Part shown: positions 1-64,000 of the stretch, piece by piece
Layout of the letters: each line of letters begins with the position of its first letter
Position numbering within the stretch: the first letter of the stretch is position 1
DNA from: Alphaproteobacteria bacterium
GTDB lineage: Bacteria > Pseudomonadota > Alphaproteobacteria > SMXP01
Reading direction: 5' to 3'
NCBI GenBank assembly: GCA_965214255.1
Contig: OZ243948.1
Coordinates: 516,916-580,915 of the forward strand
Length of the DNA: 64,000 nt
Notes under the pieces: generated by a model
The model's database searches: none
Told to the model about the DNA's origin: nothing
Seen by the model: the letters and a program-made list of their open reading frames with translations, nothing else
Position numbers and translations under genes: made by a program

Positions 1-602
1 CGCTGGTAAGTGTGTTTGCGATTGCCCTGTTGCAAATTGATCTGACGATACAAGCCGTTGCGGTCACGATCATTGGAGCCGTCTGTGTTTCGCTCCTCTC
101 TTTAGCGACGTCCGGCAGTGTTTTTTGGCCGCTTCTCGGAACCATGTACACGACATTGCCCTGCTTGGGGTTTGTCTGGATCCGCAGCCTCCCGGATTAT
201 GGACTTCAAATCGCAATTTCTCTCTTGTTTGTCATTTGGGCAACGGATACGGGCGCCTATCTGACCGGGCGAACGGTCGGCGGACCCAAGCTGTTCCCTC
301 GGCTGTCGCCATCGAAGACTTGGGCGGGGCTGGCCGGTGCTGTTTTCTCGGCATCCGTTTTTGCCGGCGGCGCCGCGTTTCTTTGGGGTGTCGCCCCTCT
401 TTTTCTTTACGCTGCCCTCGGAGCCTTTTTGGGTCTTTTTGGGCAGTTGGGAGATTTTGCCGAGTCCGCGGTTAAGCGTCATTTTCGTGCGAAAGATACC
501 AGCGGATTCATACCGGGCCATGGGGGGGTCCTGGATCGTCTGGACGGGCTCATGTTTGCAGTCCTGGCCGTAAGCCTGATAATGCTACTGAGCAGTCTAT
601 AA
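1..602 (+). CDS. cdsA: Phosphatidate cytidylyltransferase CdsA, C-terminal part (5' end outside window)
   Basis: Translation contains the CdsA signature 'TGAYLTGRTVGGPKLFPRLSPSKTWAG' and 'IPGHGGVLDRLDGLMFA'. It sits upstream of dxr-rseP-bamA, the usual order. The ORF reaches the window start with no evident start codon. Confidence 0.8.
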   Translation, partial: LVSVFAIALLQIDLTIQAVAVTIIGAVCVSLLSLATSGSVFWPLLGTMYTTLPCLGFVWIRSLPDYGLQIAISLLFVIWATDTGAYLTGRTVGGPKLFPRLSPSKTWAGLAGAVFSASVFAGGAAFLWGVAPLFLYAALGAFLGLFGQLGDFAESAVKRHFRAKDTSGFIPGHGGVLDRLDGLMFAVLAVSLIMLLSSL

Positions 603-637
603 ACACCGAATCGCAGCGTTTCTTCAGGCGGGTAATC

Positions 638-1897
638 ATGGACACACGGTCTTCAACCGCTTCGCCCATCGACCAATGGCTGGGCAAGGTTGTCGCAAGC
701 CGAACGATAACGGTCTTGGGTTCAACCGGTTCCGTGGGCCGCAATACGCTTGATTTGGTGATGAGAGCGAGGCAAGCCATCGGCAGTGAGGCATTTCCCG
801 TTCAAGCCCTTACCGCGCAAAAAAATGTCGATCTCCTGGTTCGGCAAGCTTGCACTATTCGTCCAAAATCTGCGGTCATTGGAGATCCGAGCCTGTTTGG
901 CAAATTGAAGGAAGGATTGGACGGGACGGGCGTTGAAGCGGCGGCGGGGGGAGCGGCGCTTGTCGAGGCTGCGGACCGGCCAGCCGAATGGGTTATGGCT
1001 GCGATAGTCGGCGCGGCGGGTTTACCTTCTGCGCTCAGGGCCGTAGAACGCGGAGCTTCGGTGGCTCTGGCGAATAAAGAGTGTCTCGTCTGCGCGGGAT
1101 CGCTTTTCATGCGGACGGTAGAAGAAACCGGAGCAACGCTGCTCCCGGTTGATTCGGAACATAACGCAATATTTCAGGTTTTCGATTATGACCGTCCTGA
1201 AACAGTGGAGGGTCTCATTTTAACGGCGTCCGGCGGGCCCTTTAGAACCTCGTCTCTCGAAGAGATGGCGGCGGCGACTCCGGAACAAGCGATGGCGCAT
1301 CCAAACTGGTCAATGGGTGCTAAAATTTCGGTCGACTCGGCAACAATGATGAACAAGGGTTTGGAGTTGATCGAGGCTTCGTATCTGTTTCCGGTCGATC
1401 CGGAACGGATTGAGATATTGTTTCATCCTCAATCCATTGTGCACAGTTTGGTGAGATATATTGACGGGTCGGTATTGGCCCAACTGGGAACACCGGACAT
1501 GCGTATTCCGATAGCGAGCGCTTTGGCATGGCCTGATCGGATCCCGACCCCATCTGATCGGTTGGACCTTGGAACCGTTGAGACCTTGAGCTTTGAATCG
1601 CCTGATTATCATCGCTTTCCGGCCTTGTCGCTCGCTCGTCAGAGCTTGCAAAGCGGTGGGGGTGCGCCTACTATTCTCAACGCCGCAAACGAAGTGGCTG
1701 TTCGAGGCTTTCTTGATCGACAAGTAGGTTTCTTGGACATTGCCGCAATTGTCGAGAAAACTTTGGAAGAACTTTCTCCAAGAGTGGAAGAGGCGCATCT
1801 CAATGACTTTGAAGATGTGACCAATTTGGACGCACGTGCACGAACTGAAGCGAAACGCCATGTCGATGACATTGCCGACACGACTCGGAGATTATGA
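638..1897 (+). CDS. dxr: 1-deoxy-D-xylulose 5-phosphate reductoisomerase
   Basis: N-terminal NADPH motif 'VLGSTGSVGRNTLDLV', 'LANKE', and typical length of about 400 aa. Conserved cdsA-dxr-rseP order. Confidence 0.9.
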   Translation: MDTRSSTASPIDQWLGKVVASRTITVLGSTGSVGRNTLDLVMRARQAIGSEAFPVQALTAQKNVDLLVRQACTIRPKSAVIGDPSLFGKLKEGLDGTGVEAAAGGAALVEAADRPAEWVMAAIVGAAGLPSALRAVERGASVALANKECLVCAGSLFMRTVEETGATLLPVDSEHNAIFQVFDYDRPETVEGLILTASGGPFRTSSLEEMAAATPEQAMAHPNWSMGAKISVDSATMMNKGLELIEASYLFPVDPERIEILFHPQSIVHSLVRYIDGSVLAQLGTPDMRIPIASALAWPDRIPTPSDRLDLGTVETLSFESPDYHRFPALSLARQSLQSGGGAPTILNAANEVAVRGFLDRQVGFLDIAAIVEKTLEELSPRVEEAHLNDFEDVTNLDARARTEAKRHVDDIADTTRRL

Positions 1898-1904
1898 ATA
1901 AATC

Positions 1905-3083
1905 ATGGATTTTCTGACGGATATATTGGGTTACGCCGGTTCCTTCCTCTCTTATCTCTTACCGTTTCTGTTTGTTTTGACGGTTGTGGTGTTTTTTCAC
2001 GAGTTGGGGCATTTCGGCGTAGCGAGATATTTCAAAACTCGTGTTGATGTATTTTCTATCGGGTTCGGTCGGGAAATCCTGGGATGGCAGGACCGTTCCG
2101 GAACGCGTTGGCGTATCAGTTGGCTTCCTCTTGGCGGTTACGTCAAATTTTTCGGTGACGAAAACGCCGCCAGCACTCCCGATCGGGAGTTTTTGGCGCA
2201 ACGGGAAATAGTCATGACCGAGAATGAGAGAGCGGCTTGCTTTCACTTCAAACCTCTGTACCAAAGAGTTCTAATCGTCGCGGCCGGACCGATCGCCAAC
2301 TTTATATTGGCGATTGTCATTTTTGCCTTTCTTTTTTCCGTTATCGGTGACCGCGTTCTGAATGCGCGGGTCGACGGGATCCAGCCCGGCAGCGCGGCGG
2401 AAGAAGCAGGGTTGCAAGTTGGGGACGTCATAATGGAAATTGACGGCACCACGATCGATTCGTTTTCGGATCTTCAGCGCATCGTAAGTCTGAGTGCGGA
2501 TACACCCATCAGAATCGCCGTTCAACGGGGGGAAGACCTGTTGGAATTTACGGTTACTCCGAAGCGGGCGGAAATTGAAGACCGCTTCGGCAACGTCCAT
2601 CGCGTGGGCTTGTTGGGAATAAATCGTCAGATAACGTCCGAGACGGTGCCCATCCGGCACAATCCCGTTGTGGCGCTTTGGATGGGTGTTCAGGAAACCT
2701 GGTTCGTCATAGATCGTACATTTGTTTATCTGATGCGAATCATTACAGGCAAAGAGGATGCGGATCAGCTCGGAGGGCCGTTGCGTATAGCGCAGGTGTC
2801 CGGCCAGGTCGCGACATTAGGTATTGTGCCTCTTATAAATCTCTGCGCCGTTTTGTCGGTCAGCATCGGTCTCATCAACTTGTTCCCGATTCCGATGTTG
2901 GATGGGGGGCATCTTCTCTATTACGGATATGAGGGCATTGCCGGGGAACCTCTCAGCAAACGTGCTCAAGAGTTTGGTTTCCGGGTGGGGCTGGCCCTCG
3001 TTCTTTGCTTAATGATTTTTGCAACTTGGAATGATCTTGTTCATCTTCCTATTTTTGACGGTTTTACTGGGTTGTTTCTTTAG
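1905..3083 (+). CDS. rseP: RIP (regulated intramembrane proteolysis) zinc metalloprotease RseP (site-2 protease)
   Basis: 'HELGHF' zinc-binding motif near the N-terminus, a PDZ-like central region, and C-terminal 'NLFPIPMLDGGH'. About 390 aa, upstream of bamA. Confidence 0.9.
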   Translation: MDFLTDILGYAGSFLSYLLPFLFVLTVVVFFHELGHFGVARYFKTRVDVFSIGFGREILGWQDRSGTRWRISWLPLGGYVKFFGDENAASTPDREFLAQREIVMTENERAACFHFKPLYQRVLIVAAGPIANFILAIVIFAFLFSVIGDRVLNARVDGIQPGSAAEEAGLQVGDVIMEIDGTTIDSFSDLQRIVSLSADTPIRIAVQRGEDLLEFTVTPKRAEIEDRFGNVHRVGLLGINRQITSETVPIRHNPVVALWMGVQETWFVIDRTFVYLMRIITGKEDADQLGGPLRIAQVSGQVATLGIVPLINLCAVLSVSIGLINLFPIPMLDGGHLLYYGYEGIAGEPLSKRAQEFGFRVGLALVLCLMIFATWNDLVHLPIFDGFTGLFL

Positions 3084-3125
3084 GCCCCAAGTAGAAATCC
3101 CTCGGGAGGGTGGACCCACTTATCC

Positions 3126-5444
3126 ATGAAAAGCGTTAGCAGATCCGTGCTTCACATAATCGTTGCCGGCTTGCTGGCGACGTTTTGCTCGTCCCCCATT
3201 TCGTGGGCTCAAACCGATATTTCAGAAAGTGGTAAAGTCGCTCGGATTCTGGTTGAGGGAAATCAGCGGATCGAATCTGCCACCGTCATTTCCTATTTGG
3301 TCATTGAACCCGGCGACGACTTTGATCCGGTAACTATCGACTTGTCATTGAAGACCTTGTTTGCAACCGGTCTGTTTGCCGATGTTGCCATCTTCCGCCG
3401 AGCAAGTGATCTTGTAGTTGCGGTTGTCGAGAATCCCATAATCAATCGCGTTGTATTCGAAAATAATAATGCTCTTGATGATGAAGATCTAGCTGAAGAA
3501 ATTCAGCTACAGCCGCGAATTGTCTACACTAGGGCCAAGGTTCAAGCCGATGTTCAAAAGATCATCGAAATGTATCGCCGAAAAGGGCGATTTGCGGCAA
3601 CCGTCAATCCCAAAGTCATTCAATTACCTCAAAACCGTGTCGATCTCGTGTTTGAGATCGGCGAAGGACCGGTGACAGGTGTCCGAAAAGTCAATTTCAT
3701 CGGCAATGAGCGATTTGATGACGGTGATCTGAAAGATATCATCGTTACTGCGGAGTCCAAATGGTGGAATATTCTTGAAACAAATGACAATTATGATCCG
3801 GATCGACTTGCTTTTGACCGGGAGCAACTCCGCCAGTTCTATTTATCCGAGGGTTATGCCGATTTCAGGATCATTTCGGCGGTCGCCGAACTCACGAGAG
3901 ACCGTGAGGATTTCATCATTACGATTACCCTCGATGAAGGTGAGCGCTACAAATTTGGTGCGGTGACAATCGAAACGGAACTGGAAGAGCTCAATGAAAA
4001 TCAGCTGCTGAATTTGGTTTCGTTCGAAGAAGGCGACACCTACAATGCTGATGAAATAGATGACATCGTTGAAGCTCTCACCTTTGCGGCCGGGGCAACG
4101 GGTTATGCATTTGTCGACGTCAGGCCCCGTCTTAGACGGGATCGGGAAAACCTCGTTATCGATATTCTGTTCCAGATTGTCGAAGGTCCGCGAGTGTATA
4201 TCGAGCGCATCAATATCAACGGAAACGTTCGCACGCTGGATGAAGTCATTCGCCGTGAATTCCGCCTCGTTGAGGGTGATGCATATAACAAGATCTTGAT
4301 CGAGCGGTCGCGCATCCGAATCCGGGGCTTGAACTATTTTAGAGAGGTTGAAGTAACGGAAGAACCTGGTACGGCCGCCGACAAGACGGTCATCAACGTA
4401 CAGGTGGCGGAGCAATCCACAGGTGAATTGTCGATCGGGGCGGGTTTTTCATCCACTGACAATTTCATTGCCGATTTCAGCATTGCCGAGCGAAACCTCT
4501 TGGGACGAGGGCAGTTCTTGCGTCTTCGATTTACCATTAGCGGTCGGCGGCAGCAGATTGATCTCCGTTTTACAGAACCCTATTTTTTGGATCGTCAACT
4601 GGCCGCAGGCTTTGACATCTTTCAGGTGAGAACGGACTTTGAAGATGAATCCGGGTTTAAAACGGAAAGTCGTGGTATCGGTCTCCGCACAGGTTTTCCG
4701 TTGACGGAATATTCAAGCGTGGGCATCCGCTATACTTTTCGACAGGACGATATTGAAGTCTCCGACTTTCTCTGTACGTCGGGGATTATCTCCATTCGTG
4801 TATGCGATCAACGCGGTAAAGGGACCACATCGGTCGTGGGCTACACATGGAGCATAGACAGACGTGATGATCCTATTGAGCCCACGCGCGGGTGGGAAGC
4901 GACGATATCACAAGACTTTGCCGGTGTAGGGGGGAGCGTTCGCTATATCCGCAGCGAAGCCGGCGGCGGCGTTTATTACCCCTTGTTTGCAGGCATCGTC
5001 GCAAGTCTCACGGTGACAGGCGGCTATATCAAAGGATGGGGGGGTGAGGATGTTCGGCTGAATGACCGCTTTTACAAGGGGGGAGGTAGTTTCAGGGGCT
5101 TTGAGATATCCGGTATAGGCCCTCGCGATTTGACGACAGATGATGCGCTTGGCGGCAATTTGTATGGAATAGGAACGGTTGAGTTGAGTTTTCCGTTGGG
5201 ACTGCCCGAGGAATTTGGTATGAATGCGGCGCTGTTTGCCGACTTTGGAACTTTGGGTAAACTGAATAAAAGTGATTTGGGTCCCGGCATTGTGGATGAT
5301 CTTTCACTTAGAGGATCGGGCGGTGTAAGCATCTTTTGGGATTCCCCATTTGGACCGGTGCGCTTCGACTTCGGTCATGCTTTTCTCAAGGAAAGCTACG
5401 ATAAAACAGAGAGTTTCCGATTTGGTGTCGGCACGAGGTTTTAA
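3126..5444 (+). CDS. bamA: Outer membrane protein assembly factor BamA
   Basis: 772 aa with a signal peptide, repeated POTRA-like segments and a C-terminal beta-barrel ending in '...FRFGVGTRF'. Conserved rseP-bamA-skp-lpxD order. Confidence 0.95.
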   Translation: MKSVSRSVLHIIVAGLLATFCSSPISWAQTDISESGKVARILVEGNQRIESATVISYLVIEPGDDFDPVTIDLSLKTLFATGLFADVAIFRRASDLVVAVVENPIINRVVFENNNALDDEDLAEEIQLQPRIVYTRAKVQADVQKIIEMYRRKGRFAATVNPKVIQLPQNRVDLVFEIGEGPVTGVRKVNFIGNERFDDGDLKDIIVTAESKWWNILETNDNYDPDRLAFDREQLRQFYLSEGYADFRIISAVAELTRDREDFIITITLDEGERYKFGAVTIETELEELNENQLLNLVSFEEGDTYNADEIDDIVEALTFAAGATGYAFVDVRPRLRRDRENLVIDILFQIVEGPRVYIERININGNVRTLDEVIRREFRLVEGDAYNKILIERSRIRIRGLNYFREVEVTEEPGTAADKTVINVQVAEQSTGELSIGAGFSSTDNFIADFSIAERNLLGRGQFLRLRFTISGRRQQIDLRFTEPYFLDRQLAAGFDIFQVRTDFEDESGFKTESRGIGLRTGFPLTEYSSVGIRYTFRQDDIEVSDFLCTSGIISIRVCDQRGKGTTSVVGYTWSIDRRDDPIEPTRGWEATISQDFAGVGGSVRYIRSEAGGGVYYPLFAGIVASLTVTGGYIKGWGGEDVRLNDRFYKGGGSFRGFEISGIGPRDLTTDDALGGNLYGIGTVELSFPLGLPEEFGMNAALFADFGTLGKLNKSDLGPGIVDDLSLRGSGGVSIFWDSPFGPVRFDFGHAFLKESYDKTESFRFGVGTRF

Positions 5445-5449
5445 TAAAA

Positions 5450-6082
5450 ATGACGAGTATTCGACATAACGGCACAGTGTGCATTACCGCGGCCCTGACG
5501 GGCCTTTTTTCCCTTATCGTGGTCGGTGCGGGCATCGGCTTTTTGATGCCGAAAGCTGACGCCCAAGTAACCATACCCATAATTTTGGTACTGGACCGAG
5601 CGCAGTTACTTGGTGAATCGGATGCGGGCAAGAATATAACCGAGCAGGCCAAAGAATTGCAGGAATTAATTGCCAAAGAGCTTCAGGAAGAATTCGACGC
5701 GCTGAAGAAAGAAGAAGAACAACTTATTTCCCAACAATCATTACTGGCGCCGGAAGTGCTTCAGGAACGGGCCCAAAAACTACAAATCAAACAGCGCGAT
5801 TTTGAGATCACCAGACAAGTGAAAAACCGAGAGTTTCAAGCTTCAATTGCGCGTGCGCAAAACGAGATTGGTAAAGTGCTTGAACCAATTCTCGGTGACA
5901 TCATTACGGAAAGGTCCGGTACGATTCTGATCGATCGATCAAATATCATGTTTGCCATTCCCGATATTGATGTGACGCCCGTGGCACTTAGACGCCTCAA
6001 CGAAAAACTTCAGACCGTCAAACTTGAACGCGTCAAACTTGAAGTGTCTGCAAACGGCGAATTCACCGAGACGGTAGAATAA
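5450..6082 (+). CDS. skp: OmpH/Skp-family periplasmic chaperone
   Basis: About 200 aa with a signal peptide and long coiled-coil-like K/E/Q-rich segments. Located between bamA and lpxD. Confidence 0.75.
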   Translation: MTSIRHNGTVCITAALTGLFSLIVVGAGIGFLMPKADAQVTIPIILVLDRAQLLGESDAGKNITEQAKELQELIAKELQEEFDALKKEEEQLISQQSLLAPEVLQERAQKLQIKQRDFEITRQVKNREFQASIARAQNEIGKVLEPILGDIITERSGTILIDRSNIMFAIPDIDVTPVALRRLNEKLQTVKLERVKLEVSANGEFTETVE

Positions 6083-6177
6083 GAATTCACGAATCTCTCC
6101 GTGGCTTCGAAGGGCCGCTTTGTCCATCCGAACTACCTTGACAAGTCCGAGTTCGATAGGAGAAGTCTGGCGGCGGC

Positions 6178-7212
6178 ATGTTGGATCAACGGTTTTACAA
6201 CCAAACAAATCCTCTTACGTTGAAGGCCATTGGCCGGTTGACAGGCGCTTGTCTTGCCGCAAATGCGGACCCTGAAAAGGTGATTGTCGGTGTTGCACCG
6301 CTCCATTTGGCAACCTGCGATGAGATCAGTTTCCTGATTGACGAAAAAGACCTGGAAAATCTTTTGTCTTCAAGGGCCGGAGCCTGCTTCTTATCCGAGC
6401 CGTTGGCCGACCATGCACCAAGTTCCATGTGCGTCATGATCACGCCCGACCCACAAGCCGCTTACGCGCGTGTTGCACATGAGATTCACGAAACCCTTCC
6501 ACTCCTCCCTCCAGCCGTGAGTCCCCATGCCAATGTGTCCTCGACAGCTCGGCTCGGCTCAAACTGTACAATCTGTACTGGAGCCACAATTCAGGACGAT
6601 GCCCGGTTGGGGGACGGTTGTTTTGTCAATTCCAATTCAGTGATCGGCTCTGGTGTGCGGATGGGTACGAACGTCTTCGTCGGGTCCAACGTTTCGATTA
6701 CCTACTGTTTGATAGGCGACAATGTGAGAATTCATAATGGTGCACAAGTCGGCCAGGATGGTTTTGGCTATACGTCAAGCACAAGCGAGCATTTGAAGAT
6801 TCCTCAACTGGGTCGAGTGATTATTCAGGATAATGTCGAAATCGGTGCGAATACGACAATTGATAGGGGAGCAGCAGACGATACTGTGATTGGAATCGGT
6901 ACAAAAATAGATAATTTGGTCCAGATTGGTCACAACTGCAAAATAGGAAGAAACTGCATTCTTGTGTCGCAGGTCGGCTTGTCGGGAAGCGTCACGGTAG
7001 GAGATTTTGTCGTGCTGGGTGGAAAAGTTGGTGTAGCTGACCACGTGTCGATCGGTAAAGGAGTGCGGGTGGCAGCCAAGTCCGGCGTGACAAACGATAT
7101 TCCTTCAGGCACCACTTATGGAGGTTTTCCGGCAAGGCCAATTGCCGAATGGCGCCGTGAAGTGTCAGCGATTAGGCGACTCGTCAAAAGACCTTACAGC
7201 GAAAAGAAATGA
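6178..7212 (+). CDS. lpxD: UDP-3-O-(3-hydroxyacyl)glucosamine N-acyltransferase
   Basis: Left-handed beta-helix hexapeptide repeats (a region rich in 'IG.N..I' motifs) and about 340 aa. Position after skp. Confidence 0.9.
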
Positions 7213-7297
7213 CGGGTCTCATCGCTTGGCGACATATGTAAAAACATATCAATCAACAAGCCGTATTTTCAAAAGCAACGTTTTCTAAGGTACGTGC

Positions 7298-8095
7298 ATG
7301 GCAGATATACATCCAACATCCATCATAGAGGACGGCGCAGAATTGGGAGAGGGGGTGGTTATTGGCCCCTATTGCGTGGTTGGTCCGCACGTGAAGTTAG
7401 AAGCAGGGGTGCGTCTAGTGTCCCATGTTGTCGTAACGGGGCATACATGGATGGGAAAGGATTGTGTCGTCTATCCATTTGCATCTCTTGGTCATCCCCC
7501 TCAGCATTTAAAATACAAAGGAGAGGAAACACGCCTGCGAATTGGCGCGAACAATGTTATCCGCGAGCATGTCACGATGAATCCGGGGACCGCTTTAGGG
7601 CGCAATGAAACTATCGTCGGCAACAACGGGTATTTTATGATTGGTAGCCATGTGGCGCACGACTGCATTGTCGGAGACGAAGTCATATTTGCCAACAACG
7701 TAACTTTGGGAGGACACGTTACCGTTGGCAAGTACGTTATGATGGGAGGTCTATCCGCTGTGCAACAATATATTCGAATTGGTAATTACGCTTTTGTGAG
7801 TGGAATGTCGGGGATCACGGCAGACGTGATTCCCTACGGATTGATTCAAAGAACGTCTTGGCTTGCGGGTTTGAACATCGTTGGGATGAAGCGGCGAGGA
7901 CTGTCACGGGAGAAAATCCACGAATTGCGAAACGCATATCGCTTGCTTTTTGCTCAAGAAGGCACTTTCCAAGAACGTCTTCAAGATGTAGAGCAGAAAT
8001 TCTTGACCAATTTCGAAGTCATGGAGATCGTCAACTTTATCCGAGGAGCTTCCGACAGATCCATTATTTTGCCGCAACAAAGAATAGGCAGTTAA
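7298..8095 (+). CDS. lpxA: Acyl-ACP--UDP-N-acetylglucosamine O-acyltransferase
   Basis: N-terminus 'IHPTSIIEDGAELGEGVVIGPYCVVG' with hexapeptide repeats, 265 aa. Followed by lpxI and lpxB. Confidence 0.9.
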   Translation: MADIHPTSIIEDGAELGEGVVIGPYCVVGPHVKLEAGVRLVSHVVVTGHTWMGKDCVVYPFASLGHPPQHLKYKGEETRLRIGANNVIREHVTMNPGTALGRNETIVGNNGYFMIGSHVAHDCIVGDEVIFANNVTLGGHVTVGKYVMMGGLSAVQQYIRIGNYAFVSGMSGITADVIPYGLIQRTSWLAGLNIVGMKRRGLSREKIHELRNAYRLLFAQEGTFQERLQDVEQKFLTNFEVMEIVNFIRGASDRSIILPQQRIGS

Positions 8096-8100
8096 AGGAA

Positions 8101-8979
8101 GTGACCGTAACCGTATCCGATGACTCGAGTAGTCCAAAGCTCGGCATAATTGCAGGCGAGGGCAAGTTGCCTTTGCTGATAGCGGAAGCCTATCGTTCAG
8201 CTCGGAAACCGTACTTCCTTTTGGGAATTGAGGGCTTTGCGGCAGAGGTGGATATGGTGCCGTTTGAGCATGCCTTGACACCGCTCGGAGCAGTAGGTGA
8301 AGCCATAGATCTGCTGAAAACTAAGAACTGTGGCGCGGTTGTTATGGCCGGTCGCGTCATCCGGCCTGATCTTCAGAATTTGCACGTCGACCGATTGGGT
8401 GAACAGTTGATCTCAAGAATCGTTACGGCGCCTCGGCGTGGAGATGACCGGATAATGAGGCTGGTGATTGAGGCCATTGAAAATGAAGGATTTAGAGTCC
8501 TTGAAATAGAGGATGTTTTGGATGGCCTTACACTGCAGGCAGGTGTTTTAGGTCATATTTCCCCCGGCGTTGATGATCATGGAGATATCGAAGTTGCCAT
8601 TGAAGTTGTCCGGGAAATGGGACATCTGGATATCGGCCAGGGGGTCGTCGTTAAACAAAGGCAGGTGTTGGCCGTTGAAGCAGTGGAAGGTACGGACGCC
8701 ATGCTTGACCGATGCGCCACATTTCAAAACACATCCGAGGACAAAGACCGAACGCCGTGTGGCGTATTGGTCAAAATGCCGAAACCGTATCAGGAACGGC
8801 GGGCCGACCTTCCCGTGATCGGTGTGACGACCATAAATAAAACGGCTGCTGCCGGGTTGGCCGGCATCGCAGTTGCCGCGGGAGAGGTTTTCGTGATTGA
8901 CAAGGACTCCGTTGCAAAGGCTGCCGATGACCATGGTATATTTGTTTTCGGATTGCCGCACGATAGAATTGACAGGTGA
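8101..8979 (+). CDS. lpxI: UDP-2,3-diacylglucosamine pyrophosphatase LpxI (DUF1009 family)
   Basis: 'LGIIAGEGKLPLLIAEA' N-terminus is typical of LpxI. It lies between lpxA and lpxB as in alphaproteobacteria. The track ORF (from 7858) overlaps the lpxA 3' end, so the start was placed at the in-frame GTG at 8101. Confidence 0.75.
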   Translation: MTVTVSDDSSSPKLGIIAGEGKLPLLIAEAYRSARKPYFLLGIEGFAAEVDMVPFEHALTPLGAVGEAIDLLKTKNCGAVVMAGRVIRPDLQNLHVDRLGEQLISRIVTAPRRGDDRIMRLVIEAIENEGFRVLEIEDVLDGLTLQAGVLGHISPGVDDHGDIEVAIEVVREMGHLDIGQGVVVKQRQVLAVEAVEGTDAMLDRCATFQNTSEDKDRTPCGVLVKMPKPYQERRADLPVIGVTTINKTAAAGLAGIAVAAGEVFVIDKDSVAKAADDHGIFVFGLPHDRIDR

Positions 8980-10196
8980 ACATTCCACCAAGATCTTCGG
9001 ACTCGTCAAACCTCGACCGTAAAAGCAAAGTCCACATCATGCTGGTGGCAGGGGAACCTTCAAGTGACGCACTTGGAGCGCAATTGATGTCTGCGCTTCG
9101 TTTGTTGCACAGCGGCAATCTGGAATTTTCAGGTGTTGGCGGTCCTGCCATGTCGAAACAGGGTCTCAAGAGCCTCTTCAATTTCGATCAATTTGCACTT
9201 GTTGGAATCACACAAATCGTCCAGCGCGCTCCAACCCTGCTCAAAAGAATTCGAGAAATTACCGACTATGCTCTCGCGGCTACACCTGACGCCATCGTCT
9301 TGATTGACAGCAACGAGTTGAATCAGAGGATAGCGCAAAGGCTCAAAAGCAGGGGTTTTTTGCGTCCCATTGTTAAATTCGTGTCGCCGCAAATCTGGGG
9401 AAGCCGCCCGAACCGTGTTTTCAAAATTGCGCAAGTCTACGATCATATTTTGACTTTGTTGCCGTTCGAGCCTGCCTGCTACCAAAATACTTCTTTACTC
9501 GCTACATATGTCGGTCATCCCGTCACTGAACGCCGTCCCCAGCCAGGCAGTGGCGTCAACTTCCGTAAAGCCCACAACATTCCACATGATGAACTTCTGC
9601 TTGCCGTATTACCCGGTAGCCGCAGGAGTGAAATCAGACTTTTGTTACCGCTTTTTATGAAAACGGTCGAACTGCTGGCGCAAACGGTCCCCCAATTTGC
9701 AGTCGTCGTTCCGACCTTACCTTCTGTTCATGACAGAATTGTTGAAGTCCTAAAGACTTGGCCGGTCCAAGCAATAGTCGTGGTAACTGAAGAAGACAAA
9801 TATGCAGCGTTCGATGCATCAAATATAGCCCTGGCCGCTTCAGGCACGGTTACTCTAGAGCTTGCAATTGCTCAAGTACCCATGGTCGTTGGATACAAGA
9901 TAGACCGGCTGGGAGCGATGATCTTCCGCCGTCTAATCATGGTTCGTCACATTACAATGGCAAACCTTATTCTGGGGCAAGAAATCATTCCCGAGTTTTT
10001 GCAAGAAAAGTGTAAACCTGAACTCATGGCCAGTGCCTTAGTCAAGTTGATAGAGGATGATACGGTCCGTAACGAGCAACTCGCTGCATTTGACTCCGTC
10101 ATTAATGAACTAACGGTGGAGGGTGAAAAGCCAAGCGTAAGAGCCGCGAGAGCCGTATTGGAAATCGCCGGTGTCTCTATTGTGCAAGCTAGTTGA
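8976..10196 (+). CDS. lpxB: Lipid-A-disaccharide synthase
   Basis: 'IMLVAGEPSSDALGAQLM' glycosyltransferase family 19 N-terminus. The ATG at 8976 overlaps the lpxI TGA (ATGA coupling); an alternative start is the ATG at 9039. Confidence 0.9.
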   Translation: MNIPPRSSDSSNLDRKSKVHIMLVAGEPSSDALGAQLMSALRLLHSGNLEFSGVGGPAMSKQGLKSLFNFDQFALVGITQIVQRAPTLLKRIREITDYALAATPDAIVLIDSNELNQRIAQRLKSRGFLRPIVKFVSPQIWGSRPNRVFKIAQVYDHILTLLPFEPACYQNTSLLATYVGHPVTERRPQPGSGVNFRKAHNIPHDELLLAVLPGSRRSEIRLLLPLFMKTVELLAQTVPQFAVVVPTLPSVHDRIVEVLKTWPVQAIVVVTEEDKYAAFDASNIALAASGTVTLELAIAQVPMVVGYKIDRLGAMIFRRLIMVRHITMANLILGQEIIPEFLQEKCKPELMASALVKLIEDDTVRNEQLAAFDSVINELTVEGEKPSVRAARAVLEIAGVSIVQAS

Positions 10197-10235
10197 GCAA
10201 AAGGGGGCTTCCTTCTGCCTCAATTGATTCAAGGC

Positions 10236-11543
10236 TCACCTTTTGGATAGAGGCACGTACGCCCGCTGCTTCTCCCCGGTGTATATTTGTCTCGGGCGTC
10301 CGATTCGCTGATTGGGATCCTCGATCATTTCCTCCCATTGCGCTATCCAACCGACGGTTCGTGACAGTGCAAAAACAACGGTAAACATAGTTGTGGGAAA
10401 ACCCAATGCCTTCAGAGTAATCCCGGAGTAGAAGTCGATATTGGGATAGAGCTTTTTCTCGATGAAATACTCGTCTTTGAGCGCAATTTTTTCCAATTCC
10501 ATGGCGACTTCCAAAAGTGGGTCATCCTTTATGCCCAATTCTTCGAGGACTTCGTGACATGTTTGCTGCATTACCCGTGCTCTCGGGTCATAGTTTTTAT
10601 AGACCCGGTGGCCGAATCCCATGAGTCGGAAGGGATCGTCTTTATCCTTGGCACGGTTCACGAATTCGGGAATTCGATCAATACTGCCGATTTCTTTGAG
10701 CATATTCAGTGCGGCCTCGTTGGCACCACCATGAGCAGGTCCCCATAAGCAGGCAATGCCGGCAGCAATGCAAGCAAACGGATTGGCGCCCGATGAACCG
10801 GCCAAACGGACTGTTGACGTCGAAGCGTTTTGTTCATGATCGGCATGCAAAATGAATATGCGGTCCATTGCACGGGCTAGAATGCGGCTAGTTCTATAAT
10901 TTTCCGCGGGTACACCGAAGCACATGTTCAAGAAGTTCTCTGCATAGTCCAGGTTGTTTCTCGGATAAATAAAGGGTTGGCCAATTGAATATTTGAATGC
11001 CATCGCGGCGATTGTTGGCATCTTGGCAATCATTCGTCTGCATGCAATCATGCGCTGGCGCGAGTCTGAAATATCCGTTGAGTCGTGATAGAAGGCTGAT
11101 AAGGCCCCAACTACGCCAACCATAATGGCCATCGGATGCGCGTCACGTCGAAAACCTTTAAAGAAATTCGTCAATTGTTCGTGGACCATCGTGTGATGCG
11201 TGATGGCCTTTTCAAATTCTTCCATTTGTTGTGCGTTGGGCAACTGTCCGTAAAGGAGCAAATAGCACGTCTCTAGAAAGCTTCCCTGTTCGGCCAGTTC
11301 ATCAATAGGATATCCTCGATAAAGCAACACGCCGGCTTCGCCGTCGATAAACGTAATTGTGGATTCGCAGCTTGCCGTTGAAGTGAAGCCAGGGTCATAG
11401 GTGAAAGCGCCTGTTTCAGAGTACAATTTACGCACGTCAACGACGTCCGGCCCGAGGTTTCCTTGGAGAACGGGAAGTTTGATCTCCCTATCATCCAAAG
11501 TCAGTTTTGCGTTGCCGTCAAACGTTTTAGCTTTAACTGCCAT
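10236..11543 (-). CDS. gltA: Citrate synthase
   Basis: 435 aa containing '[14 protein letters not shown]' and other citrate synthase signature regions. Confidence 0.95.
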
Positions 11544-11607
11544 GTGTCTTTAACTCCATCATAGTTATTTAGAATGGCAGACCGGAAAAGGTTGATGATC
11601 AAACTGC

Positions 11608-13026
11608 TCACGTCTCTGTCGAGGTTTGATCGCCAATCCGCCTCAGGGATTCATCCCTACCGAGTGCTGTCAAAACCTCAAATATGCCGGGAGACCGTTG
11701 ACCGCCAGTCAGCACAGCACGAAGGGGCTGCGCCACCTTGCCAAATTTGAGTTCTCGTTCGTCGGCAAATGCGCGAATCCGGGTTTCCAATGCCTCGACC
11801 GACCAAATATTCATTACCGCTAATTCTCGCTGGAGGTCTGTAAGCAAAATTTTTGTTTCGTTATCGAGAAGCTTTTTAGCGCTTTCTGTTAATTTGAGGG
11901 GCCTTTTACGAATTAGGAATTCGCTGTCCCTGATGATATCCTTCAGCGTTTTAGCACGCTCTTTCAGCTTTGGCATTAACCTGACCAAATGATCCCAAAC
12001 GGTTTTATCAATTTCATGACTTTGCTCCGTCAGGACTCTTGCGATGTGTGTCGCCAAATTCTCGTTCGGCGTTTTACGCAAATAGTGGCCGTTCAGATAA
12101 TTTAATTTGTCAATGTCGAATTTTGCCGGAGATTTTCCGATACCGTCTAGATCGAACCATCCAATGGCTTGGGCCGTGTCGATGATCTCATCATCACCAT
12201 GTGACCAGCCCAGACGTAAAAGATAATTTCTAATCGCTTCCGGCAGGTATCCCATATCGCGATAAGCCTCAATCGCGAGCGCCCCGTGACGCTTGGACAA
12301 CTTGGAGTTGTCGGGGCCATGTATGAGTGGAATATGAGCAAACGTTGGCGTGGTCCAGTGAAGTGCATCATAGATCTGTTTTTGTCGTATTGTATTAGTC
12401 AGGTGATCAACACCTCGGATGACATGAGTGATGCCCATATCATGATCGTCAACAATGACTGACAGCATATAGGTTGGCGACCCATTACTGCGCATGATGA
12501 TCAAATCATCCATTTGACGGTTATCGACTTTGATTCTGCCTTGAATCTCATCATGAATGATAGTTGTGCCTTCGTGGTTTGCCCGAAAGCGAATCGTTGG
12601 TTTGACATCGGGAGGTGCATCTGCAGGATCACGATCACGCCACGTACCATCATAGGTAATGGGTCGACCTGCCGCGCGCGCCTTTACCCTCATCTCTTCA
12701 AGTTCCTCAGGCGTGCAATAACAGGGATATGCTTTTCCTTGTTCAAGAAGTTGTTGTGCGATCTGGATATGACGGTCTAATCGTCGAGACTGATGGATTA
12801 CATCGCCATCCCAATTCAGTTCCAGCCAATTCAAGCCGTCCAAAATCGCCGCCTTCGCTTCGTCTGTTGATCGCTCGCGATCCGTATCCTCAATGCGAAG
12901 AAAAAATTGCCCCTCGAAATGTCGGGCATAGAGCCAGTTGAAAAGAGCTGTGCGCGCCGATCCAATATGTAGCATTCCGGTCGGCGAGGGGGCAAAACGC
13001 GTAATGGGCGCTAGTGCTGGCGACAT
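11608..13026 (-). CDS. gltX: Glutamyl-tRNA synthetase
   Basis: Class I HIGH motif 'RFAPSPTGMLHIGSARTALFNW' and KMSKS-like 'KLSKRHG', 472 aa. Confidence 0.95.
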   Translation of the reverse strand: MSPALAPITRFAPSPTGMLHIGSARTALFNWLYARHFEGQFFLRIEDTDRERSTDEAKAAILDGLNWLELNWDGDVIHQSRRLDRHIQIAQQLLEQGKAYPCYCTPEELEEMRVKARAAGRPITYDGTWRDRDPADAPPDVKPTIRFRANHEGTTIIHDEIQGRIKVDNRQMDDLIIMRSNGSPTYMLSVIVDDHDMGITHVIRGVDHLTNTIRQKQIYDALHWTTPTFAHIPLIHGPDNSKLSKRHGALAIEAYRDMGYLPEAIRNYLLRLGWSHGDDEIIDTAQAIGWFDLDGIGKSPAKFDIDKLNYLNGHYLRKTPNENLATHIARVLTEQSHEIDKTVWDHLVRLMPKLKERAKTLKDIIRDSEFLIRKRPLKLTESAKKLLDNETKILLTDLQRELAVMNIWSVEALETRIRAFADERELKFGKVAQPLRAVLTGGQRSPGIFEVLTALGRDESLRRIGDQTSTET

Positions 13027-13146
13027 GAACGGTGCTGAGAGTATGATGATGGCAAACTGTTAGGGCAAACCCAAAATATGGCGATCTTTTTAACATATAG
13101 AATTGCAGAACGCTAAGACGAGGGCTTCAAGTTTGGATCTGGGAAG

Positions 13147-15408
13147 GTGGCGACATTTCACGACGAGAGTTTTCGGTCGATCTGGACGCAGGCTCGCTTG
13201 ATCGGAGTTCATGCTCTCGTCATCGGAGTGCGATGTGCGAAGTGCATTGGCGTTTTTGTTCGGTCTTGCTTTTGGGGCGATCAAGATCGCTGGATTCTTT
13301 GGTTCCCTGTCGCGTTGGGTATCGGCATCGCATGCTACTTTGCACTCCCCTGGGAGCCTGAATTTCTCCACGGTGTTGTCGCTCTGTCAATTGTATCGAG
13401 TGCCCTGGGTTTAGTACTTGCTCAGCGGTCGAAGTGGGAACCGCGCCGACCTGAAATTGGTTTTGTTGGCGTCATCTTTGGTGTTTTGATCCTTGCAGTG
13501 GTGCTCGGCATGTTTGCCGGTCAAATTCGCACCCGGATCGTGAAGGCTCCGGTCATTGAGCGTGAGATCGGTCCCCTTGAACTTGAAGGTCTTATCGAAA
13601 AAGCCGCCCGACAGCCGCAGGGAAGCTGGCAACTGATCATAGCGCCGCAAGCAATTGGAAATAGTCAAGTCGAAGAGCTTCCGGCACTTGTGCGGGTTAC
13701 AGTTCGCCACTTACTTGATGGTGTGGCACCGGGCATGAATTATCGCTCGCGCGTCATGCTCATGCCACCTCCTGGTCCTGTTGCGCCAGGCGAATTTGAT
13801 TTTGCGAGACAAGCTTGGTTCAATCGAATTGGCGCGGTCGGGTATTCCCTTAGTCAACCTAACATCGAAATCGCTACGGACTCTTTGGGTTGGCGTCATA
13901 CTGTACAACTGGCTTTGCGAGGCTTCCGCCAAGCCCTCGCCGAACATATTCGATCGCAACTCCCCGGAGCTGAGGGTACTGTTGCAGCCGCTTTGCTAAC
14001 GGGAGATCGTGACGCGATACCTGACGATATAGTCGAGTCGTTACGGGCTTCAGGTTTAGCCCATTTGTTGGCGATCTCGGGCCTTCATATGGCGCTGGTC
14101 GGAGGTCTGGTATTTATCTCGTTCAGGGCTTTGTTGGCGTTGATCGAACCGGTCGCTCTTAAATTTTCAATCAAGAAGTGGGCTGCTGCGGCTGGCTTGG
14201 TTGGGGCCTTCGCCTATCTGTTGATATCGGGCTCATCAATTTCGACGCAGAGAGCCTTTATCATGATCTTGATCATGCTTATCGCCGTTATGTTGGATCG
14301 GCCGGCAATTTCAATGCGTAATGTTGCTGTCGCCGCCACGATCATTTTGTTGGTTACACCCGAAAGCCTTTTGCACGTGAGTTTTCAGATGTCGTTTGCG
14401 GCAGTCGTAGGTCTTGTGAGCGCTTATGAGTGGCAACGAGATCGGCCTAATAGCTCGTCTCGAACAAACTGGATGTGGCACGACGACCCTTCGCTCCTTC
14501 GTTTGTTCATCGGGTACCTATTGGGTCTTATTGCGACGACGGCGATTGCTGAACTTATGATTGGTCCGATCGCGGCTTTTCACTTCAATCGGTTTACGTC
14601 ATTTGGAATCGTTGCGAATCTCGCGGCAATACCTCTCGTCGGATTTTTGATCATGCCGATGGGTTTGTTGGCGCTGTTACTCATGCCCATAGGTCTCGAG
14701 CAACTCGCCTTGACGCCAATGTCATGGGGTATCGAGAGCGTTGTATGGATTGCAGCTGTCGTTTCGTCATGGTCGGTTGCTGAAGTAGCCACGCCCTCAT
14801 GGCCACAAGCTGCTCTTTTGTGGATCGTATGTGGCGTTCTTTGGCTGACTCTGTGGCGGCAGTCATGGAGATATGCCGGCTTAGCTCTCATTGTCATCGG
14901 TGTGGGCGTGGCTGTTTCGCACAAACGTCCAGACGTTCTCATAGATCGGCAGGGTGCCAATATCGCCGTGCGCTCATCAGATGGAACGCTGTTGGCATTG
15001 TCAGATCATGAAGCGCGTTTTGCCTTATCGAAATGGCTTGAAAGTGAAGGACGGCCAAATGTTGAGGATCACGCTCATGCAAGGTCCCGGTTGTACAAAT
15101 GCGATGAATTGGGGTGCGTCACGACGGATCCGGAACTGCCCCTTGTTGCTTTCGTTACTGATCCAAGAGCTTTTTATGACGATTGTGAACATTCCGACTT
15201 GATTATTGCAAAGGTACCCCTTCCTCGATCGCTCGAACATGTTTGCCGGCGACATGTTATCGTTGTCGACCGGTTTGATTTGTGGAGAGAGGGCTCTCAC
15301 GCAGTCTGGTTTGAAAAGGAGGGATTTCGGGTTGAAAGTGCGGCAATGAGACGAGGTCGGAGACCTTGGTCTGGGAACTCTGCCTACCGGAAACGTGAAA
15401 ATCCCTAA
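13147..15408 (+). CDS. comEC: ComEC/Rec2-family DNA internalization channel protein
   Basis: 753 aa polytopic membrane protein with a DUF4131-like N-terminus and the competence-domain motif 'LLTGDRDAIPDDIVESLRASGLAHLLAISGLHM'. Confidence 0.8.
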   Translation: MATFHDESFRSIWTQARLIGVHALVIGVRCAKCIGVFVRSCFWGDQDRWILWFPVALGIGIACYFALPWEPEFLHGVVALSIVSSALGLVLAQRSKWEPRRPEIGFVGVIFGVLILAVVLGMFAGQIRTRIVKAPVIEREIGPLELEGLIEKAARQPQGSWQLIIAPQAIGNSQVEELPALVRVTVRHLLDGVAPGMNYRSRVMLMPPPGPVAPGEFDFARQAWFNRIGAVGYSLSQPNIEIATDSLGWRHTVQLALRGFRQALAEHIRSQLPGAEGTVAAALLTGDRDAIPDDIVESLRASGLAHLLAISGLHMALVGGLVFISFRALLALIEPVALKFSIKKWAAAAGLVGAFAYLLISGSSISTQRAFIMILIMLIAVMLDRPAISMRNVAVAATIILLVTPESLLHVSFQMSFAAVVGLVSAYEWQRDRPNSSSRTNWMWHDDPSLLRLFIGYLLGLIATTAIAELMIGPIAAFHFNRFTSFGIVANLAAIPLVGFLIMPMGLLALLLMPIGLEQLALTPMSWGIESVVWIAAVVSSWSVAEVATPSWPQAALLWIVCGVLWLTLWRQSWRYAGLALIVIGVGVAVSHKRPDVLIDRQGANIAVRSSDGTLLALSDHEARFALSKWLESEGRPNVEDHAHARSRLYKCDELGCVTTDPELPLVAFVTDPRAFYDDCEHSDLIIAKVPLPRSLEHVCRRHVIVVDRFDLWREGSHAVWFEKEGFRVESAAMRRGRRPWSGNSAYRKRENP

Positions 15409-15464
15409 CCAACGAATGAATAAATTGTCTTGCGAAGACTACAACTCAATTTCGTGAAGTCACG

Positions 15465-16183
15465 CTAATAACGGCGCAGCAAGCCCACCAATCGTCCTTG
15501 AACCTGTATGCGGTCGGGGCCAAAGATGCGTGTTTCGTAAGTCGGATTTGCAGCTTCCAACGCAATCGTCTCGCCACGTTTACGTAGCCGCTTCAATGTC
15601 GCTTCGTTGTTATCAACGAGGGCAACGACAATATCGCCGTTGTTTGCTGTGTTTCTTCTCTGAATGACAACTATGTCGCCATCTAAAATTCCGGCCTGAA
15701 TCATTGAATCACCCTGGACCTCCAGAGCGAAATGATCACCTGTAGCCATCATTTCAATAGGTACACTCACATTCTGCGTGTCATTCTGAAGCGCTTCGAT
15801 GGGTGTGCCTGCGGCAATCCGGCCAAGTACGGGCACATCGACAGCTTGTTCGTCCGTTGTATTAGTCTCAGGAACTTCGATCTGACGATTGAGCGAACCT
15901 TCGATGACGCTAGGTGAAAAACCTCTCGGACGAGCATGCATGATTGAGCCGCGGCCCGCGGTAGTATTGTCAGGCATCCGCAAAATCTCAAGCGCCCGGG
16001 CCCGATGGGCTAGGCGTTTGATAAATCCGCGTTCTTCAAGAGCGGTAACAAGCCTGTGAATCCCCGACTTCGACTTGAGTTCAAGAGCATCCTTCATTTC
16101 ATCGAAAGATGGCGCCACACCGGATTCACGAATGCGTTCATGAATGAACGTCAATAACTCATGTTGTTTGCGAGTTAACATTC
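15465..16183 (-). CDS. lexA: LexA repressor
   Basis: Winged-helix N-terminus '[29 protein letters not shown]' and C-terminal S24 peptidase ('GDSM', 'GDIVVAL...KRL'). The start was set at the ATG at 16181-16183; the longer track ORF would overlap moeA. Confidence 0.9.
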
Positions 16184-16233
16184 CACGCCTCTCCCCACTC
16201 ATGGCTAGAACAAAATGACAACATTCATGAACT

Positions 16234-16248
16234 GTTCTAGTTTGGTTC
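16234..16248. promoter_or_regulatory. Alphaproteobacterial SOS (LexA) box GTTC-N7-GTTC upstream of lexA. A second imperfect box GAAC-N7-CAAC lies at 16208-16222.
   Basis: Exact match to the GTTC(N7)GTTC direct-repeat consensus used by alphaproteobacterial LexA, 50-65 bp upstream of the lexA start. Autoregulation of lexA is expected. Confidence 0.7.
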
Positions 16249-16321
16249 TCAGTTTCCGTCAAGGCCAAGTTTACTCTATTTATTTGTAATTCACTACGAA
16301 ATGATTCGTTTTCACAACAGT

Positions 16322-17524
16322 CTATAGACGAAGTATATTGACCGATTGACCCTGTTTGGCAGCTGGTGCGTGGGGCGGTCGAACGATCAAACATCCGGCC
16401 GCTGCAAGTAAAGACATGACAGAACTGTCCTGAAGTTTAAACGGCGTCGCAATGAGTTCACCACTTTCGCCATGTTCCAGAGTAGCGCGCATATAATCCT
16501 GCCGCTTGCCATTAGCGCCCACATTTTTGCCAAGTCGCGCCGTTTCGATTGGTGGAATTAGCATTGATTTATTTCGTCCTAACAGCGCTCCGAGTATGGG
16601 CTTCAAAAAAAGCAGTGCACAGACGAGACAGGATACGGGATTTCCCGGCAAGCCCAGTAGGGGAACGCCACCTATCTCACCAAACAGCATCGGTTTGCCT
16701 GGACGCATAGCCACCTTCCAGAATTCAAGGCTCATTCCTTTGTTACCTAAAACATCACGAACTAGATCGTGATTTCCCACGGACGCTCCGCCGATCGTTA
16801 CAAACAAGTCGGTTCCGCGTCCGTTTTCCAAGGCCTGCTTGAGGCTTTGTTCGTTGTCTTTGGCAATACCTAATTGAATGCTTTCGCCGCCCCATTGGCT
16901 TATAAAAGCGCCAAGTGCATAGGGACTTGACGATATGATCTGGTCTTCGGAAGACGGGTCGCCGGGAAAAGTCAATTCATCGCCTGTAGCCAGAACTGAA
17001 ATCCGCGGCTTACGTGTGACCTCCAACCAGGGTACATTCATGGCTGCCGCCAAGCCTATGTCACGTGCGGTGAGCATCTGACCTCTCTTCAAACCAATGT
17101 GACCTTTTAGAAAATCAGTTCCTTTGGAACGGATGTGACGGCCCAGTTCAGCGGCTTTATCGATTCGAACATAACGCCCCTCAAGAACTTCAACGTCCTC
17201 CTGAATAACGATGGCATCCGCCCCCTCCGGAACAGCCGCACCTGTGAAAATTCTGACGGTCTGTCCTTTGTCTACCTTGCCATCGAAATTTGAACCGGCA
17301 GCGGATTCCCCTACCTGCTTGAGAATGGCCGGAACCTTGCTGGCGTCTTTTGCGCGAACGGCATAGCCGTCCATTGCGGACGCATCGAAAGGGGGTTGAT
17401 TACGTTGCGCTACGACATCGGCGGCTAACACCCGTCCCGCACCTTGTGTCAGGCTAACCGTTTCCGGAGGCAGAGCCGTTATGGTCGTCAGTATACGGTC
17501 AAGTGCGTCATCGACGGAGATCAT
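16322..17524 (-). CDS. moeA: Molybdopterin molybdenumtransferase
   Basis: 400 aa MoeA N/C-domain organisation with 'TGDELTFPG' and 'GGASVG' motifs. Confidence 0.9.
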
Positions 17525-17536
17525 CGTATCTTCATG

Positions 17537-18022
17537 CTAAGTGTCGGCTGAAAAAACGCCCGATTTACCACCGCTCTTATAAACCAATCTAATATTTTTG
17601 ATCTCCATGTCCCGGTCCACAGCCTTTGCCATGTCATATACTGTAAGAGCAGCGACTGAAACGGCCGTTAGCGCCTCCATTTCAACACCCGTTTTGCCTG
17701 TTACTTTCACGACCGCCTTGATATTGACGCTATTTGAGTGCTGATCGGGAACCAAGTCGACATTGATTCCAGATATGGGAAGCGGGTGACATAAAGGGAT
17801 CAATTGCGACGTTTTCTTTGCCGCCATGATTCCGGCCAGTTTTGCTACGCCGAGAATATCGCCCTTTTTAAGCCCATCCTTGACAACAAGCCCAAGAGTA
17901 TCTGGCTTCATGTGGACCGAGCCTTCGGCGACGGCGACCCGCACAGTTTCATTCTTGTCTGTCACGTCGACCATACTCGCTCGTCCCGAAAGATCGATGT
18001 GACTCCATTCCGACATGATCAA
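17537..18022 (-). CDS. moaC: Cyclic pyranopterin monophosphate synthase accessory protein
   Basis: 161 aa, with 'HIDLSGRASMVDVTDK' and 'LIPLCHPL' typical of MoaC. Confidence 0.9.
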   Translation of the reverse strand: MIMSEWSHIDLSGRASMVDVTDKNETVRVAVAEGSVHMKPDTLGLVVKDGLKKGDILGVAKLAGIMAAKKTSQLIPLCHPLPISGINVDLVPDQHSNSVNIKAVVKVTGKTGVEMEALTAVSVAALTVYDMAKAVDRDMEIKNIRLVYKSGGKSGVFSADT

Positions 18023-18835
18023 TCAGCTTTCATTTACTGTTGTGAACGCTTTCAATAGCTCACGGGTCGCAGCCTCGACGTCGGTTTCCCGCATCAGTTT
18101 CTCACCGATCAGAAACGCACCGACCCCGAACGAAAGAAGTATCTCAGCCTCTTTAGCGTTGCTGATCCCACTTTCGGAAATCGTGAACCGATCACCAGGA
18201 ATTAGCGGTGCAAGTTGTTTCGATACATCGAGTTTAGTCTCAAACGTCCTGAGATTACGATTATTTATACCAATCAACGGGCTCGGCAAACGGAGCGCGC
18301 GTTCCAACTCCGTCTCATCATGGATTTCCAAAAGCACATCCATCTGCCACTCTCGGGCGCAACTGTCGAGCTCCGAGGCCTGAGAATCCGTGACCGCAGC
18401 CAGGATAACCAATATGCAGTCGGCTCCTAAATTTCTTGATTCCACAACTTGGTAGGGATCAAACATGAAGTCTTTTCTGAGTATGGGAAGCGACACAACT
18501 CGCCGGACTGCTGTCAAATGAGCGGCTTCTCCCCGAAAGCTTGGGGTATCGGTCAGGACGGAGATACATGTGGCGCCGCCAGTCTGATATCCTATAGCAA
18601 GTGCTTGCGGGTCAAAGTCGGGCCGGATAAGACCTTTGGACGGGCTTGCCCTTTTGATTTCACAAATGAGACCAAAACCACGCTCGTTTTTTGCCGATTT
18701 CAGGGCATCAAAAAAGCCACACGGAGGAGGTGCCTCGCGGGCCAGCGCTTCCATATCGCCGATTGGATGGACTGACTTTTTGGCTGCGATTTCCTTGAGC
18801 TTGTAGGCGGTAATATCGTCCAGAACAGTTGGCAT
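18023..18835 (-). CDS. trpC: Indole-3-glycerol phosphate synthase
   Basis: 270 aa, with 'ICEIKRASPSKG' and 'INNRNLRTFE' motifs. Lies in the trpG-trpD-trpC run. Confidence 0.9.
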   Translation of the reverse strand: MPTVLDDITAYKLKEIAAKKSVHPIGDMEALAREAPPPCGFFDALKSAKNERGFGLICEIKRASPSKGLIRPDFDPQALAIGYQTGGATCISVLTDTPSFRGEAAHLTAVRRVVSLPILRKDFMFDPYQVVESRNLGADCILVILAAVTDSQASELDSCAREWQMDVLLEIHDETELERALRLPSPLIGINNRNLRTFETKLDVSKQLAPLIPGDRFTISESGISNAKEAEILLSFGVGAFLIGEKLMRETDVEAATRELLKAFTTVNES

Positions 18836-18839
18836 ATGG

Positions 18840-19853
18840 TTAATTATTTGTAAGTTCGACCAAGTTGTTCAACACGCTACGTGCGTGGCCACCATCAATT
18901 GCCGCCGCTGCCACTTCCACACCTTCTTCAAGCGATTTCACTTTATCGGCGACAATCAGCGCTGCCGCACTATTGAGAAGTACGATATCGCGATACGGGC
19001 TTTGTTTGCCGTCTAAAAGTTCGTCAATTTTGTGTGCGTTGTAGTCCGCGTCTCCTCCCTTTAGATCATTGAGAGTCGCACGAGATAAACCCGCGTCTTC
19101 CGGACTGACCTCAAACAACTCGATTTTACCTTCCGATAAAGACGCGACATAAGATATCCCTGTTGTGGTAAGTTCGTCCAATCCGTCGGAGCCGTGAACG
19201 ACCCAGACACGCTCGGAGCCGAGTTTTTGCAAAACTTCCGCCATTGGCTTCAGCCACTGTTTGGCGAAGACACCGACGAGTTGTCGGCATGTGCCGGCGG
19301 GGTTTGCAAGCGGTCCGATCAAATTGAATATGGTGCGGGTACCCAGTTCGGCACGAACGGAGCTCACATGTCTCATTGCCGTGTGATGGAACGGCGCCAT
19401 CATGAAGCCCAATCCGGCTTCGGTAATACACTGAGAGATGCGTTCGGCACAAACGTCGAGTTTGACTCCCAATTTCGCCAATACGTCTGCTGATCCGGAT
19501 TTGGATGATTGAGCCTTGTTGCCGTGTTTTGCAACCGGAACACCGCATCCGGCGATGACAAATGCGGTTGCGGTTGAGATGTTCAGCGTCCCCGCCGCAT
19601 CGCCTCCGGTTCCACAAGTATCAATGGCGCCTTCTGGAGCCGATACAGCCACGGCCTTGTCTCTCATAACCCTTACACCGCCACTGATTTCGTCAACCGT
19701 TTCACCTTTAACTCTCAGCGCCATCAGGAATCCGCCCATCTGTCCCGGCGTCACTTTGCCCGACATCATGAGTTCAAATGCCTGTGCCGTTTGCTCATCA
19801 GAAAGGTCATGACCTTCAGCGGCAAGCGCGATCAGATCTTTGAAATCAGTCAT
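18840..19853 (-). CDS. trpD: Anthranilate phosphoribosyltransferase
   Basis: 337 aa, 'DTCGTGGDAAGTLNISTA' glycine-rich PRPP-binding motif. Confidence 0.9.
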   Translation of the reverse strand: MTDFKDLIALAAEGHDLSDEQTAQAFELMMSGKVTPGQMGGFLMALRVKGETVDEISGGVRVMRDKAVAVSAPEGAIDTCGTGGDAAGTLNISTATAFVIAGCGVPVAKHGNKAQSSKSGSADVLAKLGVKLDVCAERISQCITEAGLGFMMAPFHHTAMRHVSSVRAELGTRTIFNLIGPLANPAGTCRQLVGVFAKQWLKPMAEVLQKLGSERVWVVHGSDGLDELTTTGISYVASLSEGKIELFEVSPEDAGLSRATLNDLKGGDADYNAHKIDELLDGKQSPYRDIVLLNSAAALIVADKVKSLEEGVEVAAAAIDGGHARSVLNNLVELTNN

Positions 19854-19856
19854 GAG

Positions 19857-20438
19857 TTAATTTGGGATCACTTTGGCTCGTACTAAAAAATTCTTCAAAA
19901 TACGATGGCCATACTGAGTTGAGATACTCTCAGGGTGAAACTGTACACCATGGATTTCACGTCTCTCATGCTTGATGGCCATGATGGTTCCATCTTCGGT
20001 GCGTGCGCTGATGTCGAAACAAGCGGGCAGGCTTTTCGGCTCAAGAACGAGCGAATGATATCTTGTGGCCTCGAAGCGGTCCGGAATGCCGCTAAGGATA
20101 CCGGATCCGTCGTGAATGATCGGACTCAATTTTCCGTGCATGAGTTTATCTGCGCACACAACTTTCCCGCCAAAAGCTTGACCGATGGTTTCATGGCCTA
20201 GGCAAACGCCGAGAATGGGTGTTCCGGAGCTTGCTTTTCTCACCAGATCAAGAGAGATGCCTGCTTCGTTCGGCGTGCAAGGTCCGGGTGAGATAACAAT
20301 GGCCCGGAACTTTAGCGAGAGCGCGTCCGCGACTGTAATCTTGTCGTTTCGATAGACCGTACACTCAGCACCCAGCTCGCCCATGAAATGGACCAAATTG
20401 TATGTAAAACTGTCGTAATTATCGATCAATAAAATCAT
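19857..20438 (-). CDS. trpG: Anthranilate synthase component II (class I glutamine amidotransferase)
   Basis: 193 aa, 'GVCLGHE' catalytic Cys and 'GVQFHPES'. Its position between trpE and trpD argues for trpG rather than pabA. Confidence 0.8.
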   Translation of the reverse strand: MILLIDNYDSFTYNLVHFMGELGAECTVYRNDKITVADALSLKFRAIVISPGPCTPNEAGISLDLVRKASSGTPILGVCLGHETIGQAFGGKVVCADKLMHGKLSPIIHDGSGILSGIPDRFEATRYHSLVLEPKSLPACFDISARTEDGTIMAIKHERREIHGVQFHPESISTQYGHRILKNFLVRAKVIPN

Positions 20439-20610
20439 GGCGATGCTTGTAACTCAAGGCAGAGTGAACTTGAGCAATCAAGTTACTCATCCCTAGTCAA
20501 TTTATAATAACGAATCCGAGCGAACACGATAAATTTCGCCTTACAAGTAAGACAAATCACAATTGACTGTGAGGGCAGGTTCAATGTCAAAACCGGTCGC
20601 CACAGACCGG

Positions 20611-22128
20611 TCAGTCGTTTGACGGTTTGATTTTTGTTGCAAAACTAGACGCTTCCGCTGCTGCGTAAAGGAGCGCCTTGGCTTTGTTGACGGACTCTTG
20701 ATATTCAGATTTCGGATCGCTATCGGCAACAACGCCGCCGCCCGCTTGAACATACATTGTTCCGTCCTTGACAATCGCCGTGCGCAGCGCAATGCACGTA
20801 TCCATATTGCCGTTAGCCGAAAAGTAACCAACGCAACCGGCATATATGCCGCGCTTTTCTTTTTCGAGTTCGTCGATAATTTGCATGGCCCGCACCTTTG
20901 GTGCACCGGACACGGTGCCTGCCGGAAATCCGGCGATCAATGCCGAGACGACATCGCAATTCTCCTCAAGCTCACCTTCCACGTTTGAAACGATGTGCAT
21001 GACGTGACTGTAGTGCTCAAGTGCGAATTTCTCTGTAACTTCTACGGTGCCTATACGAGAAACACGCCCGACATCATTTCTGCCGAGATCCAGAAGCATC
21101 AGATGCTCAGCACGTTCTTTTGGGTCAGCCAAAAGCTCCTTGGCGAGCATCCGGTCTCTGTCGGGTGTGCTTCCCCTCGGACGCGTTCCGGCAATGGGCC
21201 GGATAATCACTCGTCGATCACGAACACGAACAAGAATTTCCGGGCTTGATCCGACAACCGCAAAATCACCAAAGTTTAAATAGTAAAGAAAGGGCGAGGG
21301 ATTGAGTCTGCGGAGAGATCTGTAAAGCGCGAAAGGCGGTAACTCAAACGGGACGCTGAATCTCTGACTGGGTACGACCTGGAATATGTCACCCGCAGCA
21401 ATGTAATTTTTGGCTTTTCTGACCATCTCGTGGTACTCGAATGGTGAGGTATTTGAGACAGGTGTTGGCAGTTCGTATTGTTTCTCAACAATCGGCCGGG
21501 CCAGAACCTTCTTTTCCAATATTTCCAGTACCCGAGCAATCCGCTCTCGCGCATCATGATATGCCTCATCTGCCGTGATATTTGGTTCAGGCCAAACCGG
21601 CGTTACGACGATCAACTCATCTTTTACGGAGTCAAAGATAGCCATAATGGTGGGCCGGATGAGTATGCCGTCCGGGAGTCCCAAAGGATCTGGATTGACA
21701 TCCGGCAAGTCTTCCATAAGGCGGACCATGTCATAGGATAAATAACCAAATACGCCAGAGGCCATTGGAGGCAATTCATGATCAAAATCGATGCGTGACT
21801 CGTCGAGAAGCGCACGTAATGAGGTGAGCGTGTCTTCTTCGCAGACCGTAAACGCGGTTTCGTCGACTAAAGCTGTTCTGTTTATCTCGGCCGAGGGTCC
21901 ATGCGCACGCCAAATCAGGTCGGGCCTTAAGCCGATCATGGAATATCGGCCGCGCACGGATCCGCCTTCGACAGATTCAAGCAAAAAACAATTATGTTCA
22001 CACCGAGTCAGCTTGAGCATTGCTGACACGGGTGTTTCCAAATCTGCAATCGCTTTGGTCCATACCACTTGAGCTTTGCTGCTTTCAAATTGCTCTGCAA
22101 ACGTCTCAAAGTGGGGACGAACAATCAT
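20611..22128 (-). CDS. trpE: Anthranilate synthase component I
   Basis: 505 aa chorismate-binding enzyme; the C-terminal region 'GYFSANGNMDTCIALRT' is typical of TrpE. Confidence 0.9.
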   Translation of the reverse strand: MIVRPHFETFAEQFESSKAQVVWTKAIADLETPVSAMLKLTRCEHNCFLLESVEGGSVRGRYSMIGLRPDLIWRAHGPSAEINRTALVDETAFTVCEEDTLTSLRALLDESRIDFDHELPPMASGVFGYLSYDMVRLMEDLPDVNPDPLGLPDGILIRPTIMAIFDSVKDELIVVTPVWPEPNITADEAYHDARERIARVLEILEKKVLARPIVEKQYELPTPVSNTSPFEYHEMVRKAKNYIAAGDIFQVVPSQRFSVPFELPPFALYRSLRRLNPSPFLYYLNFGDFAVVGSSPEILVRVRDRRVIIRPIAGTRPRGSTPDRDRMLAKELLADPKERAEHLMLLDLGRNDVGRVSRIGTVEVTEKFALEHYSHVMHIVSNVEGELEENCDVVSALIAGFPAGTVSGAPKVRAMQIIDELEKEKRGIYAGCVGYFSANGNMDTCIALRTAIVKDGTMYVQAGGGVVADSDPKSEYQESVNKAKALLYAAAEASSFATKIKPSND

Positions 22129-22141
22129 TACCGGCTTTGTC

Positions 22142-24052
22142 TCATTCGGCGACCACGCCCAACGTCATATCAATCACATCCTGATAGACTTCCACGCCGA
22201 GCTCGTCTTTAAGGGCCTCGTAAAACTGATCACCCAGATCTTGAACAATGGCTTGGCCCAACTGTTCCATAAGCGATTCAATCTCTGCTGCGTTTCCCGA
22301 AAGACTTTGCTTGATTGCTTCCCGCGGTGTTGCAACAACCCAGCTTTCGCCAAAACTAGCCGGCCCATAGACATAAGCTCCGACCTCAGCGGCAAAGGCA
22401 TCCGAAATAAGTTGTGTAGATAAAGATTCGTCATTGTCCTGCCGTCCTATGCCGGGTGATGTCGACAAGACCGCTCTTCCAATTTCGTTTGCCAGTGATT
22501 CGAAAGTGGGTCCACCTTTCGCCCGTTCCGCAATCGACTTTGCAAATTGCTCAAGTTTTTCACGCCGCTTTATTTTAAAATAGTCTTCTCTCACATCTGT
22601 TGTTACTTCATCAAACGGCTTGAGAGCAGGTGGCTTCACATCATCGACGCGTAAAACAAAATATCCATCTTGTTCAGTAGGCCGCAGTTCGCCTTCAAAT
22701 CCAACTTGGCTGCGAAAGGCCTCTGCCAAAACCGTCTCGGTTTTAACATCATCTTCGACTAACTGGGCAGAGCGTTTACCGCCGACATCAAGTCCAACGC
22801 GACTCACCAGTCTCACCGGAACGGCCCGGATACCCAGTGTACTTGCAATTTCTTCGAGTGTAGCGCCTCCTGCAAGTGCATCCTCGATCTCGGCTGAGGA
22901 TTCGAACAGGGCTGTAGTGGCAAGCTCTCCTGCCAGTTCATCGCGGATAATTTCGCGGGCTTCTTCGTAGGGTTGCTCCCGACCGGGAAATATATTCGTA
23001 ACTCTTACCAAGGCCCAACTGATAACGCCTTCGATCGCACCACTTGTTTGACCAAGCGGTAATTGAAAGGCCGTCTGTGCCACGGGCTCGTCGAGCATTT
23101 CAGACCGGGATACATTTTCTCGCGTAACTTCGTTAAAGCTCAGGTTGCGACTCTCAATGAGTTCATCAAAGGAAAGGCCGTCTGACATGTCTTTTTGCGC
23201 CTGGTCGACGGCTTCTTTGCTATCAAAATAAACGACTTGGACAGTACGCCGCTCAGGTAACTTAAAGCGTGAATTGTCAAAATCATATTGGGCCCTGATA
23301 TTTTCTTCTGATACTTCCACTTGATCGAGGAAATCACTTGCCTCAACAAGTATGTATGTAAAGCTGCGATATTCAGGGGCCGTGAAACGAGTAGAATTGT
23401 TTCTATAATACTGTTCAAGATCGCTCCGCGCCGGTTCTGTTAATTGGCCGGCAGCCTCGGGTGGGATTACAAGATAGTCAATCACGCGTCGCTCACTGCG
23501 ATAGGTGAAAATCGCTTCCGCCAGACGTCGAGATGCGACAGCACCGAAGGATATCACGTCCAAGAACTGATCACGTGCCAAGTCCCTGCGAAGTGAAGTT
23601 TCGTACGTCTGGGGCGTGAAGCCATTTTGAAGAAGTAATTCTCGATATGTTTCAGCCGAGAATCCACCAAAGGTGCCGTGAAAAACTTCATTGTTTCGGA
23701 TCGATTCCAGCAGGGCCTCGTCGGAAATAGTGAGTCCCAGGCGGCTGCTTGCCACATCAAAAGCCGTGGTTTGAATCATCGTAGTTAGGACCTGCTGATC
23801 GAGCCCCAAACGCCGGGCCTGAAGAGTGTCGAACACGCCGTCGGTCTGTGTAGACAACTGTTGCACTCGAGAGCGGAACTGTCGTTCAAAGTCGAAAGAC
23901 GAGATGGGGATGCTGCCTACTTTGGCAACGTCGGTGTTGGTGGTGCCCAAGAAGATGTCGCCGATACCCCAGACGGCAAAGCTCAAAACAAGCAATCCGA
24001 TAAAAATCCCTGCAACCCAAGATTTGGCTATTTCCTTCAATCTGCCGAGCAT
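22142..24052 (-). CDS. ppiD: Periplasmic chaperone / peptidyl-prolyl isomerase PpiD (SurA-N domain protein)
   Basis: 636 aa with an N-terminal membrane anchor 'WVAGIFIGLLVLSFAVWGIGDIF' followed by SurA-N-like and parvulin-like regions. Adjacent to trpE/tpiA as in many alphaproteobacteria. Confidence 0.75.
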   Translation of the reverse strand: MLGRLKEIAKSWVAGIFIGLLVLSFAVWGIGDIFLGTTNTDVAKVGSIPISSFDFERQFRSRVQQLSTQTDGVFDTLQARRLGLDQQVLTTMIQTTAFDVASSRLGLTISDEALLESIRNNEVFHGTFGGFSAETYRELLLQNGFTPQTYETSLRRDLARDQFLDVISFGAVASRRLAEAIFTYRSERRVIDYLVIPPEAAGQLTEPARSDLEQYYRNNSTRFTAPEYRSFTYILVEASDFLDQVEVSEENIRAQYDFDNSRFKLPERRTVQVVYFDSKEAVDQAQKDMSDGLSFDELIESRNLSFNEVTRENVSRSEMLDEPVAQTAFQLPLGQTSGAIEGVISWALVRVTNIFPGREQPYEEAREIIRDELAGELATTALFESSAEIEDALAGGATLEEIASTLGIRAVPVRLVSRVGLDVGGKRSAQLVEDDVKTETVLAEAFRSQVGFEGELRPTEQDGYFVLRVDDVKPPALKPFDEVTTDVREDYFKIKRREKLEQFAKSIAERAKGGPTFESLANEIGRAVLSTSPGIGRQDNDESLSTQLISDAFAAEVGAYVYGPASFGESWVVATPREAIKQSLSGNAAEIESLMEQLGQAIVQDLGDQFYEALKDELGVEVYQDVIDMTLGVVAE

Positions 24053-24200
24053 GTGATCAGACCCTTCAGCGTTAGCGGTACATGGCCCGCTTGGCGGCGG
24101 ATCATAGTGGTGCGGCCGGGGCCGGGCAAGGGTGGCGCGCCCTGGTCAAGGTCCGCTCAATTTGTTATGGCCAGCCCAAGCCGTTTTGGAGAACTTGCCG

Positions 24201-24977
24201 ATGCCAATATCGATTCCCGTCAAACGAAGACCGGTCATTGTCGGCAATTGGAAAATGAACGGTCTTGCACGCTCTGAGAAAGAGATAACAGCGTTGACAA
24301 CCCGTCTCATGCGAGCAAAGGGCGTACAAGCGGATGTTGTCATTTGTCCTCCTGCAACGCTGCTTCCCCTGTTCAGGCCACTTGTCAAGGGAACTCCTCT
24401 AAGCCTTGGTGCTCAGGACTGTCACGCGAAACCGGGTGGGGCCCACACGGGCGATCTGAGCGCTCCTATGCTCAAGGATGCAGGCGCAAAATGGATTATT
24501 GTGGGCCATTCGGAGCGCCGAACGAGTCACGGAGAGACGGATGACGACGTCAAGGCAAAGGCTCACGCTGCACTGATTGAAAAAATGCGTGTCATAATAT
24601 GTGTGGGGGAGACGGAAACCGAGCGCGGTGAGGGCAAGACGCTGGGAGTCATCGAGCGGCAGCTTGCGCGCTCTTTACCGGATTTTGTCGATTCAAAGAA
24701 CACGGTTATCGCTTATGAACCGGTCTGGGCGATTGGAACAGGTCGCACGCCAATGCTCAAGGACATAGACGATGTTCATCAGTTCATTCGACAAAAGTTG
24801 GTTGATAGGTTCGATGATGACGGCAACCACACACGGATTTTATATGGCGGGTCGGTCAAGCCTCGGAATGCGGCAGAAATTATGTCTATCGCCGATGTTG
24901 ACGGTACGCTTGTCGGAGGAGCCAGTCTGAGGGCGAATGAGTTTTGGCAAATCATTCAAGCTGGCCGGGGGGATTGA
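24201..24977 (+). CDS. tpiA: Triosephosphate isomerase
   Basis: '[10 protein letters not shown]' N-terminal motif, 'GHSERR' and '[11 protein letters not shown]'. The start was placed at the internal ATG at 24201. Confidence 0.9.
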
Positions 24978-25131
24978 AGTCAATTTCAATCAAATCCGTA
25001 AAACTTGGTTGCAACGGGTCATTTTCTGGTATGTGTTGCGCGGGCCTATGACGTGGCGGTGTTTAGCAAGCCTGCAACGGCAAGCGGCATTGTTGCTCGG
25101 CCTCATTCGAGACTAAATTTGAATCTCGAAT

Positions 25132-25153
25132 CGTGTCCGCGATCGTAAAGCGC
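25132..25153 (+). terminator. Stem-loop GTCCGCG-N7-CGCGGAC downstream of tpiA, preceded by a second hairpin TTCGAGA-N11-TCTCGAA at 25103-25127
   Basis: Perfect 7-bp stems read directly from the sequence. A weak U-tract follows ('ttcatgaagtttgtt'). Lies between tpiA and secG. Confidence 0.3.
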
Positions 25154-25257
25154 GGACTTCATGAAGTTTGTTAAAAGTTAAGAGAAAGCTTTCTTAACCG
25201 TTAGTATGGAACCTGTCTCTGGAATAAAATAACCCGTTGGGCTCCTATGGGGTTGGC

Positions 25258-25581
25258 ATGATAGCCTTTCTACTCGTCGTTCACTTGTTAATCGCGCTCG
25301 CGCTCGTGGGCAGTGTCTTGCTGCAGAGATCCGAAGGCGGCGCATTGGGTATCGGCGGCGGCGGTAGTATGGGCGGATTCATGTCCGGGCGGGGGGCGGC
25401 AAATGTTTTGACCCGCACTACGGCAGTCCTGGCCGTCTGTTTTTTCATCACAAGCGTTCTGTTGACAGTTACCGCTGGAACCGGCGGTGGAGACCGATCG
25501 GTGATTGACGATCTAGGATCCTCGGGCGGTGCACCGTCTTTGGTCGCACCGGAAGGGCCGGATGTGCCCCGGGAAGATTAA
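25258..25581 (+). CDS. secG: Preprotein translocase subunit SecG
   Basis: Two TM helices and a glycine-rich loop ('LLQRSEGGALGIGGGGSMGGFMSG'). Conserved tpiA-secG-pyrG order. Confidence 0.85.
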   Translation: MIAFLLVVHLLIALALVGSVLLQRSEGGALGIGGGGSMGGFMSGRGAANVLTRTTAVLAVCFFITSVLLTVTAGTGGGDRSVIDDLGSSGGAPSLVAPEGPDVPRED

Positions 25582-27319
<1,738 letters not shown>

Positions 27320-27481
27320 GTGTGTTGCGGGGCGCGGTTAAACGACTGGTTTATTGACCACTCGTTTTTTGATGAAGAAAGTTAAATATGACAAATATCC
27401 TTCTGATTTTAAATGAATTTAAATTATAACTTCAGTAGCTTTTTCGCTATCGGTAGCATCTAAGAGCTGCCTGGAAAAAAA

Positions 27482-28003
27482 ATGAATGAACGTCGCGAAG
27501 CTCTCCCCGATCTCTTAAAGCCCGGTCTCGATTTGGTTATCTGCGGCACAGCCGCCGGGAGTCGCTCCGCCAAGATCGGCGCGTATTACGCCCGTCCCAA
27601 CAACCGCTTCTGGGGGATTCTGGCGGATATCGAGTTGACGCCTCGGAAACTGGCTCCCCAGGAATACGAGAAGTTGACAAGCTTCGACATCGGTCTCACC
27701 GATCTTAACAAGTATAACAGCGGAACCGATGCCGAACTTGCCGAAGAGGGCTGGGACGTTGACGGACTTCGCAAGAAGATCGAAAAGATGCAACCTCGCG
27801 TTCTGGCGTTTAACGGCAAGAAAGCGGCATCGAAGTATTTCGGTACCAAAAAAGTCGACTACGGGCGTCAAAAGAAGCGAATCGGGGTAACGATTCCGTT
27901 CGTGCTGCCGTCCACCTCCGGCGCCAACGCTCATTGGGATGAAAAACATTGGCATGACTGTGCGGCGTTGGTCAGAAATCTACGCGGTGAGAAGAAGCCT
28001 TGA
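27482..28003 (+). CDS. mug: G/U mismatch-specific DNA glycosylase (UDG family 2, Mug/TDG-like)
   Basis: 'LVICGTAAGSRSAKIGAYYARPNNRFWGIL' matches the Mug active-site region (GINPG-like motif plus 'NRFW'). 173 aa. Preceded by an unusually AT-rich 160-bp spacer. Confidence 0.7.
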   Translation: MNERREALPDLLKPGLDLVICGTAAGSRSAKIGAYYARPNNRFWGILADIELTPRKLAPQEYEKLTSFDIGLTDLNKYNSGTDAELAEEGWDVDGLRKKIEKMQPRVLAFNGKKAASKYFGTKKVDYGRQKKRIGVTIPFVLPSTSGANAHWDEKHWHDCAALVRNLRGEKKP

Positions 28004-28833
28004 TGGAGCCTAATCCGGAAATTCAATTGGGCGCGGTAAAACTCGCCAATCATCTCCCTTTGACCCTGATCGCCGGTCCGTGCGCCATGGAAAGCCGCGA
28101 TCATGCGTTCGACATGGCGGGCGCTCTTCAGGAAATAACCGCAAAGCTGGGCATCGGTTTCATCTACAAGACCTCGTTTGACAAGGCCAACCGTACCAGC
28201 GCGACCGGCAAGCGGGGCATCGGCCTCGAGTCGGCGCTCCCCATCTTTGACTCCCTTAAAAAAGACCTCGGCGTGCCAATCCTGACCGATGTGCACAGCG
28301 AAGAGCAGTGTGCGGTGATTTCTGAAGTTGTGGATGTCATTCAAATTCCGGCGTTTCTTTGCCGCCAAACGGATCTGGTGTTGGCAGCCTCGGCTACCGG
28401 ATTGGTTGTAAATATCAAGAAGGGTCAGTTCCTTGCGCCTTGGGATATGAAAAACGTGGTCGACAAAGTCGTCGGTACCGGTAATCCAAACGTTATGGTT
28501 ACCGAGCGCGGCGCAAGTTTTGGCTACAATACGCTCGTATCTGACATGCGTTCGCTGCCCATCTTGGCCAATATCGGAGTGCCGGTTGTCTTCGATGCCT
28601 CTCATTCGGTTCAGCAGCCGGGAGGGCTGGGTGGTGCGAGTGGAGGTCAACGCGAGTTTATTCCGGTTCTGGCTCGCGCGGCCGTTGCCGTAGGCGTTGC
28701 GGCGGTCTTCATCGAGACCCATCAAGATCCGGACAACGCTCCGTCCGACGGCCCCAATATGCTGCGACTGAACGACATGGAACCCCTTTTGGAGTCTCTT
28801 GCGGCTTTGGACCGCGTGGTGAAGACCGGCTAA
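28000..28833 (+). CDS. kdsA: 3-deoxy-8-phosphooctulonate synthase
   Basis: 277 aa, with 'LIAGPCAMESRDHAFDMA' and 'FDASHS' motifs. Its start overlaps the mug stop (ATGA). Confidence 0.9.
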   Translation: MMEPNPEIQLGAVKLANHLPLTLIAGPCAMESRDHAFDMAGALQEITAKLGIGFIYKTSFDKANRTSATGKRGIGLESALPIFDSLKKDLGVPILTDVHSEEQCAVISEVVDVIQIPAFLCRQTDLVLAASATGLVVNIKKGQFLAPWDMKNVVDKVVGTGNPNVMVTERGASFGYNTLVSDMRSLPILANIGVPVVFDASHSVQQPGGLGGASGGQREFIPVLARAAVAVGVAAVFIETHQDPDNAPSDGPNMLRLNDMEPLLESLAALDRVVKTG

Positions 28834-28939
28834 CCATTAAGTTCACTTGAGTGCAGATCACAATTCCTGTATGACCTCCGTCGGCGTGGAGACCATACAT
28901 CCGGGGCCAAAAACCGAGTTCCGGCACTGAGGAAAAGTT

Positions 28940-29122
28940 ATGGCGGTCCCAAGAAGCAAAGTCACACGGTCGAAGCGCAACATGAGGCGTGCTCATTTGC
29001 GCTTGAAACGGGCAAGCTATATAGAGGATCCGGAGTCCGGGGAACTCCACAGGCCGCACCACATCGAGCCCAAGACCGGCATGTACCGAGGACGGCAGGT
29101 TCTACCGCCTCGGGAAGACTAA
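28940..29122 (+). CDS. rpmF: 50S ribosomal protein L32
   Basis: '[19 protein letters not shown]' is the canonical bL32 N-terminus. 60 aa. Confidence 0.9.
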
Positions 29123-29222
29123 AATCCGGATCGTATACTCACCGACGCCCTGTCACATTTGCCGTCCTCTTCAATTGCGTTAGTTTCCATTTTAGAAAGA
29201 GTTAAGGCAAATAGCGCAGTGA

Positions 29223-30515
<1,293 letters not shown>

Positions 30516-30667
30516 AAAATGAGTTAGAGCCTGTTCGCCGCCGAGTTGTAACCTTTTATTAACGGCTCAAGGTGTGGAATTCTTTCCACATTTGCGGCCG
30601 CTTGGCCTCTCTCTATTGTTTTGGCTTTGAGACGTTCATGCTTTTTATCCAACACTTGAGACGGAAT

Positions 30668-30961
30668 ATGGCGTTAAGCATCTTGCCCTTGGTGTCAGCG
30701 GGGTTTGTGCTGTATCTGGGTTATCACGGGCTTTACGGGAATCACGGCCTGATGACCATGATACAACTCGACAAGGAGATCGCAGGTCTGGAATTGGACC
30801 TTTCCGCAATGCGGGAAGAGAGTGCAATGATTGAACGCCGTATCAGATTGTTGAGACCGGAAAGTCTCGATATCGACTTGCTTGAAGAGCGTGCCCGCGC
30901 CCAATTGGGATTTGCAAGGTCCGAGGATTTGGTAATTTTTGATCGGTTGCCGCGTGAATAG
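30668..30961 (+). CDS. ftsB: Cell division protein FtsB/DivIC-like septum formation initiator
   Basis: Single TM helix followed by a coiled coil and 'LEERARAQLGFARSEDLVI'. The start was placed at the internal ATG at 30668. Confidence 0.7.
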   Translation: MALSILPLVSAGFVLYLGYHGLYGNHGLMTMIQLDKEIAGLELDLSAMREESAMIERRIRLLRPESLDIDLLEERARAQLGFARSEDLVIFDRLPRE

Positions 30962-31099
30962 CGCAAGATTTAATCGTTTGGCCTCCTTGGACGATCGTCA
31001 AGTTTCCGAAACCGAAATGGTTACCAACCTCTCAACATTTCGGTGAATCTATTCACCATTTAGCGTATAAAATGGGCCTGTTCGCAAAGGACATTCCAC

Positions 31100-32161
31100 A
31101 TGGGAGCACGTACAGGTAACAGTTCAAAAGGTGCCGTCGCGGCGACGAAATCAAGGCCGCGTAAGAGGTCGAAGCGCACCGCCAAAAAGAGACTCGACGG
31201 TCTTGCCAAAGACGGACTCCTGCAACTTTACAAAGACATGATTTTGATCCGTCGCTTTGAAGAGCGGGCGGGGCAGATGTACGGCATGGGGCTCATCGGC
31301 GGTTTTTGTCATTTGTATATCGGTCAGGAAGCCGTCGTGGTCGGTATGCAATCGGTGATAGAAGAGGGCGACCAGGTTGTCACCTCTTATCGCGACCACG
31401 GTCATATGCTGGCGTGCGGAATGGAACCGAAAGGCGTGATGGCCGAGTTGACGGGCCGCATTAGCGGCTATTCCAAAGGTAAGGGCGGTTCCATGCATAT
31501 GTTCAGCAAAGAAAAAAATTTCTATGGCGGGCATGGCATCGTCGGCGCACAGGTGCCGATTGGAACAGGGCTCGCCTTTTCAAATCGCTATCGCGGCAAT
31601 GATCGTGTTGCACTTTGCTACTTCGGTGACGGCGCGGCCAACCAGGGACAAGTTTACGAAAGCTTCAATATGGCCGAGCTATGGTGTCTGCCCGTGGTCT
31701 ACATCATCGAGAACAACCAATATGCCATGGGCACAAGCGTCAAACGCTCGTCTTCGGAGACCCATTTATACCGACGCGGCGCGAGCTTCAGAATACCGGG
31801 AGAAGAAGTTGACGGGATGGATGTTTTGGCGGTCCGCGAAGCCGGCGCCAAAGCCGTTCAAGGTTGCCGCGACGGCAAAGGTCCTACCATCCTCGAAATG
31901 AAAACCTACCGCTATCGTGGTCATTCCATGTCCGATCCGGCAAAATACAGGTCGCGGGAAGAGGTGGAAGATGTGCGGTCTCAGCAAGACCCGATCAATA
32001 CGTACAAGGAAAAACTGCTCGCCGACGGCATGGCAAGTGAAGATGAAATCAAAGACATCGATCGAAAGATCAAGGGTGTCATTGCCGAAGCCGCCGAGTT
32101 TGCCCAAACCAGCCCGGAGCCGGATCCTGGTGAGTTGTATACGGATGTATTGGTTTCTTAG
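31100..32161 (+). CDS. pdhA: Pyruvate dehydrogenase E1 component alpha subunit
   Basis: TPP-binding motifs 'GDGAANQG' and '[11 protein letters not shown]'. 353 aa. First gene of the pdhA-pdhB-pdhC-lpd cluster. Confidence 0.9.
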
Positions 32162-32181
32162 GGCATACCGCTGGAACCCTC

Positions 32182-33564
32182 ATGTCGATTGACATTCTCA
32201 TGCCTGCACTGTCGCCCACTATGGAAGAGGGCACGCTCGCCAAATGGTTTGTCAAAGAAGGCGACCGCGTATCGGCCGGTGACGTTATTGCGGAAATCGA
32301 GACGGATAAGGCAACAATGGAAATGGAAGCCGTCGATGAAGGTGTGATCGGCAGGATTTTAGTGCCGGAAGGCAGCGAAGATGTTCAGGTCAATATTCCC
32401 ATCGCCATCATTTTGGAGGAAGGCGAAGGTGAGTCCGCCGTCAACGGCGCTGACGTCACGTTGAGATCGAGCCTGGATATGCCTGCCGAAACCGCCTCTC
32501 CGGCAGCAGCGCCTCGCCGCAGGTCTGCGACGGTCCAGGCGACGGCGGCGGCTGTTTCATCGCAACGGGACATGCCTGAAATGCAGGTCATGACCGTGCG
32601 CGAAGCGCTGCGCGATGCCATGGCCGAAGAAATGCGCCGTGATGAGAATGTTTTTCTCATGGGCGAAGAGGTCGCTGAATATCAAGGGGCGTACAAGGTG
32701 AGTCAGGGTCTTCTCGACGAATTCGGCGCGCGTCGCGTTATCGACATGCCGATCACCGAACACGGGTTCACGGGACTTGGCATCGGCGCGGCCTTCAGCG
32801 GTCTCAAACCCATTGTCGAATTCATGACCTTCAACTTCGCCATGCAGGCAATGGATCAATTGATCAACTCGGCGGCCAAGACGCATTACATGTCCGGCGG
32901 ACAAATGAAAGTTCCCGTCGTGTTTCGGGGTCCGAACGGCGCCGCCTCGCGTGTTGCCGCCCAGCACAGTCAGGATTACTCCTCATGGTACTCAAGCGTG
33001 CCGGGCTTGAAAGTGGTTGCCCCTTATAGCGCGTCGGATGCCAAGGGGCTTTTGAAATCCGCGATTCGCGATCCAAACCCCGTGATTTTCCTTGAAAATG
33101 AAATCCTTTACGGCCACAAGTTCGAAGTCCCCGTTCTCGATGATTATCTTGTGCCTATCGGCAAAGCCGACATCGTCCGTACCGGGACGGATGTGACCAT
33201 TTCCGCTCACAGTCGTGCGGTTGAATGGGCTCTTGAGGCAGCGGAACGTCTGGAAGGCGAGGGGATTGATGCTGAAGTAATCGATTTGCGCACGCTTCGA
33301 CCGCTTGACAGCGAAACCGTTGTCTCGTCCGTGCGCAAGACAAATCGCCTCGTGACGGTCGAAGAAGGCTGGCGGCAAAGCGGTGTAGGCGCCGAAGTGG
33401 CCGCGCGCGTCACGCTCGAGGCTTTCGACGATTTGGACGCCCCCGTCATGCGCGTTTCCCAAGAAGATGTGCCCATGCCTTATGCGGCAAATTTGGAAGC
33501 GCTCAGCTTGCCTGACGCGGAAAAAGTGATCGCCGCCGTCAAATCTGTTTGCAACGCGGATTAA
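32182..33564 (+). CDS. pdhB: Pyruvate dehydrogenase E1 component beta subunit with N-terminal lipoyl domain
   Basis: N-terminal lipoyl domain ('[16 protein letters not shown]...ETDKATME') fused to a transketolase-like beta subunit, as in many alphaproteobacteria. Confidence 0.9.
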
Positions 33565-33570
33565 AACACC

Positions 33571-34830
33571 ATGCCGATACCCATTCTGATGCCCGCTCTC
33601 TCGCCCACCATGGAAGAGGGCACTCTCGTCAAATGGCTGGTCAAAGAAGGCGACCATGTTTCATCGGGTGATCTCATCGCCGAGATCGAAACGGACAAGG
33701 CCACCATGGAGTTGGAATGCAGCGACGAAGGAAAGATCGGCAAATTTCTGGTTTCCGAAGGGACGGAAGGAGTCGAAGTCAACAAAACCATCGCGTTGAT
33801 TTTGGAGGAGGGCGAGAACGAGGACGCACTGAAAGACGCCCCGGCAGCGGCGGCCCCGAAGGCCCCGAAGGTTGCTCCTCAGCCGACCGTATCCGACAGC
33901 GTCGCTTCCGCAGACCGCATAAAGGTGAGCCCGCTTGCAAAACGACTTGCGGCGCAAGCCGGACTGGACTTGGCCGCGATCAAAGGGTCCGGTCCGCACG
34001 GCCGAATCGTCAAACGCGATATCGAGGCGGCAAGCGGGGGCGCCGTGGGCTTCCCCGGAGCGGCCGCGGCGACTGCTCAGGTCGTTCCGTTCCAGACAAT
34101 GCCGTCCTCTCCTCAAGAGTCGGGTGTTCCCCAAGGCAGTTACGATGAAGTACCGATGAGCGCCATGCGTAAAGTCGTAGCTCGCCGGATGACCGAATCC
34201 AAACAGACGGTCCCGCACTTCCGGCTCACGATCGATTGTGAAATCGACAAGCTGCTGGCCTTGCAAGAAGAACTCAATAGCCGCTCGCCCGCAGGCGAGG
34301 GCGCATTCAAGATCGGAATCAATGATTTCATAGTTCGCGCTTCGGCCTTGGCCCTCAAAAAAATACCCGGGGTCAACGCCAGCTTTGCCGGCGACAAAAT
34401 TCTCTTGCATCACCACGCCGACATCGCCTTAGCTGTAGCGCTCGACGATGGTCTGATGACGCCGATTGTTTGGAAGGCCGAAACCAAAGGTCTGCAAGAG
34501 ATTTCCGCAGACATGAAAGACAAGATTGCACGAGCGCGGAATAAAAGGCTCCTGCCGGAAGAATATCAAGGCGGGACGTTTTCCATTTCCAATTTGGGCA
34601 TGTTCGGCGTAGATGAATTCAGCGCCGTGATCAATCCGCCCCACGGAGCGATCCTCGCTGTGGGACAGGGCAAAAAGCGTCCGATTGTCAAGAACGATGC
34701 GCTGAGCGTCGCAACCGTCATGTCGTGCACGATGTCGTGCGACCACCGCGTGGTCGACGGCGCCCTCGGCGCTCAATGGCTCCGGGTCTTCAAAGGCTAT
34801 ATCGAAGATCCCGTCACCATGCTGCTTTGA
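33571..34830 (+). CDS. pdhC: Dihydrolipoamide acetyltransferase (PDH E2)
   Basis: Lipoyl domain, Ala/Pro-rich linker, subunit-binding domain and catalytic domain carrying 'DHR' ('CDHRVVDGA'). Confidence 0.9.
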
Positions 34831-34908
34831 TGCACGGCGGGCGTGACGGCCCGCGCAAGTACCGAACATTTTTTGCGAACCCATCGTTTGATCGGCTGAA
34901 AACACACA

Positions 34909-36309
34909 ATGACGGAGACAAAATTCGATCTGGTCATTATCGGCTCCGGGCCGGGTGGTTATGTAGCCGCAATCCGTGCGGCGCAGCTCGGCATGAAAGT
35001 AGCGGTAGTCGAGCGCGAGCGTCTGGGCGGTGTCTGCCTCAATTGGGGTTGCATTCCGACAAAAGCACTTCTTCGTGCGTCCGAGATCTTCGACACGCTC
35101 AAACATCTCGACGAATTCGGCTTGTCAGCAAGCAACATCGGCTACGACATCGAAAAAGTCGTGAAACGGTCGCGCGATGTTGCCGATCAATTGTCGAACG
35201 GCGTCAAGTTTTTGTTCAAGAAAAACAAGATCGCTTTGTTCGACGGTGAGGGCAGTCTCGCAGGTTCGGAAAAAGTGAACGTCATCAAAGACGGTAAAAC
35301 CCGAAAAATCCGTACCAGGAATATCATTTTGGCGACGGGCGCCCGCGCCCGCACGTTGCCGAACATCGAACCCGACGGCAAATTCGTTTGGACCTACAAA
35401 GAGGCGCTCGTCCCTTCAGCCATACCGAAGTCGCTCCTGGTGATCGGGTCCGGCGCGATCGGCATGGAGTTCGCAAGCTTCTTCCACACGCTCGGCGCCA
35501 AAACCACCGTCATCGAAATGCTCGACCGTATTTTACCGCTCGAAGACGAGGAAATATCCGCCTTCGCGGAAAAGGCGTTCAAAAAGCAGGGCATGACCCT
35601 CGAAACGAAGGCCAAGGTCGAGAAACTTCGATTCAACAAGAACACGGTCACCGCAACCGTCAGGAATGGTGCGGGCAAAACCGAAACGATCAATGCGGAG
35701 CGCGTGATTCTGGCGGTCGGCATCGTCGGCAATACGGAAACCCTGGGTCTTGAAGAAGCGGGCGTTAAAGTCGACAAGACCCACGTCGTGACAAACGAAT
35801 GGGGCGAAACGGACGTGCGCGGCGTTTATGCTATCGGCGACTTGGTCGGCCCGCCGTGGTTGGCTCATAAAGCGATGCACGAAGGCGTGGTCTGTGTCGA
35901 AAAAATTGCCGGCCTTGACGGTGTGCATCCGGTGAACATGAAGAATGTCCCCGGCTGCACTTATTGCCGGCCGCAAGTGGCGAGTGTGGGTCTGACGGAA
36001 GCGGCCGCCAAAGAGACCGGCCGTGACGTAAGGGTGGGTCGTTTCCCCTTTATCGGCAACGGCAAGGCCATCGCGCTCGGCGAGCCCGAAGGCCTCGTCA
36101 AAACCGTGTTCGACGCCAAGAGCGGCGAACTTCTCGGCGCGCACATGATCGGCGCCGAAGTGACCGAGCTTATCCAGGGCTACACCATTGCCAAAACGAT
36201 GGAGACGACGGAAGCGGAACTGATGGCAACCGTCTTCCCCCATCCCACGATTAGCGAAGCCATGCACGAAGCCGTTCTTGACGCTTACGGCCGCGTACTT
36301 CACATATGA
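34909..36309 (+). CDS. lpd: Dihydrolipoyl dehydrogenase (E3)
   Basis: FAD motif 'IIGSGPGGYVAA', redox-active 'CLNWGCIPTK', 466 aa. Confidence 0.9.
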   Translation: MTETKFDLVIIGSGPGGYVAAIRAAQLGMKVAVVERERLGGVCLNWGCIPTKALLRASEIFDTLKHLDEFGLSASNIGYDIEKVVKRSRDVADQLSNGVKFLFKKNKIALFDGEGSLAGSEKVNVIKDGKTRKIRTRNIILATGARARTLPNIEPDGKFVWTYKEALVPSAIPKSLLVIGSGAIGMEFASFFHTLGAKTTVIEMLDRILPLEDEEISAFAEKAFKKQGMTLETKAKVEKLRFNKNTVTATVRNGAGKTETINAERVILAVGIVGNTETLGLEEAGVKVDKTHVVTNEWGETDVRGVYAIGDLVGPPWLAHKAMHEGVVCVEKIAGLDGVHPVNMKNVPGCTYCRPQVASVGLTEAAAKETGRDVRVGRFPFIGNGKAIALGEPEGLVKTVFDAKSGELLGAHMIGAEVTELIQGYTIAKTMETTEAELMATVFPHPTISEAMHEAVLDAYGRVLHI

Positions 36310-36335
36310 GTCGAAGCAGGTTTTGAAAGATCGCC

Positions 36336-37325
36336 ATGGCGACGGTACTGGACAGGGTGAGAGGCAAACGCGCGGGCGACGTATCCGCGGCCGCTTTGCG
36401 TCATCCCGAAAAACAAAAGAATCCGGACCGGCGGATCCTGAAAAAACCCGACTGGCTGCGCGTCAAAGCGCCGGGCTCACCGGCCTACAACGAGACCAGG
36501 CGGATCGTGCGCGATAACGATCTCGTCACCGTATGCGAGGAGGCGGCGTGCCCCAATATCGGGACGTGCTGGTCCAGGAAGCACGCCACCATGATGATCA
36601 TGGGCGACACCTGCACGCGGGCCTGCGCCTTTTGTTATGTCAAAACCGGTCTGCCCGATGCGCTCGACAGCCGGGAGCCCGCCAATGTGGCTAACGCCGT
36701 GGCGATGTTGTCGCTTGAACATGTCGTCATTACCAGCGTCGACCGCGACGACCTGAGCGACGGCGGCGCCGCACATTTCGCAAAGGTCATCAAAGCCGTT
36801 CGCGCGCGCGCCCCTGAAACCACGATCGAAGTCCTGACGCCCGACTTTTTACGTCGAGAGGGCGCGGCTGAAGTGGTCATCGACGCCAAACCCGACGTGT
36901 TCAATCACAATTTGGAAACCGTACCGCGGCTTTATCGCTCCATCCGCCCCGGCGCGCGCTATTACAATTCGTTGCGGCTTCTCGAACGAGTCAAAGAACG
37001 CGACCCGGAACAGTTCACCAAGTCGGGCCTTATGGTGGGTTTGGGAGAAAGCCGCGACGAACTCTTTCAAGTCATGGACGACCTGCGCGCCGCGGACATC
37101 GATTTCCTGACCGTTGGCCAATATCTCCAACCGACACCCAAACATGCGCCTATCGACCGTTTCGTCACGCCGGACGAGTTCAAGACTTATGAAAAGACGG
37201 CCTACGCCAAGGGCTTTTTGATGGTATCGGCGACGCCGTTGACGCGCTCGTCCTATTTGGCGGGCGATGACTTCGCCAAGCTGCGCGCGGCGCGGCGGAA
37301 ACAACTTGAACTCGCGGGCGGATAG
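36336..37325 (+). CDS. lipA: Lipoyl synthase
   Basis: Radical-SAM 'CTRACAFC' cluster and the '[12 protein letters not shown]' auxiliary cluster, 329 aa. Confidence 0.9.
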
Positions 37326-37330
37326 ACCTC

Positions 37331-37783
37331 ATGCCCAGCTACAAGGAACGCAAACGGGTGAGCCACACGGCCGATCAAATGCTTGATTTGGTGGCTTCCG
37401 TCGATCGGTATCCGGAGTTTCTACCGTGGTGCGCAGGCGTGAACATAAAATCGAAGACAACGACCGGCCACAGGGAAACCATGACGGCGGACCTCAGCGT
37501 GGCGTTCAAACCCTTCCGCGAAACCTTTACCAGCCGGGCGAATACGGACCGCGCCCAACGGCGCATCGACATCGACTATCTCGACGGGCCGTTTCGCCAT
37601 CTCACCAACCGCTGGATTTTCGAACAAAACGAAGACGGCACGTGCGTCATCGACTTTTTCATCGATTTCGAATTCCGAAGCGTCGTGCTGCAAATGCTGA
37701 CAAGCGCCGTTTTTCACGAAGCGGCGCGGCGCATGGTCAACGCTTTTGTCGACCGCGCCAACGCCGTTTACGGCGCGGCTTGA
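37331..37783 (+). CDS. SRPBCC-family protein (RatA/Coq10-like polyketide-cyclase fold)
   Basis: 150 aa. The lipA-adjacent position and size are typical of the alphaproteobacterial RatA/Coq10-like START-domain gene; the motif-level match is weak. Confidence 0.65.
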   Translation: MPSYKERKRVSHTADQMLDLVASVDRYPEFLPWCAGVNIKSKTTTGHRETMTADLSVAFKPFRETFTSRANTDRAQRRIDIDYLDGPFRHLTNRWIFEQNEDGTCVIDFFIDFEFRSVVLQMLTSAVFHEAARRMVNAFVDRANAVYGAA

Positions 37784-37848
37784 GCCCTCGAAGACGCCCC
37801 CGTTCCTATATGAAGAGGCCGCAAGAAAAACAGGGAGATACTTAGAAA

Positions 37849-38046
37849 ATGCCATCAAAAGAATACAAAAAGAGGGCTTCGAATGGGACGCCAGTCTACA
37901 TGCCAATCGACCATCCGAACCCTTACGAGCCAGACCTGAAGGAATGGGAAGCATATTTGAAAGAGGTGGAGGCATCAGGGATGATCGACAGCGCGGAGGA
38001 AGCCAGAATGATGATCTCTCGGATCAAGAAGGAACAGAAGACGTAA
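37849..38046 (+). CDS. Small hypothetical protein (65 aa), lower GC than its surroundings
   Basis: ORF with a good SD ('AGGGAGA' 10 nt upstream of the ATG). The lysine/glutamate-rich product is charged. Local GC is about 50% in a region of about 65%. Confidence 0.4.
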   Translation: MPSKEYKKRASNGTPVYMPIDHPNPYEPDLKEWEAYLKEVEASGMIDSAEEARMMISRIKKEQKT

Positions 38047-38088
38047 CCAGATACTCCCGCCCGATGCCCGACGAGAAACCTCTATCGT

Positions 38089-38577
38089 CTACAGTCGTCT
38101 GCGCAACAGGTCCAAACCGACTTCGACGCTTTTTACCCGTATCCGGTCACGCCCGATGTCGCCGAAGAAATGCCGCTCGTGAAACACGTCTTGCATGCGC
38201 CGGGCGCTTGCGAAATGGACCAGACCCACGGGCTTCGTCTCCGCCCCGCCGTCCGGTCCGGCGATACCGGTCACGGAGACGGCGATATCCGCGCGGGAGT
38301 TCCCGAGCGCGCCGTCCGCCATGGCCCGCGCCACGGGTTCGCTGACCGCGCCGTATTCCGTCAGCAGCGGTTCGGGTACGCCTAAAAGTTCCCGTTTGGC
38401 CTCGTTCGAATAGGTTATGAACCCGCGGTCGACAACGTCGGACGACCCGGCGATTTCGGTCAGGCATGCGGTGACGAGACCGCCGGTGCAGGATTCCGCG
38501 ACGGCGATTTTGAGCCCCGCCCGGCGCATGTCGTCCAGAAGCGATTTTGCCTTTTGCAATAAGGTCTTGGGAAACAT
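38089..38577 (-). CDS. CinA C-terminal domain protein / nicotinamide-nucleotide amidohydrolase PncC-like
   Basis: 'LKIAVAESCTGGLVTACLT' and 'VSVTGIAGPDGG' are CinA-C signatures. 162 aa. Confidence 0.8.
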   Translation of the reverse strand: MFPKTLLQKAKSLLDDMRRAGLKIAVAESCTGGLVTACLTEIAGSSDVVDRGFITYSNEAKRELLGVPEPLLTEYGAVSEPVARAMADGALGNSRADIAVSVTGIAGPDGGAETKPVGLVHFASARRMQDVFHERHFFGDIGRDRIRVKSVEVGLDLLRRRL

Positions 38578-38580
38578 TGT

Positions 38581-39075
38581 TCAGATCCCAAGCCAACGAT
38601 CGACGAGAAAGACCGCGACCAGGGCGTAGAGGCCGGCCACCACGTCATCGAGCATGATCCCCAGGCCGTTTTTCAATGTCCGATCGGCCCAGTTTGCCGG
38701 CCACGGCTTCAAGATGTCACAGATCCGAAACACGAGAAACGCGGCGGCGAAACCGGTCACGGTCAAGGGCGCGGCGATGAGAGCGATCCACTGGCCGACC
38801 ACTTCGTCGATGACGACCGACGGAGGATCGCCGCCGCTTTCGTGGGCCGTGAAAATCTTCGCGGCCCAAACGCCTAAGACGAATGCGGTCACCGCGGCGG
38901 CCAACAACGCCGCCCGCCCGCCGTAACCGAGCAGCACCCAGGCAAAAGGAAGCGCCGCCAACGAGCCCCAGGTCCCGGGCGCAGGGCGCAACCGCCCGAC
39001 CCAAAACCAGGTGCCGATGACAACGGCCGGGTTATGAAAAGCAAGCCGCGGGGGCAGGGGGGAGATGAACGCCAT
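38581..39075 (-). CDS. pgpA: Phosphatidylglycerophosphatase A
   Basis: 'GTWFWVGRLRPAPGTWGSLAALP' PgpA signature, 164 aa membrane protein. Confidence 0.85.
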   Translation of the reverse strand: MAFISPLPPRLAFHNPAVVIGTWFWVGRLRPAPGTWGSLAALPFAWVLLGYGGRAALLAAAVTAFVLGVWAAKIFTAHESGGDPPSVVIDEVVGQWIALIAAPLTVTGFAAAFLVFRICDILKPWPANWADRTLKNGLGIMLDDVVAGLYALVAVFLVDRWLGI

Positions 39076-39078
39076 CGC

Positions 39079-40281
39079 TCAGGCGCTCCCGGTCTTGACG
39101 CGAATGCTCGCGACAGCTTGGGCCGCAATGCCTTCTCCGCGGCCGGCGAATCCCAGCTTCTCCGTAGTCGTGGCTTTGACGCTCACGCGCGAGGGATCGA
39201 GTTCGAGAATATCCGCAACGCGCGCGCGCATGGCGTCCCGGTAAGGTTTGATCACGGGCCGTTCGCAAATGAGCGTGAGATCGAGATTGAGTATCGTGCC
39301 GCCGGCGCGGGCCGCAAGATCACGCGCATGTTTCAAGAACAGGTCGGACGGCGAATCGCGCCACCGTTCATCTGTGGGCGGAAAATGGTCGCCGATGTCA
39401 CCGAGGCCCATCGCCCCCAACAGAGCGTCGGTCAACGCATGGAGGCCGGCGTCCGCGTCGGAATGTCCGACGAGTCCTCGATCATGAGGGACGGTCACGC
39501 CGCACAAGACGACATGGTCGCCCGGGCCGAACCGGTGCACGTCGAAGCCGGTGCCGACGCGAATCTCGCTGCGTGACGCCGCCGCACCGGCGGCGTCGAA
39601 ATCTTCCCGGGTTGTGAACTTGATGTTGTCCGGGTCGCCCGCCACGATCGCGACGGCGAGTCCCGCAAGTTCGGCGACCGCCGCGTCGTCGGTCAGGGTT
39701 TGCCCCTTTGCGGCGAGGTGCGCCGCCAATATCTCGCGGTAGCGGAAGGCTTGCGGCGTTTGCGCGCGCCACAGGTCCGTACGGTCGACCGTCTCGTCGA
39801 TCCGCCCGTCGTTCCCCCTCTTGAGCGTGTCGACGACGGGCAGAGCCGGAATAGCGCCCGCCGCGTCGGGTTTCGAGGCCGCGTCGATGACGTCGGCGAC
39901 GAGACGGGGCGTCACGAAAGGGCGCACTGCGTCGTGGATGAGAACGATCTCCGGATCGGTCTCGCGCAGGCTTTCCAGCCCCAGACGCACGGAGTCCTGC
40001 CGCGAAGCGCCGCCTGATACGGGCGGCAGCAACCGCGGGTCCGACAACAGTTCGCCGAGCGCGCGGTCATAGAGAGACCGGTGTTCGTCGTTGAAAACGA
40101 CCCGCAGACCGGTAATCCCGGGGCACTCGAAAAACCGCTCCACGGTGTGCCGGATCACGGCTTGATCGCCCAGGACCCGGTATTGTTTGGGCGCACCGCG
40201 TCCCGCTCGAACGCCCTCGCCGGCGGCGACCACAAGGGCCGCGACGGGGCGGGGCGGGGCGTCAAACCGGGTCACAGCCAA
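39079..40281 (-). CDS. ispDF: Bifunctional 2-C-methyl-D-erythritol 4-phosphate cytidylyltransferase / 2-C-methyl-D-erythritol 2,4-cyclodiphosphate synthase
   Basis: 400 aa. N-terminal IspD ('VVAAGEGVRAG') fused to C-terminal IspF ('GFDVHRF...HSDADAGLHAL'). The fusion is typical of alphaproteobacteria. Confidence 0.9.
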   Translation of the reverse strand: MAVTRFDAPPRPVAALVVAAGEGVRAGRGAPKQYRVLGDQAVIRHTVERFFECPGITGLRVVFNDEHRSLYDRALGELLSDPRLLPPVSGGASRQDSVRLGLESLRETDPEIVLIHDAVRPFVTPRLVADVIDAASKPDAAGAIPALPVVDTLKRGNDGRIDETVDRTDLWRAQTPQAFRYREILAAHLAAKGQTLTDDAAVAELAGLAVAIVAGDPDNIKFTTREDFDAAGAAASRSEIRVGTGFDVHRFGPGDHVVLCGVTVPHDRGLVGHSDADAGLHALTDALLGAMGLGDIGDHFPPTDERWRDSPSDLFLKHARDLAARAGGTILNLDLTLICERPVIKPYRDAMRARVADILELDPSRVSVKATTTEKLGFAGRGEGIAAQAVASIRVKTGSA

Positions 40282-40611
40282 AAAAATCCGTCAAAAGTCA
40301 TCGAATATTTCTTCTTGAAAATATGCTTATATCCGTTTGAAGTATAAAAATAAAAATTCCAGTCATGGGGCGCCTGTTCCGGCGTCATTGATCTATAGCG
40401 TATGTGACGGCACCCCCGATCGACGGCGGTCGAAGTTGCACACAGGCTCAAGTGATGTAAAAGTGCAACATTAGTGTTGATTTGGCGCCGCATTCCGCGC
40501 ACTCTATATCCGAGGTTCGCGCAGTCTCGCGGGCCGGGAGTCCTTCGAAGCGGGCACGAGTTCGTTCGGACCGGACGCGGTAACGGCGGTCGGTCTTTGC
40601 GAAAGCGCCGC

Positions 40612-42981
40612 ATGACAACGGTCGCCATGACCACGACGCTCAACGAATTCGAATCCTCAGCGCCCGGCGCCTTTCAACGCGCGAGAGGGCGGAGCCGGCC
40701 GCGCCGCTCCCCGTTCCGCCGTTTCGGTCATTTCGTGCGTCACGCGCTGGGGCCGGTCACCCCGCTCAGCCGCGTTGCCTGGATCTCGCTCGCCATCGCA
40801 GGGGTCGGCGTCTCGACGCTGGCGTTCACTTATTTTGCGCTCAGCCGGTCCGAGCCGTTCGATATCACGCGCACCGACCTGCTGGTCCTCATCGCCGTCG
40901 ATCTGGCGATCATATTTTCCATCGCGCCGGTCATCGCCTGGCGGTTGATACGTCTGTTCGCGTCCCGGAAGGAGAGCGGCCCCGCGTCCACGCTGCATGT
41001 TCGCATGGTCGCGTTGTTGAGCGTCATGACCCTCGCGCCGGCCATCGTGATAGCGAGTTTTTCCGCCGTGACGTTGACGACGAGCCTCAACTCGCTCCTC
41101 GGCGGACCCGTCGAGACGGCCGTTCAAAACTCGGCGGCGATGACGCGTCTTTACGTCGACGATCAGACGCGCGTTCTGGGTCAGGATCTGGTTTTCATGG
41201 CCAACGACGTGAACAACAATTCCCTCCTGTTCAGGGAAAGCCCCCTCCGTTTCGAGCAATTCCTCGCCTTCCAGATTCGCGCGCGGCGGCTCTCGTCCGC
41301 CCACCTGATTTCCGACGACGGTACGCTGCTGGCCCGTGCGGAGACGGAAGATGTTCCCGATTTCACGGTCCCGCGGCCGGAAGTCATGGACGTGGCGGGC
41401 GATCAGCCGGCCGTCTTTTCCGAGGCGGCCAACAACCAGTTGCGCGGCGTGGTCGGCTTGCCCGATTACGATAACGGCTATCTGGTGGTCGGCCGCATAC
41501 TGGACCCGAGCGTCTACCAGCATTTCGGTGAAATGAAGGATTTTCTGTCGGGCTATGAAGCGATGGAGGACAACCGTTCGTTGATCGAGCTTGTCTTTGT
41601 ACTGACGTTCGTGATGATCGCGCTGATTATCCTCCTCGGCGCCATCTGGCTGGGCCTGAGAGTCGCGAACAATCTGGTGTCTCCGATCGGGCGTCTCATG
41701 ACGACGGCAGAAAAGGTCAGCGACGGCGATCTTACCGCAAGGGTTCCTCTCAACGACTCCAACGATGAAATCAACGAACTGAGCCGCACTTTCAACCGGA
41801 TGACCGGACAACTCCAAAGCCAGCGCGCGGAACTCGTGGAAACCAACGAACGGTTGGACGACCGCCGGCGGTTTACGGAAGCCGTTCTTACCGGCGTCAG
41901 CGCCGGCGTTCTGGGGATCGACGCGAACGGCAAGGTGTCGATGGCCAATCAATCCGCGGCGACGCTGCTCTCCGTTCCCCGCGATTCACTCATCGGCAAG
42001 GATATCGTCGAACTTCTTCCCGCCGCGGCCGAGCTCATCGGACAGGACCGACAGCCCAAGGGAAACGGTTTTTTGCAGGCCCACATCGACCACCGCGTGA
42101 ACGGTCAAACTCGTCATTTCAACGTCCAGATGACGGAGACTCGCGGAAACGGAGAGGATCATGGGCTGGTCGTCACCTTCGATGACATCAGCAAACTCGT
42201 TTCGGCGCAGCGAACGGCGGCCTGGGCGGACGTGGCCCGGCGCATCGCGCATGAGATCAGGAATCCCCTGACGCCTATTCAATTATCGGCGGAACGCCTG
42301 CGGCGGAAGTACGGGCGTGAAATCGTCAGCGATCCGGACGTATTCGAACAATGCACCGGCACCATCGTCAGACAGGTCAAGGACATCGGGAGGATGGTCG
42401 ACGAATTCTCCTCCTTCGCCCGGATGCCGGCCCCCGTCATGCGGGACCGGGAGTTGATCGATCTGGTCAAACGGTCCGTGTTTTCGCAGCGTATCGCCAA
42501 CCCTGAAATCGACTATGAAATCGCGCTTCCCGACAAGCCGGTCGTCAACAGATGCGACGGACGGCTTATCGAGCAGGCCCTGACCAATCTTTTGAAAAAT
42601 GCCGCCGAAGCGATAACCGCAAAAGCGGAGACGCTCGAAGGAGAACCGGAGCGGGATGCGTTCGTCGGCAGGATAAAGGTCACGCTCGGCGTCGAGGCGG
42701 AGCGCATTTCCATCGCCGTCGACGACAACGGATGCGGACTGCCGGAAAACGACCGCCACCGTCTTGCCGAGCCCTATGTAACGAAACGCTCGAAGGGCAC
42801 GGGGCTCGGCCTCGCGATCGTCAAAAAGATCATGGAAGACCACGGCGGTGAATTGTCTCTGAACGATTCGCGCGAGACGGGCGGGGCGAGTGTCGCCCTC
42901 ATATTGCCGAGACTCGAGTCTCTCGACCGACCGGCGCCGGCCGAAGAAGAGACGGACGATCGATCCAGCAGGGTGCAGTGA
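40612..42981 (+). CDS. ntrY: Nitrogen-regulation sensor histidine kinase NtrY
   Basis: N-terminal TM segments, HAMP, PAS, H-box 'AHEIRNPLTPIQLSAERL' and HATPase ('GTGLGLAIVKKIMEDHGG'). Followed by ntrX. Start is uncertain; the track ORF begins at 40474. Confidence 0.8.
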   Translation: MTTVAMTTTLNEFESSAPGAFQRARGRSRPRRSPFRRFGHFVRHALGPVTPLSRVAWISLAIAGVGVSTLAFTYFALSRSEPFDITRTDLLVLIAVDLAIIFSIAPVIAWRLIRLFASRKESGPASTLHVRMVALLSVMTLAPAIVIASFSAVTLTTSLNSLLGGPVETAVQNSAAMTRLYVDDQTRVLGQDLVFMANDVNNNSLLFRESPLRFEQFLAFQIRARRLSSAHLISDDGTLLARAETEDVPDFTVPRPEVMDVAGDQPAVFSEAANNQLRGVVGLPDYDNGYLVVGRILDPSVYQHFGEMKDFLSGYEAMEDNRSLIELVFVLTFVMIALIILLGAIWLGLRVANNLVSPIGRLMTTAEKVSDGDLTARVPLNDSNDEINELSRTFNRMTGQLQSQRAELVETNERLDDRRRFTEAVLTGVSAGVLGIDANGKVSMANQSAATLLSVPRDSLIGKDIVELLPAAAELIGQDRQPKGNGFLQAHIDHRVNGQTRHFNVQMTETRGNGEDHGLVVTFDDISKLVSAQRTAAWADVARRIAHEIRNPLTPIQLSAERLRRKYGREIVSDPDVFEQCTGTIVRQVKDIGRMVDEFSSFARMPAPVMRDRELIDLVKRSVFSQRIANPEIDYEIALPDKPVVNRCDGRLIEQALTNLLKNAAEAITAKAETLEGEPERDAFVGRIKVTLGVEAERISIAVDDNGCGLPENDRHRLAEPYVTKRSKGTGLGLAIVKKIMEDHGGELSLNDSRETGGASVALILPRLESLDRPAPAEEETDDRSSRVQ

Positions 42982-42983
42982 AA

Positions 42984-44597
42984 ATGAGGAAACGGAACGG
43001 ATTGCGGACGGGCCACGATATTCTCATCGTTGACGACGAAGAAGACATCCGGGAACTGATTGCGGGGATATTGCAGGACGAGAATTATCAGACCCGCGTC
43101 GCCGGGGACAGCACGAGCGCCTTGCAGGCGATCGATCGCCGCCGCCCGTCATTGTTGATTTTGGACATCTGGTTGCAGGGAAGCCCCATGGACGGTCTTG
43201 AGATGCTGGACAAGATCAACCGCGAGCATCCCGGCCTGCCCACCGTTATCATCAGCGGACACGGCAACATCGAGACCGCCGTGTCGGCGATCAAAAAAGG
43301 CGCTTACGATTTCATCGAAAAGCCCTTCAAGGCCGATCACCTGATCTTGACGGTAGAGCGCGCGCTCGAAGCTTTCCGTCTCAAGCACGAAATCGCGGAC
43401 CTGAAGCGGCGCTACGGCGGCAAAACCGAGCTTGTGGGGTCTTCGCCCGCGGTCTCCCGGTTGCGCCAAGTCATCGAACGCGTGGCGCCCACCGGCAGCC
43501 GGGTTTTGATTACCGGGCCGGCGGGGTCGGGAAAGGAAATCGTCGCCAAGCTCCTGCACGAGCGGTCCGGCCGCGCCGACAATCGTTTCGTCGCCGTCAA
43601 CGCTGCCGCCATGGCGCCGGAGCGGATGGAAGTCGAGCTTTTCGGCATCGAATCGGGATCCGACGGCCAGAGAAAAACGGGGCTTTTCGAACAGGCCCAC
43701 GGCGGCACGTTATATCTGGATGAAATCTCCGAAATGCCTTTGGAGACCCAAAGCAAGATCCTCAGAGTCCTCGTTGAACAGCGGTTTGAACGGGTCGGGG
43801 GCGGGTCCACGGTCCAGGCGGACGTGCGCATCGTCTCTTCGTCCGCCAGGAATTTGAACGACGAAATCAAGGCCGGCCGCCTGCGGGAGGATCTTTATCA
43901 CCGTCTCAACGTCGTGCCCATCCGCACGCCGCCGCTCGCCGAGCGTCGGGAAGACATACCGGAGCTCGTCGGGTATTTCATGCAAAACTTGGCAAGGGCG
44001 GCGGGCTTGCCCGTTCGCCAGGTCGGCGACGACGCCGTTGCGGCTTTACAGGCGTATGACTGGCCGGGAAACGTTCGCGAACTTCGAAACAACGTCGAAC
44101 GGCTGCTCATTCTTTCGAACGACGGTGAAAGGGAAACGATTACGGCCGACATGCTGCCCCCCGATATCGGCGCCTCGGTGTCGTTCATTTCCTACGTGAA
44201 CTCCGGTGAGCGCATCATTTCCATGCCGCTGCGCGCGGCGAGAGAAATATTCGAGCGCGAATATCTCACCGCGCAAATCAATCGTTTCAGCGGCAACATT
44301 TCGCGCACGGCCGGATTCATCGGTATGGAACGGTCCGCTCTTCACCGCAAATTGAAGTCGCTCGGCGTGAGCGCCCGCACCCGTTCACCGGAAGGGCCGA
44401 GGCACATGCCGAAATCGATGAAAACCGTCGACGCGCTTTCCGAAACATCCCGCCGGACCGTGGAAGACGTCGGCGAAAACGGAAGAGGGGCCCGGACGGA
44501 AAATCCCGACCCGTTCGATCGAGCCCCCGCCGGGAAGCAATCCGGACAGGCCGATCAGGCAGGCGAGGGGCGGGACACCCTCAAGCCGGGCATGTAA
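42984..44597 (+). CDS. ntrX: Sigma-54-dependent-type response regulator NtrX (with about 80 aa C-terminal low-complexity extension)
   Basis: Receiver domain ('ILIVDDEEDIRELI', 'DIWL'), AAA+ domain ('ITGPAGSGKE') lacking the GAFTGA motif as in NtrX, and a Fis-type HTH. The tail after the HTH is rich in R/G/E/D. Confidence 0.8.
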   Translation: MRKRNGLRTGHDILIVDDEEDIRELIAGILQDENYQTRVAGDSTSALQAIDRRRPSLLILDIWLQGSPMDGLEMLDKINREHPGLPTVIISGHGNIETAVSAIKKGAYDFIEKPFKADHLILTVERALEAFRLKHEIADLKRRYGGKTELVGSSPAVSRLRQVIERVAPTGSRVLITGPAGSGKEIVAKLLHERSGRADNRFVAVNAAAMAPERMEVELFGIESGSDGQRKTGLFEQAHGGTLYLDEISEMPLETQSKILRVLVEQRFERVGGGSTVQADVRIVSSSARNLNDEIKAGRLREDLYHRLNVVPIRTPPLAERREDIPELVGYFMQNLARAAGLPVRQVGDDAVAALQAYDWPGNVRELRNNVERLLILSNDGERETITADMLPPDIGASVSFISYVNSGERIISMPLRAAREIFEREYLTAQINRFSGNISRTAGFIGMERSALHRKLKSLGVSARTRSPEGPRHMPKSMKTVDALSETSRRTVEDVGENGRGARTENPDPFDRAPAGKQSGQADQAGEGRDTLKPGM

Positions 44598-44711
44598 CCG
44601 CCCCTTGACCACGGCCTGACAGTACATACGTATCGTGCCCCATATTGTGTGCTCGTTCGATTCCCGGTAGAGCTTTCCGACCATGACCGTTCTCCCCTTA
44701 GAGTAAAACTC

Positions 44712-46088
44712 ATGAAAGTCATCATATGCGGCGCGGGCCAGGTCGGTTTCAGCATTGCCCAGCAACTGTCTCAAGAACAAAACTCGGTCACCGTCATCGA
44801 TCAGTCTACGGAACTGATCGCCCATATCGAGCAGGCGCTTGACGTCAAGTCGATCGTCGGCCACGCCTCGCATCCCGATTTGCTCGACCGGGCGGGCGCC
44901 GGCGATGCGGACATGCTCATCGCCGTCACTTTTTCCGACGAAGTCAACATGGTGGCGGCTCAAATCGCGCACTCCGTGTTCAGCGTTCCGTTGAAAATCG
45001 CGCGGGTGCGCACGCGAAGTTATCTGGACCCGGTTTGGCAGGGTCTGTTCAGCCGCAACCACATGCCCATCGACGTGATCATTTCACCTGAAGTCGGAGT
45101 CGGTACGAAAGTCCTTCAGACCTTGTCGAATCCGGGGGCGTTCGAAACGGTGAGCTTCGCGGACGAAGCCGTCAAACTCGTCGGCGTTCACCTCGCGAAA
45201 GACTGCCCCATCGTCAACACGCCGCTTAGCCAATTGACGGAACTGTTTCCGGATCTGAACGCCTTCGTGGTGGGTATCGCCAGAGGCAACGACGTGTTCG
45301 TCCCCAAGCGCTCGGACCAGATGCTCTACGGAGACGACGTTTATTTCATCGCCCATGCGAAACACGTTCGCCGCACGCTCGACATTTTCGGACGGGAAGA
45401 ACGCGAAGCCCACCGCATCATTCTGATAGGCGGCGGCAATATCGGTCTTCACGTCGCTCAACAACTGGAAAAGGAGTCGGACGTCAAGGTCAGGATGATA
45501 GAGCGCGATAAGCTGCGCGCCGAGATAGCGGCCGATGAATTGAAGCGCACGGTGGTGTTTCACGGCGACGGTCTGGATCAGGATCTGCTGCAGGAAGCGG
45601 GGATCAAGGACACCGAAGCGGTGGTCGCGCTGACGGACGACGACGAGACGAATGTCCTGGCGTCCGTGCTGGCCAAGCGGGCAGGGGCGCTGCGCGGCAT
45701 GTGCCTCATCAACAGTCAAAAATACGGCCCTCTGCTGGAGCCTCTGGGAATCGATACTTTCATCGATCCGCGCGCGACCACGGTTTCCACGATCTTGCAG
45801 CATGTGCGCCGCGGACGCATCAAGGGCCTCCATTCCATTCGACAAGGGGCCGCTGAAGTCATCGAGGCGGAAGCTCTGGCCACGTCGCCTCTTGTCGGCA
45901 AACCGTTGCGCGAGTCTCATCTCCCTGACGAAGGCATGATCGTAGGCGCGGTCGTGCGCAAAGGAAAATTCATCCGCCCCGGCGGCGACACCAAAATCGA
46001 AATCGGCGACCGCGTCGTTATTTTCGTGCTGCGCGACATGGTCCGCAAAGTCGAACAACTGTTCCGAGTCAGTCTCGATTACTTTTAG
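44712..46088 (+). CDS. trkA: Trk potassium uptake system protein TrkA
   Basis: Two NAD-binding Rossmann domains ('MKVIICGAGQVGFSIA', 'IILIGGGNIGLHVA') plus TrkA-C domains. Confidence 0.9.
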   Translation: MKVIICGAGQVGFSIAQQLSQEQNSVTVIDQSTELIAHIEQALDVKSIVGHASHPDLLDRAGAGDADMLIAVTFSDEVNMVAAQIAHSVFSVPLKIARVRTRSYLDPVWQGLFSRNHMPIDVIISPEVGVGTKVLQTLSNPGAFETVSFADEAVKLVGVHLAKDCPIVNTPLSQLTELFPDLNAFVVGIARGNDVFVPKRSDQMLYGDDVYFIAHAKHVRRTLDIFGREEREAHRIILIGGGNIGLHVAQQLEKESDVKVRMIERDKLRAEIAADELKRTVVFHGDGLDQDLLQEAGIKDTEAVVALTDDDETNVLASVLAKRAGALRGMCLINSQKYGPLLEPLGIDTFIDPRATTVSTILQHVRRGRIKGLHSIRQGAAEVIEAEALATSPLVGKPLRESHLPDEGMIVGAVVRKGKFIRPGGDTKIEIGDRVVIFVLRDMVRKVEQLFRVSLDYF

Positions 46089-46130
46089 GCCGCTTGCGCC
46101 GGGTCGTCCCTCTCACTCTCGCCATATTTC

Positions 46131-47567
46131 ATGCCCCACACAAACGCACTCTACATATTCGGGAACGTGCTCGGCGCCGTGGCGTTGCTGATGTCGATCC
46201 CGACGCTGGTCGCGCTCTCGAACGGCGAAACGGCTCAAATATCGGCCTTTGTCGCTTCGCTGTGTATCACCGGGTTTTTCGCGGGCGCGCTCATTTTCGG
46301 CTTGCACAGTTCGTCACGAAACGCGGGCCTGCGCGAGGCGGTTTTCGTCGTCTTGCTCGTTTGGTTTCTGTTGCCCGCTTTCGGCGCCTTGCCGTACCGG
46401 TTGGGAGACACCCTTGGCACGTCGTCCGATGCGTATTTCGAAGCCGTTTCAGGGCTGACGACGACCGGCGCGACGCTCATTCAGTCGGTCGAAACGCTTT
46501 CGAAGTCGATGTTGCTGTGGCGCGCGCTCCTGCAGTGGTTAGGGGGGTTCATGTCCATTCTCATGGCCGTGGCGGTCCTGTCGACGGTCGGTTTCGGAGG
46601 GCTGCCCGTGTTCCGGCCCGTCGTCGCGGCCGCCGACACGGGCACCCTCTTGCATCGCCTCGTGCCCGTCGCGCGCGCGCTGCTCATGACATATGCCGTT
46701 CTGACTCTTCTTTGTTTCATGGCCCTCGCGGCGACGGTGCCTCTTTTCGACGCTTTTTGCCTGTCGTTGTCGACCATTGCCACCGGCGGGTACGTCACCC
46801 GCGATGGAACGGTCGGCATGTTCGGAAATTGGGCCTCCCTGATCGTCGCCCTGTTCATGATCGTCGGCGCGCTGAACTTCGCCCTCCATGCGGAACTGGG
46901 CAGGGGGAGCTTCAGGCAATACCGCCGGGAACCGGAGGTCCGCTATGTCTTGGGACTGGGGTTTCTGGTCTTTGCCCTGTTCGCCGCCCTTGACTGGCGC
47001 GGCGGCGCGGCGCCCGACGTCTTTGCCGCCTTCTTTTACACCGTCTCGTTCATGTCGACATCGGGTTTCTCGATCGGTGACGGGACTTTTCTCGACGATA
47101 TTCCCCCCCTGTTGCTTTTGACCGTCGCTTTGCTGGGCGGCTCGGCATTATCGACCGCCGGCGGCTTCAAGATCGTCCGCGCCGTATTGCTCGTCCGTCA
47201 CAGCATGACCGAACTCACGCAACTGGCCCATCCCCACAATGTCGCCCGCGTGCATTACGGCGAAAGTCCCGTGACCGAAGATCAGTTCAAAGGGATTTGG
47301 ATCTATTTCATCTCCCTCACTTTCGTGCTGGCGCTGACCGCGCTTTTCTTATCCTGGCACGACCTCGACTATTTGACGTCCGTCTCGGCGGCCGCCGCGG
47401 CGCTCAGCAACATGGGCCCGCTGCTCGGTTTCGCGACCGAGGGGGCGGCATCTTACGGGGACATGCCGGGGGCGGTAAAACTCGCCCTTTCCGTCGCGAT
47501 GATCGTCGGCCGCGTTGAAATTCTCATTTTGCTGCCTCTTCTTGACAGCGCCTATTGGCGAAACTGA
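46131..47567 (+). CDS. trkH: Trk system potassium transporter TrkH
   Basis: 478 aa polytopic membrane protein with TrkH-type selectivity-filter-like glycine-containing segments ('TGATL', 'TGGY', 'TSGFS', 'TAGGF'). Confidence 0.85.
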   Translation: MPHTNALYIFGNVLGAVALLMSIPTLVALSNGETAQISAFVASLCITGFFAGALIFGLHSSSRNAGLREAVFVVLLVWFLLPAFGALPYRLGDTLGTSSDAYFEAVSGLTTTGATLIQSVETLSKSMLLWRALLQWLGGFMSILMAVAVLSTVGFGGLPVFRPVVAAADTGTLLHRLVPVARALLMTYAVLTLLCFMALAATVPLFDAFCLSLSTIATGGYVTRDGTVGMFGNWASLIVALFMIVGALNFALHAELGRGSFRQYRREPEVRYVLGLGFLVFALFAALDWRGGAAPDVFAAFFYTVSFMSTSGFSIGDGTFLDDIPPLLLLTVALLGGSALSTAGGFKIVRAVLLVRHSMTELTQLAHPHNVARVHYGESPVTEDQFKGIWIYFISLTFVLALTALFLSWHDLDYLTSVSAAAAALSNMGPLLGFATEGAASYGDMPGAVKLALSVAMIVGRVEILILLPLLDSAYWRN

Positions 47568-47601
47568 AAGTGGCCTCTCCGCACGATGAAAGATCTCGTC
47601 C

Positions 47602-48489
47602 ATGTCTCGTATCGCGTATGTGAACGGCCGATATGTTCCCCAAGGGGAGGCCGCGGTCCACGTTGAAGACCGCGGCTACCAGTTCGCCGACGGGGTTTAC
47701 GAAGTTTGCGCCGTGTTTGAAGGCATGCTGCTCGACGAATCGAGCCATCTCGACCGCCTGGCGCGCTCCCTGTCCGAACTGAACATCGCCCCGCCGGTGA
47801 CGCGAAAAGCGCTGCGGCTGATTCTGCGCGAAGTCGTCGCGCGCAACCGGTTGGAGCACGGAATACTGTATTTTCAAATCACAAGAGGCGTCGCGCGCCG
47901 GGACCACGCCTTTCCCCCGGCCGACGTTCCGTCAAGCCTCGTCGTAACCGCAAAATCTCACGACATCGACGAGATCGAGGCGCGCGCGCGCGCCGGCGTC
48001 GCGGTGGTCACCGTGCCGGACAACAGATGGACGCGCTGCGACATCAAGTCGATTGCCTTGCTGCCCAACGTTTTGGCGAAGCAGCAGGCCCGCGGGGCGG
48101 GGGCTTATGAAGCCTGGTTCGTCGATGACCGGGGAAGGGTGACCGAGGGAAGTTCGACCAATGCCTGGATCGTGAACGGCCGCGGCGACCTGATCACCCG
48201 CGGCCTCGACCGTCGCATTCTAAGCGGCATAACGCGCGCGGCGGTGATGGGTTTTGCCGCCAGGCACGGTCTGAAGGTCATCGAGCGGGCTTTCAGCGTC
48301 GATGAGGCCGAACGGGCCGACGAAGCCTTCATCACATCGGCGACGGCGTTCGTGACGCCGGTGGTCAAACTCGACGATCGCCCGATCGGAAACGGACATC
48401 CGGGCCGGCTGGCTTTGTCTTTGAGGGCCTGGTATTTCCAGGAGGCCCGCCGAACGGCCGCCGAAACCGTCCACAAAGCGCCGGAATAA
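47602..48489 (+). CDS. dat: Class IV PLP-dependent aminotransferase (D-amino-acid transaminase-like)
   Basis: 'VEDRGYQFADGVYEV' N-terminus and 'ITRG' and 'GEAWFV' (ExGxxNLF-type) motifs typical of D-alanine/BCAT fold-type IV enzymes. 295 aa. Confidence 0.75.
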   Translation: MSRIAYVNGRYVPQGEAAVHVEDRGYQFADGVYEVCAVFEGMLLDESSHLDRLARSLSELNIAPPVTRKALRLILREVVARNRLEHGILYFQITRGVARRDHAFPPADVPSSLVVTAKSHDIDEIEARARAGVAVVTVPDNRWTRCDIKSIALLPNVLAKQQARGAGAYEAWFVDDRGRVTEGSSTNAWIVNGRGDLITRGLDRRILSGITRAAVMGFAARHGLKVIERAFSVDEAERADEAFITSATAFVTPVVKLDDRPIGNGHPGRLALSLRAWYFQEARRTAAETVHKAPE

Positions 48490-48646
48490 ACGGATTCACG
48501 AGAAAAATCGTCTCCCGGCCCTTGAAGGGCGCGCCTTCCATGTCATCTAATGGACAAATATGGGATGATAAGCTGTTTACCGCACGCGAGGCTCAAGCGA
48601 GCGGCAGGGTCTCAAGCAGCCACATAACGAAAAACGGGATAAGGGC

Positions 48647-48907
48647 GTGTCAAACGAAAAAAAACAAAGTCTTCAGGACACTTTCCTCAATGCGGTGCGA
48701 AAGGGAAAGATTCCGGTAACCATATTCCTGGTCAACGGCGTAAAACTTCAAGGCGCAATCACGTGGTTTGACAACTTTTGCGTGTTGCTGCGCCGAGAGG
48801 GTCAATCACAGTTGGTCTACAAGCACGCCATTTCCACGGTCATGCCGTCCCAACCGGTCCGGTTGTTCGAGCCGGAAGGAGAAGAAACGGACGCGCAGGA
48901 AAGCTGA
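48647..48907 (+). CDS. hfq: RNA chaperone Hfq
   Basis: Sm1/Sm2 motifs '[27 protein letters not shown]' and '[13 protein letters not shown]'. GTG start. hfq-hflX pairing. Confidence 0.95.
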
Positions 48908-48934
48908 TCCGGTTTTGAGTTTTCGGGTTCGAAT

Positions 48935-50305
48935 GTGATGGAAGGTACGACGTCCGGCGGCGGCCGCGTCAAGGCGATTGTCCTGCACCCGGTATTTCCG
49001 GAACCGGAGAGGGTTGCACGCAATAATAACGGGCGGACCGGACATCGTCCGCCCGAACGCACTCTCGAGGAAGCCTGCAAGCTGGCCGCCGCCATCGACC
49101 TGGACGTCGTCAGCGCCGGTCTGGTGCGCGTCGCGTCGCCGCGTCCGGCGACCTTGTTCGGGCGCGGCAAAGTGGCGGAGTTGAAGTCGTCCGCCGCCGT
49201 GCTGGACGCCGAACTGGTGATTGTCGACGGGCCGTTGACCCCCATTCAACAGCGCAATTTGGAGCGCGCCTGGAACGCCAAGGTCCTGGACCGCACCGGG
49301 CTTATTCTGGAGATCTTCGGCGACCGGGCGCAGACGCGGGAAGGGCGTCTGCAGGCGGACCTGGCCCATCTTACCTATCAGCGGACCCGTCTGGTCCGGT
49401 CGTGGACCCACTTGGAGCGGCAACGGGGCGGCGTCGGCTTTCTCGGCGGTCCTGGTGAGACCCAGATCGAAGCCGACCGGCGTGTTTTGGCCGAAAAAAT
49501 CACCAACCTCAAACGTCAACTGGAATCCGTCAAAAAAACGCGGGCGCTTCAGCGGCGGGCGCGAAAACGGGTGCCTTATCCGGTCGTCGCGCTTGTGGGC
49601 TATACCAATGCGGGAAAATCGACCTTGTTCAACAAAGTCACGCAAGCCCATGTTTTCACTGACGATTTACTGTTCGCCACTCTGGATCCCACCATGAGGC
49701 TGGTCGAATTGCCGGGGGGCATGAAAATCATTCTGTCCGATACGGTGGGCTTTATTTCCGACCTCCCGACGCAGTTGGTCGCCGCCTTTCGCGCGACCTT
49801 GGAGGAAGTGTCCGAGGCCGATGTCATCGTCCATGTGCGCGACACGTCGGACCCGGACAGCGACGCCCAGCGCCGGGACGTCCAAGACGTCCTGAAGGAA
49901 CTGGGCGTCGACGAACACGACCCGCGGCCCGTCGTCGAAGTGCTGAACAAGGCGGACCTGCTGGACGAAGCGTCGCGCTTGCGCCGTGTCAACGGTCTGA
50001 AGCGCGCCGGGCGCAACGGTCATGATCCGGGCGCGCGCGCGCTGTTGGTCTCGGCCCGGACCGGCGAGGGGATCGACGCGTTCGTTTCCTGTTTGACGGG
50101 CGTTTTCAACAGGCTGCGGCAGGTGGTCGAATTCGAGTTGTCTCCGGAGGACGGCGCCTCCCTTGCCTGGCTCTACCGGCACGGCGAAGTGCTGGCGCGG
50201 AAGACCCAAGACAACGGTCGGCTCAATTTGACGTTACGCATGACCCCGCCCGACATCGGCCGCTTCTCCAAGCAATTCAAGACATGGCCCGTTGCCGCGA
50301 ATTGA
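48935..50305 (+). CDS. hflX: GTPase HflX
   Basis: 'ALVGYTNAGKSTLFN' G1 and 'DTVGF' G3 motifs, 456 aa. Located after hfq. Confidence 0.9.
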   Translation: MMEGTTSGGGRVKAIVLHPVFPEPERVARNNNGRTGHRPPERTLEEACKLAAAIDLDVVSAGLVRVASPRPATLFGRGKVAELKSSAAVLDAELVIVDGPLTPIQQRNLERAWNAKVLDRTGLILEIFGDRAQTREGRLQADLAHLTYQRTRLVRSWTHLERQRGGVGFLGGPGETQIEADRRVLAEKITNLKRQLESVKKTRALQRRARKRVPYPVVALVGYTNAGKSTLFNKVTQAHVFTDDLLFATLDPTMRLVELPGGMKIILSDTVGFISDLPTQLVAAFRATLEEVSEADVIVHVRDTSDPDSDAQRRDVQDVLKELGVDEHDPRPVVEVLNKADLLDEASRLRRVNGLKRAGRNGHDPGARALLVSARTGEGIDAFVSCLTGVFNRLRQVVEFELSPEDGASLAWLYRHGEVLARKTQDNGRLNLTLRMTPPDIGRFSKQFKTWPVAAN

Positions 50306-50339
50306 CGGCGCGGCGCGTCGTCGGACCCGGTCGGATCCC

Positions 50340-51152
50340 TCAATCCTTTTCTTGCCCCTTGGCCTCGTTCCAGAGGGCGTCCATTTCTTCGAGCGTCGCC
50401 TCCTTGGGTCTTTTACCCCGAGCGTCAAGACATGTCTCTATATGCTTGAAACGACGGACGAATTTATCGTTGGCGGACCGCAAGGCCGCTTCAGGGTCCA
50501 CATCCAGGTGCCGGGCCAGGTTGGCGTAAACGAAAAGCAGATCGCCGAACTCCTCGGAAATCCGCTCCACATCGCGGCCGGCGGCGATTTCTTCCGACAA
50601 TTCAACGGTTTCCTCTCCGATTTTCTCCAGCACCGAAGCGGTTTCGGGCCAGTCGAAACCGACGCGGGCCGCCCGTTTTTGCAGTTTCACGGCGCGGCTG
50701 AGCGCGGGCAGGGAGAGCGGTACGTCGTCGAGAACGCCGGCCTCGCCGCCGTTCTTTTCCCGTCTTTCTTCCTCCTTGACGGCCTCCCAGCGGCTTTTGA
50801 CGGCGCGCGCCGTATCGCCCTTGGCGCCGGCGAAGATGTGGGGATGGCGGCGCATCATCTTGGCGCAAATCGCTTCGACCACGTCATCGAACGTGAAACG
50901 CCCGGATTCCTTGGCTATTTCCGCGTGGAACACCACTTGCAGCAGAAGGTCGCCCAACTCGTCGCGCAAGTCCTCCGTATCGCCGCGGGCGACCGCGTCC
51001 GCCACCTCGTAAGCCTCTTCAAGCGTATAAGGGGAGATCGTCTCGAACGTCTGCGCGCTGTCCCATGGACAACCGTCTTCCGGATCTCTCAGACGAGCCA
51101 TGATGCCGCGCAATGTGTCGATGGAACGCAGGTTCCGTTTGTCGTCTTTCAT
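50340..51152 (-). CDS. mazG: Nucleoside triphosphate pyrophosphohydrolase MazG
   Basis: 'CPWDSAQTFETISPYTLEEAYEVADA' MazG tandem NTP-PPase signature, 270 aa. Confidence 0.9.
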   Translation of the reverse strand: MKDDKRNLRSIDTLRGIMARLRDPEDGCPWDSAQTFETISPYTLEEAYEVADAVARGDTEDLRDELGDLLLQVVFHAEIAKESGRFTFDDVVEAICAKMMRRHPHIFAGAKGDTARAVKSRWEAVKEEERREKNGGEAGVLDDVPLSLPALSRAVKLQKRAARVGFDWPETASVLEKIGEETVELSEEIAAGRDVERISEEFGDLLFVYANLARHLDVDPEAALRSANDKFVRRFKHIETCLDARGKRPKEATLEEMDALWNEAKGQEKD

Positions 51153-51379
51153 CTCATGTTACCCGTCCGTCCGAGGTTCCGCACCGCAAGAGGTTGGAAT
51201 TTATCGATATTTTCAGCCAAGTCCATGCCGTAAACCCGGATGACGAGCCGTCGAATCCGGGGAAGGGAACGCCGAATCCGCTTGCCGCAACCCCCGTCTG
51301 CGTTGTGCCATTTGTCGCATAATATATATTATGGAAAGTAATGAAGGCATTGGGAAAGCCCGAAAAGCCCGGAAAAGGT

Positions 51380-52171
51380 CTAAAATTCGATCACCATCCC
51401 GTCATAGGCCGGTTCGACGCCCGGCGGCAGGTTCCGTTTGAGAGTTCGGTAGTCCATCGGGGTATGAAGATTGGTCAATATGCTCCGCTCGGGCTTGACC
51501 CTCTCGATCCACTGGAGCGTCAAATCCAGGTGCGCATGAGTCGGATGAGGCCGATATTCCAGCGCGTCGACGATCCAGCATTTGACGCCGTCCAGAACCG
51601 CAAAGCTCTCCTCGGGCAGACCCACCGCGTCGGCGGTATAGGCGAGCGGCCCGAAGCGGTAGCCCAGCGAGTGGATATGGCCGTGGTCCTGCAGGAACGG
51701 CACCGCCCTGACCGGCCCGCCCGGCCCGTGGATGACGAGAGTCTCCCCCGGCGGCGTCATGTCATGCAGGTCCAGGATGGCCCTGTACGGGCTGCCCGCC
51801 GGTTGCTCGAAACAATAGGCAAACCGCTCGCGCATGACCTTTGCCGTCGCCGCGTCGGCGTAAACGTCCACTCGTTTCCGCATGTTGATGGCGACCATGC
51901 GCAGGTCGTCGATGCCGTGGAGCTGGTCCGCATGTTCATGGGTGTAGAGCACGCCGTGAAGTTCGCCGCAGTCCGCGTCAAGGAGTTGCGCCCGCAAGTC
52001 GGGCGACGTATCGACCAGGACGTTCGTCGAACCGGCTTGCCTCTCTTTTTCCACAAGAATCGAGCAGCGCCGCCGCCGGTTTTTGGGCTCGTCCGGGTCC
52101 GCCGCGCCCCAGATATTGCCGATCCGCGGCACGCCGCCGGACGAACCGCACCCCAGAATCGTCGCCTTCAT
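51380..52171 (-). CDS. MBL-fold metallo-hydrolase (PhnP/YhfI-like)
   Basis: 'YTHEHADQLHGIDDL' HxHxDH motif. 263 aa. Overlaps the tatD start by 4 nt. Confidence 0.75.
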   Translation of the reverse strand: MKATILGCGSSGGVPRIGNIWGAADPDEPKNRRRRCSILVEKERQAGSTNVLVDTSPDLRAQLLDADCGELHGVLYTHEHADQLHGIDDLRMVAINMRKRVDVYADAATAKVMRERFAYCFEQPAGSPYRAILDLHDMTPPGETLVIHGPGGPVRAVPFLQDHGHIHSLGYRFGPLAYTADAVGLPEESFAVLDGVKCWIVDALEYRPHPTHAHLDLTLQWIERVKPERSILTNLHTPMDYRTLKRNLPPGVEPAYDGMVIEF

Positions 52172-52965
52172 GAGGCGGGGTCTTTCCGCAGCGGTTCGAC
52201 CTTCGAAAACAGGCGGTAGAAATTGGCGCTGGTCGTTGCGGCGAGCTCGTCCAGACCCGTCCGCCTGATTTCCGCCACCGCCCGCGCCGTATGGACGACG
52301 AACGAGGGTTCGTTGCGGCGGCCCCGCTTCGGCGCCGGCGCCAGATAAGGCGCGTCGGTTTCGACGAGCAGGCGCGCGTCGGGAATGCGCGGCACGATGT
52401 CGCGCAAGTCCCTAGCGTTCTTGAACGTCACGATGCCCGACAGCGAGATATAGAGGCCGAGACCCATCGCCGCGTGCGCCAGTTCCTCCCCGGAACTGAA
52501 GCAGTGCATCACGCCGGTGTAGGCCCCCTTCCCCATCTCTTCGGTCAATATCTCCGCCGTATCGCGCTCCGCGTTCCGGCTGTGCACGATCAGCGGCAGC
52601 CCGGTCTCTCTTGCCGCCCGGATATGCGTACGAAAGTTCGCCCGCTGACGCTCGCGGGGGCTCTTGTCGTAATGATAATCGAGGCCCGTCTCGCCGATCC
52701 CGACCACTTTCGGATGGTCCGCCATTTTCACGAGGTGGCGGCTTTGGATGTCCGGCTCCGAGGCCGCGTTGTGAGGATGAATCCCCACCGAACAATAGAT
52801 GTCGTCGTAACGCTCCGCGACGGCCCGCACCCCATCGAAGTTGGTAACGCCGGTGCAGATCGTGAGCATCGTTTCGACGCCCGCCGCCCGCGCCCGCGCG
52901 ACCACATCGTCGAGGTCTTCGGAGAAATCCGGAAAGTCCAAATGGCAATGACTGTCGACCAGCAT
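52168..52965 (-). CDS. tatD: TatD-family metal-dependent DNase/hydrolase
   Basis: 'MLVDSHCHLDFPDF' N-terminus, 265 aa. Confidence 0.9.
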   Translation of the reverse strand: MLVDSHCHLDFPDFSEDLDDVVARARAAGVETMLTICTGVTNFDGVRAVAERYDDIYCSVGIHPHNAASEPDIQSRHLVKMADHPKVVGIGETGLDYHYDKSPRERQRANFRTHIRAARETGLPLIVHSRNAERDTAEILTEEMGKGAYTGVMHCFSSGEELAHAAMGLGLYISLSGIVTFKNARDLRDIVPRIPDARLLVETDAPYLAPAPKRGRRNEPSFVVHTARAVAEIRRTGLDELAATTSANFYRLFSKVEPLRKDPAS

Positions 52966-52984
52966 GGATCAGATCGTTCCGACT

Positions 52985-54081
52985 CTACGGACGCTCCTTG
53001 GAACAAGCGTCCCTGATATGGAAGAAAGCCTGCATAAGCGTTTGTTTTCGATCAAGATTGAGCGCGTCGGCCGTCTTCCGCAGCCGCAGCAGATTTTCCC
53101 AGACGCCGACCCAGCGGTCAAACGAGTCCGGCGTGATATGGCGGTCCAGACCGCCGGTTTCCCGTTGGGCCGCCGTCTCACGGGCGGCGTCACGGATATG
53201 GCGTTTGACGTGGTCCGCGAGGAACTCCATCGCAAAATTGTAGACCTGTTCCATGCCGCGCCGCACCATGGAATTGCCGAGTGCGATCAGCGCGCGGTCG
53301 TCCAGGTCGGGCAGCGTTTCCAGCACGTTCAAAATATCGTCACGGGCTTCGAGACCGCCGCTCCGCGCGAGAGTGAGCGCGTAACCGACGCTTCCCTGGG
53401 ACAATTCCGCCAGTTTTTCAAGATCCGCGGGGCCGAGTTCCGGCACATGGGCCGCAAGGAGCGTTTTGATGCTCTCGTCCTCCAACGGGGAAAGGGCCAG
53501 CTTGCGGCAGCGCGAGCGGATCGTCGGCAGAACCGTGCCCGGCGCGTTCGCCAACACTAAAAGCAGTGATTTTTCAGGAGGTTCCTCCAATGTCTTCAGA
53601 AATGCGTTGGCGGCGGCCGCGTTCATGTCGTCGGCGGTATCGACGATGCAGATGCGCCATCCGTCTTCCCCCGCCGCCATGCCGAAGAACGGCGCGATGC
53701 GTCGAACTTCGTCGACGGTGAGCACGGTCTTCGGTTTCTTTCGCGTCCGGTCGTAGGGCCGTTTCAAGACCAAAAGGTTGGAATGGCTTTGCCGTTTGAT
53801 CCGGCGCGCCGCCGACGCCTCCGGGTCGACAACGAGCGGCGCGCCCTGTTTCGGCGCTTCGCCGCCGTGGTGAAGCAGCGCCCGCGCTACGCGATAGGCG
53901 AATGTCGCCTTGCCGATGCCGTAAGGGCCGGTGATCAGCCAGGCGTGAGGCAGGCGGCCGGACCGCCAAGCCGCGACGAACGCGGCTTCCGCCCTTTCAT
54001 GACCGACAAGCCGGTAGGTCTGGCGGGGATGAGGAAAATCGCCCAGGCGGTCGCTCTCGATGACCTCCGCCGAAGTCATGG
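52985..54081 (-). CDS. holB: DNA polymerase III subunit delta'
   Basis: AAA+ clamp-loader fold with 'HAWLITGPYGIGKATFAYRVARALL' and zinc-module-like cysteines. tmk-holB-tatD order. Start set at the internal ATG (54079-54081). Confidence 0.75.
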
Positions 54082-54756
54082 CCTCGCCTCGCCAAGCTCG
54101 CCGGGCCACCTCGACCGCGCGATGTCCCAGATCCGGGAGCTTACCTTGTCCGCCGGCGGGCCGCCGTCGATGACCGCGCATCGCCCAGGGGCGCGCTTCG
54201 CGATCGCGGAAAAGGACCGTCGAATACGCTCGTGGAACGCGGCGCCCATATTTTCGTAACGGTTTTCACCCGTTCCCCGGCTTTCGGCGCGCTTGAGACC
54301 GTCCTCGACGGTCAGATCGAGAATGAAGGTCAAGTCGGGAGAGGTGTTTCCGACGACCAGATCGTGAAGAATGTCAATGGCTTTCACGATGTCCGGCCCC
54401 GCGCCCGCGGCGCTCCCTTGATACGCTAGCGTCGAATCCGCGAAGCGGTCGCTGACGACCCATTTGCCCTGCTTCAAGGCCGGTCGGATGAGGGTTTCGA
54501 GATGGGTGTGGCGGGCCGCATAATTGAGCAGAGCTTCGCTGAGCGGCGTCCACCTGTCCGCCGGCCCCGTCACCAGCAGCTCGCGGATCGACTCCGCTTC
54601 CGGGGTGCCGCCCGGCTCCCTGGTCTCGACCACGTCGATACCGCGCTCTCGAAGCCGCGCGCTCAGGATTTTTATTTGCGTACTCTTTCCGCTCCCCTCC
54701 CCGCCTTCGAAGGTTATGAATTTACCGACAGTTCCCGGACTCGGATCGGACGCCAT
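54076..54756 (-). CDS. tmk: Thymidylate kinase
   Basis: P-loop 'ITFEGGEGSGKSTQ' and 'REPGGT' motifs. Confidence 0.9.
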   Translation of the reverse strand: MASDPSPGTVGKFITFEGGEGSGKSTQIKILSARLRERGIDVVETREPGGTPEAESIRELLVTGPADRWTPLSEALLNYAARHTHLETLIRPALKQGKWVVSDRFADSTLAYQGSAAGAGPDIVKAIDILHDLVVGNTSPDLTFILDLTVEDGLKRAESRGTGENRYENMGAAFHERIRRSFSAIAKRAPGRCAVIDGGPPADKVSSRIWDIARSRWPGELGEARP

Positions 54757-54777
54757 GCGTCTTTGTAGCCGGGAACG

Positions 54778-55947
54778 TCAGGGAGAATCAACGGAACCGC
54801 CGGACGACAACCGGCCGCGCGTGAGATAAATGACCGCGGACAGCAATTTTCCGAACACGCCCATGGAGTCGACGTCTTCGGCTGCGTACAGCGTCCGCGT
54901 AACGTCGTCCGAGTCGGGAACCGAGACCCGCAGTTCGGCCAGTTCCTGACCGCGCCGGATCGGCGCCGGAACGGGGCCTTCATATTCGATCGTGACTCTC
55001 ATGTTCCGCCGCTCTCGAGGTCGTAAAATCACGGTCAAGGGCTCTCGAATCTGAAGTCCGACCGTGCCGCGCGCGCCTTGCCAAACGTCCGCCGCGCCGA
55101 CGACGGCGCCGTCTTCGAACAGGGGATAGATTTTGAAATCGCGGAAGCCGGCGCGAAACAGCCGCCGCGCTTCGTTTGCCCGTTCGTTTTCCGAACCGAG
55201 ACCGTTCACCACCAGGATGAGCCGCCGTCCGTCTTGGACCGCCGACGCGGTCAGTCCGAACCCCGATTCGTCCGTGTACCCGGTTTTCAGACCGTCGACG
55301 CCCAACCCCGTATAGAGAAGCGGGTTGCGGTTGAGTTGAGTGATCTCGCTCCAGGTGAAGTCCTTTTCCGCGAAATAGGCGTAATACTCAGGGTGGGTTT
55401 GAATCAGATAGCGCGACAGGATGGCCAGGTCCCGCGCGCTCATCTTGTGCTCGGGGTCCGGCCAACCCGTCGAATTCGCGAACGTCGAGTTTTGCAGCCC
55501 GATGTCCTCTCCGAAGCGGGTCATTTCCCGGGCGAACGCCTCTTCCGTTCCGCTGATCCCTTCGGCGACCACGATGCAGGCGTCGTTGCCGGAATGCACG
55601 ACGATGCCGCGGATCAAATCCTCGACCCGGATTTCCGTATCGACCTCGACGAACATTTTACTGCCGCCCATGAGCCAGGCTTTTTCGCTGACGAAAAACG
55701 TGTCGTCGAGGCTGAGGCTGCCCGAATCGAGGCGGTCGAACAGCACGGCCAGCGTCATGAGCTTCGACATCGACGCGGGCGTCATGGGCTTATCGGCCTG
55801 TTTCTCGAAGAAAACGATGCCCGTTTCGACATCCATGAGCACCGCATGGTCGGCCCGGGTATCCATGACCGCGGACCGGGCGGCGGAGCCGACGATCAAA
55901 AAACATAACGCCGTAATCAGTTCGACGGAACGTCGCATTCTTGTCAC
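54778..55947 (-). CDS. dacC: D-alanyl-D-alanine carboxypeptidase (PBP5/6-like, peptidase S11)
   Basis: Signal peptide, 'SMSKLMT' (SxxK), 'SGN' and 'KTG' motifs. 389 aa. Confidence 0.85.
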   Translation of the reverse strand: MTRMRRSVELITALCFLIVGSAARSAVMDTRADHAVLMDVETGIVFFEKQADKPMTPASMSKLMTLAVLFDRLDSGSLSLDDTFFVSEKAWLMGGSKMFVEVDTEIRVEDLIRGIVVHSGNDACIVVAEGISGTEEAFAREMTRFGEDIGLQNSTFANSTGWPDPEHKMSARDLAILSRYLIQTHPEYYAYFAEKDFTWSEITQLNRNPLLYTGLGVDGLKTGYTDESGFGLTASAVQDGRRLILVVNGLGSENERANEARRLFRAGFRDFKIYPLFEDGAVVGAADVWQGARGTVGLQIREPLTVILRPRERRNMRVTIEYEGPVPAPIRRGQELAELRVSVPDSDDVTRTLYAAEDVDSMGVFGKLLSAVIYLTRGRLSSGGSVDSP

Positions 55948-55984
55948 CTCATGCAGATTGAGACCACCGCGCCGGACAAGGCGC

Positions 55985-56971
55985 TTATTCGATCATGATA
56001 CGCGCCTGGGTGTGACCCATGACGATCAATCGAGCCAATTTCACACCGGCGTCCTTGACGCTGTTCATGGGGCCCAGACGGACAAGGTAGTACCGCTTGC
56101 CTCCGATCGTATCGGCCTGAACCTTGACGGGGCCCAAAGACGACAGCGTTGTCCGCATGCGGGCGGCCTTCGCCGGATCCCGAAACGCGCCGGCCTGTAT
56201 AAAAATATCCGTTGTCGCGGTCCCGGTCGCGGCTTTGGCGGCCGGCTTCATGACCGGCACGACCAGGGACGCGGCCGCGCGCGGCGGCGTCAAGGCGGCC
56301 ACCTTGACCTTGCCTTGAGGAGCGGCGGCCGCGGCCGTGCGGGCTTTTACGGGCGTTACCGGCTTCTGCGCCACGAACGTTTCGACCGGCGCGCGCGACA
56401 CATATTCCACGCGGACCCTGGCGATCCCCTTCCGCTCGAACCCCAAAAGCCGCGCGGCCCGTCTCGACACGTCGATGATCCGGCCGTTGGCGAACGGCCC
56501 GCGGTCGTTCACCCGAAGGACGAGTTGTCTGCCGTTTTCGAGATTGGTGACGCGGACCCTGGTCGGCATTGGCAGCGTCGGATGGGCCGCGGTCAGGGCG
56601 TTCATGTCGTAGATTTCGCCGTTCGCCGTCCGCCGCCCGTGGAACCTTTTGCCGTACCAGGAGGCGATTCCGATCTTGTCGTATGACGTATCTTGACGGG
56701 GCACGTAACGCACCCCTCGGATGACATAGGGCGCGCCGACTTTGTAGGAGCCGACCGCCGTGGTCCGCGTCGGCGCCGTATAAGGCGCGCACGAAGCGGC
56801 AACCAGATGCACGCACAAGGGGAAAACGAGCGCGGCGGGAGAGACGCGCGAAGCCGCCCTTCGAACGCCCCGCCCGAACTCGCAGGACGCGTCGAAAAAC
56901 TTCTTGAACAAGAACCGGGGCATTTCAAAAGACGGCATGAGTGTCATGATGCTTTCATGAAGGCTTCGCAA
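55985..56971 (-). CDS. rlpA: Septal ring lytic transglycosylase RlpA-family protein with C-terminal SPOR domain
   Basis: Double-psi beta-barrel signature 'GIASWYGKRFHGRRTANGEIYDMNALTAAHPTLPMPTRVRVTNLENGRQLVLRVNDRGP' and a C-terminal SPOR-like domain. Confidence 0.85.
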   Translation of the reverse strand: MRSLHESIMTLMPSFEMPRFLFKKFFDASCEFGRGVRRAASRVSPAALVFPLCVHLVAASCAPYTAPTRTTAVGSYKVGAPYVIRGVRYVPRQDTSYDKIGIASWYGKRFHGRRTANGEIYDMNALTAAHPTLPMPTRVRVTNLENGRQLVLRVNDRGPFANGRIIDVSRRAARLLGFERKGIARVRVEYVSRAPVETFVAQKPVTPVKARTAAAAAPQGKVKVAALTPPRAAASLVVPVMKPAAKAATGTATTDIFIQAGAFRDPAKAARMRTTLSSLGPVKVQADTIGGKRYYLVRLGPMNSVKDAGVKLARLIVMGHTQARIMIE

Positions 56972-57007
56972 ACGGTTAACGGAAACTGATTAACGGAATC
57001 CAAACGG

Positions 57008-57673
57008 TCATCCAGTACGCGTCGTCTGACCGTCGCCGTCCGCCGCGTCCGTCGGGTCCTTAAGCGACGGCCAATCGCTGAACGGGAAGGGTTTGTCCTC
57101 CCTGTTGTAGGTCAGATACATAAGAATTTCATAAACGAAGGCGCTCAGGTTCCGCCCGAATGTGAGCAGGCGTCCGTTCGTCTTTCCCGACAGCGCCATC
57201 GAAATGAATTGAAAGACGATAACGGTGAAGACCAGCAACTCCGCGAGCCCCCAAACGATCATGAACAGCAGCATGTAAAGTCCGCGCAGCCACGTGCTGC
57301 GCTTCTTGATGCTGTCCTTGAGATTGGATCGAGTCTCTTCGTTGGTCATGGCCGCCTCCTCTGACTCCGGCACCGGTTCCGCTTCCAAGGCCGCTTGAGG
57401 CGCGGTCAATGGGCCTTCGGCTTCCGGGCCGCCTGCTTGTATTGATCCTTGGTGAAAATGTTTTGAAATCTGCCGGATCACTTCCTCATATCGAGCCTTT
57501 GTGAAAATGTGGCGGGATCCGCTTCCGCAGCGGATCCCCTCCTTACGCATCGCCCGCCGCGCTGTTTTGGGCGTCACCCCGAAATGCGCCGCGACGTCCT
57601 TGGGCGTGTAGAAATCTTTCATCGGGTCGTTCGTCATGGTCACCTCTGCTTCGGTCTCCGGAGCGGACGTCAT
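57008..57673 (-). CDS. Fusion protein: N-terminal excisionase/MerR-type HTH (HTH_17-like) plus C-terminal two-TM small membrane domain (DUF4389-like)
   Basis: 'FYTPKDVAAHFGVTPKTARRAMRKEGI' resembles excisionase-family HTH. The C-terminus has two hydrophobic helices ('LYMLLFMIVWGLAELLVFTVIVFQFI', 'LSAFVYEILMYL'). The start overlaps the stop of the upstream gene (ATGA). Confidence 0.55.
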   Translation of the reverse strand: MTSAPETEAEVTMTNDPMKDFYTPKDVAAHFGVTPKTARRAMRKEGIRCGSGSRHIFTKARYEEVIRQISKHFHQGSIQAGGPEAEGPLTAPQAALEAEPVPESEEAAMTNEETRSNLKDSIKKRSTWLRGLYMLLFMIVWGLAELLVFTVIVFQFISMALSGKTNGRLLTFGRNLSAFVYEILMYLTYNREDKPFPFSDWPSLKDPTDAADGDGQTTRTG

Positions 57674-58356
57674 GTCGCGACTTCATAGAATATGCGTTTC
57701 GACTTGTCTTTGCCGATAAATTTCGCGGTCATCTTTCGGGCGGTGTCCTTGGTCCGGATGTTGTCGCGAAAGTGGGCGTGAAACGCCGAGAGCGCCGCCA
57801 GCCTCTCGGGGTCCGACTCCGGCGCGCATCGAACGAGCCGGGAGAAATAGGCGTCGAGATAGTCCAGTCCGCAGCGGGTCAAATCGTCCAGACGGGCGCG
57901 CGGATTGACGCCGAACACCGTCGCCTCGTGCCGGTACTCTTCCATCCAGTCGGGATATTTCGTCTGCACCGCGAACGGCTCGTAACCCTCAAGTATGGGT
58001 TCGAGCGGCGCGACCCATCGCGCCCGATAGGCGTCGTCCCGGAACGGCGTGCACACGTTCAAATGACAGATGACCCGGCGCGGTATCATCAGATAGAACA
58101 GAAGAAAAATCGGCGCGGCGACGGTTTCCGGCGGATAGAAAATCATGTTGAGCGCGTCGAGCGGCGGGACTTTGAGGTCGAAGTGAAGCGCCGTCATTTT
58201 GGCCAGATGCTCGGACTTCCAGTTGCGCGCCGAGATCTTCACCATCCTCAGGAACGCGGAATTGTCCGATATGTCCGGGTCCAGCGCCACTTCGGTGAGC
58301 GGCGTGTACCGGTCCGCCTTGTCGATGATTTCCCGCATCCGGGCGGTCTGGTCCAT
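57670..58356 (-). CDS. Hypothetical protein with a divergent ferredoxin-dependent bilin reductase (PcyA/PebA/HY2, Fe_bilin_red)-like fold. The catalytic Asp position appears substituted.
   Basis: Three regions align to FDBR signatures as recalled from memory. 'KSEHLAKMTALHFDL...LDALNMIFYPPE..APIF' aligns with 'FRKMHLELAKV..LDILHCVMFPEP..LPLF'. 'ICHLNVCTP' aligns with 'SAAIADLSP'. C-terminal 'RDNIRTKDTARKMTAKFIG...RIFYEV' aligns with 'QKNDKTRRVLEKAFG...QVLFDV'. The start is uncertain; an alternative is the ATG at 58387-58389 or the track start at 58452. Confidence 0.4.
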   Translation of the reverse strand: MDQTARMREIIDKADRYTPLTEVALDPDISDNSAFLRMVKISARNWKSEHLAKMTALHFDLKVPPLDALNMIFYPPETVAAPIFLLFYLMIPRRVICHLNVCTPFRDDAYRARWVAPLEPILEGYEPFAVQTKYPDWMEEYRHEATVFGVNPRARLDDLTRCGLDYLDAYFSRLVRCAPESDPERLAALSAFHAHFRDNIRTKDTARKMTAKFIGKDKSKRIFYEVAT

Positions 58357-58375
58357 GGCGGCGCCTCTCGCGTGT

Positions 58376-58600
58376 TCAAACCTCTTCATACAGGCCGCCG
58401 AGCAGTTGGCGATAATTATTCGTGTACGGACAATTCGCCGCCAGCGTCTCAAGCCGCGCTTCTATGTCGCGGTAGACGGTGCTTCGATCCACCTTGAGCG
58501 CCTCGGCGATCTGCCACACGCGCCAGCCCTTCAGCACGTGTTCCATGATCGCGTCGCGGCGTATCTCTCGAACTTGGCGGGCCGATACGGTTTGGGTCAT
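58376..58600 (-). CDS. Small stand-alone HTH protein (resolvase/HTH_7/HTH_23-type DNA-binding domain)
   Basis: 74 aa. 'GWRVWQIAEALKVDRSTVYRDIE' matches the resolvase-type HTH consensus (G...IA..L.VSRSTVYR). Located immediately downstream of the tandem repeat array. Confidence 0.55.
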   Translation of the reverse strand: MTQTVSARQVREIRRDAIMEHVLKGWRVWQIAEALKVDRSTVYRDIEARLETLAANCPYTNNYRQLLGGLYEEV

Positions 58601-58664
58601 GCGCGACAGTGTTGAGCGTCATGCGTCCGCGCGTCAAGGGGGAAGTGTCGCGGTTATTGCGGGG

Positions 58665-59200
58665 GTGTTTTGTCGCAGCCCTGGTCGCAAATCTGAACGG
58701 CGCTCGTCATGGCTAAACGCGCGCGATTCCGCCATGTTCAGGGGCAAACCGACTTTGCGACAGGGTTGCGCGTTGTCGCAGCCTATAGTCGCAAATCCGG
58801 ACGGCGCGCGACATCGCGAAAACGGCGCGATTCCGCCATGTTCGAGGGCAATTCGACTTTGCGACAGGGTTGCGCGTTGTCGCAGCCCATAGTCGCAAAT
58901 CCGGACAGCGCGCGACATCGCGAAAACGGCTCGAGTCCGCCATGTTCAGGGGCAAACCGACCTTGCGACAGGGTTGCGTGTTGTCGCAGCCCATAGTCGC
59001 AAATCCGGACGGCGCGAGTCATCGCGAAAACGGCGCGATTCCGCCCTGTTCAAGGGCAATCCGACCTTGCGACAGGGTTGCGCATTGTCGCAGTCAATAG
59101 TCGCAAGACCGGACCGCGCGCGGCATGGCTAAACGCGCGCGATTCCGCCCTGTTTGAGGGCAAACCGACTTTGCGACAGGGTCGCGCGTTGTCGCAGGTT
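58665..59200. repeat. Tandem array of about 5 copies of a 104-bp non-coding repeat, each carrying a TGCGACA-N11-TGTCGCA hairpin
   Basis: The motif 'TTGCGACAGGGTTGCG(C/T)' recurs at 58755, 58859, 58963, 59067 and 59171, an exact 104-bp period. Units 2-4 are near-identical. Units 1 and 5 share the variant 'CATGGCTAAACGCGCGCGATTCCGCC'. A period of 104 is not divisible by 3. Confidence 0.85.
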
Positions 59201-59344
59201 ATTTTCCGGACCGGCCACGCATTAGCGCGTCATCACATTCAAGGCTTGTGCGCGGATATCCTCGTTGGTATGCCAAGCACTGAAAGCCGCCGACCTGCCG
59301 CGCGGCCATGATGGGACGCAAGACTGGAGAAGAGACGACCGGCC

Positions 59345-61523
59345 GTGAACGTTCAAACGCACGAAAAACTGAAAGCCGGGATCTGGGACATCGCGAACCT
59401 GCTGCGCGGGCCGTACCGGCCTCCCCAGTACCGCCTGGTGATGCTTCCGATGGTCGTGCTCCGCCGGCTCGACTGCGTCCTGGAGTCGACCAAAGACGCG
59501 GTGCTGAAGCGCCGCGACGAACTCGAAGCGCAGTGCGTGCCCGAAGCCGCGATGGACAAACTGCTCGGCCAAGCCGCCGACCCGAAGCGCAAGCATCCGC
59601 TCTACAATATCAGCCCCTACACCTTCGCCCGCCTGCTCGGCGACGCCGAGAACATCGCGCCCAACCTCGCGGCCTACATCAACGGCTTCTCGCCGACCGC
59701 CCATTCCATCTTCGAGCGCTTCAAGTTCACCGATCAGATCGAGAAACTCGACGCGCACAACCGTCTCTTCACCGTGGTCAAGGCCATGGCCGGCGTCGAC
59801 CTTCACCCCGACCGGATCGACAACCTTCAGATGGGCTACCTGTTCGAGCATCTGGTGATGCGTTTCAACGAACAGGCCAACGAGGAAGCGGGAGACCACT
59901 TCACCCCGCGCGAGGTCATCCGCCTCATGGCCAACCTCATCTACACCGGCGAACCGGACGTCTACAAGCCCGGCATTTTCCGCAAAATCTACGATCCCGC
60001 GTGCGGGACCGGCGGCATGCTCTCGGAGTCCGAAAAACTGATCCGCGACCAGAACAAACATGCGAACCTCGCGCTCTACGGCCAGGAGTACAACGACGAG
60101 GCGTGGGCGATCTGCTGCGCGGACATGCTCATCAAGGACCAGGACACCGGCAACATCGTTCTCGGCGACACTCTGGGCGACGGCAAGACCGGAGACGACT
60201 TTGAGGGCTTCCATTATATGATGGCCAATCCGCCCTTCGGCGTCGAATGGAAGGCGCAGAAAGACACGGTCCGACGCGAGCACGAGACCTTGGGGCTCTC
60301 GGGCCGCTTCGGCGCCGGGCTGCCCGCCGTCGACGACGGCTCGCTGCTTTTCCTCCAGCACATGATCTCCAAGATGCACCCGTACAGGTGCGGGGGGGGG
60401 GCGTAGAGAGCAGCCCGGATCGAAGATCGCTATCGTCTTCAACGGCTCGCCTTTGTTTTCCGGCGACGCCGGATCGGGGCCGTCCGACATCCGCCGCTGG
60501 ATCGTAGAGAACGACTGGCTCGACGCCGTCGTCGCGCTGCCTGACCAGCTTTTCTACAACACCGGCATCTTCACCTATGTCTGGCTGGTGACCAACCGCA
60601 AGGCGCCGGAGCGGCGCGGCAAGGTGCAGCTTGTCGACGGCGCGCGCTTCTTCCGCAAGATGAAGAAGAGCCTCAACAACAAGCGCAACGAGATCGCCGA
60701 AGACCAGATCCGCCGCCTGACCCGCGTCTACGCCAACTTCGAAGACGGCGAGACCGCCGAAGTCCAGGTCGACGGCGAAACCGAGACCCGAGTCGTTTCC
60801 CGCGTCTTCGAGAACCGCGAGTTCGGGTTTCTCAAAATAACCGTCGAACGCCCCTTGCGCATGAACTTCGAGGCGTCGCCTGAGCGCATCGCCGGGCTCG
60901 ATGAGCTGACGGCCTTCGCCAACCTGGCGGCGTCGAAGAAACGCAAGGACGAGTCCGCCGCCGCGCGCGAAATCGCTGCGGGGCGAAAGCTGCAGGACGC
61001 CGTCCGCGCCCTGCTCTCGACGCTCGCCGAAAACGGACGATATATGGACCGGACGGCCTTCGACGCCGATCTGACGACGGCCGCCGAGCGCGCCGGCCTC
61101 AAGCTTCCCGCCCCGATCAGGAAAGCGGTCTTCGCGGCGCTTGGGCAGCGCGACCCGGACGCGGAGATCTGCCGCGACGGCGAAGGACGGCCGGAACCCG
61201 ACGGCGACCTCCGCGACAGCGAAAACATTCCCTTGCCGCCGGGAACGGAACTGCCCCTGCCCATGGACTTCGGGCCAGACCAGCCCAACGACCTGCTCGT
61301 CGAAGCGTTCCGGGACCATATCGACGCCTACATGGCGCGCGAGGTGCTGCCCCATATTCCCGACGCCTGGGTGGACTACGCCAAGACCAAAGTCGGTTAC
61401 GAAATCCCCATCAACCGGCATTTCCATGTCTACGAGCCGCCGCGCCCTATCGACGAGATCGAGACGGACATCGCCAAGCTCGAAGACGAGATCGCCGGGC
61501 TGTTGAAAGGGCTGAGGGCGTGA
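59345..61523 (+). CDS. hsdM: Type I restriction-modification system methyltransferase subunit HsdM, split into two frames at a G10 homopolymer (putative phase-variable gene)
   Basis: The N-terminal part (59345-60406) has the HsdM_N motif 'IWDIANLLRGPYRPPQYRLVMLPMVVLRRLD' and the 'NPPFG' catalytic motif. The C-terminal part (60453-61523 in the track, in frame from about 60402) has 'IVFNGSPLFSGDAGSGPSDIRRWIVENDWLDAVVALPDQLFYNTGI'. Removing one G from the tract fuses the parts. GTG start, SD 'GGAGAAGAG'. Confidence 0.85.
60392..60401 (+). repeat. Poly-G tract (G10) inside hsdM coding sequence; simple-sequence contingency locus
   Basis: The sequence reads 'gtgc' followed by ten G and then 'cgtag'. 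In the current frame it encodes 'CGGGA*'. With G9 it encodes 'CGGGRREQPGSKIAIVFNG...', which continues into the C-terminal HsdM domain. Confidence 0.8.
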
Positions 61524-62836
61524 CAGCCGAGTTCGAGCAGCGCTGGTTGAGCGATCTACAGCCCGACTGGACCGAGAGGCGGGCCGACTTTCTGTGCAAC
61601 CCTTACCGAGTGACAGTCGATCCCGAGATTTTTGGCGACGATCTAGTCGCGCACTACTCGATCCCGCAGGTTCAAAAGACCGGCGGACCGTTCATCGAAC
61701 CCGCAAGCGACATCGGCAGTACGAAATTACTTGTAACGGCACCCACCCTTCTGGTCTCGAAACTCAATCCAAGAAAGAAGACTATCTGCATCGCCGAACC
61801 CCACCCGGAGTATCCGACTCTTGCTTCGGGCGAGTTCGTCGCGATCATTTCCGACCAGATGGACCGTCGCTATGCTTACTATCTTTGGTGCAGCGAGAAG
61901 GTCACGGACCGGTTGTCCGCCATTGTTCAATCTGCCACCCGCTCGCACCAACGAGTGAACCCTGCCGACATCCAAAAGCTGCCGTGGAAATGGCCCCCGC
62001 TCGATATGCAGCGGCGCATCGCCGACTTTCTCGACGAAAAAACCTCGCGGATCGACGGACTGATCGAGAAGAAACGCGACCTTCTCGACCGGCTCGCCGA
62101 GAAACGCCAAGCCCTCATCACCCGCGCCGTCACCAGGGGCCTCGACCCCGACGCGCCGATGAAACCCTCCGGCATCGACTGGCTTGGCGACATCCCCGCG
62201 CATTGGAAGCGCATTCGTCTTCGCTGGCTATCCAGACGCTATGCCGGCGGAACCCCAAACACGAAGAACCCCGAATACTGGGACGGCGGCACCATACCTT
62301 GGCTCAAATCAGGGGCGGTGAACCAAGGCACCATTACCGAGCCTTCCGATCACATAACCGAACTGGCCTTGAAGGAATCCAGCGCGAAATGGATTCCTAA
62401 AGGCGCACTGGTGATGGCACTAGCCGGGCAAGGGAAGACCAAAGCAACTGTTGGTTTTCTTGGGATTCGGACAACGGGCAATCAATCGCTCGCCGCGATA
62501 GTCCCCGAGAAGATCGACGGCAAATACCTCTATTGGTGGCTGAGCAGTCAGTACCTCACGCTTCGCAATCTTTCGAGCCAAGATGGGCGCGACGGTTTGA
62601 ACCTGGATATGATTGGCAGCGTAGTTTGTCCGGTGCCCCCGCTCGATACGCAACGGCGCATCGCCGACTTTCTCGACGAAAAAACCGCACGGATCGACGA
62701 GACCGCAAAGCAGGTGCTCCGCTCGATCGAATATCTCTCGGAATACCGCTCGGCGCTGATCACGGCCGCCGTCACCGGCCAACTCGCGGCGGCGCAGACC
62801 GCCGACCTCGGCAACCTTTCCCCGCAGGGAGATTGA
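61520..62836 (+). CDS. hsdS: Type I restriction-modification system specificity subunit HsdS (two target-recognition domains)
   Basis: The conserved spacer repeats 'QRRIADFLDEKTSRIDGLIEKKRDLLDRLAEKRQALITRAVTRGLDP' and 'QRRIADFLDEKTARIDETAKQVLRSIEYLSEYRSALITAAVTGQL' flank two variable TRDs. The GTG start overlaps the hsdM stop (GTGA). Confidence 0.85.
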   Translation: MTAEFEQRWLSDLQPDWTERRADFLCNPYRVTVDPEIFGDDLVAHYSIPQVQKTGGPFIEPASDIGSTKLLVTAPTLLVSKLNPRKKTICIAEPHPEYPTLASGEFVAIISDQMDRRYAYYLWCSEKVTDRLSAIVQSATRSHQRVNPADIQKLPWKWPPLDMQRRIADFLDEKTSRIDGLIEKKRDLLDRLAEKRQALITRAVTRGLDPDAPMKPSGIDWLGDIPAHWKRIRLRWLSRRYAGGTPNTKNPEYWDGGTIPWLKSGAVNQGTITEPSDHITELALKESSAKWIPKGALVMALAGQGKTKATVGFLGIRTTGNQSLAAIVPEKIDGKYLYWWLSSQYLTLRNLSSQDGRDGLNLDMIGSVVCPVPPLDTQRRIADFLDEKTARIDETAKQVLRSIEYLSEYRSALITAAVTGQLAAAQTADLGNLSPQGD

Positions 62837-62840
62837 CCCC

Positions 62841-64000
62841 ATGCCCGGCCATACCGAACGCGATTTCGAAGCGGCGATCGAAGCCGAACTGACCGGCTCC
62901 GGCGGTTACGAAAAGCGCAATCCGGACGCCTTCGACGAGTCCCTCGCCCTCTTTCCCGACGACGTTTGCGGCTTCCTCGAAGACAGCCAACCGGCCAAAT
63001 GGCACGCGCTTGAGGCGCTGCTGGGGGCGAAGACCGCCGCCGCGGTTTTGGACGACCTGTCCAAGGAACTCGAGATCAAGGGCGCGCTGCACGTCCTGCG
63101 CCACGGTTTCAAGTGTTACGGCAAGACGCTCCGCATGGCGTATTTCCGTCCCAACACGAGCATGAATCCGCAAGCCGCCGAGAATTACGCCGCCAACCGG
63201 CTGACGATCACGCGGCAAGTGGCCTTCGCTTCGGTCATGAAGACGGCGGAGGGCAAGCCCCGCCGCTGCGTCATCGACGTGACCCTTGCCGTCAACGGCA
63301 TCCCGGTCGTCACCGCCGAACTCAAAAATCCGCTGACCGGGCAGCGCGCCGCCGACGCGATACGCCAGTACCAGGACGACCGCGACGGGCGCGACCTGTT
63401 GTTCGCGTTCAAGAAGCGCGCCCTGGTTCACTTCGCGGTGGACCCGGACGAGGTGTGGATGACGACCCGGTTGAGAGGACGGGAGACCGACTTCCTGCCC
63501 TTCAACCGCGGCAACGACCATGGGAGCGGCAATCCGCCGGTCGAGGGCAATTGGAAGACCCATTACCTTTGGGACGAGGTTCTGCAGGCGGACAGCCTCA
63601 TCGAAATACTGCAGCGCTTCATGCACCTCGAAAAGAAGGAAAAGCGGGTCGAGACCGGCAACGGCGCGCGCGCCGCAAGCAAGGAGACGATGATCTTCCC
63701 GCGCTATCACCAACTCGACGCAGTCCGCAAGCTCGTCGCCCACACCAAAGCCAACGGCGCGGGACGGAACTACCTGATCCAGCACTCCGCCGGTTCCGGC
63801 AAATCGAACTCGATCGCCTGGCTCGCCCACCGTCTGGCCGGCCTGCACGACGAGGGCGACGAGAAGGTGTTTCACTCGGTCGTTGTCGTCACCGACCGGC
63901 GCGTGCTCGACCGGCAGTTGCAGAACACGATCTACCAGTTCGAGCACAAGACCGGCGTGGTCGAGAAGATCGACGAGGACACGAAGCAGCTCGCCGCGGC
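62841..64000 (+). CDS. hsdR: Type I restriction enzyme R subunit HsdR, N-terminal part (3' end outside window)
   Basis: Own translation from the ATG at 62841 reads 'MPGHTERDFEAAIEAELTGSGGYEKRN...'. It later contains the helicase motif I 'LIQHSAGSGKSNSIAWLAHRL'. No stop before the window end. The ORF is absent from the track because it is open-ended. Confidence 0.8.
   Translation, partial: MPGHTERDFEAAIEAELTGSGGYEKRNPDAFDESLALFPDDVCGFLEDSQPAKWHALEALLGAKTAAAVLDDLSKELEIKGALHVLRHGFKCYGKTLRMAYFRPNTSMNPQAAENYAANRLTITRQVAFASVMKTAEGKPRRCVIDVTLAVNGIPVVTAELKNPLTGQRAADAIRQYQDDRDGRDLLFAFKKRALVHFAVDPDEVWMTTRLRGRETDFLPFNRGNDHGSGNPPVEGNWKTHYLWDEVLQADSLIEILQRFMHLEKKEKRVETGNGARAASKETMIFPRYHQLDAVRKLVAHTKANGAGRNYLIQHSAGSGKSNSIAWLAHRLAGLHDEGDEKVFHSVVVVTDRRVLDRQLQNTIYQFEHKTGVVEKIDEDTKQLAA

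Follow-up and report, generated by a model that had tools for sequence, protein, structure and literature searches.

The question raised by this locus is why the methyltransferase gene of a type I restriction-modification (R-M) system, in an operon that otherwise appears intact, should be broken at a homopolymer. In the window (the whole 64-kb stretch of DNA that was analysed), a G10 homopolymer at 60392-60401 (+) lies inside hsdM and leaves the two parts of the gene in different frames. On balance, we lean towards the G10 tract being a slipped-strand ON/OFF switch of the type I system, presently OFF.

The hsd operon and the break in hsdM

The features of the operon within the window are:

59345..60406 (+), hsdM N-part: 353 aa, GTG start; TAG stop one codon past the tract
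60392..60401 (+), G10 tract: encodes three Gly in a variable loop; G9 or G12 would be in frame, G10 is not
60402..61523 (+), hsdM C-part: +1 frame, RREQPGSKIAIVFNGSPLF... to LKGLRA
61520..62836 (+), hsdS: 438 aa with two target-recognition domains; begins at a GTG that overlaps the stop of hsdM (GTGA)
61993..62057 (+), hsdS central conserved region, repeat copy 1: PPLDMQRRIADFLDEKTSRID; 65 nt
62635..62699 (+), hsdS distal conserved region, repeat copy 2: PPLDTQRRIADFLDEKTARID; 65 nt, 94% identical to copy 1
62841..64000 (+), hsdR: first 386 codons; runs off the window

Judged by its sequence, the type I restriction-modification operon is complete (hsdM-hsdS-hsdR) and lies on the chromosome. 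When corrected to G9, HsdM matched PF12161 (HsdM_N, E 1e-20) and PF02384 (N6_Mtase, E 2e-54) in Pfam and contained both DPACGTGG and NPPF; that is, it has HsdM_N and the gamma-class N6-adenine methyltransferase domain (AdoMet motif I, catalytic NPPF/Y) that define a type I modification subunit. The corrected protein is ~80-82% identical to 725-aa proteins named type I subunit M by their sources, and 725 aa is the modal length of a widespread HsdM family. HsdS has the two target-recognition domains (TRDs) of a type I specificity subunit, parted by two conserved repeated regions; a four-way alignment gave the layout variable-conserved-variable-conserved, and residues 242-402 matched Methylase_S (PF01420). 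The first 386 aa of HsdR matched PF04313 (HSDR_N), PF18766 and PF04851, with SF2 helicase domains, and so contain the N-terminal nuclease region and SF2 translocase of a type I restriction subunit. On the source contig the full product, which begins with these residues, has 1027 aa. As rlpA, dacA, tmk, holB, tatD, hflX and hfq adjoin the locus, it is chromosomal, and a plasmid megablast of 57000-64000 returned only 2% coverage at ~75% identity, to Rhodococcus hsdR. A DUF4389 protein is also encoded among the neighbours.

The 65-nt repeat of hsdS encodes PPLDxQRRIADFLDEKTxRID twice. The sequence-only reading had described a 33-bp direct repeat that could mediate rearrangement of the TRDs. The repeat is real, and longer than was proposed, and TRDs have been exchanged between strains with the breakpoint at the central repeat copy. 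However, the repeat is the normal duplicated conserved region of HsdS and not a special rearrangement device.

The N-part of hsdM encodes HsdM_N and the methyltransferase domain as far as the FLQHMISKM helix, motif IV (NPPF) included, and an identical 353-aa product has been recorded for a 2.79-Mb contig. The +1 frame of the C-part is open from 60366 to 61523. This ORF layout bears out the earlier claim that hsdM is encoded in two frames with the break at G10. The further claim, that G9 or G12 would give an HsdM of ~725 aa with the expected motifs, held when the ORF was rebuilt: G9 gives a single ORF of 725 aa and G12 one of 726 aa, both domains and both motifs being found, while G8, G10, G11 and G13 give no continuous ORF. 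A scan of 58300-60600 against Rfam gave no match.

The tract had also been described as encoding a poly-Gly linker. Gly is indeed encoded, but the residues do not form an inter-domain linker; they sit in a variable loop inside the methyltransferase domain, between the FLQH helix and the GSKIAIVFNG strand. In relatives this loop reads HPY-EEGDED-QPGSK, and it is far shorter in solved HsdM structures (sequence alignment to solved HsdM chains). The alignments indicate that the loop tolerates length change.

As the break falls in a loop between secondary-structure elements, and gene callers split hsdM into two ORFs in every assembly, two separately made halves might assemble into an active methyltransferase. 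This is scarcely credible. The C-frame has no ATG, GTG or TTG before 60453, on which ground a split protein was rejected: the conserved GSKIAIVFNGSP strand can be translated only by reading through the tract, and an independent C-product would lack it, yet the stretch is conserved as protein. Furthermore, all of the 109 near-full-length family members that were aligned are single chains of ~725 aa.

A window-wide count of runs showed the hsdM tract to be the only homopolymer of ≥ 9 bases in the 64 kb. G runs of five, six and seven bases occurred 23, 10 and two times, respectively, and G8 and G9 not at all; from this ~4- to 5-fold drop per added base, G10 is expected << 0.1 times per window. 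Among 68 family loci, the longest G run in the loop was 5 and the longest homopolymer anywhere in hsdM was 8, and > 100 other family members examined were in frame and had no tract. By this comparison of sequences, the G10 tract is lineage-specific. With one tract of ≥ 9 bases in 64 kb, there is no sign that the organism makes general use of repeat-based contingency loci.

Three alleles of hsdM and the selection on them

Three conspecific alleles (n = 3) from five assemblies were compared, as consensus sequences only. G10 was read in the window, in GCA_964347375.1 (L082/L085), in ERZ21848999 (L086) and ERZ21849000 (L087), which are short-read SPAdes contigs with coverage of ~18 and 11.5 by contig name, and in ERZ25070786 (L084), a long-read contig. 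Housekeeping genes next to the locus show 96-100% nucleotide identity between alleles, and hsdM of the window is 94.6-94.7% identical to that of L082 or L084. The G10 tract is identical in all three alleles, ~5% apart, and all are out of frame; that no difference in G count was found comes from this small sample of consensus sequences. The majority state in all sampled genomes is OFF. Consensus assemblies mask mixtures of tract length within a population.

In both the window and L082 the 0 frame meets a stop one codon past the run, despite differing sequence (GCG TAG vs GCA TGA). L084 has a 5-nt difference abutting the tract, by which its in-frame lengths become G8/G11 and not G9/G12, in an assembly with other likely homopolymer errors. 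No in-frame allele of > 82% identity was found in a protein search of a 5.8-billion-cluster collection. Two exact patterns of the tract with its flanks had no match in genome and metagenome contig collections; the source species is either absent from these contig collections or present with other flanks. P0001, the hit with the highest score, was considered as a possible same-species ON allele and rejected, being a 79%-identical homologue with an internal duplication.

The sequence-only reading had offered homopolymer sequencing error as its alternative, in which the true tract would be G9 and the extra G a systematic miscall. In favour of a miscall, errors are commonest at long homopolymers, and none in the window is longer than G10; L084 contains probable homopolymer errors elsewhere (A6 to A7 in hflX, together with a frameshift in hsdR). 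However, G10 is also found in the two SPAdes assemblies, a MAG and the 2.79-Mb contig of the window, which represent two alleles with differing flanks, as well as in the long-read contig. Nor is a reading frame broken at any of the remaining 11 runs of 7-8 bases in the window, those in cdsA (G7) and hfq (A8) among them, so that a generic homopolymer error across the window was rejected. We take the tract to be real: a random assembly error is unlikely, and the earlier alternative largely falls; a systematic miscall of G9 is very improbable.

Outside the tract, hsdM is by sequence a functional gene kept by selection. Tract-corrected hsdM of the three alleles encodes 725, 727 and 726 aa with no internal stops. 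Pairwise dN/dS was 0.34, 0.30 and 0.14 (Fisher p 6e-8 to 2e-14), values within the range for intact neighbouring genes (0.08-0.36). There are no frame-breaking indels elsewhere in the 2.2 kb of hsdM despite ~5% divergence, the window and L082 differing by just one further indel, of 6 nt and in frame. By comparison, 3.4 stops would be expected on average from 111 random substitutions, and the probability of none is 0.03. Amino-acid differences between the window and L082 number only 12 in the 407 columns that are highly conserved in the family. From the loop up to the first codon at which translation could restart, the same two alleles show three synonymous and no non-synonymous differences, and the 17 codons from the tract to this restart codon have, outside the loop, synonymous changes only. 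These patterns indicate that hsdM is not an old pseudogene.

It could still be a young or recurrent pseudogene, with the poly-G a mutational weak spot, OFF fixed and the R-M system being lost. Every allele has an out-of-frame G10, and the protein collection searched yielded no ON allele. The highest pairwise dN/dS values (0.30-0.34) are those involving the window allele, which bears most of the amino-acid change (branch dN/dS ~0.44, by arithmetic on the pairwise values). Its HsdM has seven private changes at columns ≥ 97% conserved in the family, several of which are radical, and R19L, P48S, G285D, D304A and Y694H are radical changes at family-conserved positions; the changes on this branch could reflect relaxed constraint. 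In addition, hsdR of L084 is also frameshifted, and P0164, a family member of another lineage, has a frameshift right after HPYEEG, in the homologous loop.

Loss of the system is nevertheless unlikely, although by no means negligible. Since the tract is common to all three alleles it predates their split, and a knockout older than that split should have led to decay, whereas dN/dS is significantly < 1 in all three comparisons and neither stops nor frame-breaking indels have accumulated. Moreover, hsdS is intact with diversified TRDs, and hsdR is intact (1027 aa) in the genome of the window and in L082. The frameshifts of L084 are probably errors, as the same assembly also breaks hflX. It had been proposed that an invariant, out-of-frame tract would mark a fixed pseudogene; G10 in three alleles agrees with the invariance, but the conclusion conflicts with the purifying selection on the gene.

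Slippage at replication or during expression

If the tract is a slipped-strand switch, a short G run (≤ G5) in the variable loop of HsdM would have grown to G10 in this lineage, and slipped-strand mispairing at replication would add or remove a base. G9 or G12 would give full-length HsdM of 725 or 726 aa (ON), while with G10 or G11 translation would end one to ~35 codons past the tract (OFF). As HsdM is required for both methylation and restriction, the OFF state would silence the whole system without self-restriction. The length of the tract would presumably change at a useful rate, and the ON state would be selected periodically.

The accepted signature of phase variation in hsd genes is a mononucleotide tract of ≥ 9 bases, which is present in 2% of REBASE hsdM genes (PMC7383803). 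The tract in hsdM is of this kind, a mononucleotide repeat of ≥ 9 within the ORF, with a unit not divisible by three. Thus, the earlier proposal of a phase-variable hsdM stands as regards published tract length, but length variation was not seen, the three alleles all being G10. If the tract were highly mutable, strains 5% apart should differ in its length, and the uniform G10 counts against a switch.

Alternatively, G10 may itself be the selected state, the frame being restored either by ribosomal slippage of tRNA-Gly (+1 for the window and L082) or by slippage of RNA polymerase. An invariant genotype would then yield a low, set amount of full-length HsdM plus a truncated N-terminal product. 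Recoding, if true, would explain why G10 is constant across alleles ~5% apart while both half-ORFs are under purifying selection, and a bacterial R-M gene recoded at a G run would be unusual. Also in keeping with recoding, no in-frame allele was found in the protein collection searched, and the window and L082, whose sequences differ, both have a 0-frame stop a single codon past the run. On a G run, tRNA-Gly would be able to re-pair perfectly after a +1 or a -1 shift.

Several observations make recoding improbable, however. L084, if its G10 is correct, needs the opposite shift (-1 or +2, being in frame at G11 or G8, vs +1 in the window and L082), so that no single directional frameshift suits all alleles. 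Genome-wide data for E. coli and Buchnera show transcriptional insertions only in A or T runs, and not in G or C runs (PMC5574713), which argues against slippage of RNA polymerase on the tract. The stop is not adjacent to the slippery codons, unlike that of prfB, and a prfB-like +1 shift at the stop codon was rejected as the intervening GCG or GCA codon could not re-pair. An argument from hungry codons was likewise discarded, as GGG is not rare here (19-21% of Gly codons).

Comparison with known repeat-controlled genes

Slipped-strand switching of hsd genes is already known (Atack 2019). Atack et al. 2019 (FASEB J 34:1038; PMC7383803) surveyed REBASE for type I hsdM genes that contain repeats and are putatively phase-variable, among them hsdM of H. 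influenzae, whose repeat is CGAGA[n], and that of M. haemolytica, whose repeat is ACAGC[n]. As in the surveyed genes, the repeat described here is within the ORF, has a unit that is not a multiple of three and exceeds the threshold of ≥ 9, the operon is otherwise intact, and a change in length is predicted to switch both methylation and restriction (PMC7383803). In contrast to most hsdM repeats in the survey, which lie in the 5' region (PMC7383803), this one is a mononucleotide run of G and falls mid-gene, in a loop of the catalytic domain. In addition, the named hsdM examples show ranges of tract length between strains, whereas all three alleles here are G10; such constancy across diverged strains is unexpected.

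The tract resembles poly-G hsdS systems in being a G homopolymer inside a type I R-M gene, with slipped-strand change of length as the switch. A poly-G tract of this kind is present in the NgoAV hsdS of N. gonorrhoeae. The hsdS tracts lie between the two TRDs and switch specificity (full-length vs half HsdS), whereas a tract in hsdM would turn the whole system on or off. G[n] tracts are also found in hsdS of M. haemolytica and Salmonella (PMC7383803).

Phase-variable mod methyltransferase genes likewise carry the repeat in the methyltransferase gene, and there too OFF is safe since restriction depends on the methyltransferase subunit, although mod genes belong to a different enzyme family from hsdM. 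Control of regulons by methylation is established for several mod genes. That the hsdM locus is a phasevarion controlling a regulon is speculation.

Slippage-rescued frameshifted genes are known from poly-A runs in Buchnera and Blochmannia and from dnaX and IS elements (PMC5009743, PMC1088944). In these too, an out-of-frame homopolymer is conserved while the gene is under purifying selection; however, the known cases use A or T runs, whereas the run here is of G and its alleles would need different shift directions.

The window comes not from a host-adapted pathogen but from an uncultured, probably environmental or symbiotic alphaproteobacterium, whose HflX is only ~60% identical to that of named Hyphomicrobiales. 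Should the tract prove to switch, a deep-branching uncultured alphaproteobacterium would be added to the hosts of repeat-controlled type I R-M systems. Contingency-locus behaviour, for which most work has been on host-adapted pathogens, would then be known from a poorly studied lineage as well, and an ordinary G5 in a tolerant loop would be seen to have given rise to such a tract.

Surveys confined to full-length genes miss OFF alleles (PMC7383803). The same applies to annotation pipelines that rely on full-length genes, and hsdM of this operon is everywhere called as two ORFs.

The G10 tract and the divided hsdM frame

A run of ten G at 60392-60401, read directly from the window sequence, lies inside hsdM of the type I restriction-modification operon at the right end of the window. 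It is the only homopolymer of at least 9 bases in the 64 kb and, since G runs thin out ~4- to 5-fold with each added base (23 G5, 10 G6, two G7, no G8 and no G9), it is far beyond chance. The operon is laid out as follows.

59345-60406, N-terminal part of hsdM (GTG start, 353 aa; TAG stop one codon past G10)
60366-61523, open frame of the C-terminal part of hsdM, +1 relative to the N-terminal frame
61520-62836, hsdS, whose start overlaps the hsdM stop
from 62841, hsdR, continuing past the window end

When the tract was replaced in silico, one continuous ORF was obtained with G9 (725 aa) and with G12 (726 aa), and none with G8, G10, G11 or G13. The G9-corrected fused protein carries HsdM_N and N6_Mtase domains. 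Thus, the sequence-only reading, which had hsdM in two frames broken at G10 and restored to about 725 aa by G9 or G12, described the locus accurately. A split, two-chain HsdM is unlikely, as the conserved GSKIAIVFNGSP strand has no start codon ahead of it.

Corrected to G9, HsdM is 80 to 82% identical over its full length to a very widespread family (Chromatiaceae, many Alpha- and Gammaproteobacteria MAGs, Gemmatimonadota, Binatia and others), nearly all members of which have 725 aa. Downstream of FLQHMISKM, relatives read HPY-EEGDED-QPGSKIAIVFNG and the window protein HPY-RCGGGRRE-QPGSKIAIVFNG. Although the tract had been taken to encode a poly-Gly linker, alignment to solved HsdM chains (7vru; EcoR124, 7bst), in which a far shorter loop joins the FLQH helix to the next strand, shows that the segment is no linker but a catalytic-domain loop that tolerates changes in length. 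Within the 45-nt loop segment, G5 occurs in 15 of 68 family loci (typical context GAG GGG GAC) and a longer G run in none of the 68. Because the loop holds G5 at most and no homopolymer > 8 was present anywhere in hsdM among the family genes examined, the simplest reading of G10 is that a short G run has expanded in this lineage only.

Two other family proteins break in the homologous loop: P0164 (415 aa, 82% identical, from another lineage) loses frame right after HPYEEG and P0198 terminates at YPFEEG. Across the wider family, this loop may be a hotspot for frameshifts or errors. A third, P0001 (820 aa), has a ~95-aa internal tandem duplication, with GVKIPALIK...PDAWVD present twice.

Further copies of the locus

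Exact look-ups found proteins ≥ 90% identical to those of the window, whose own contig is 2,787,154 bp, on few other contigs. Four further copies of the locus were traced via the neighbouring DUF4389 gene and protein-cluster members.

L082/L085, MAG GCA_964347375.1, 180,891-bp contig
L086, ERZ21848999, SPAdes NODE_92, coverage 18
L087, ERZ21849000, SPAdes NODE_17852, coverage 11.5
L084, ERZ25070786, contig ctg141539l

All four have exactly G10, with hsdM called as two ORFs. L082, L086 and L087 are one strain (99.98 to 100% identical), and there are three alleles: that of the window, that of L082 (with L086 and L087) and that of L084. The window and L082 are assigned to strains of one species because neighbouring housekeeping genes are 96 to 100% identical in nucleotide sequence.

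The sequence-only reading had offered a homopolymer sequencing error as its alternative. A random miscall in the window and the L082 allele is very unlikely, as G10 recurs in all further copies, two of them SPAdes assemblies. Reading frames stay intact across the remaining 11 window homopolymers of 7 to 8 bases, and those inspected closely (cdsA and hfq) are in frame. The tract length of L084, a long-read contig, is the least trustworthy, because two 1-nt insertions (an A6 to A7 change among them) break its hflX (1-900 region) and its hsdR lies in two frames (frameshift; region 13490-16580); both breaks suggest homopolymer-type assembly errors.

L082 and the window's source contig both encode an intact HsdR of 1027 aa. 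HsdS is intact in every strain compared (hsdS at window 61520-62836, L082 4092-5471 and L084 12214-13488), and its target-recognition domains (TRDs) are mosaic: TRD1 differs in each of the three alleles, the window and L084 have identical TRD2 sequences and L082 a different one, and the window/L084 breakpoint coincides with the central conserved region. At least three HsdS specificities are thus predicted within one species. The internal repeat of hsdS, previously proposed to mediate TRD rearrangement, is real (65 nt, 94% identity, encoding PPLDxQRRIADFLDEKTxRID twice). However, it is the ordinary pair of central and distal conserved regions of HsdS, a substrate for the between-strain TRD exchange, with no evidence of a special intragenic switch.

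Selection on hsdM and a putative ON/OFF switch

For coding comparison, the tract was set to the nearest in-frame length in each allele, giving hsdM of 725, 727 and 726 aa with no internal stops; the window and L082 coding regions differ by only one further indel, of 6 nt and in frame. The dN/dS was 0.34 for window and L082 (Fisher P against neutrality 6e-8), 0.30 for window and L084 (P = 3e-9) and 0.14 for L082 and L084 (P = 2e-14), while intact neighbour genes at equally shallow divergence gave 0.08 to 0.36. Placed at random, the 111 observed differences produced a mean of 3.4 stops, and none in 3% of trials. Only 12 private departures of the window or L082 fall within the 407 family columns that are ≥ 97% conserved, indicating that their differences avoid such columns. 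The first possible restart codon past the tract is TTG at 60453. From the loop to this point allele differences are synonymous (CCT/CCG, TTG/CTG, TTT/TTC), apart from one Ile/Val change in L084; thus, the downstream frame is read starting at the tract. Being common to all three alleles, the tract is older than their split. Such maintenance of hsdM since then argues against an old knockout. Most amino-acid change is on the window's branch, at conserved columns including R19L, P48S, G285D, D304A and Y694H, and there may have been some recent relaxation of constraint in this strain.

The best-supported reading is that the tract is a putative slipped-strand ON/OFF switch of a known kind; the phasevarion role proposed for it would be speculative. 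Slipped-strand mispairing would alter the length of the long mononucleotide tract, with G9 and G12 giving full-length HsdM (ON) and G10 and G11 an out-of-frame gene (OFF); toggling of HsdM would carry modification and restriction along. The premature stop at 60406 may also reduce hsdS translation, since the hsdS start overlaps the hsdM stop. G10 falls within the mononucleotide class (≥ 9) of the REBASE type I survey, in which 2% of hsdM genes were potentially phase-variable and which OFF alleles annotated as fragments escape (PMC7383803). The locus is a provisional addition to this kind, an hsdM interrupted by poly-G; its host, an uncultured alphaproteobacterium, has an HflX only ~60% identical to named Hyphomicrobiales. 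The mid-gene loop position of the tract and its invariant OFF length across strains are mildly unusual.

All three alleles are G10 and OFF, and protein searches of a 5.8-billion-cluster collection returned no in-frame hsdM allele of > 82% identity. The tract exceeds the ON length by a single base in the window and L082, which read AGG TGC G10; in L084, which reads A G10 and is 5 nt shorter there, it is one base under ON at G11, or two over ON at G8. Differing offsets that are all OFF would often be expected from random lengths, two-thirds of which are OFF, but for a very mutable tract it is surprising that strains 5% apart have the same number of G. Constant G10 and the lack of a closer in-frame allele therefore leave room for three rival readings: a pseudogene formed recently at a mutational hotspot, a systematic miscall of tract length, and recoding on the G run. 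Recoding is improbable and is weakened on three counts: the shifts needed run opposite ways in window/L082 and L084, transcriptome-wide insertions are confined to A or T runs (PMC5574713) and the GGG codon is not rare in the host.

Other features of the window

A 104-bp unit is repeated in tandem at 58670-59197 (5.1 copies, 87% identity), ~150 bp ahead of the start of hsdM. The unit has no Rfam match and no further copies within the window; it also occurs in L081, L082 and L083, of which L081 and L083, short-read contigs, end in or near the array. Between the array region and hsdM, L082 and L084 have a FitA-like/PIN toxin-antitoxin pair that is absent from the window.

Between ~28 and 38 kb the G+C content of the window steps from ~50% to ~61%, with core genes on both sides.

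2-28 kb, ~50% G+C: bamA, lpxD, lpxB, gltA, comEC, moeA, trpE, eno
38-64 kb, ~61% G+C: ntrYX, trkAH, hfq, hflX, holB, dacA, rlpA, hsdMSR

The step probably reflects the genome itself and not a chimeric assembly, because proteins of both sides have homologues (≥ 90% identical) on the single 180,891-bp contig of a relative.

Two neighbouring genes are kept as a pair in all relatives.

57670-58452 (-), ferredoxin-dependent bilin reductase-like gene (PF05996; weak NCBIfam matches to PebB and PebA)
57008-57673 (-), DUF4389 membrane protein

The host of the bilin reductase-like gene looks like an otherwise heterotrophic alphaproteobacterium.
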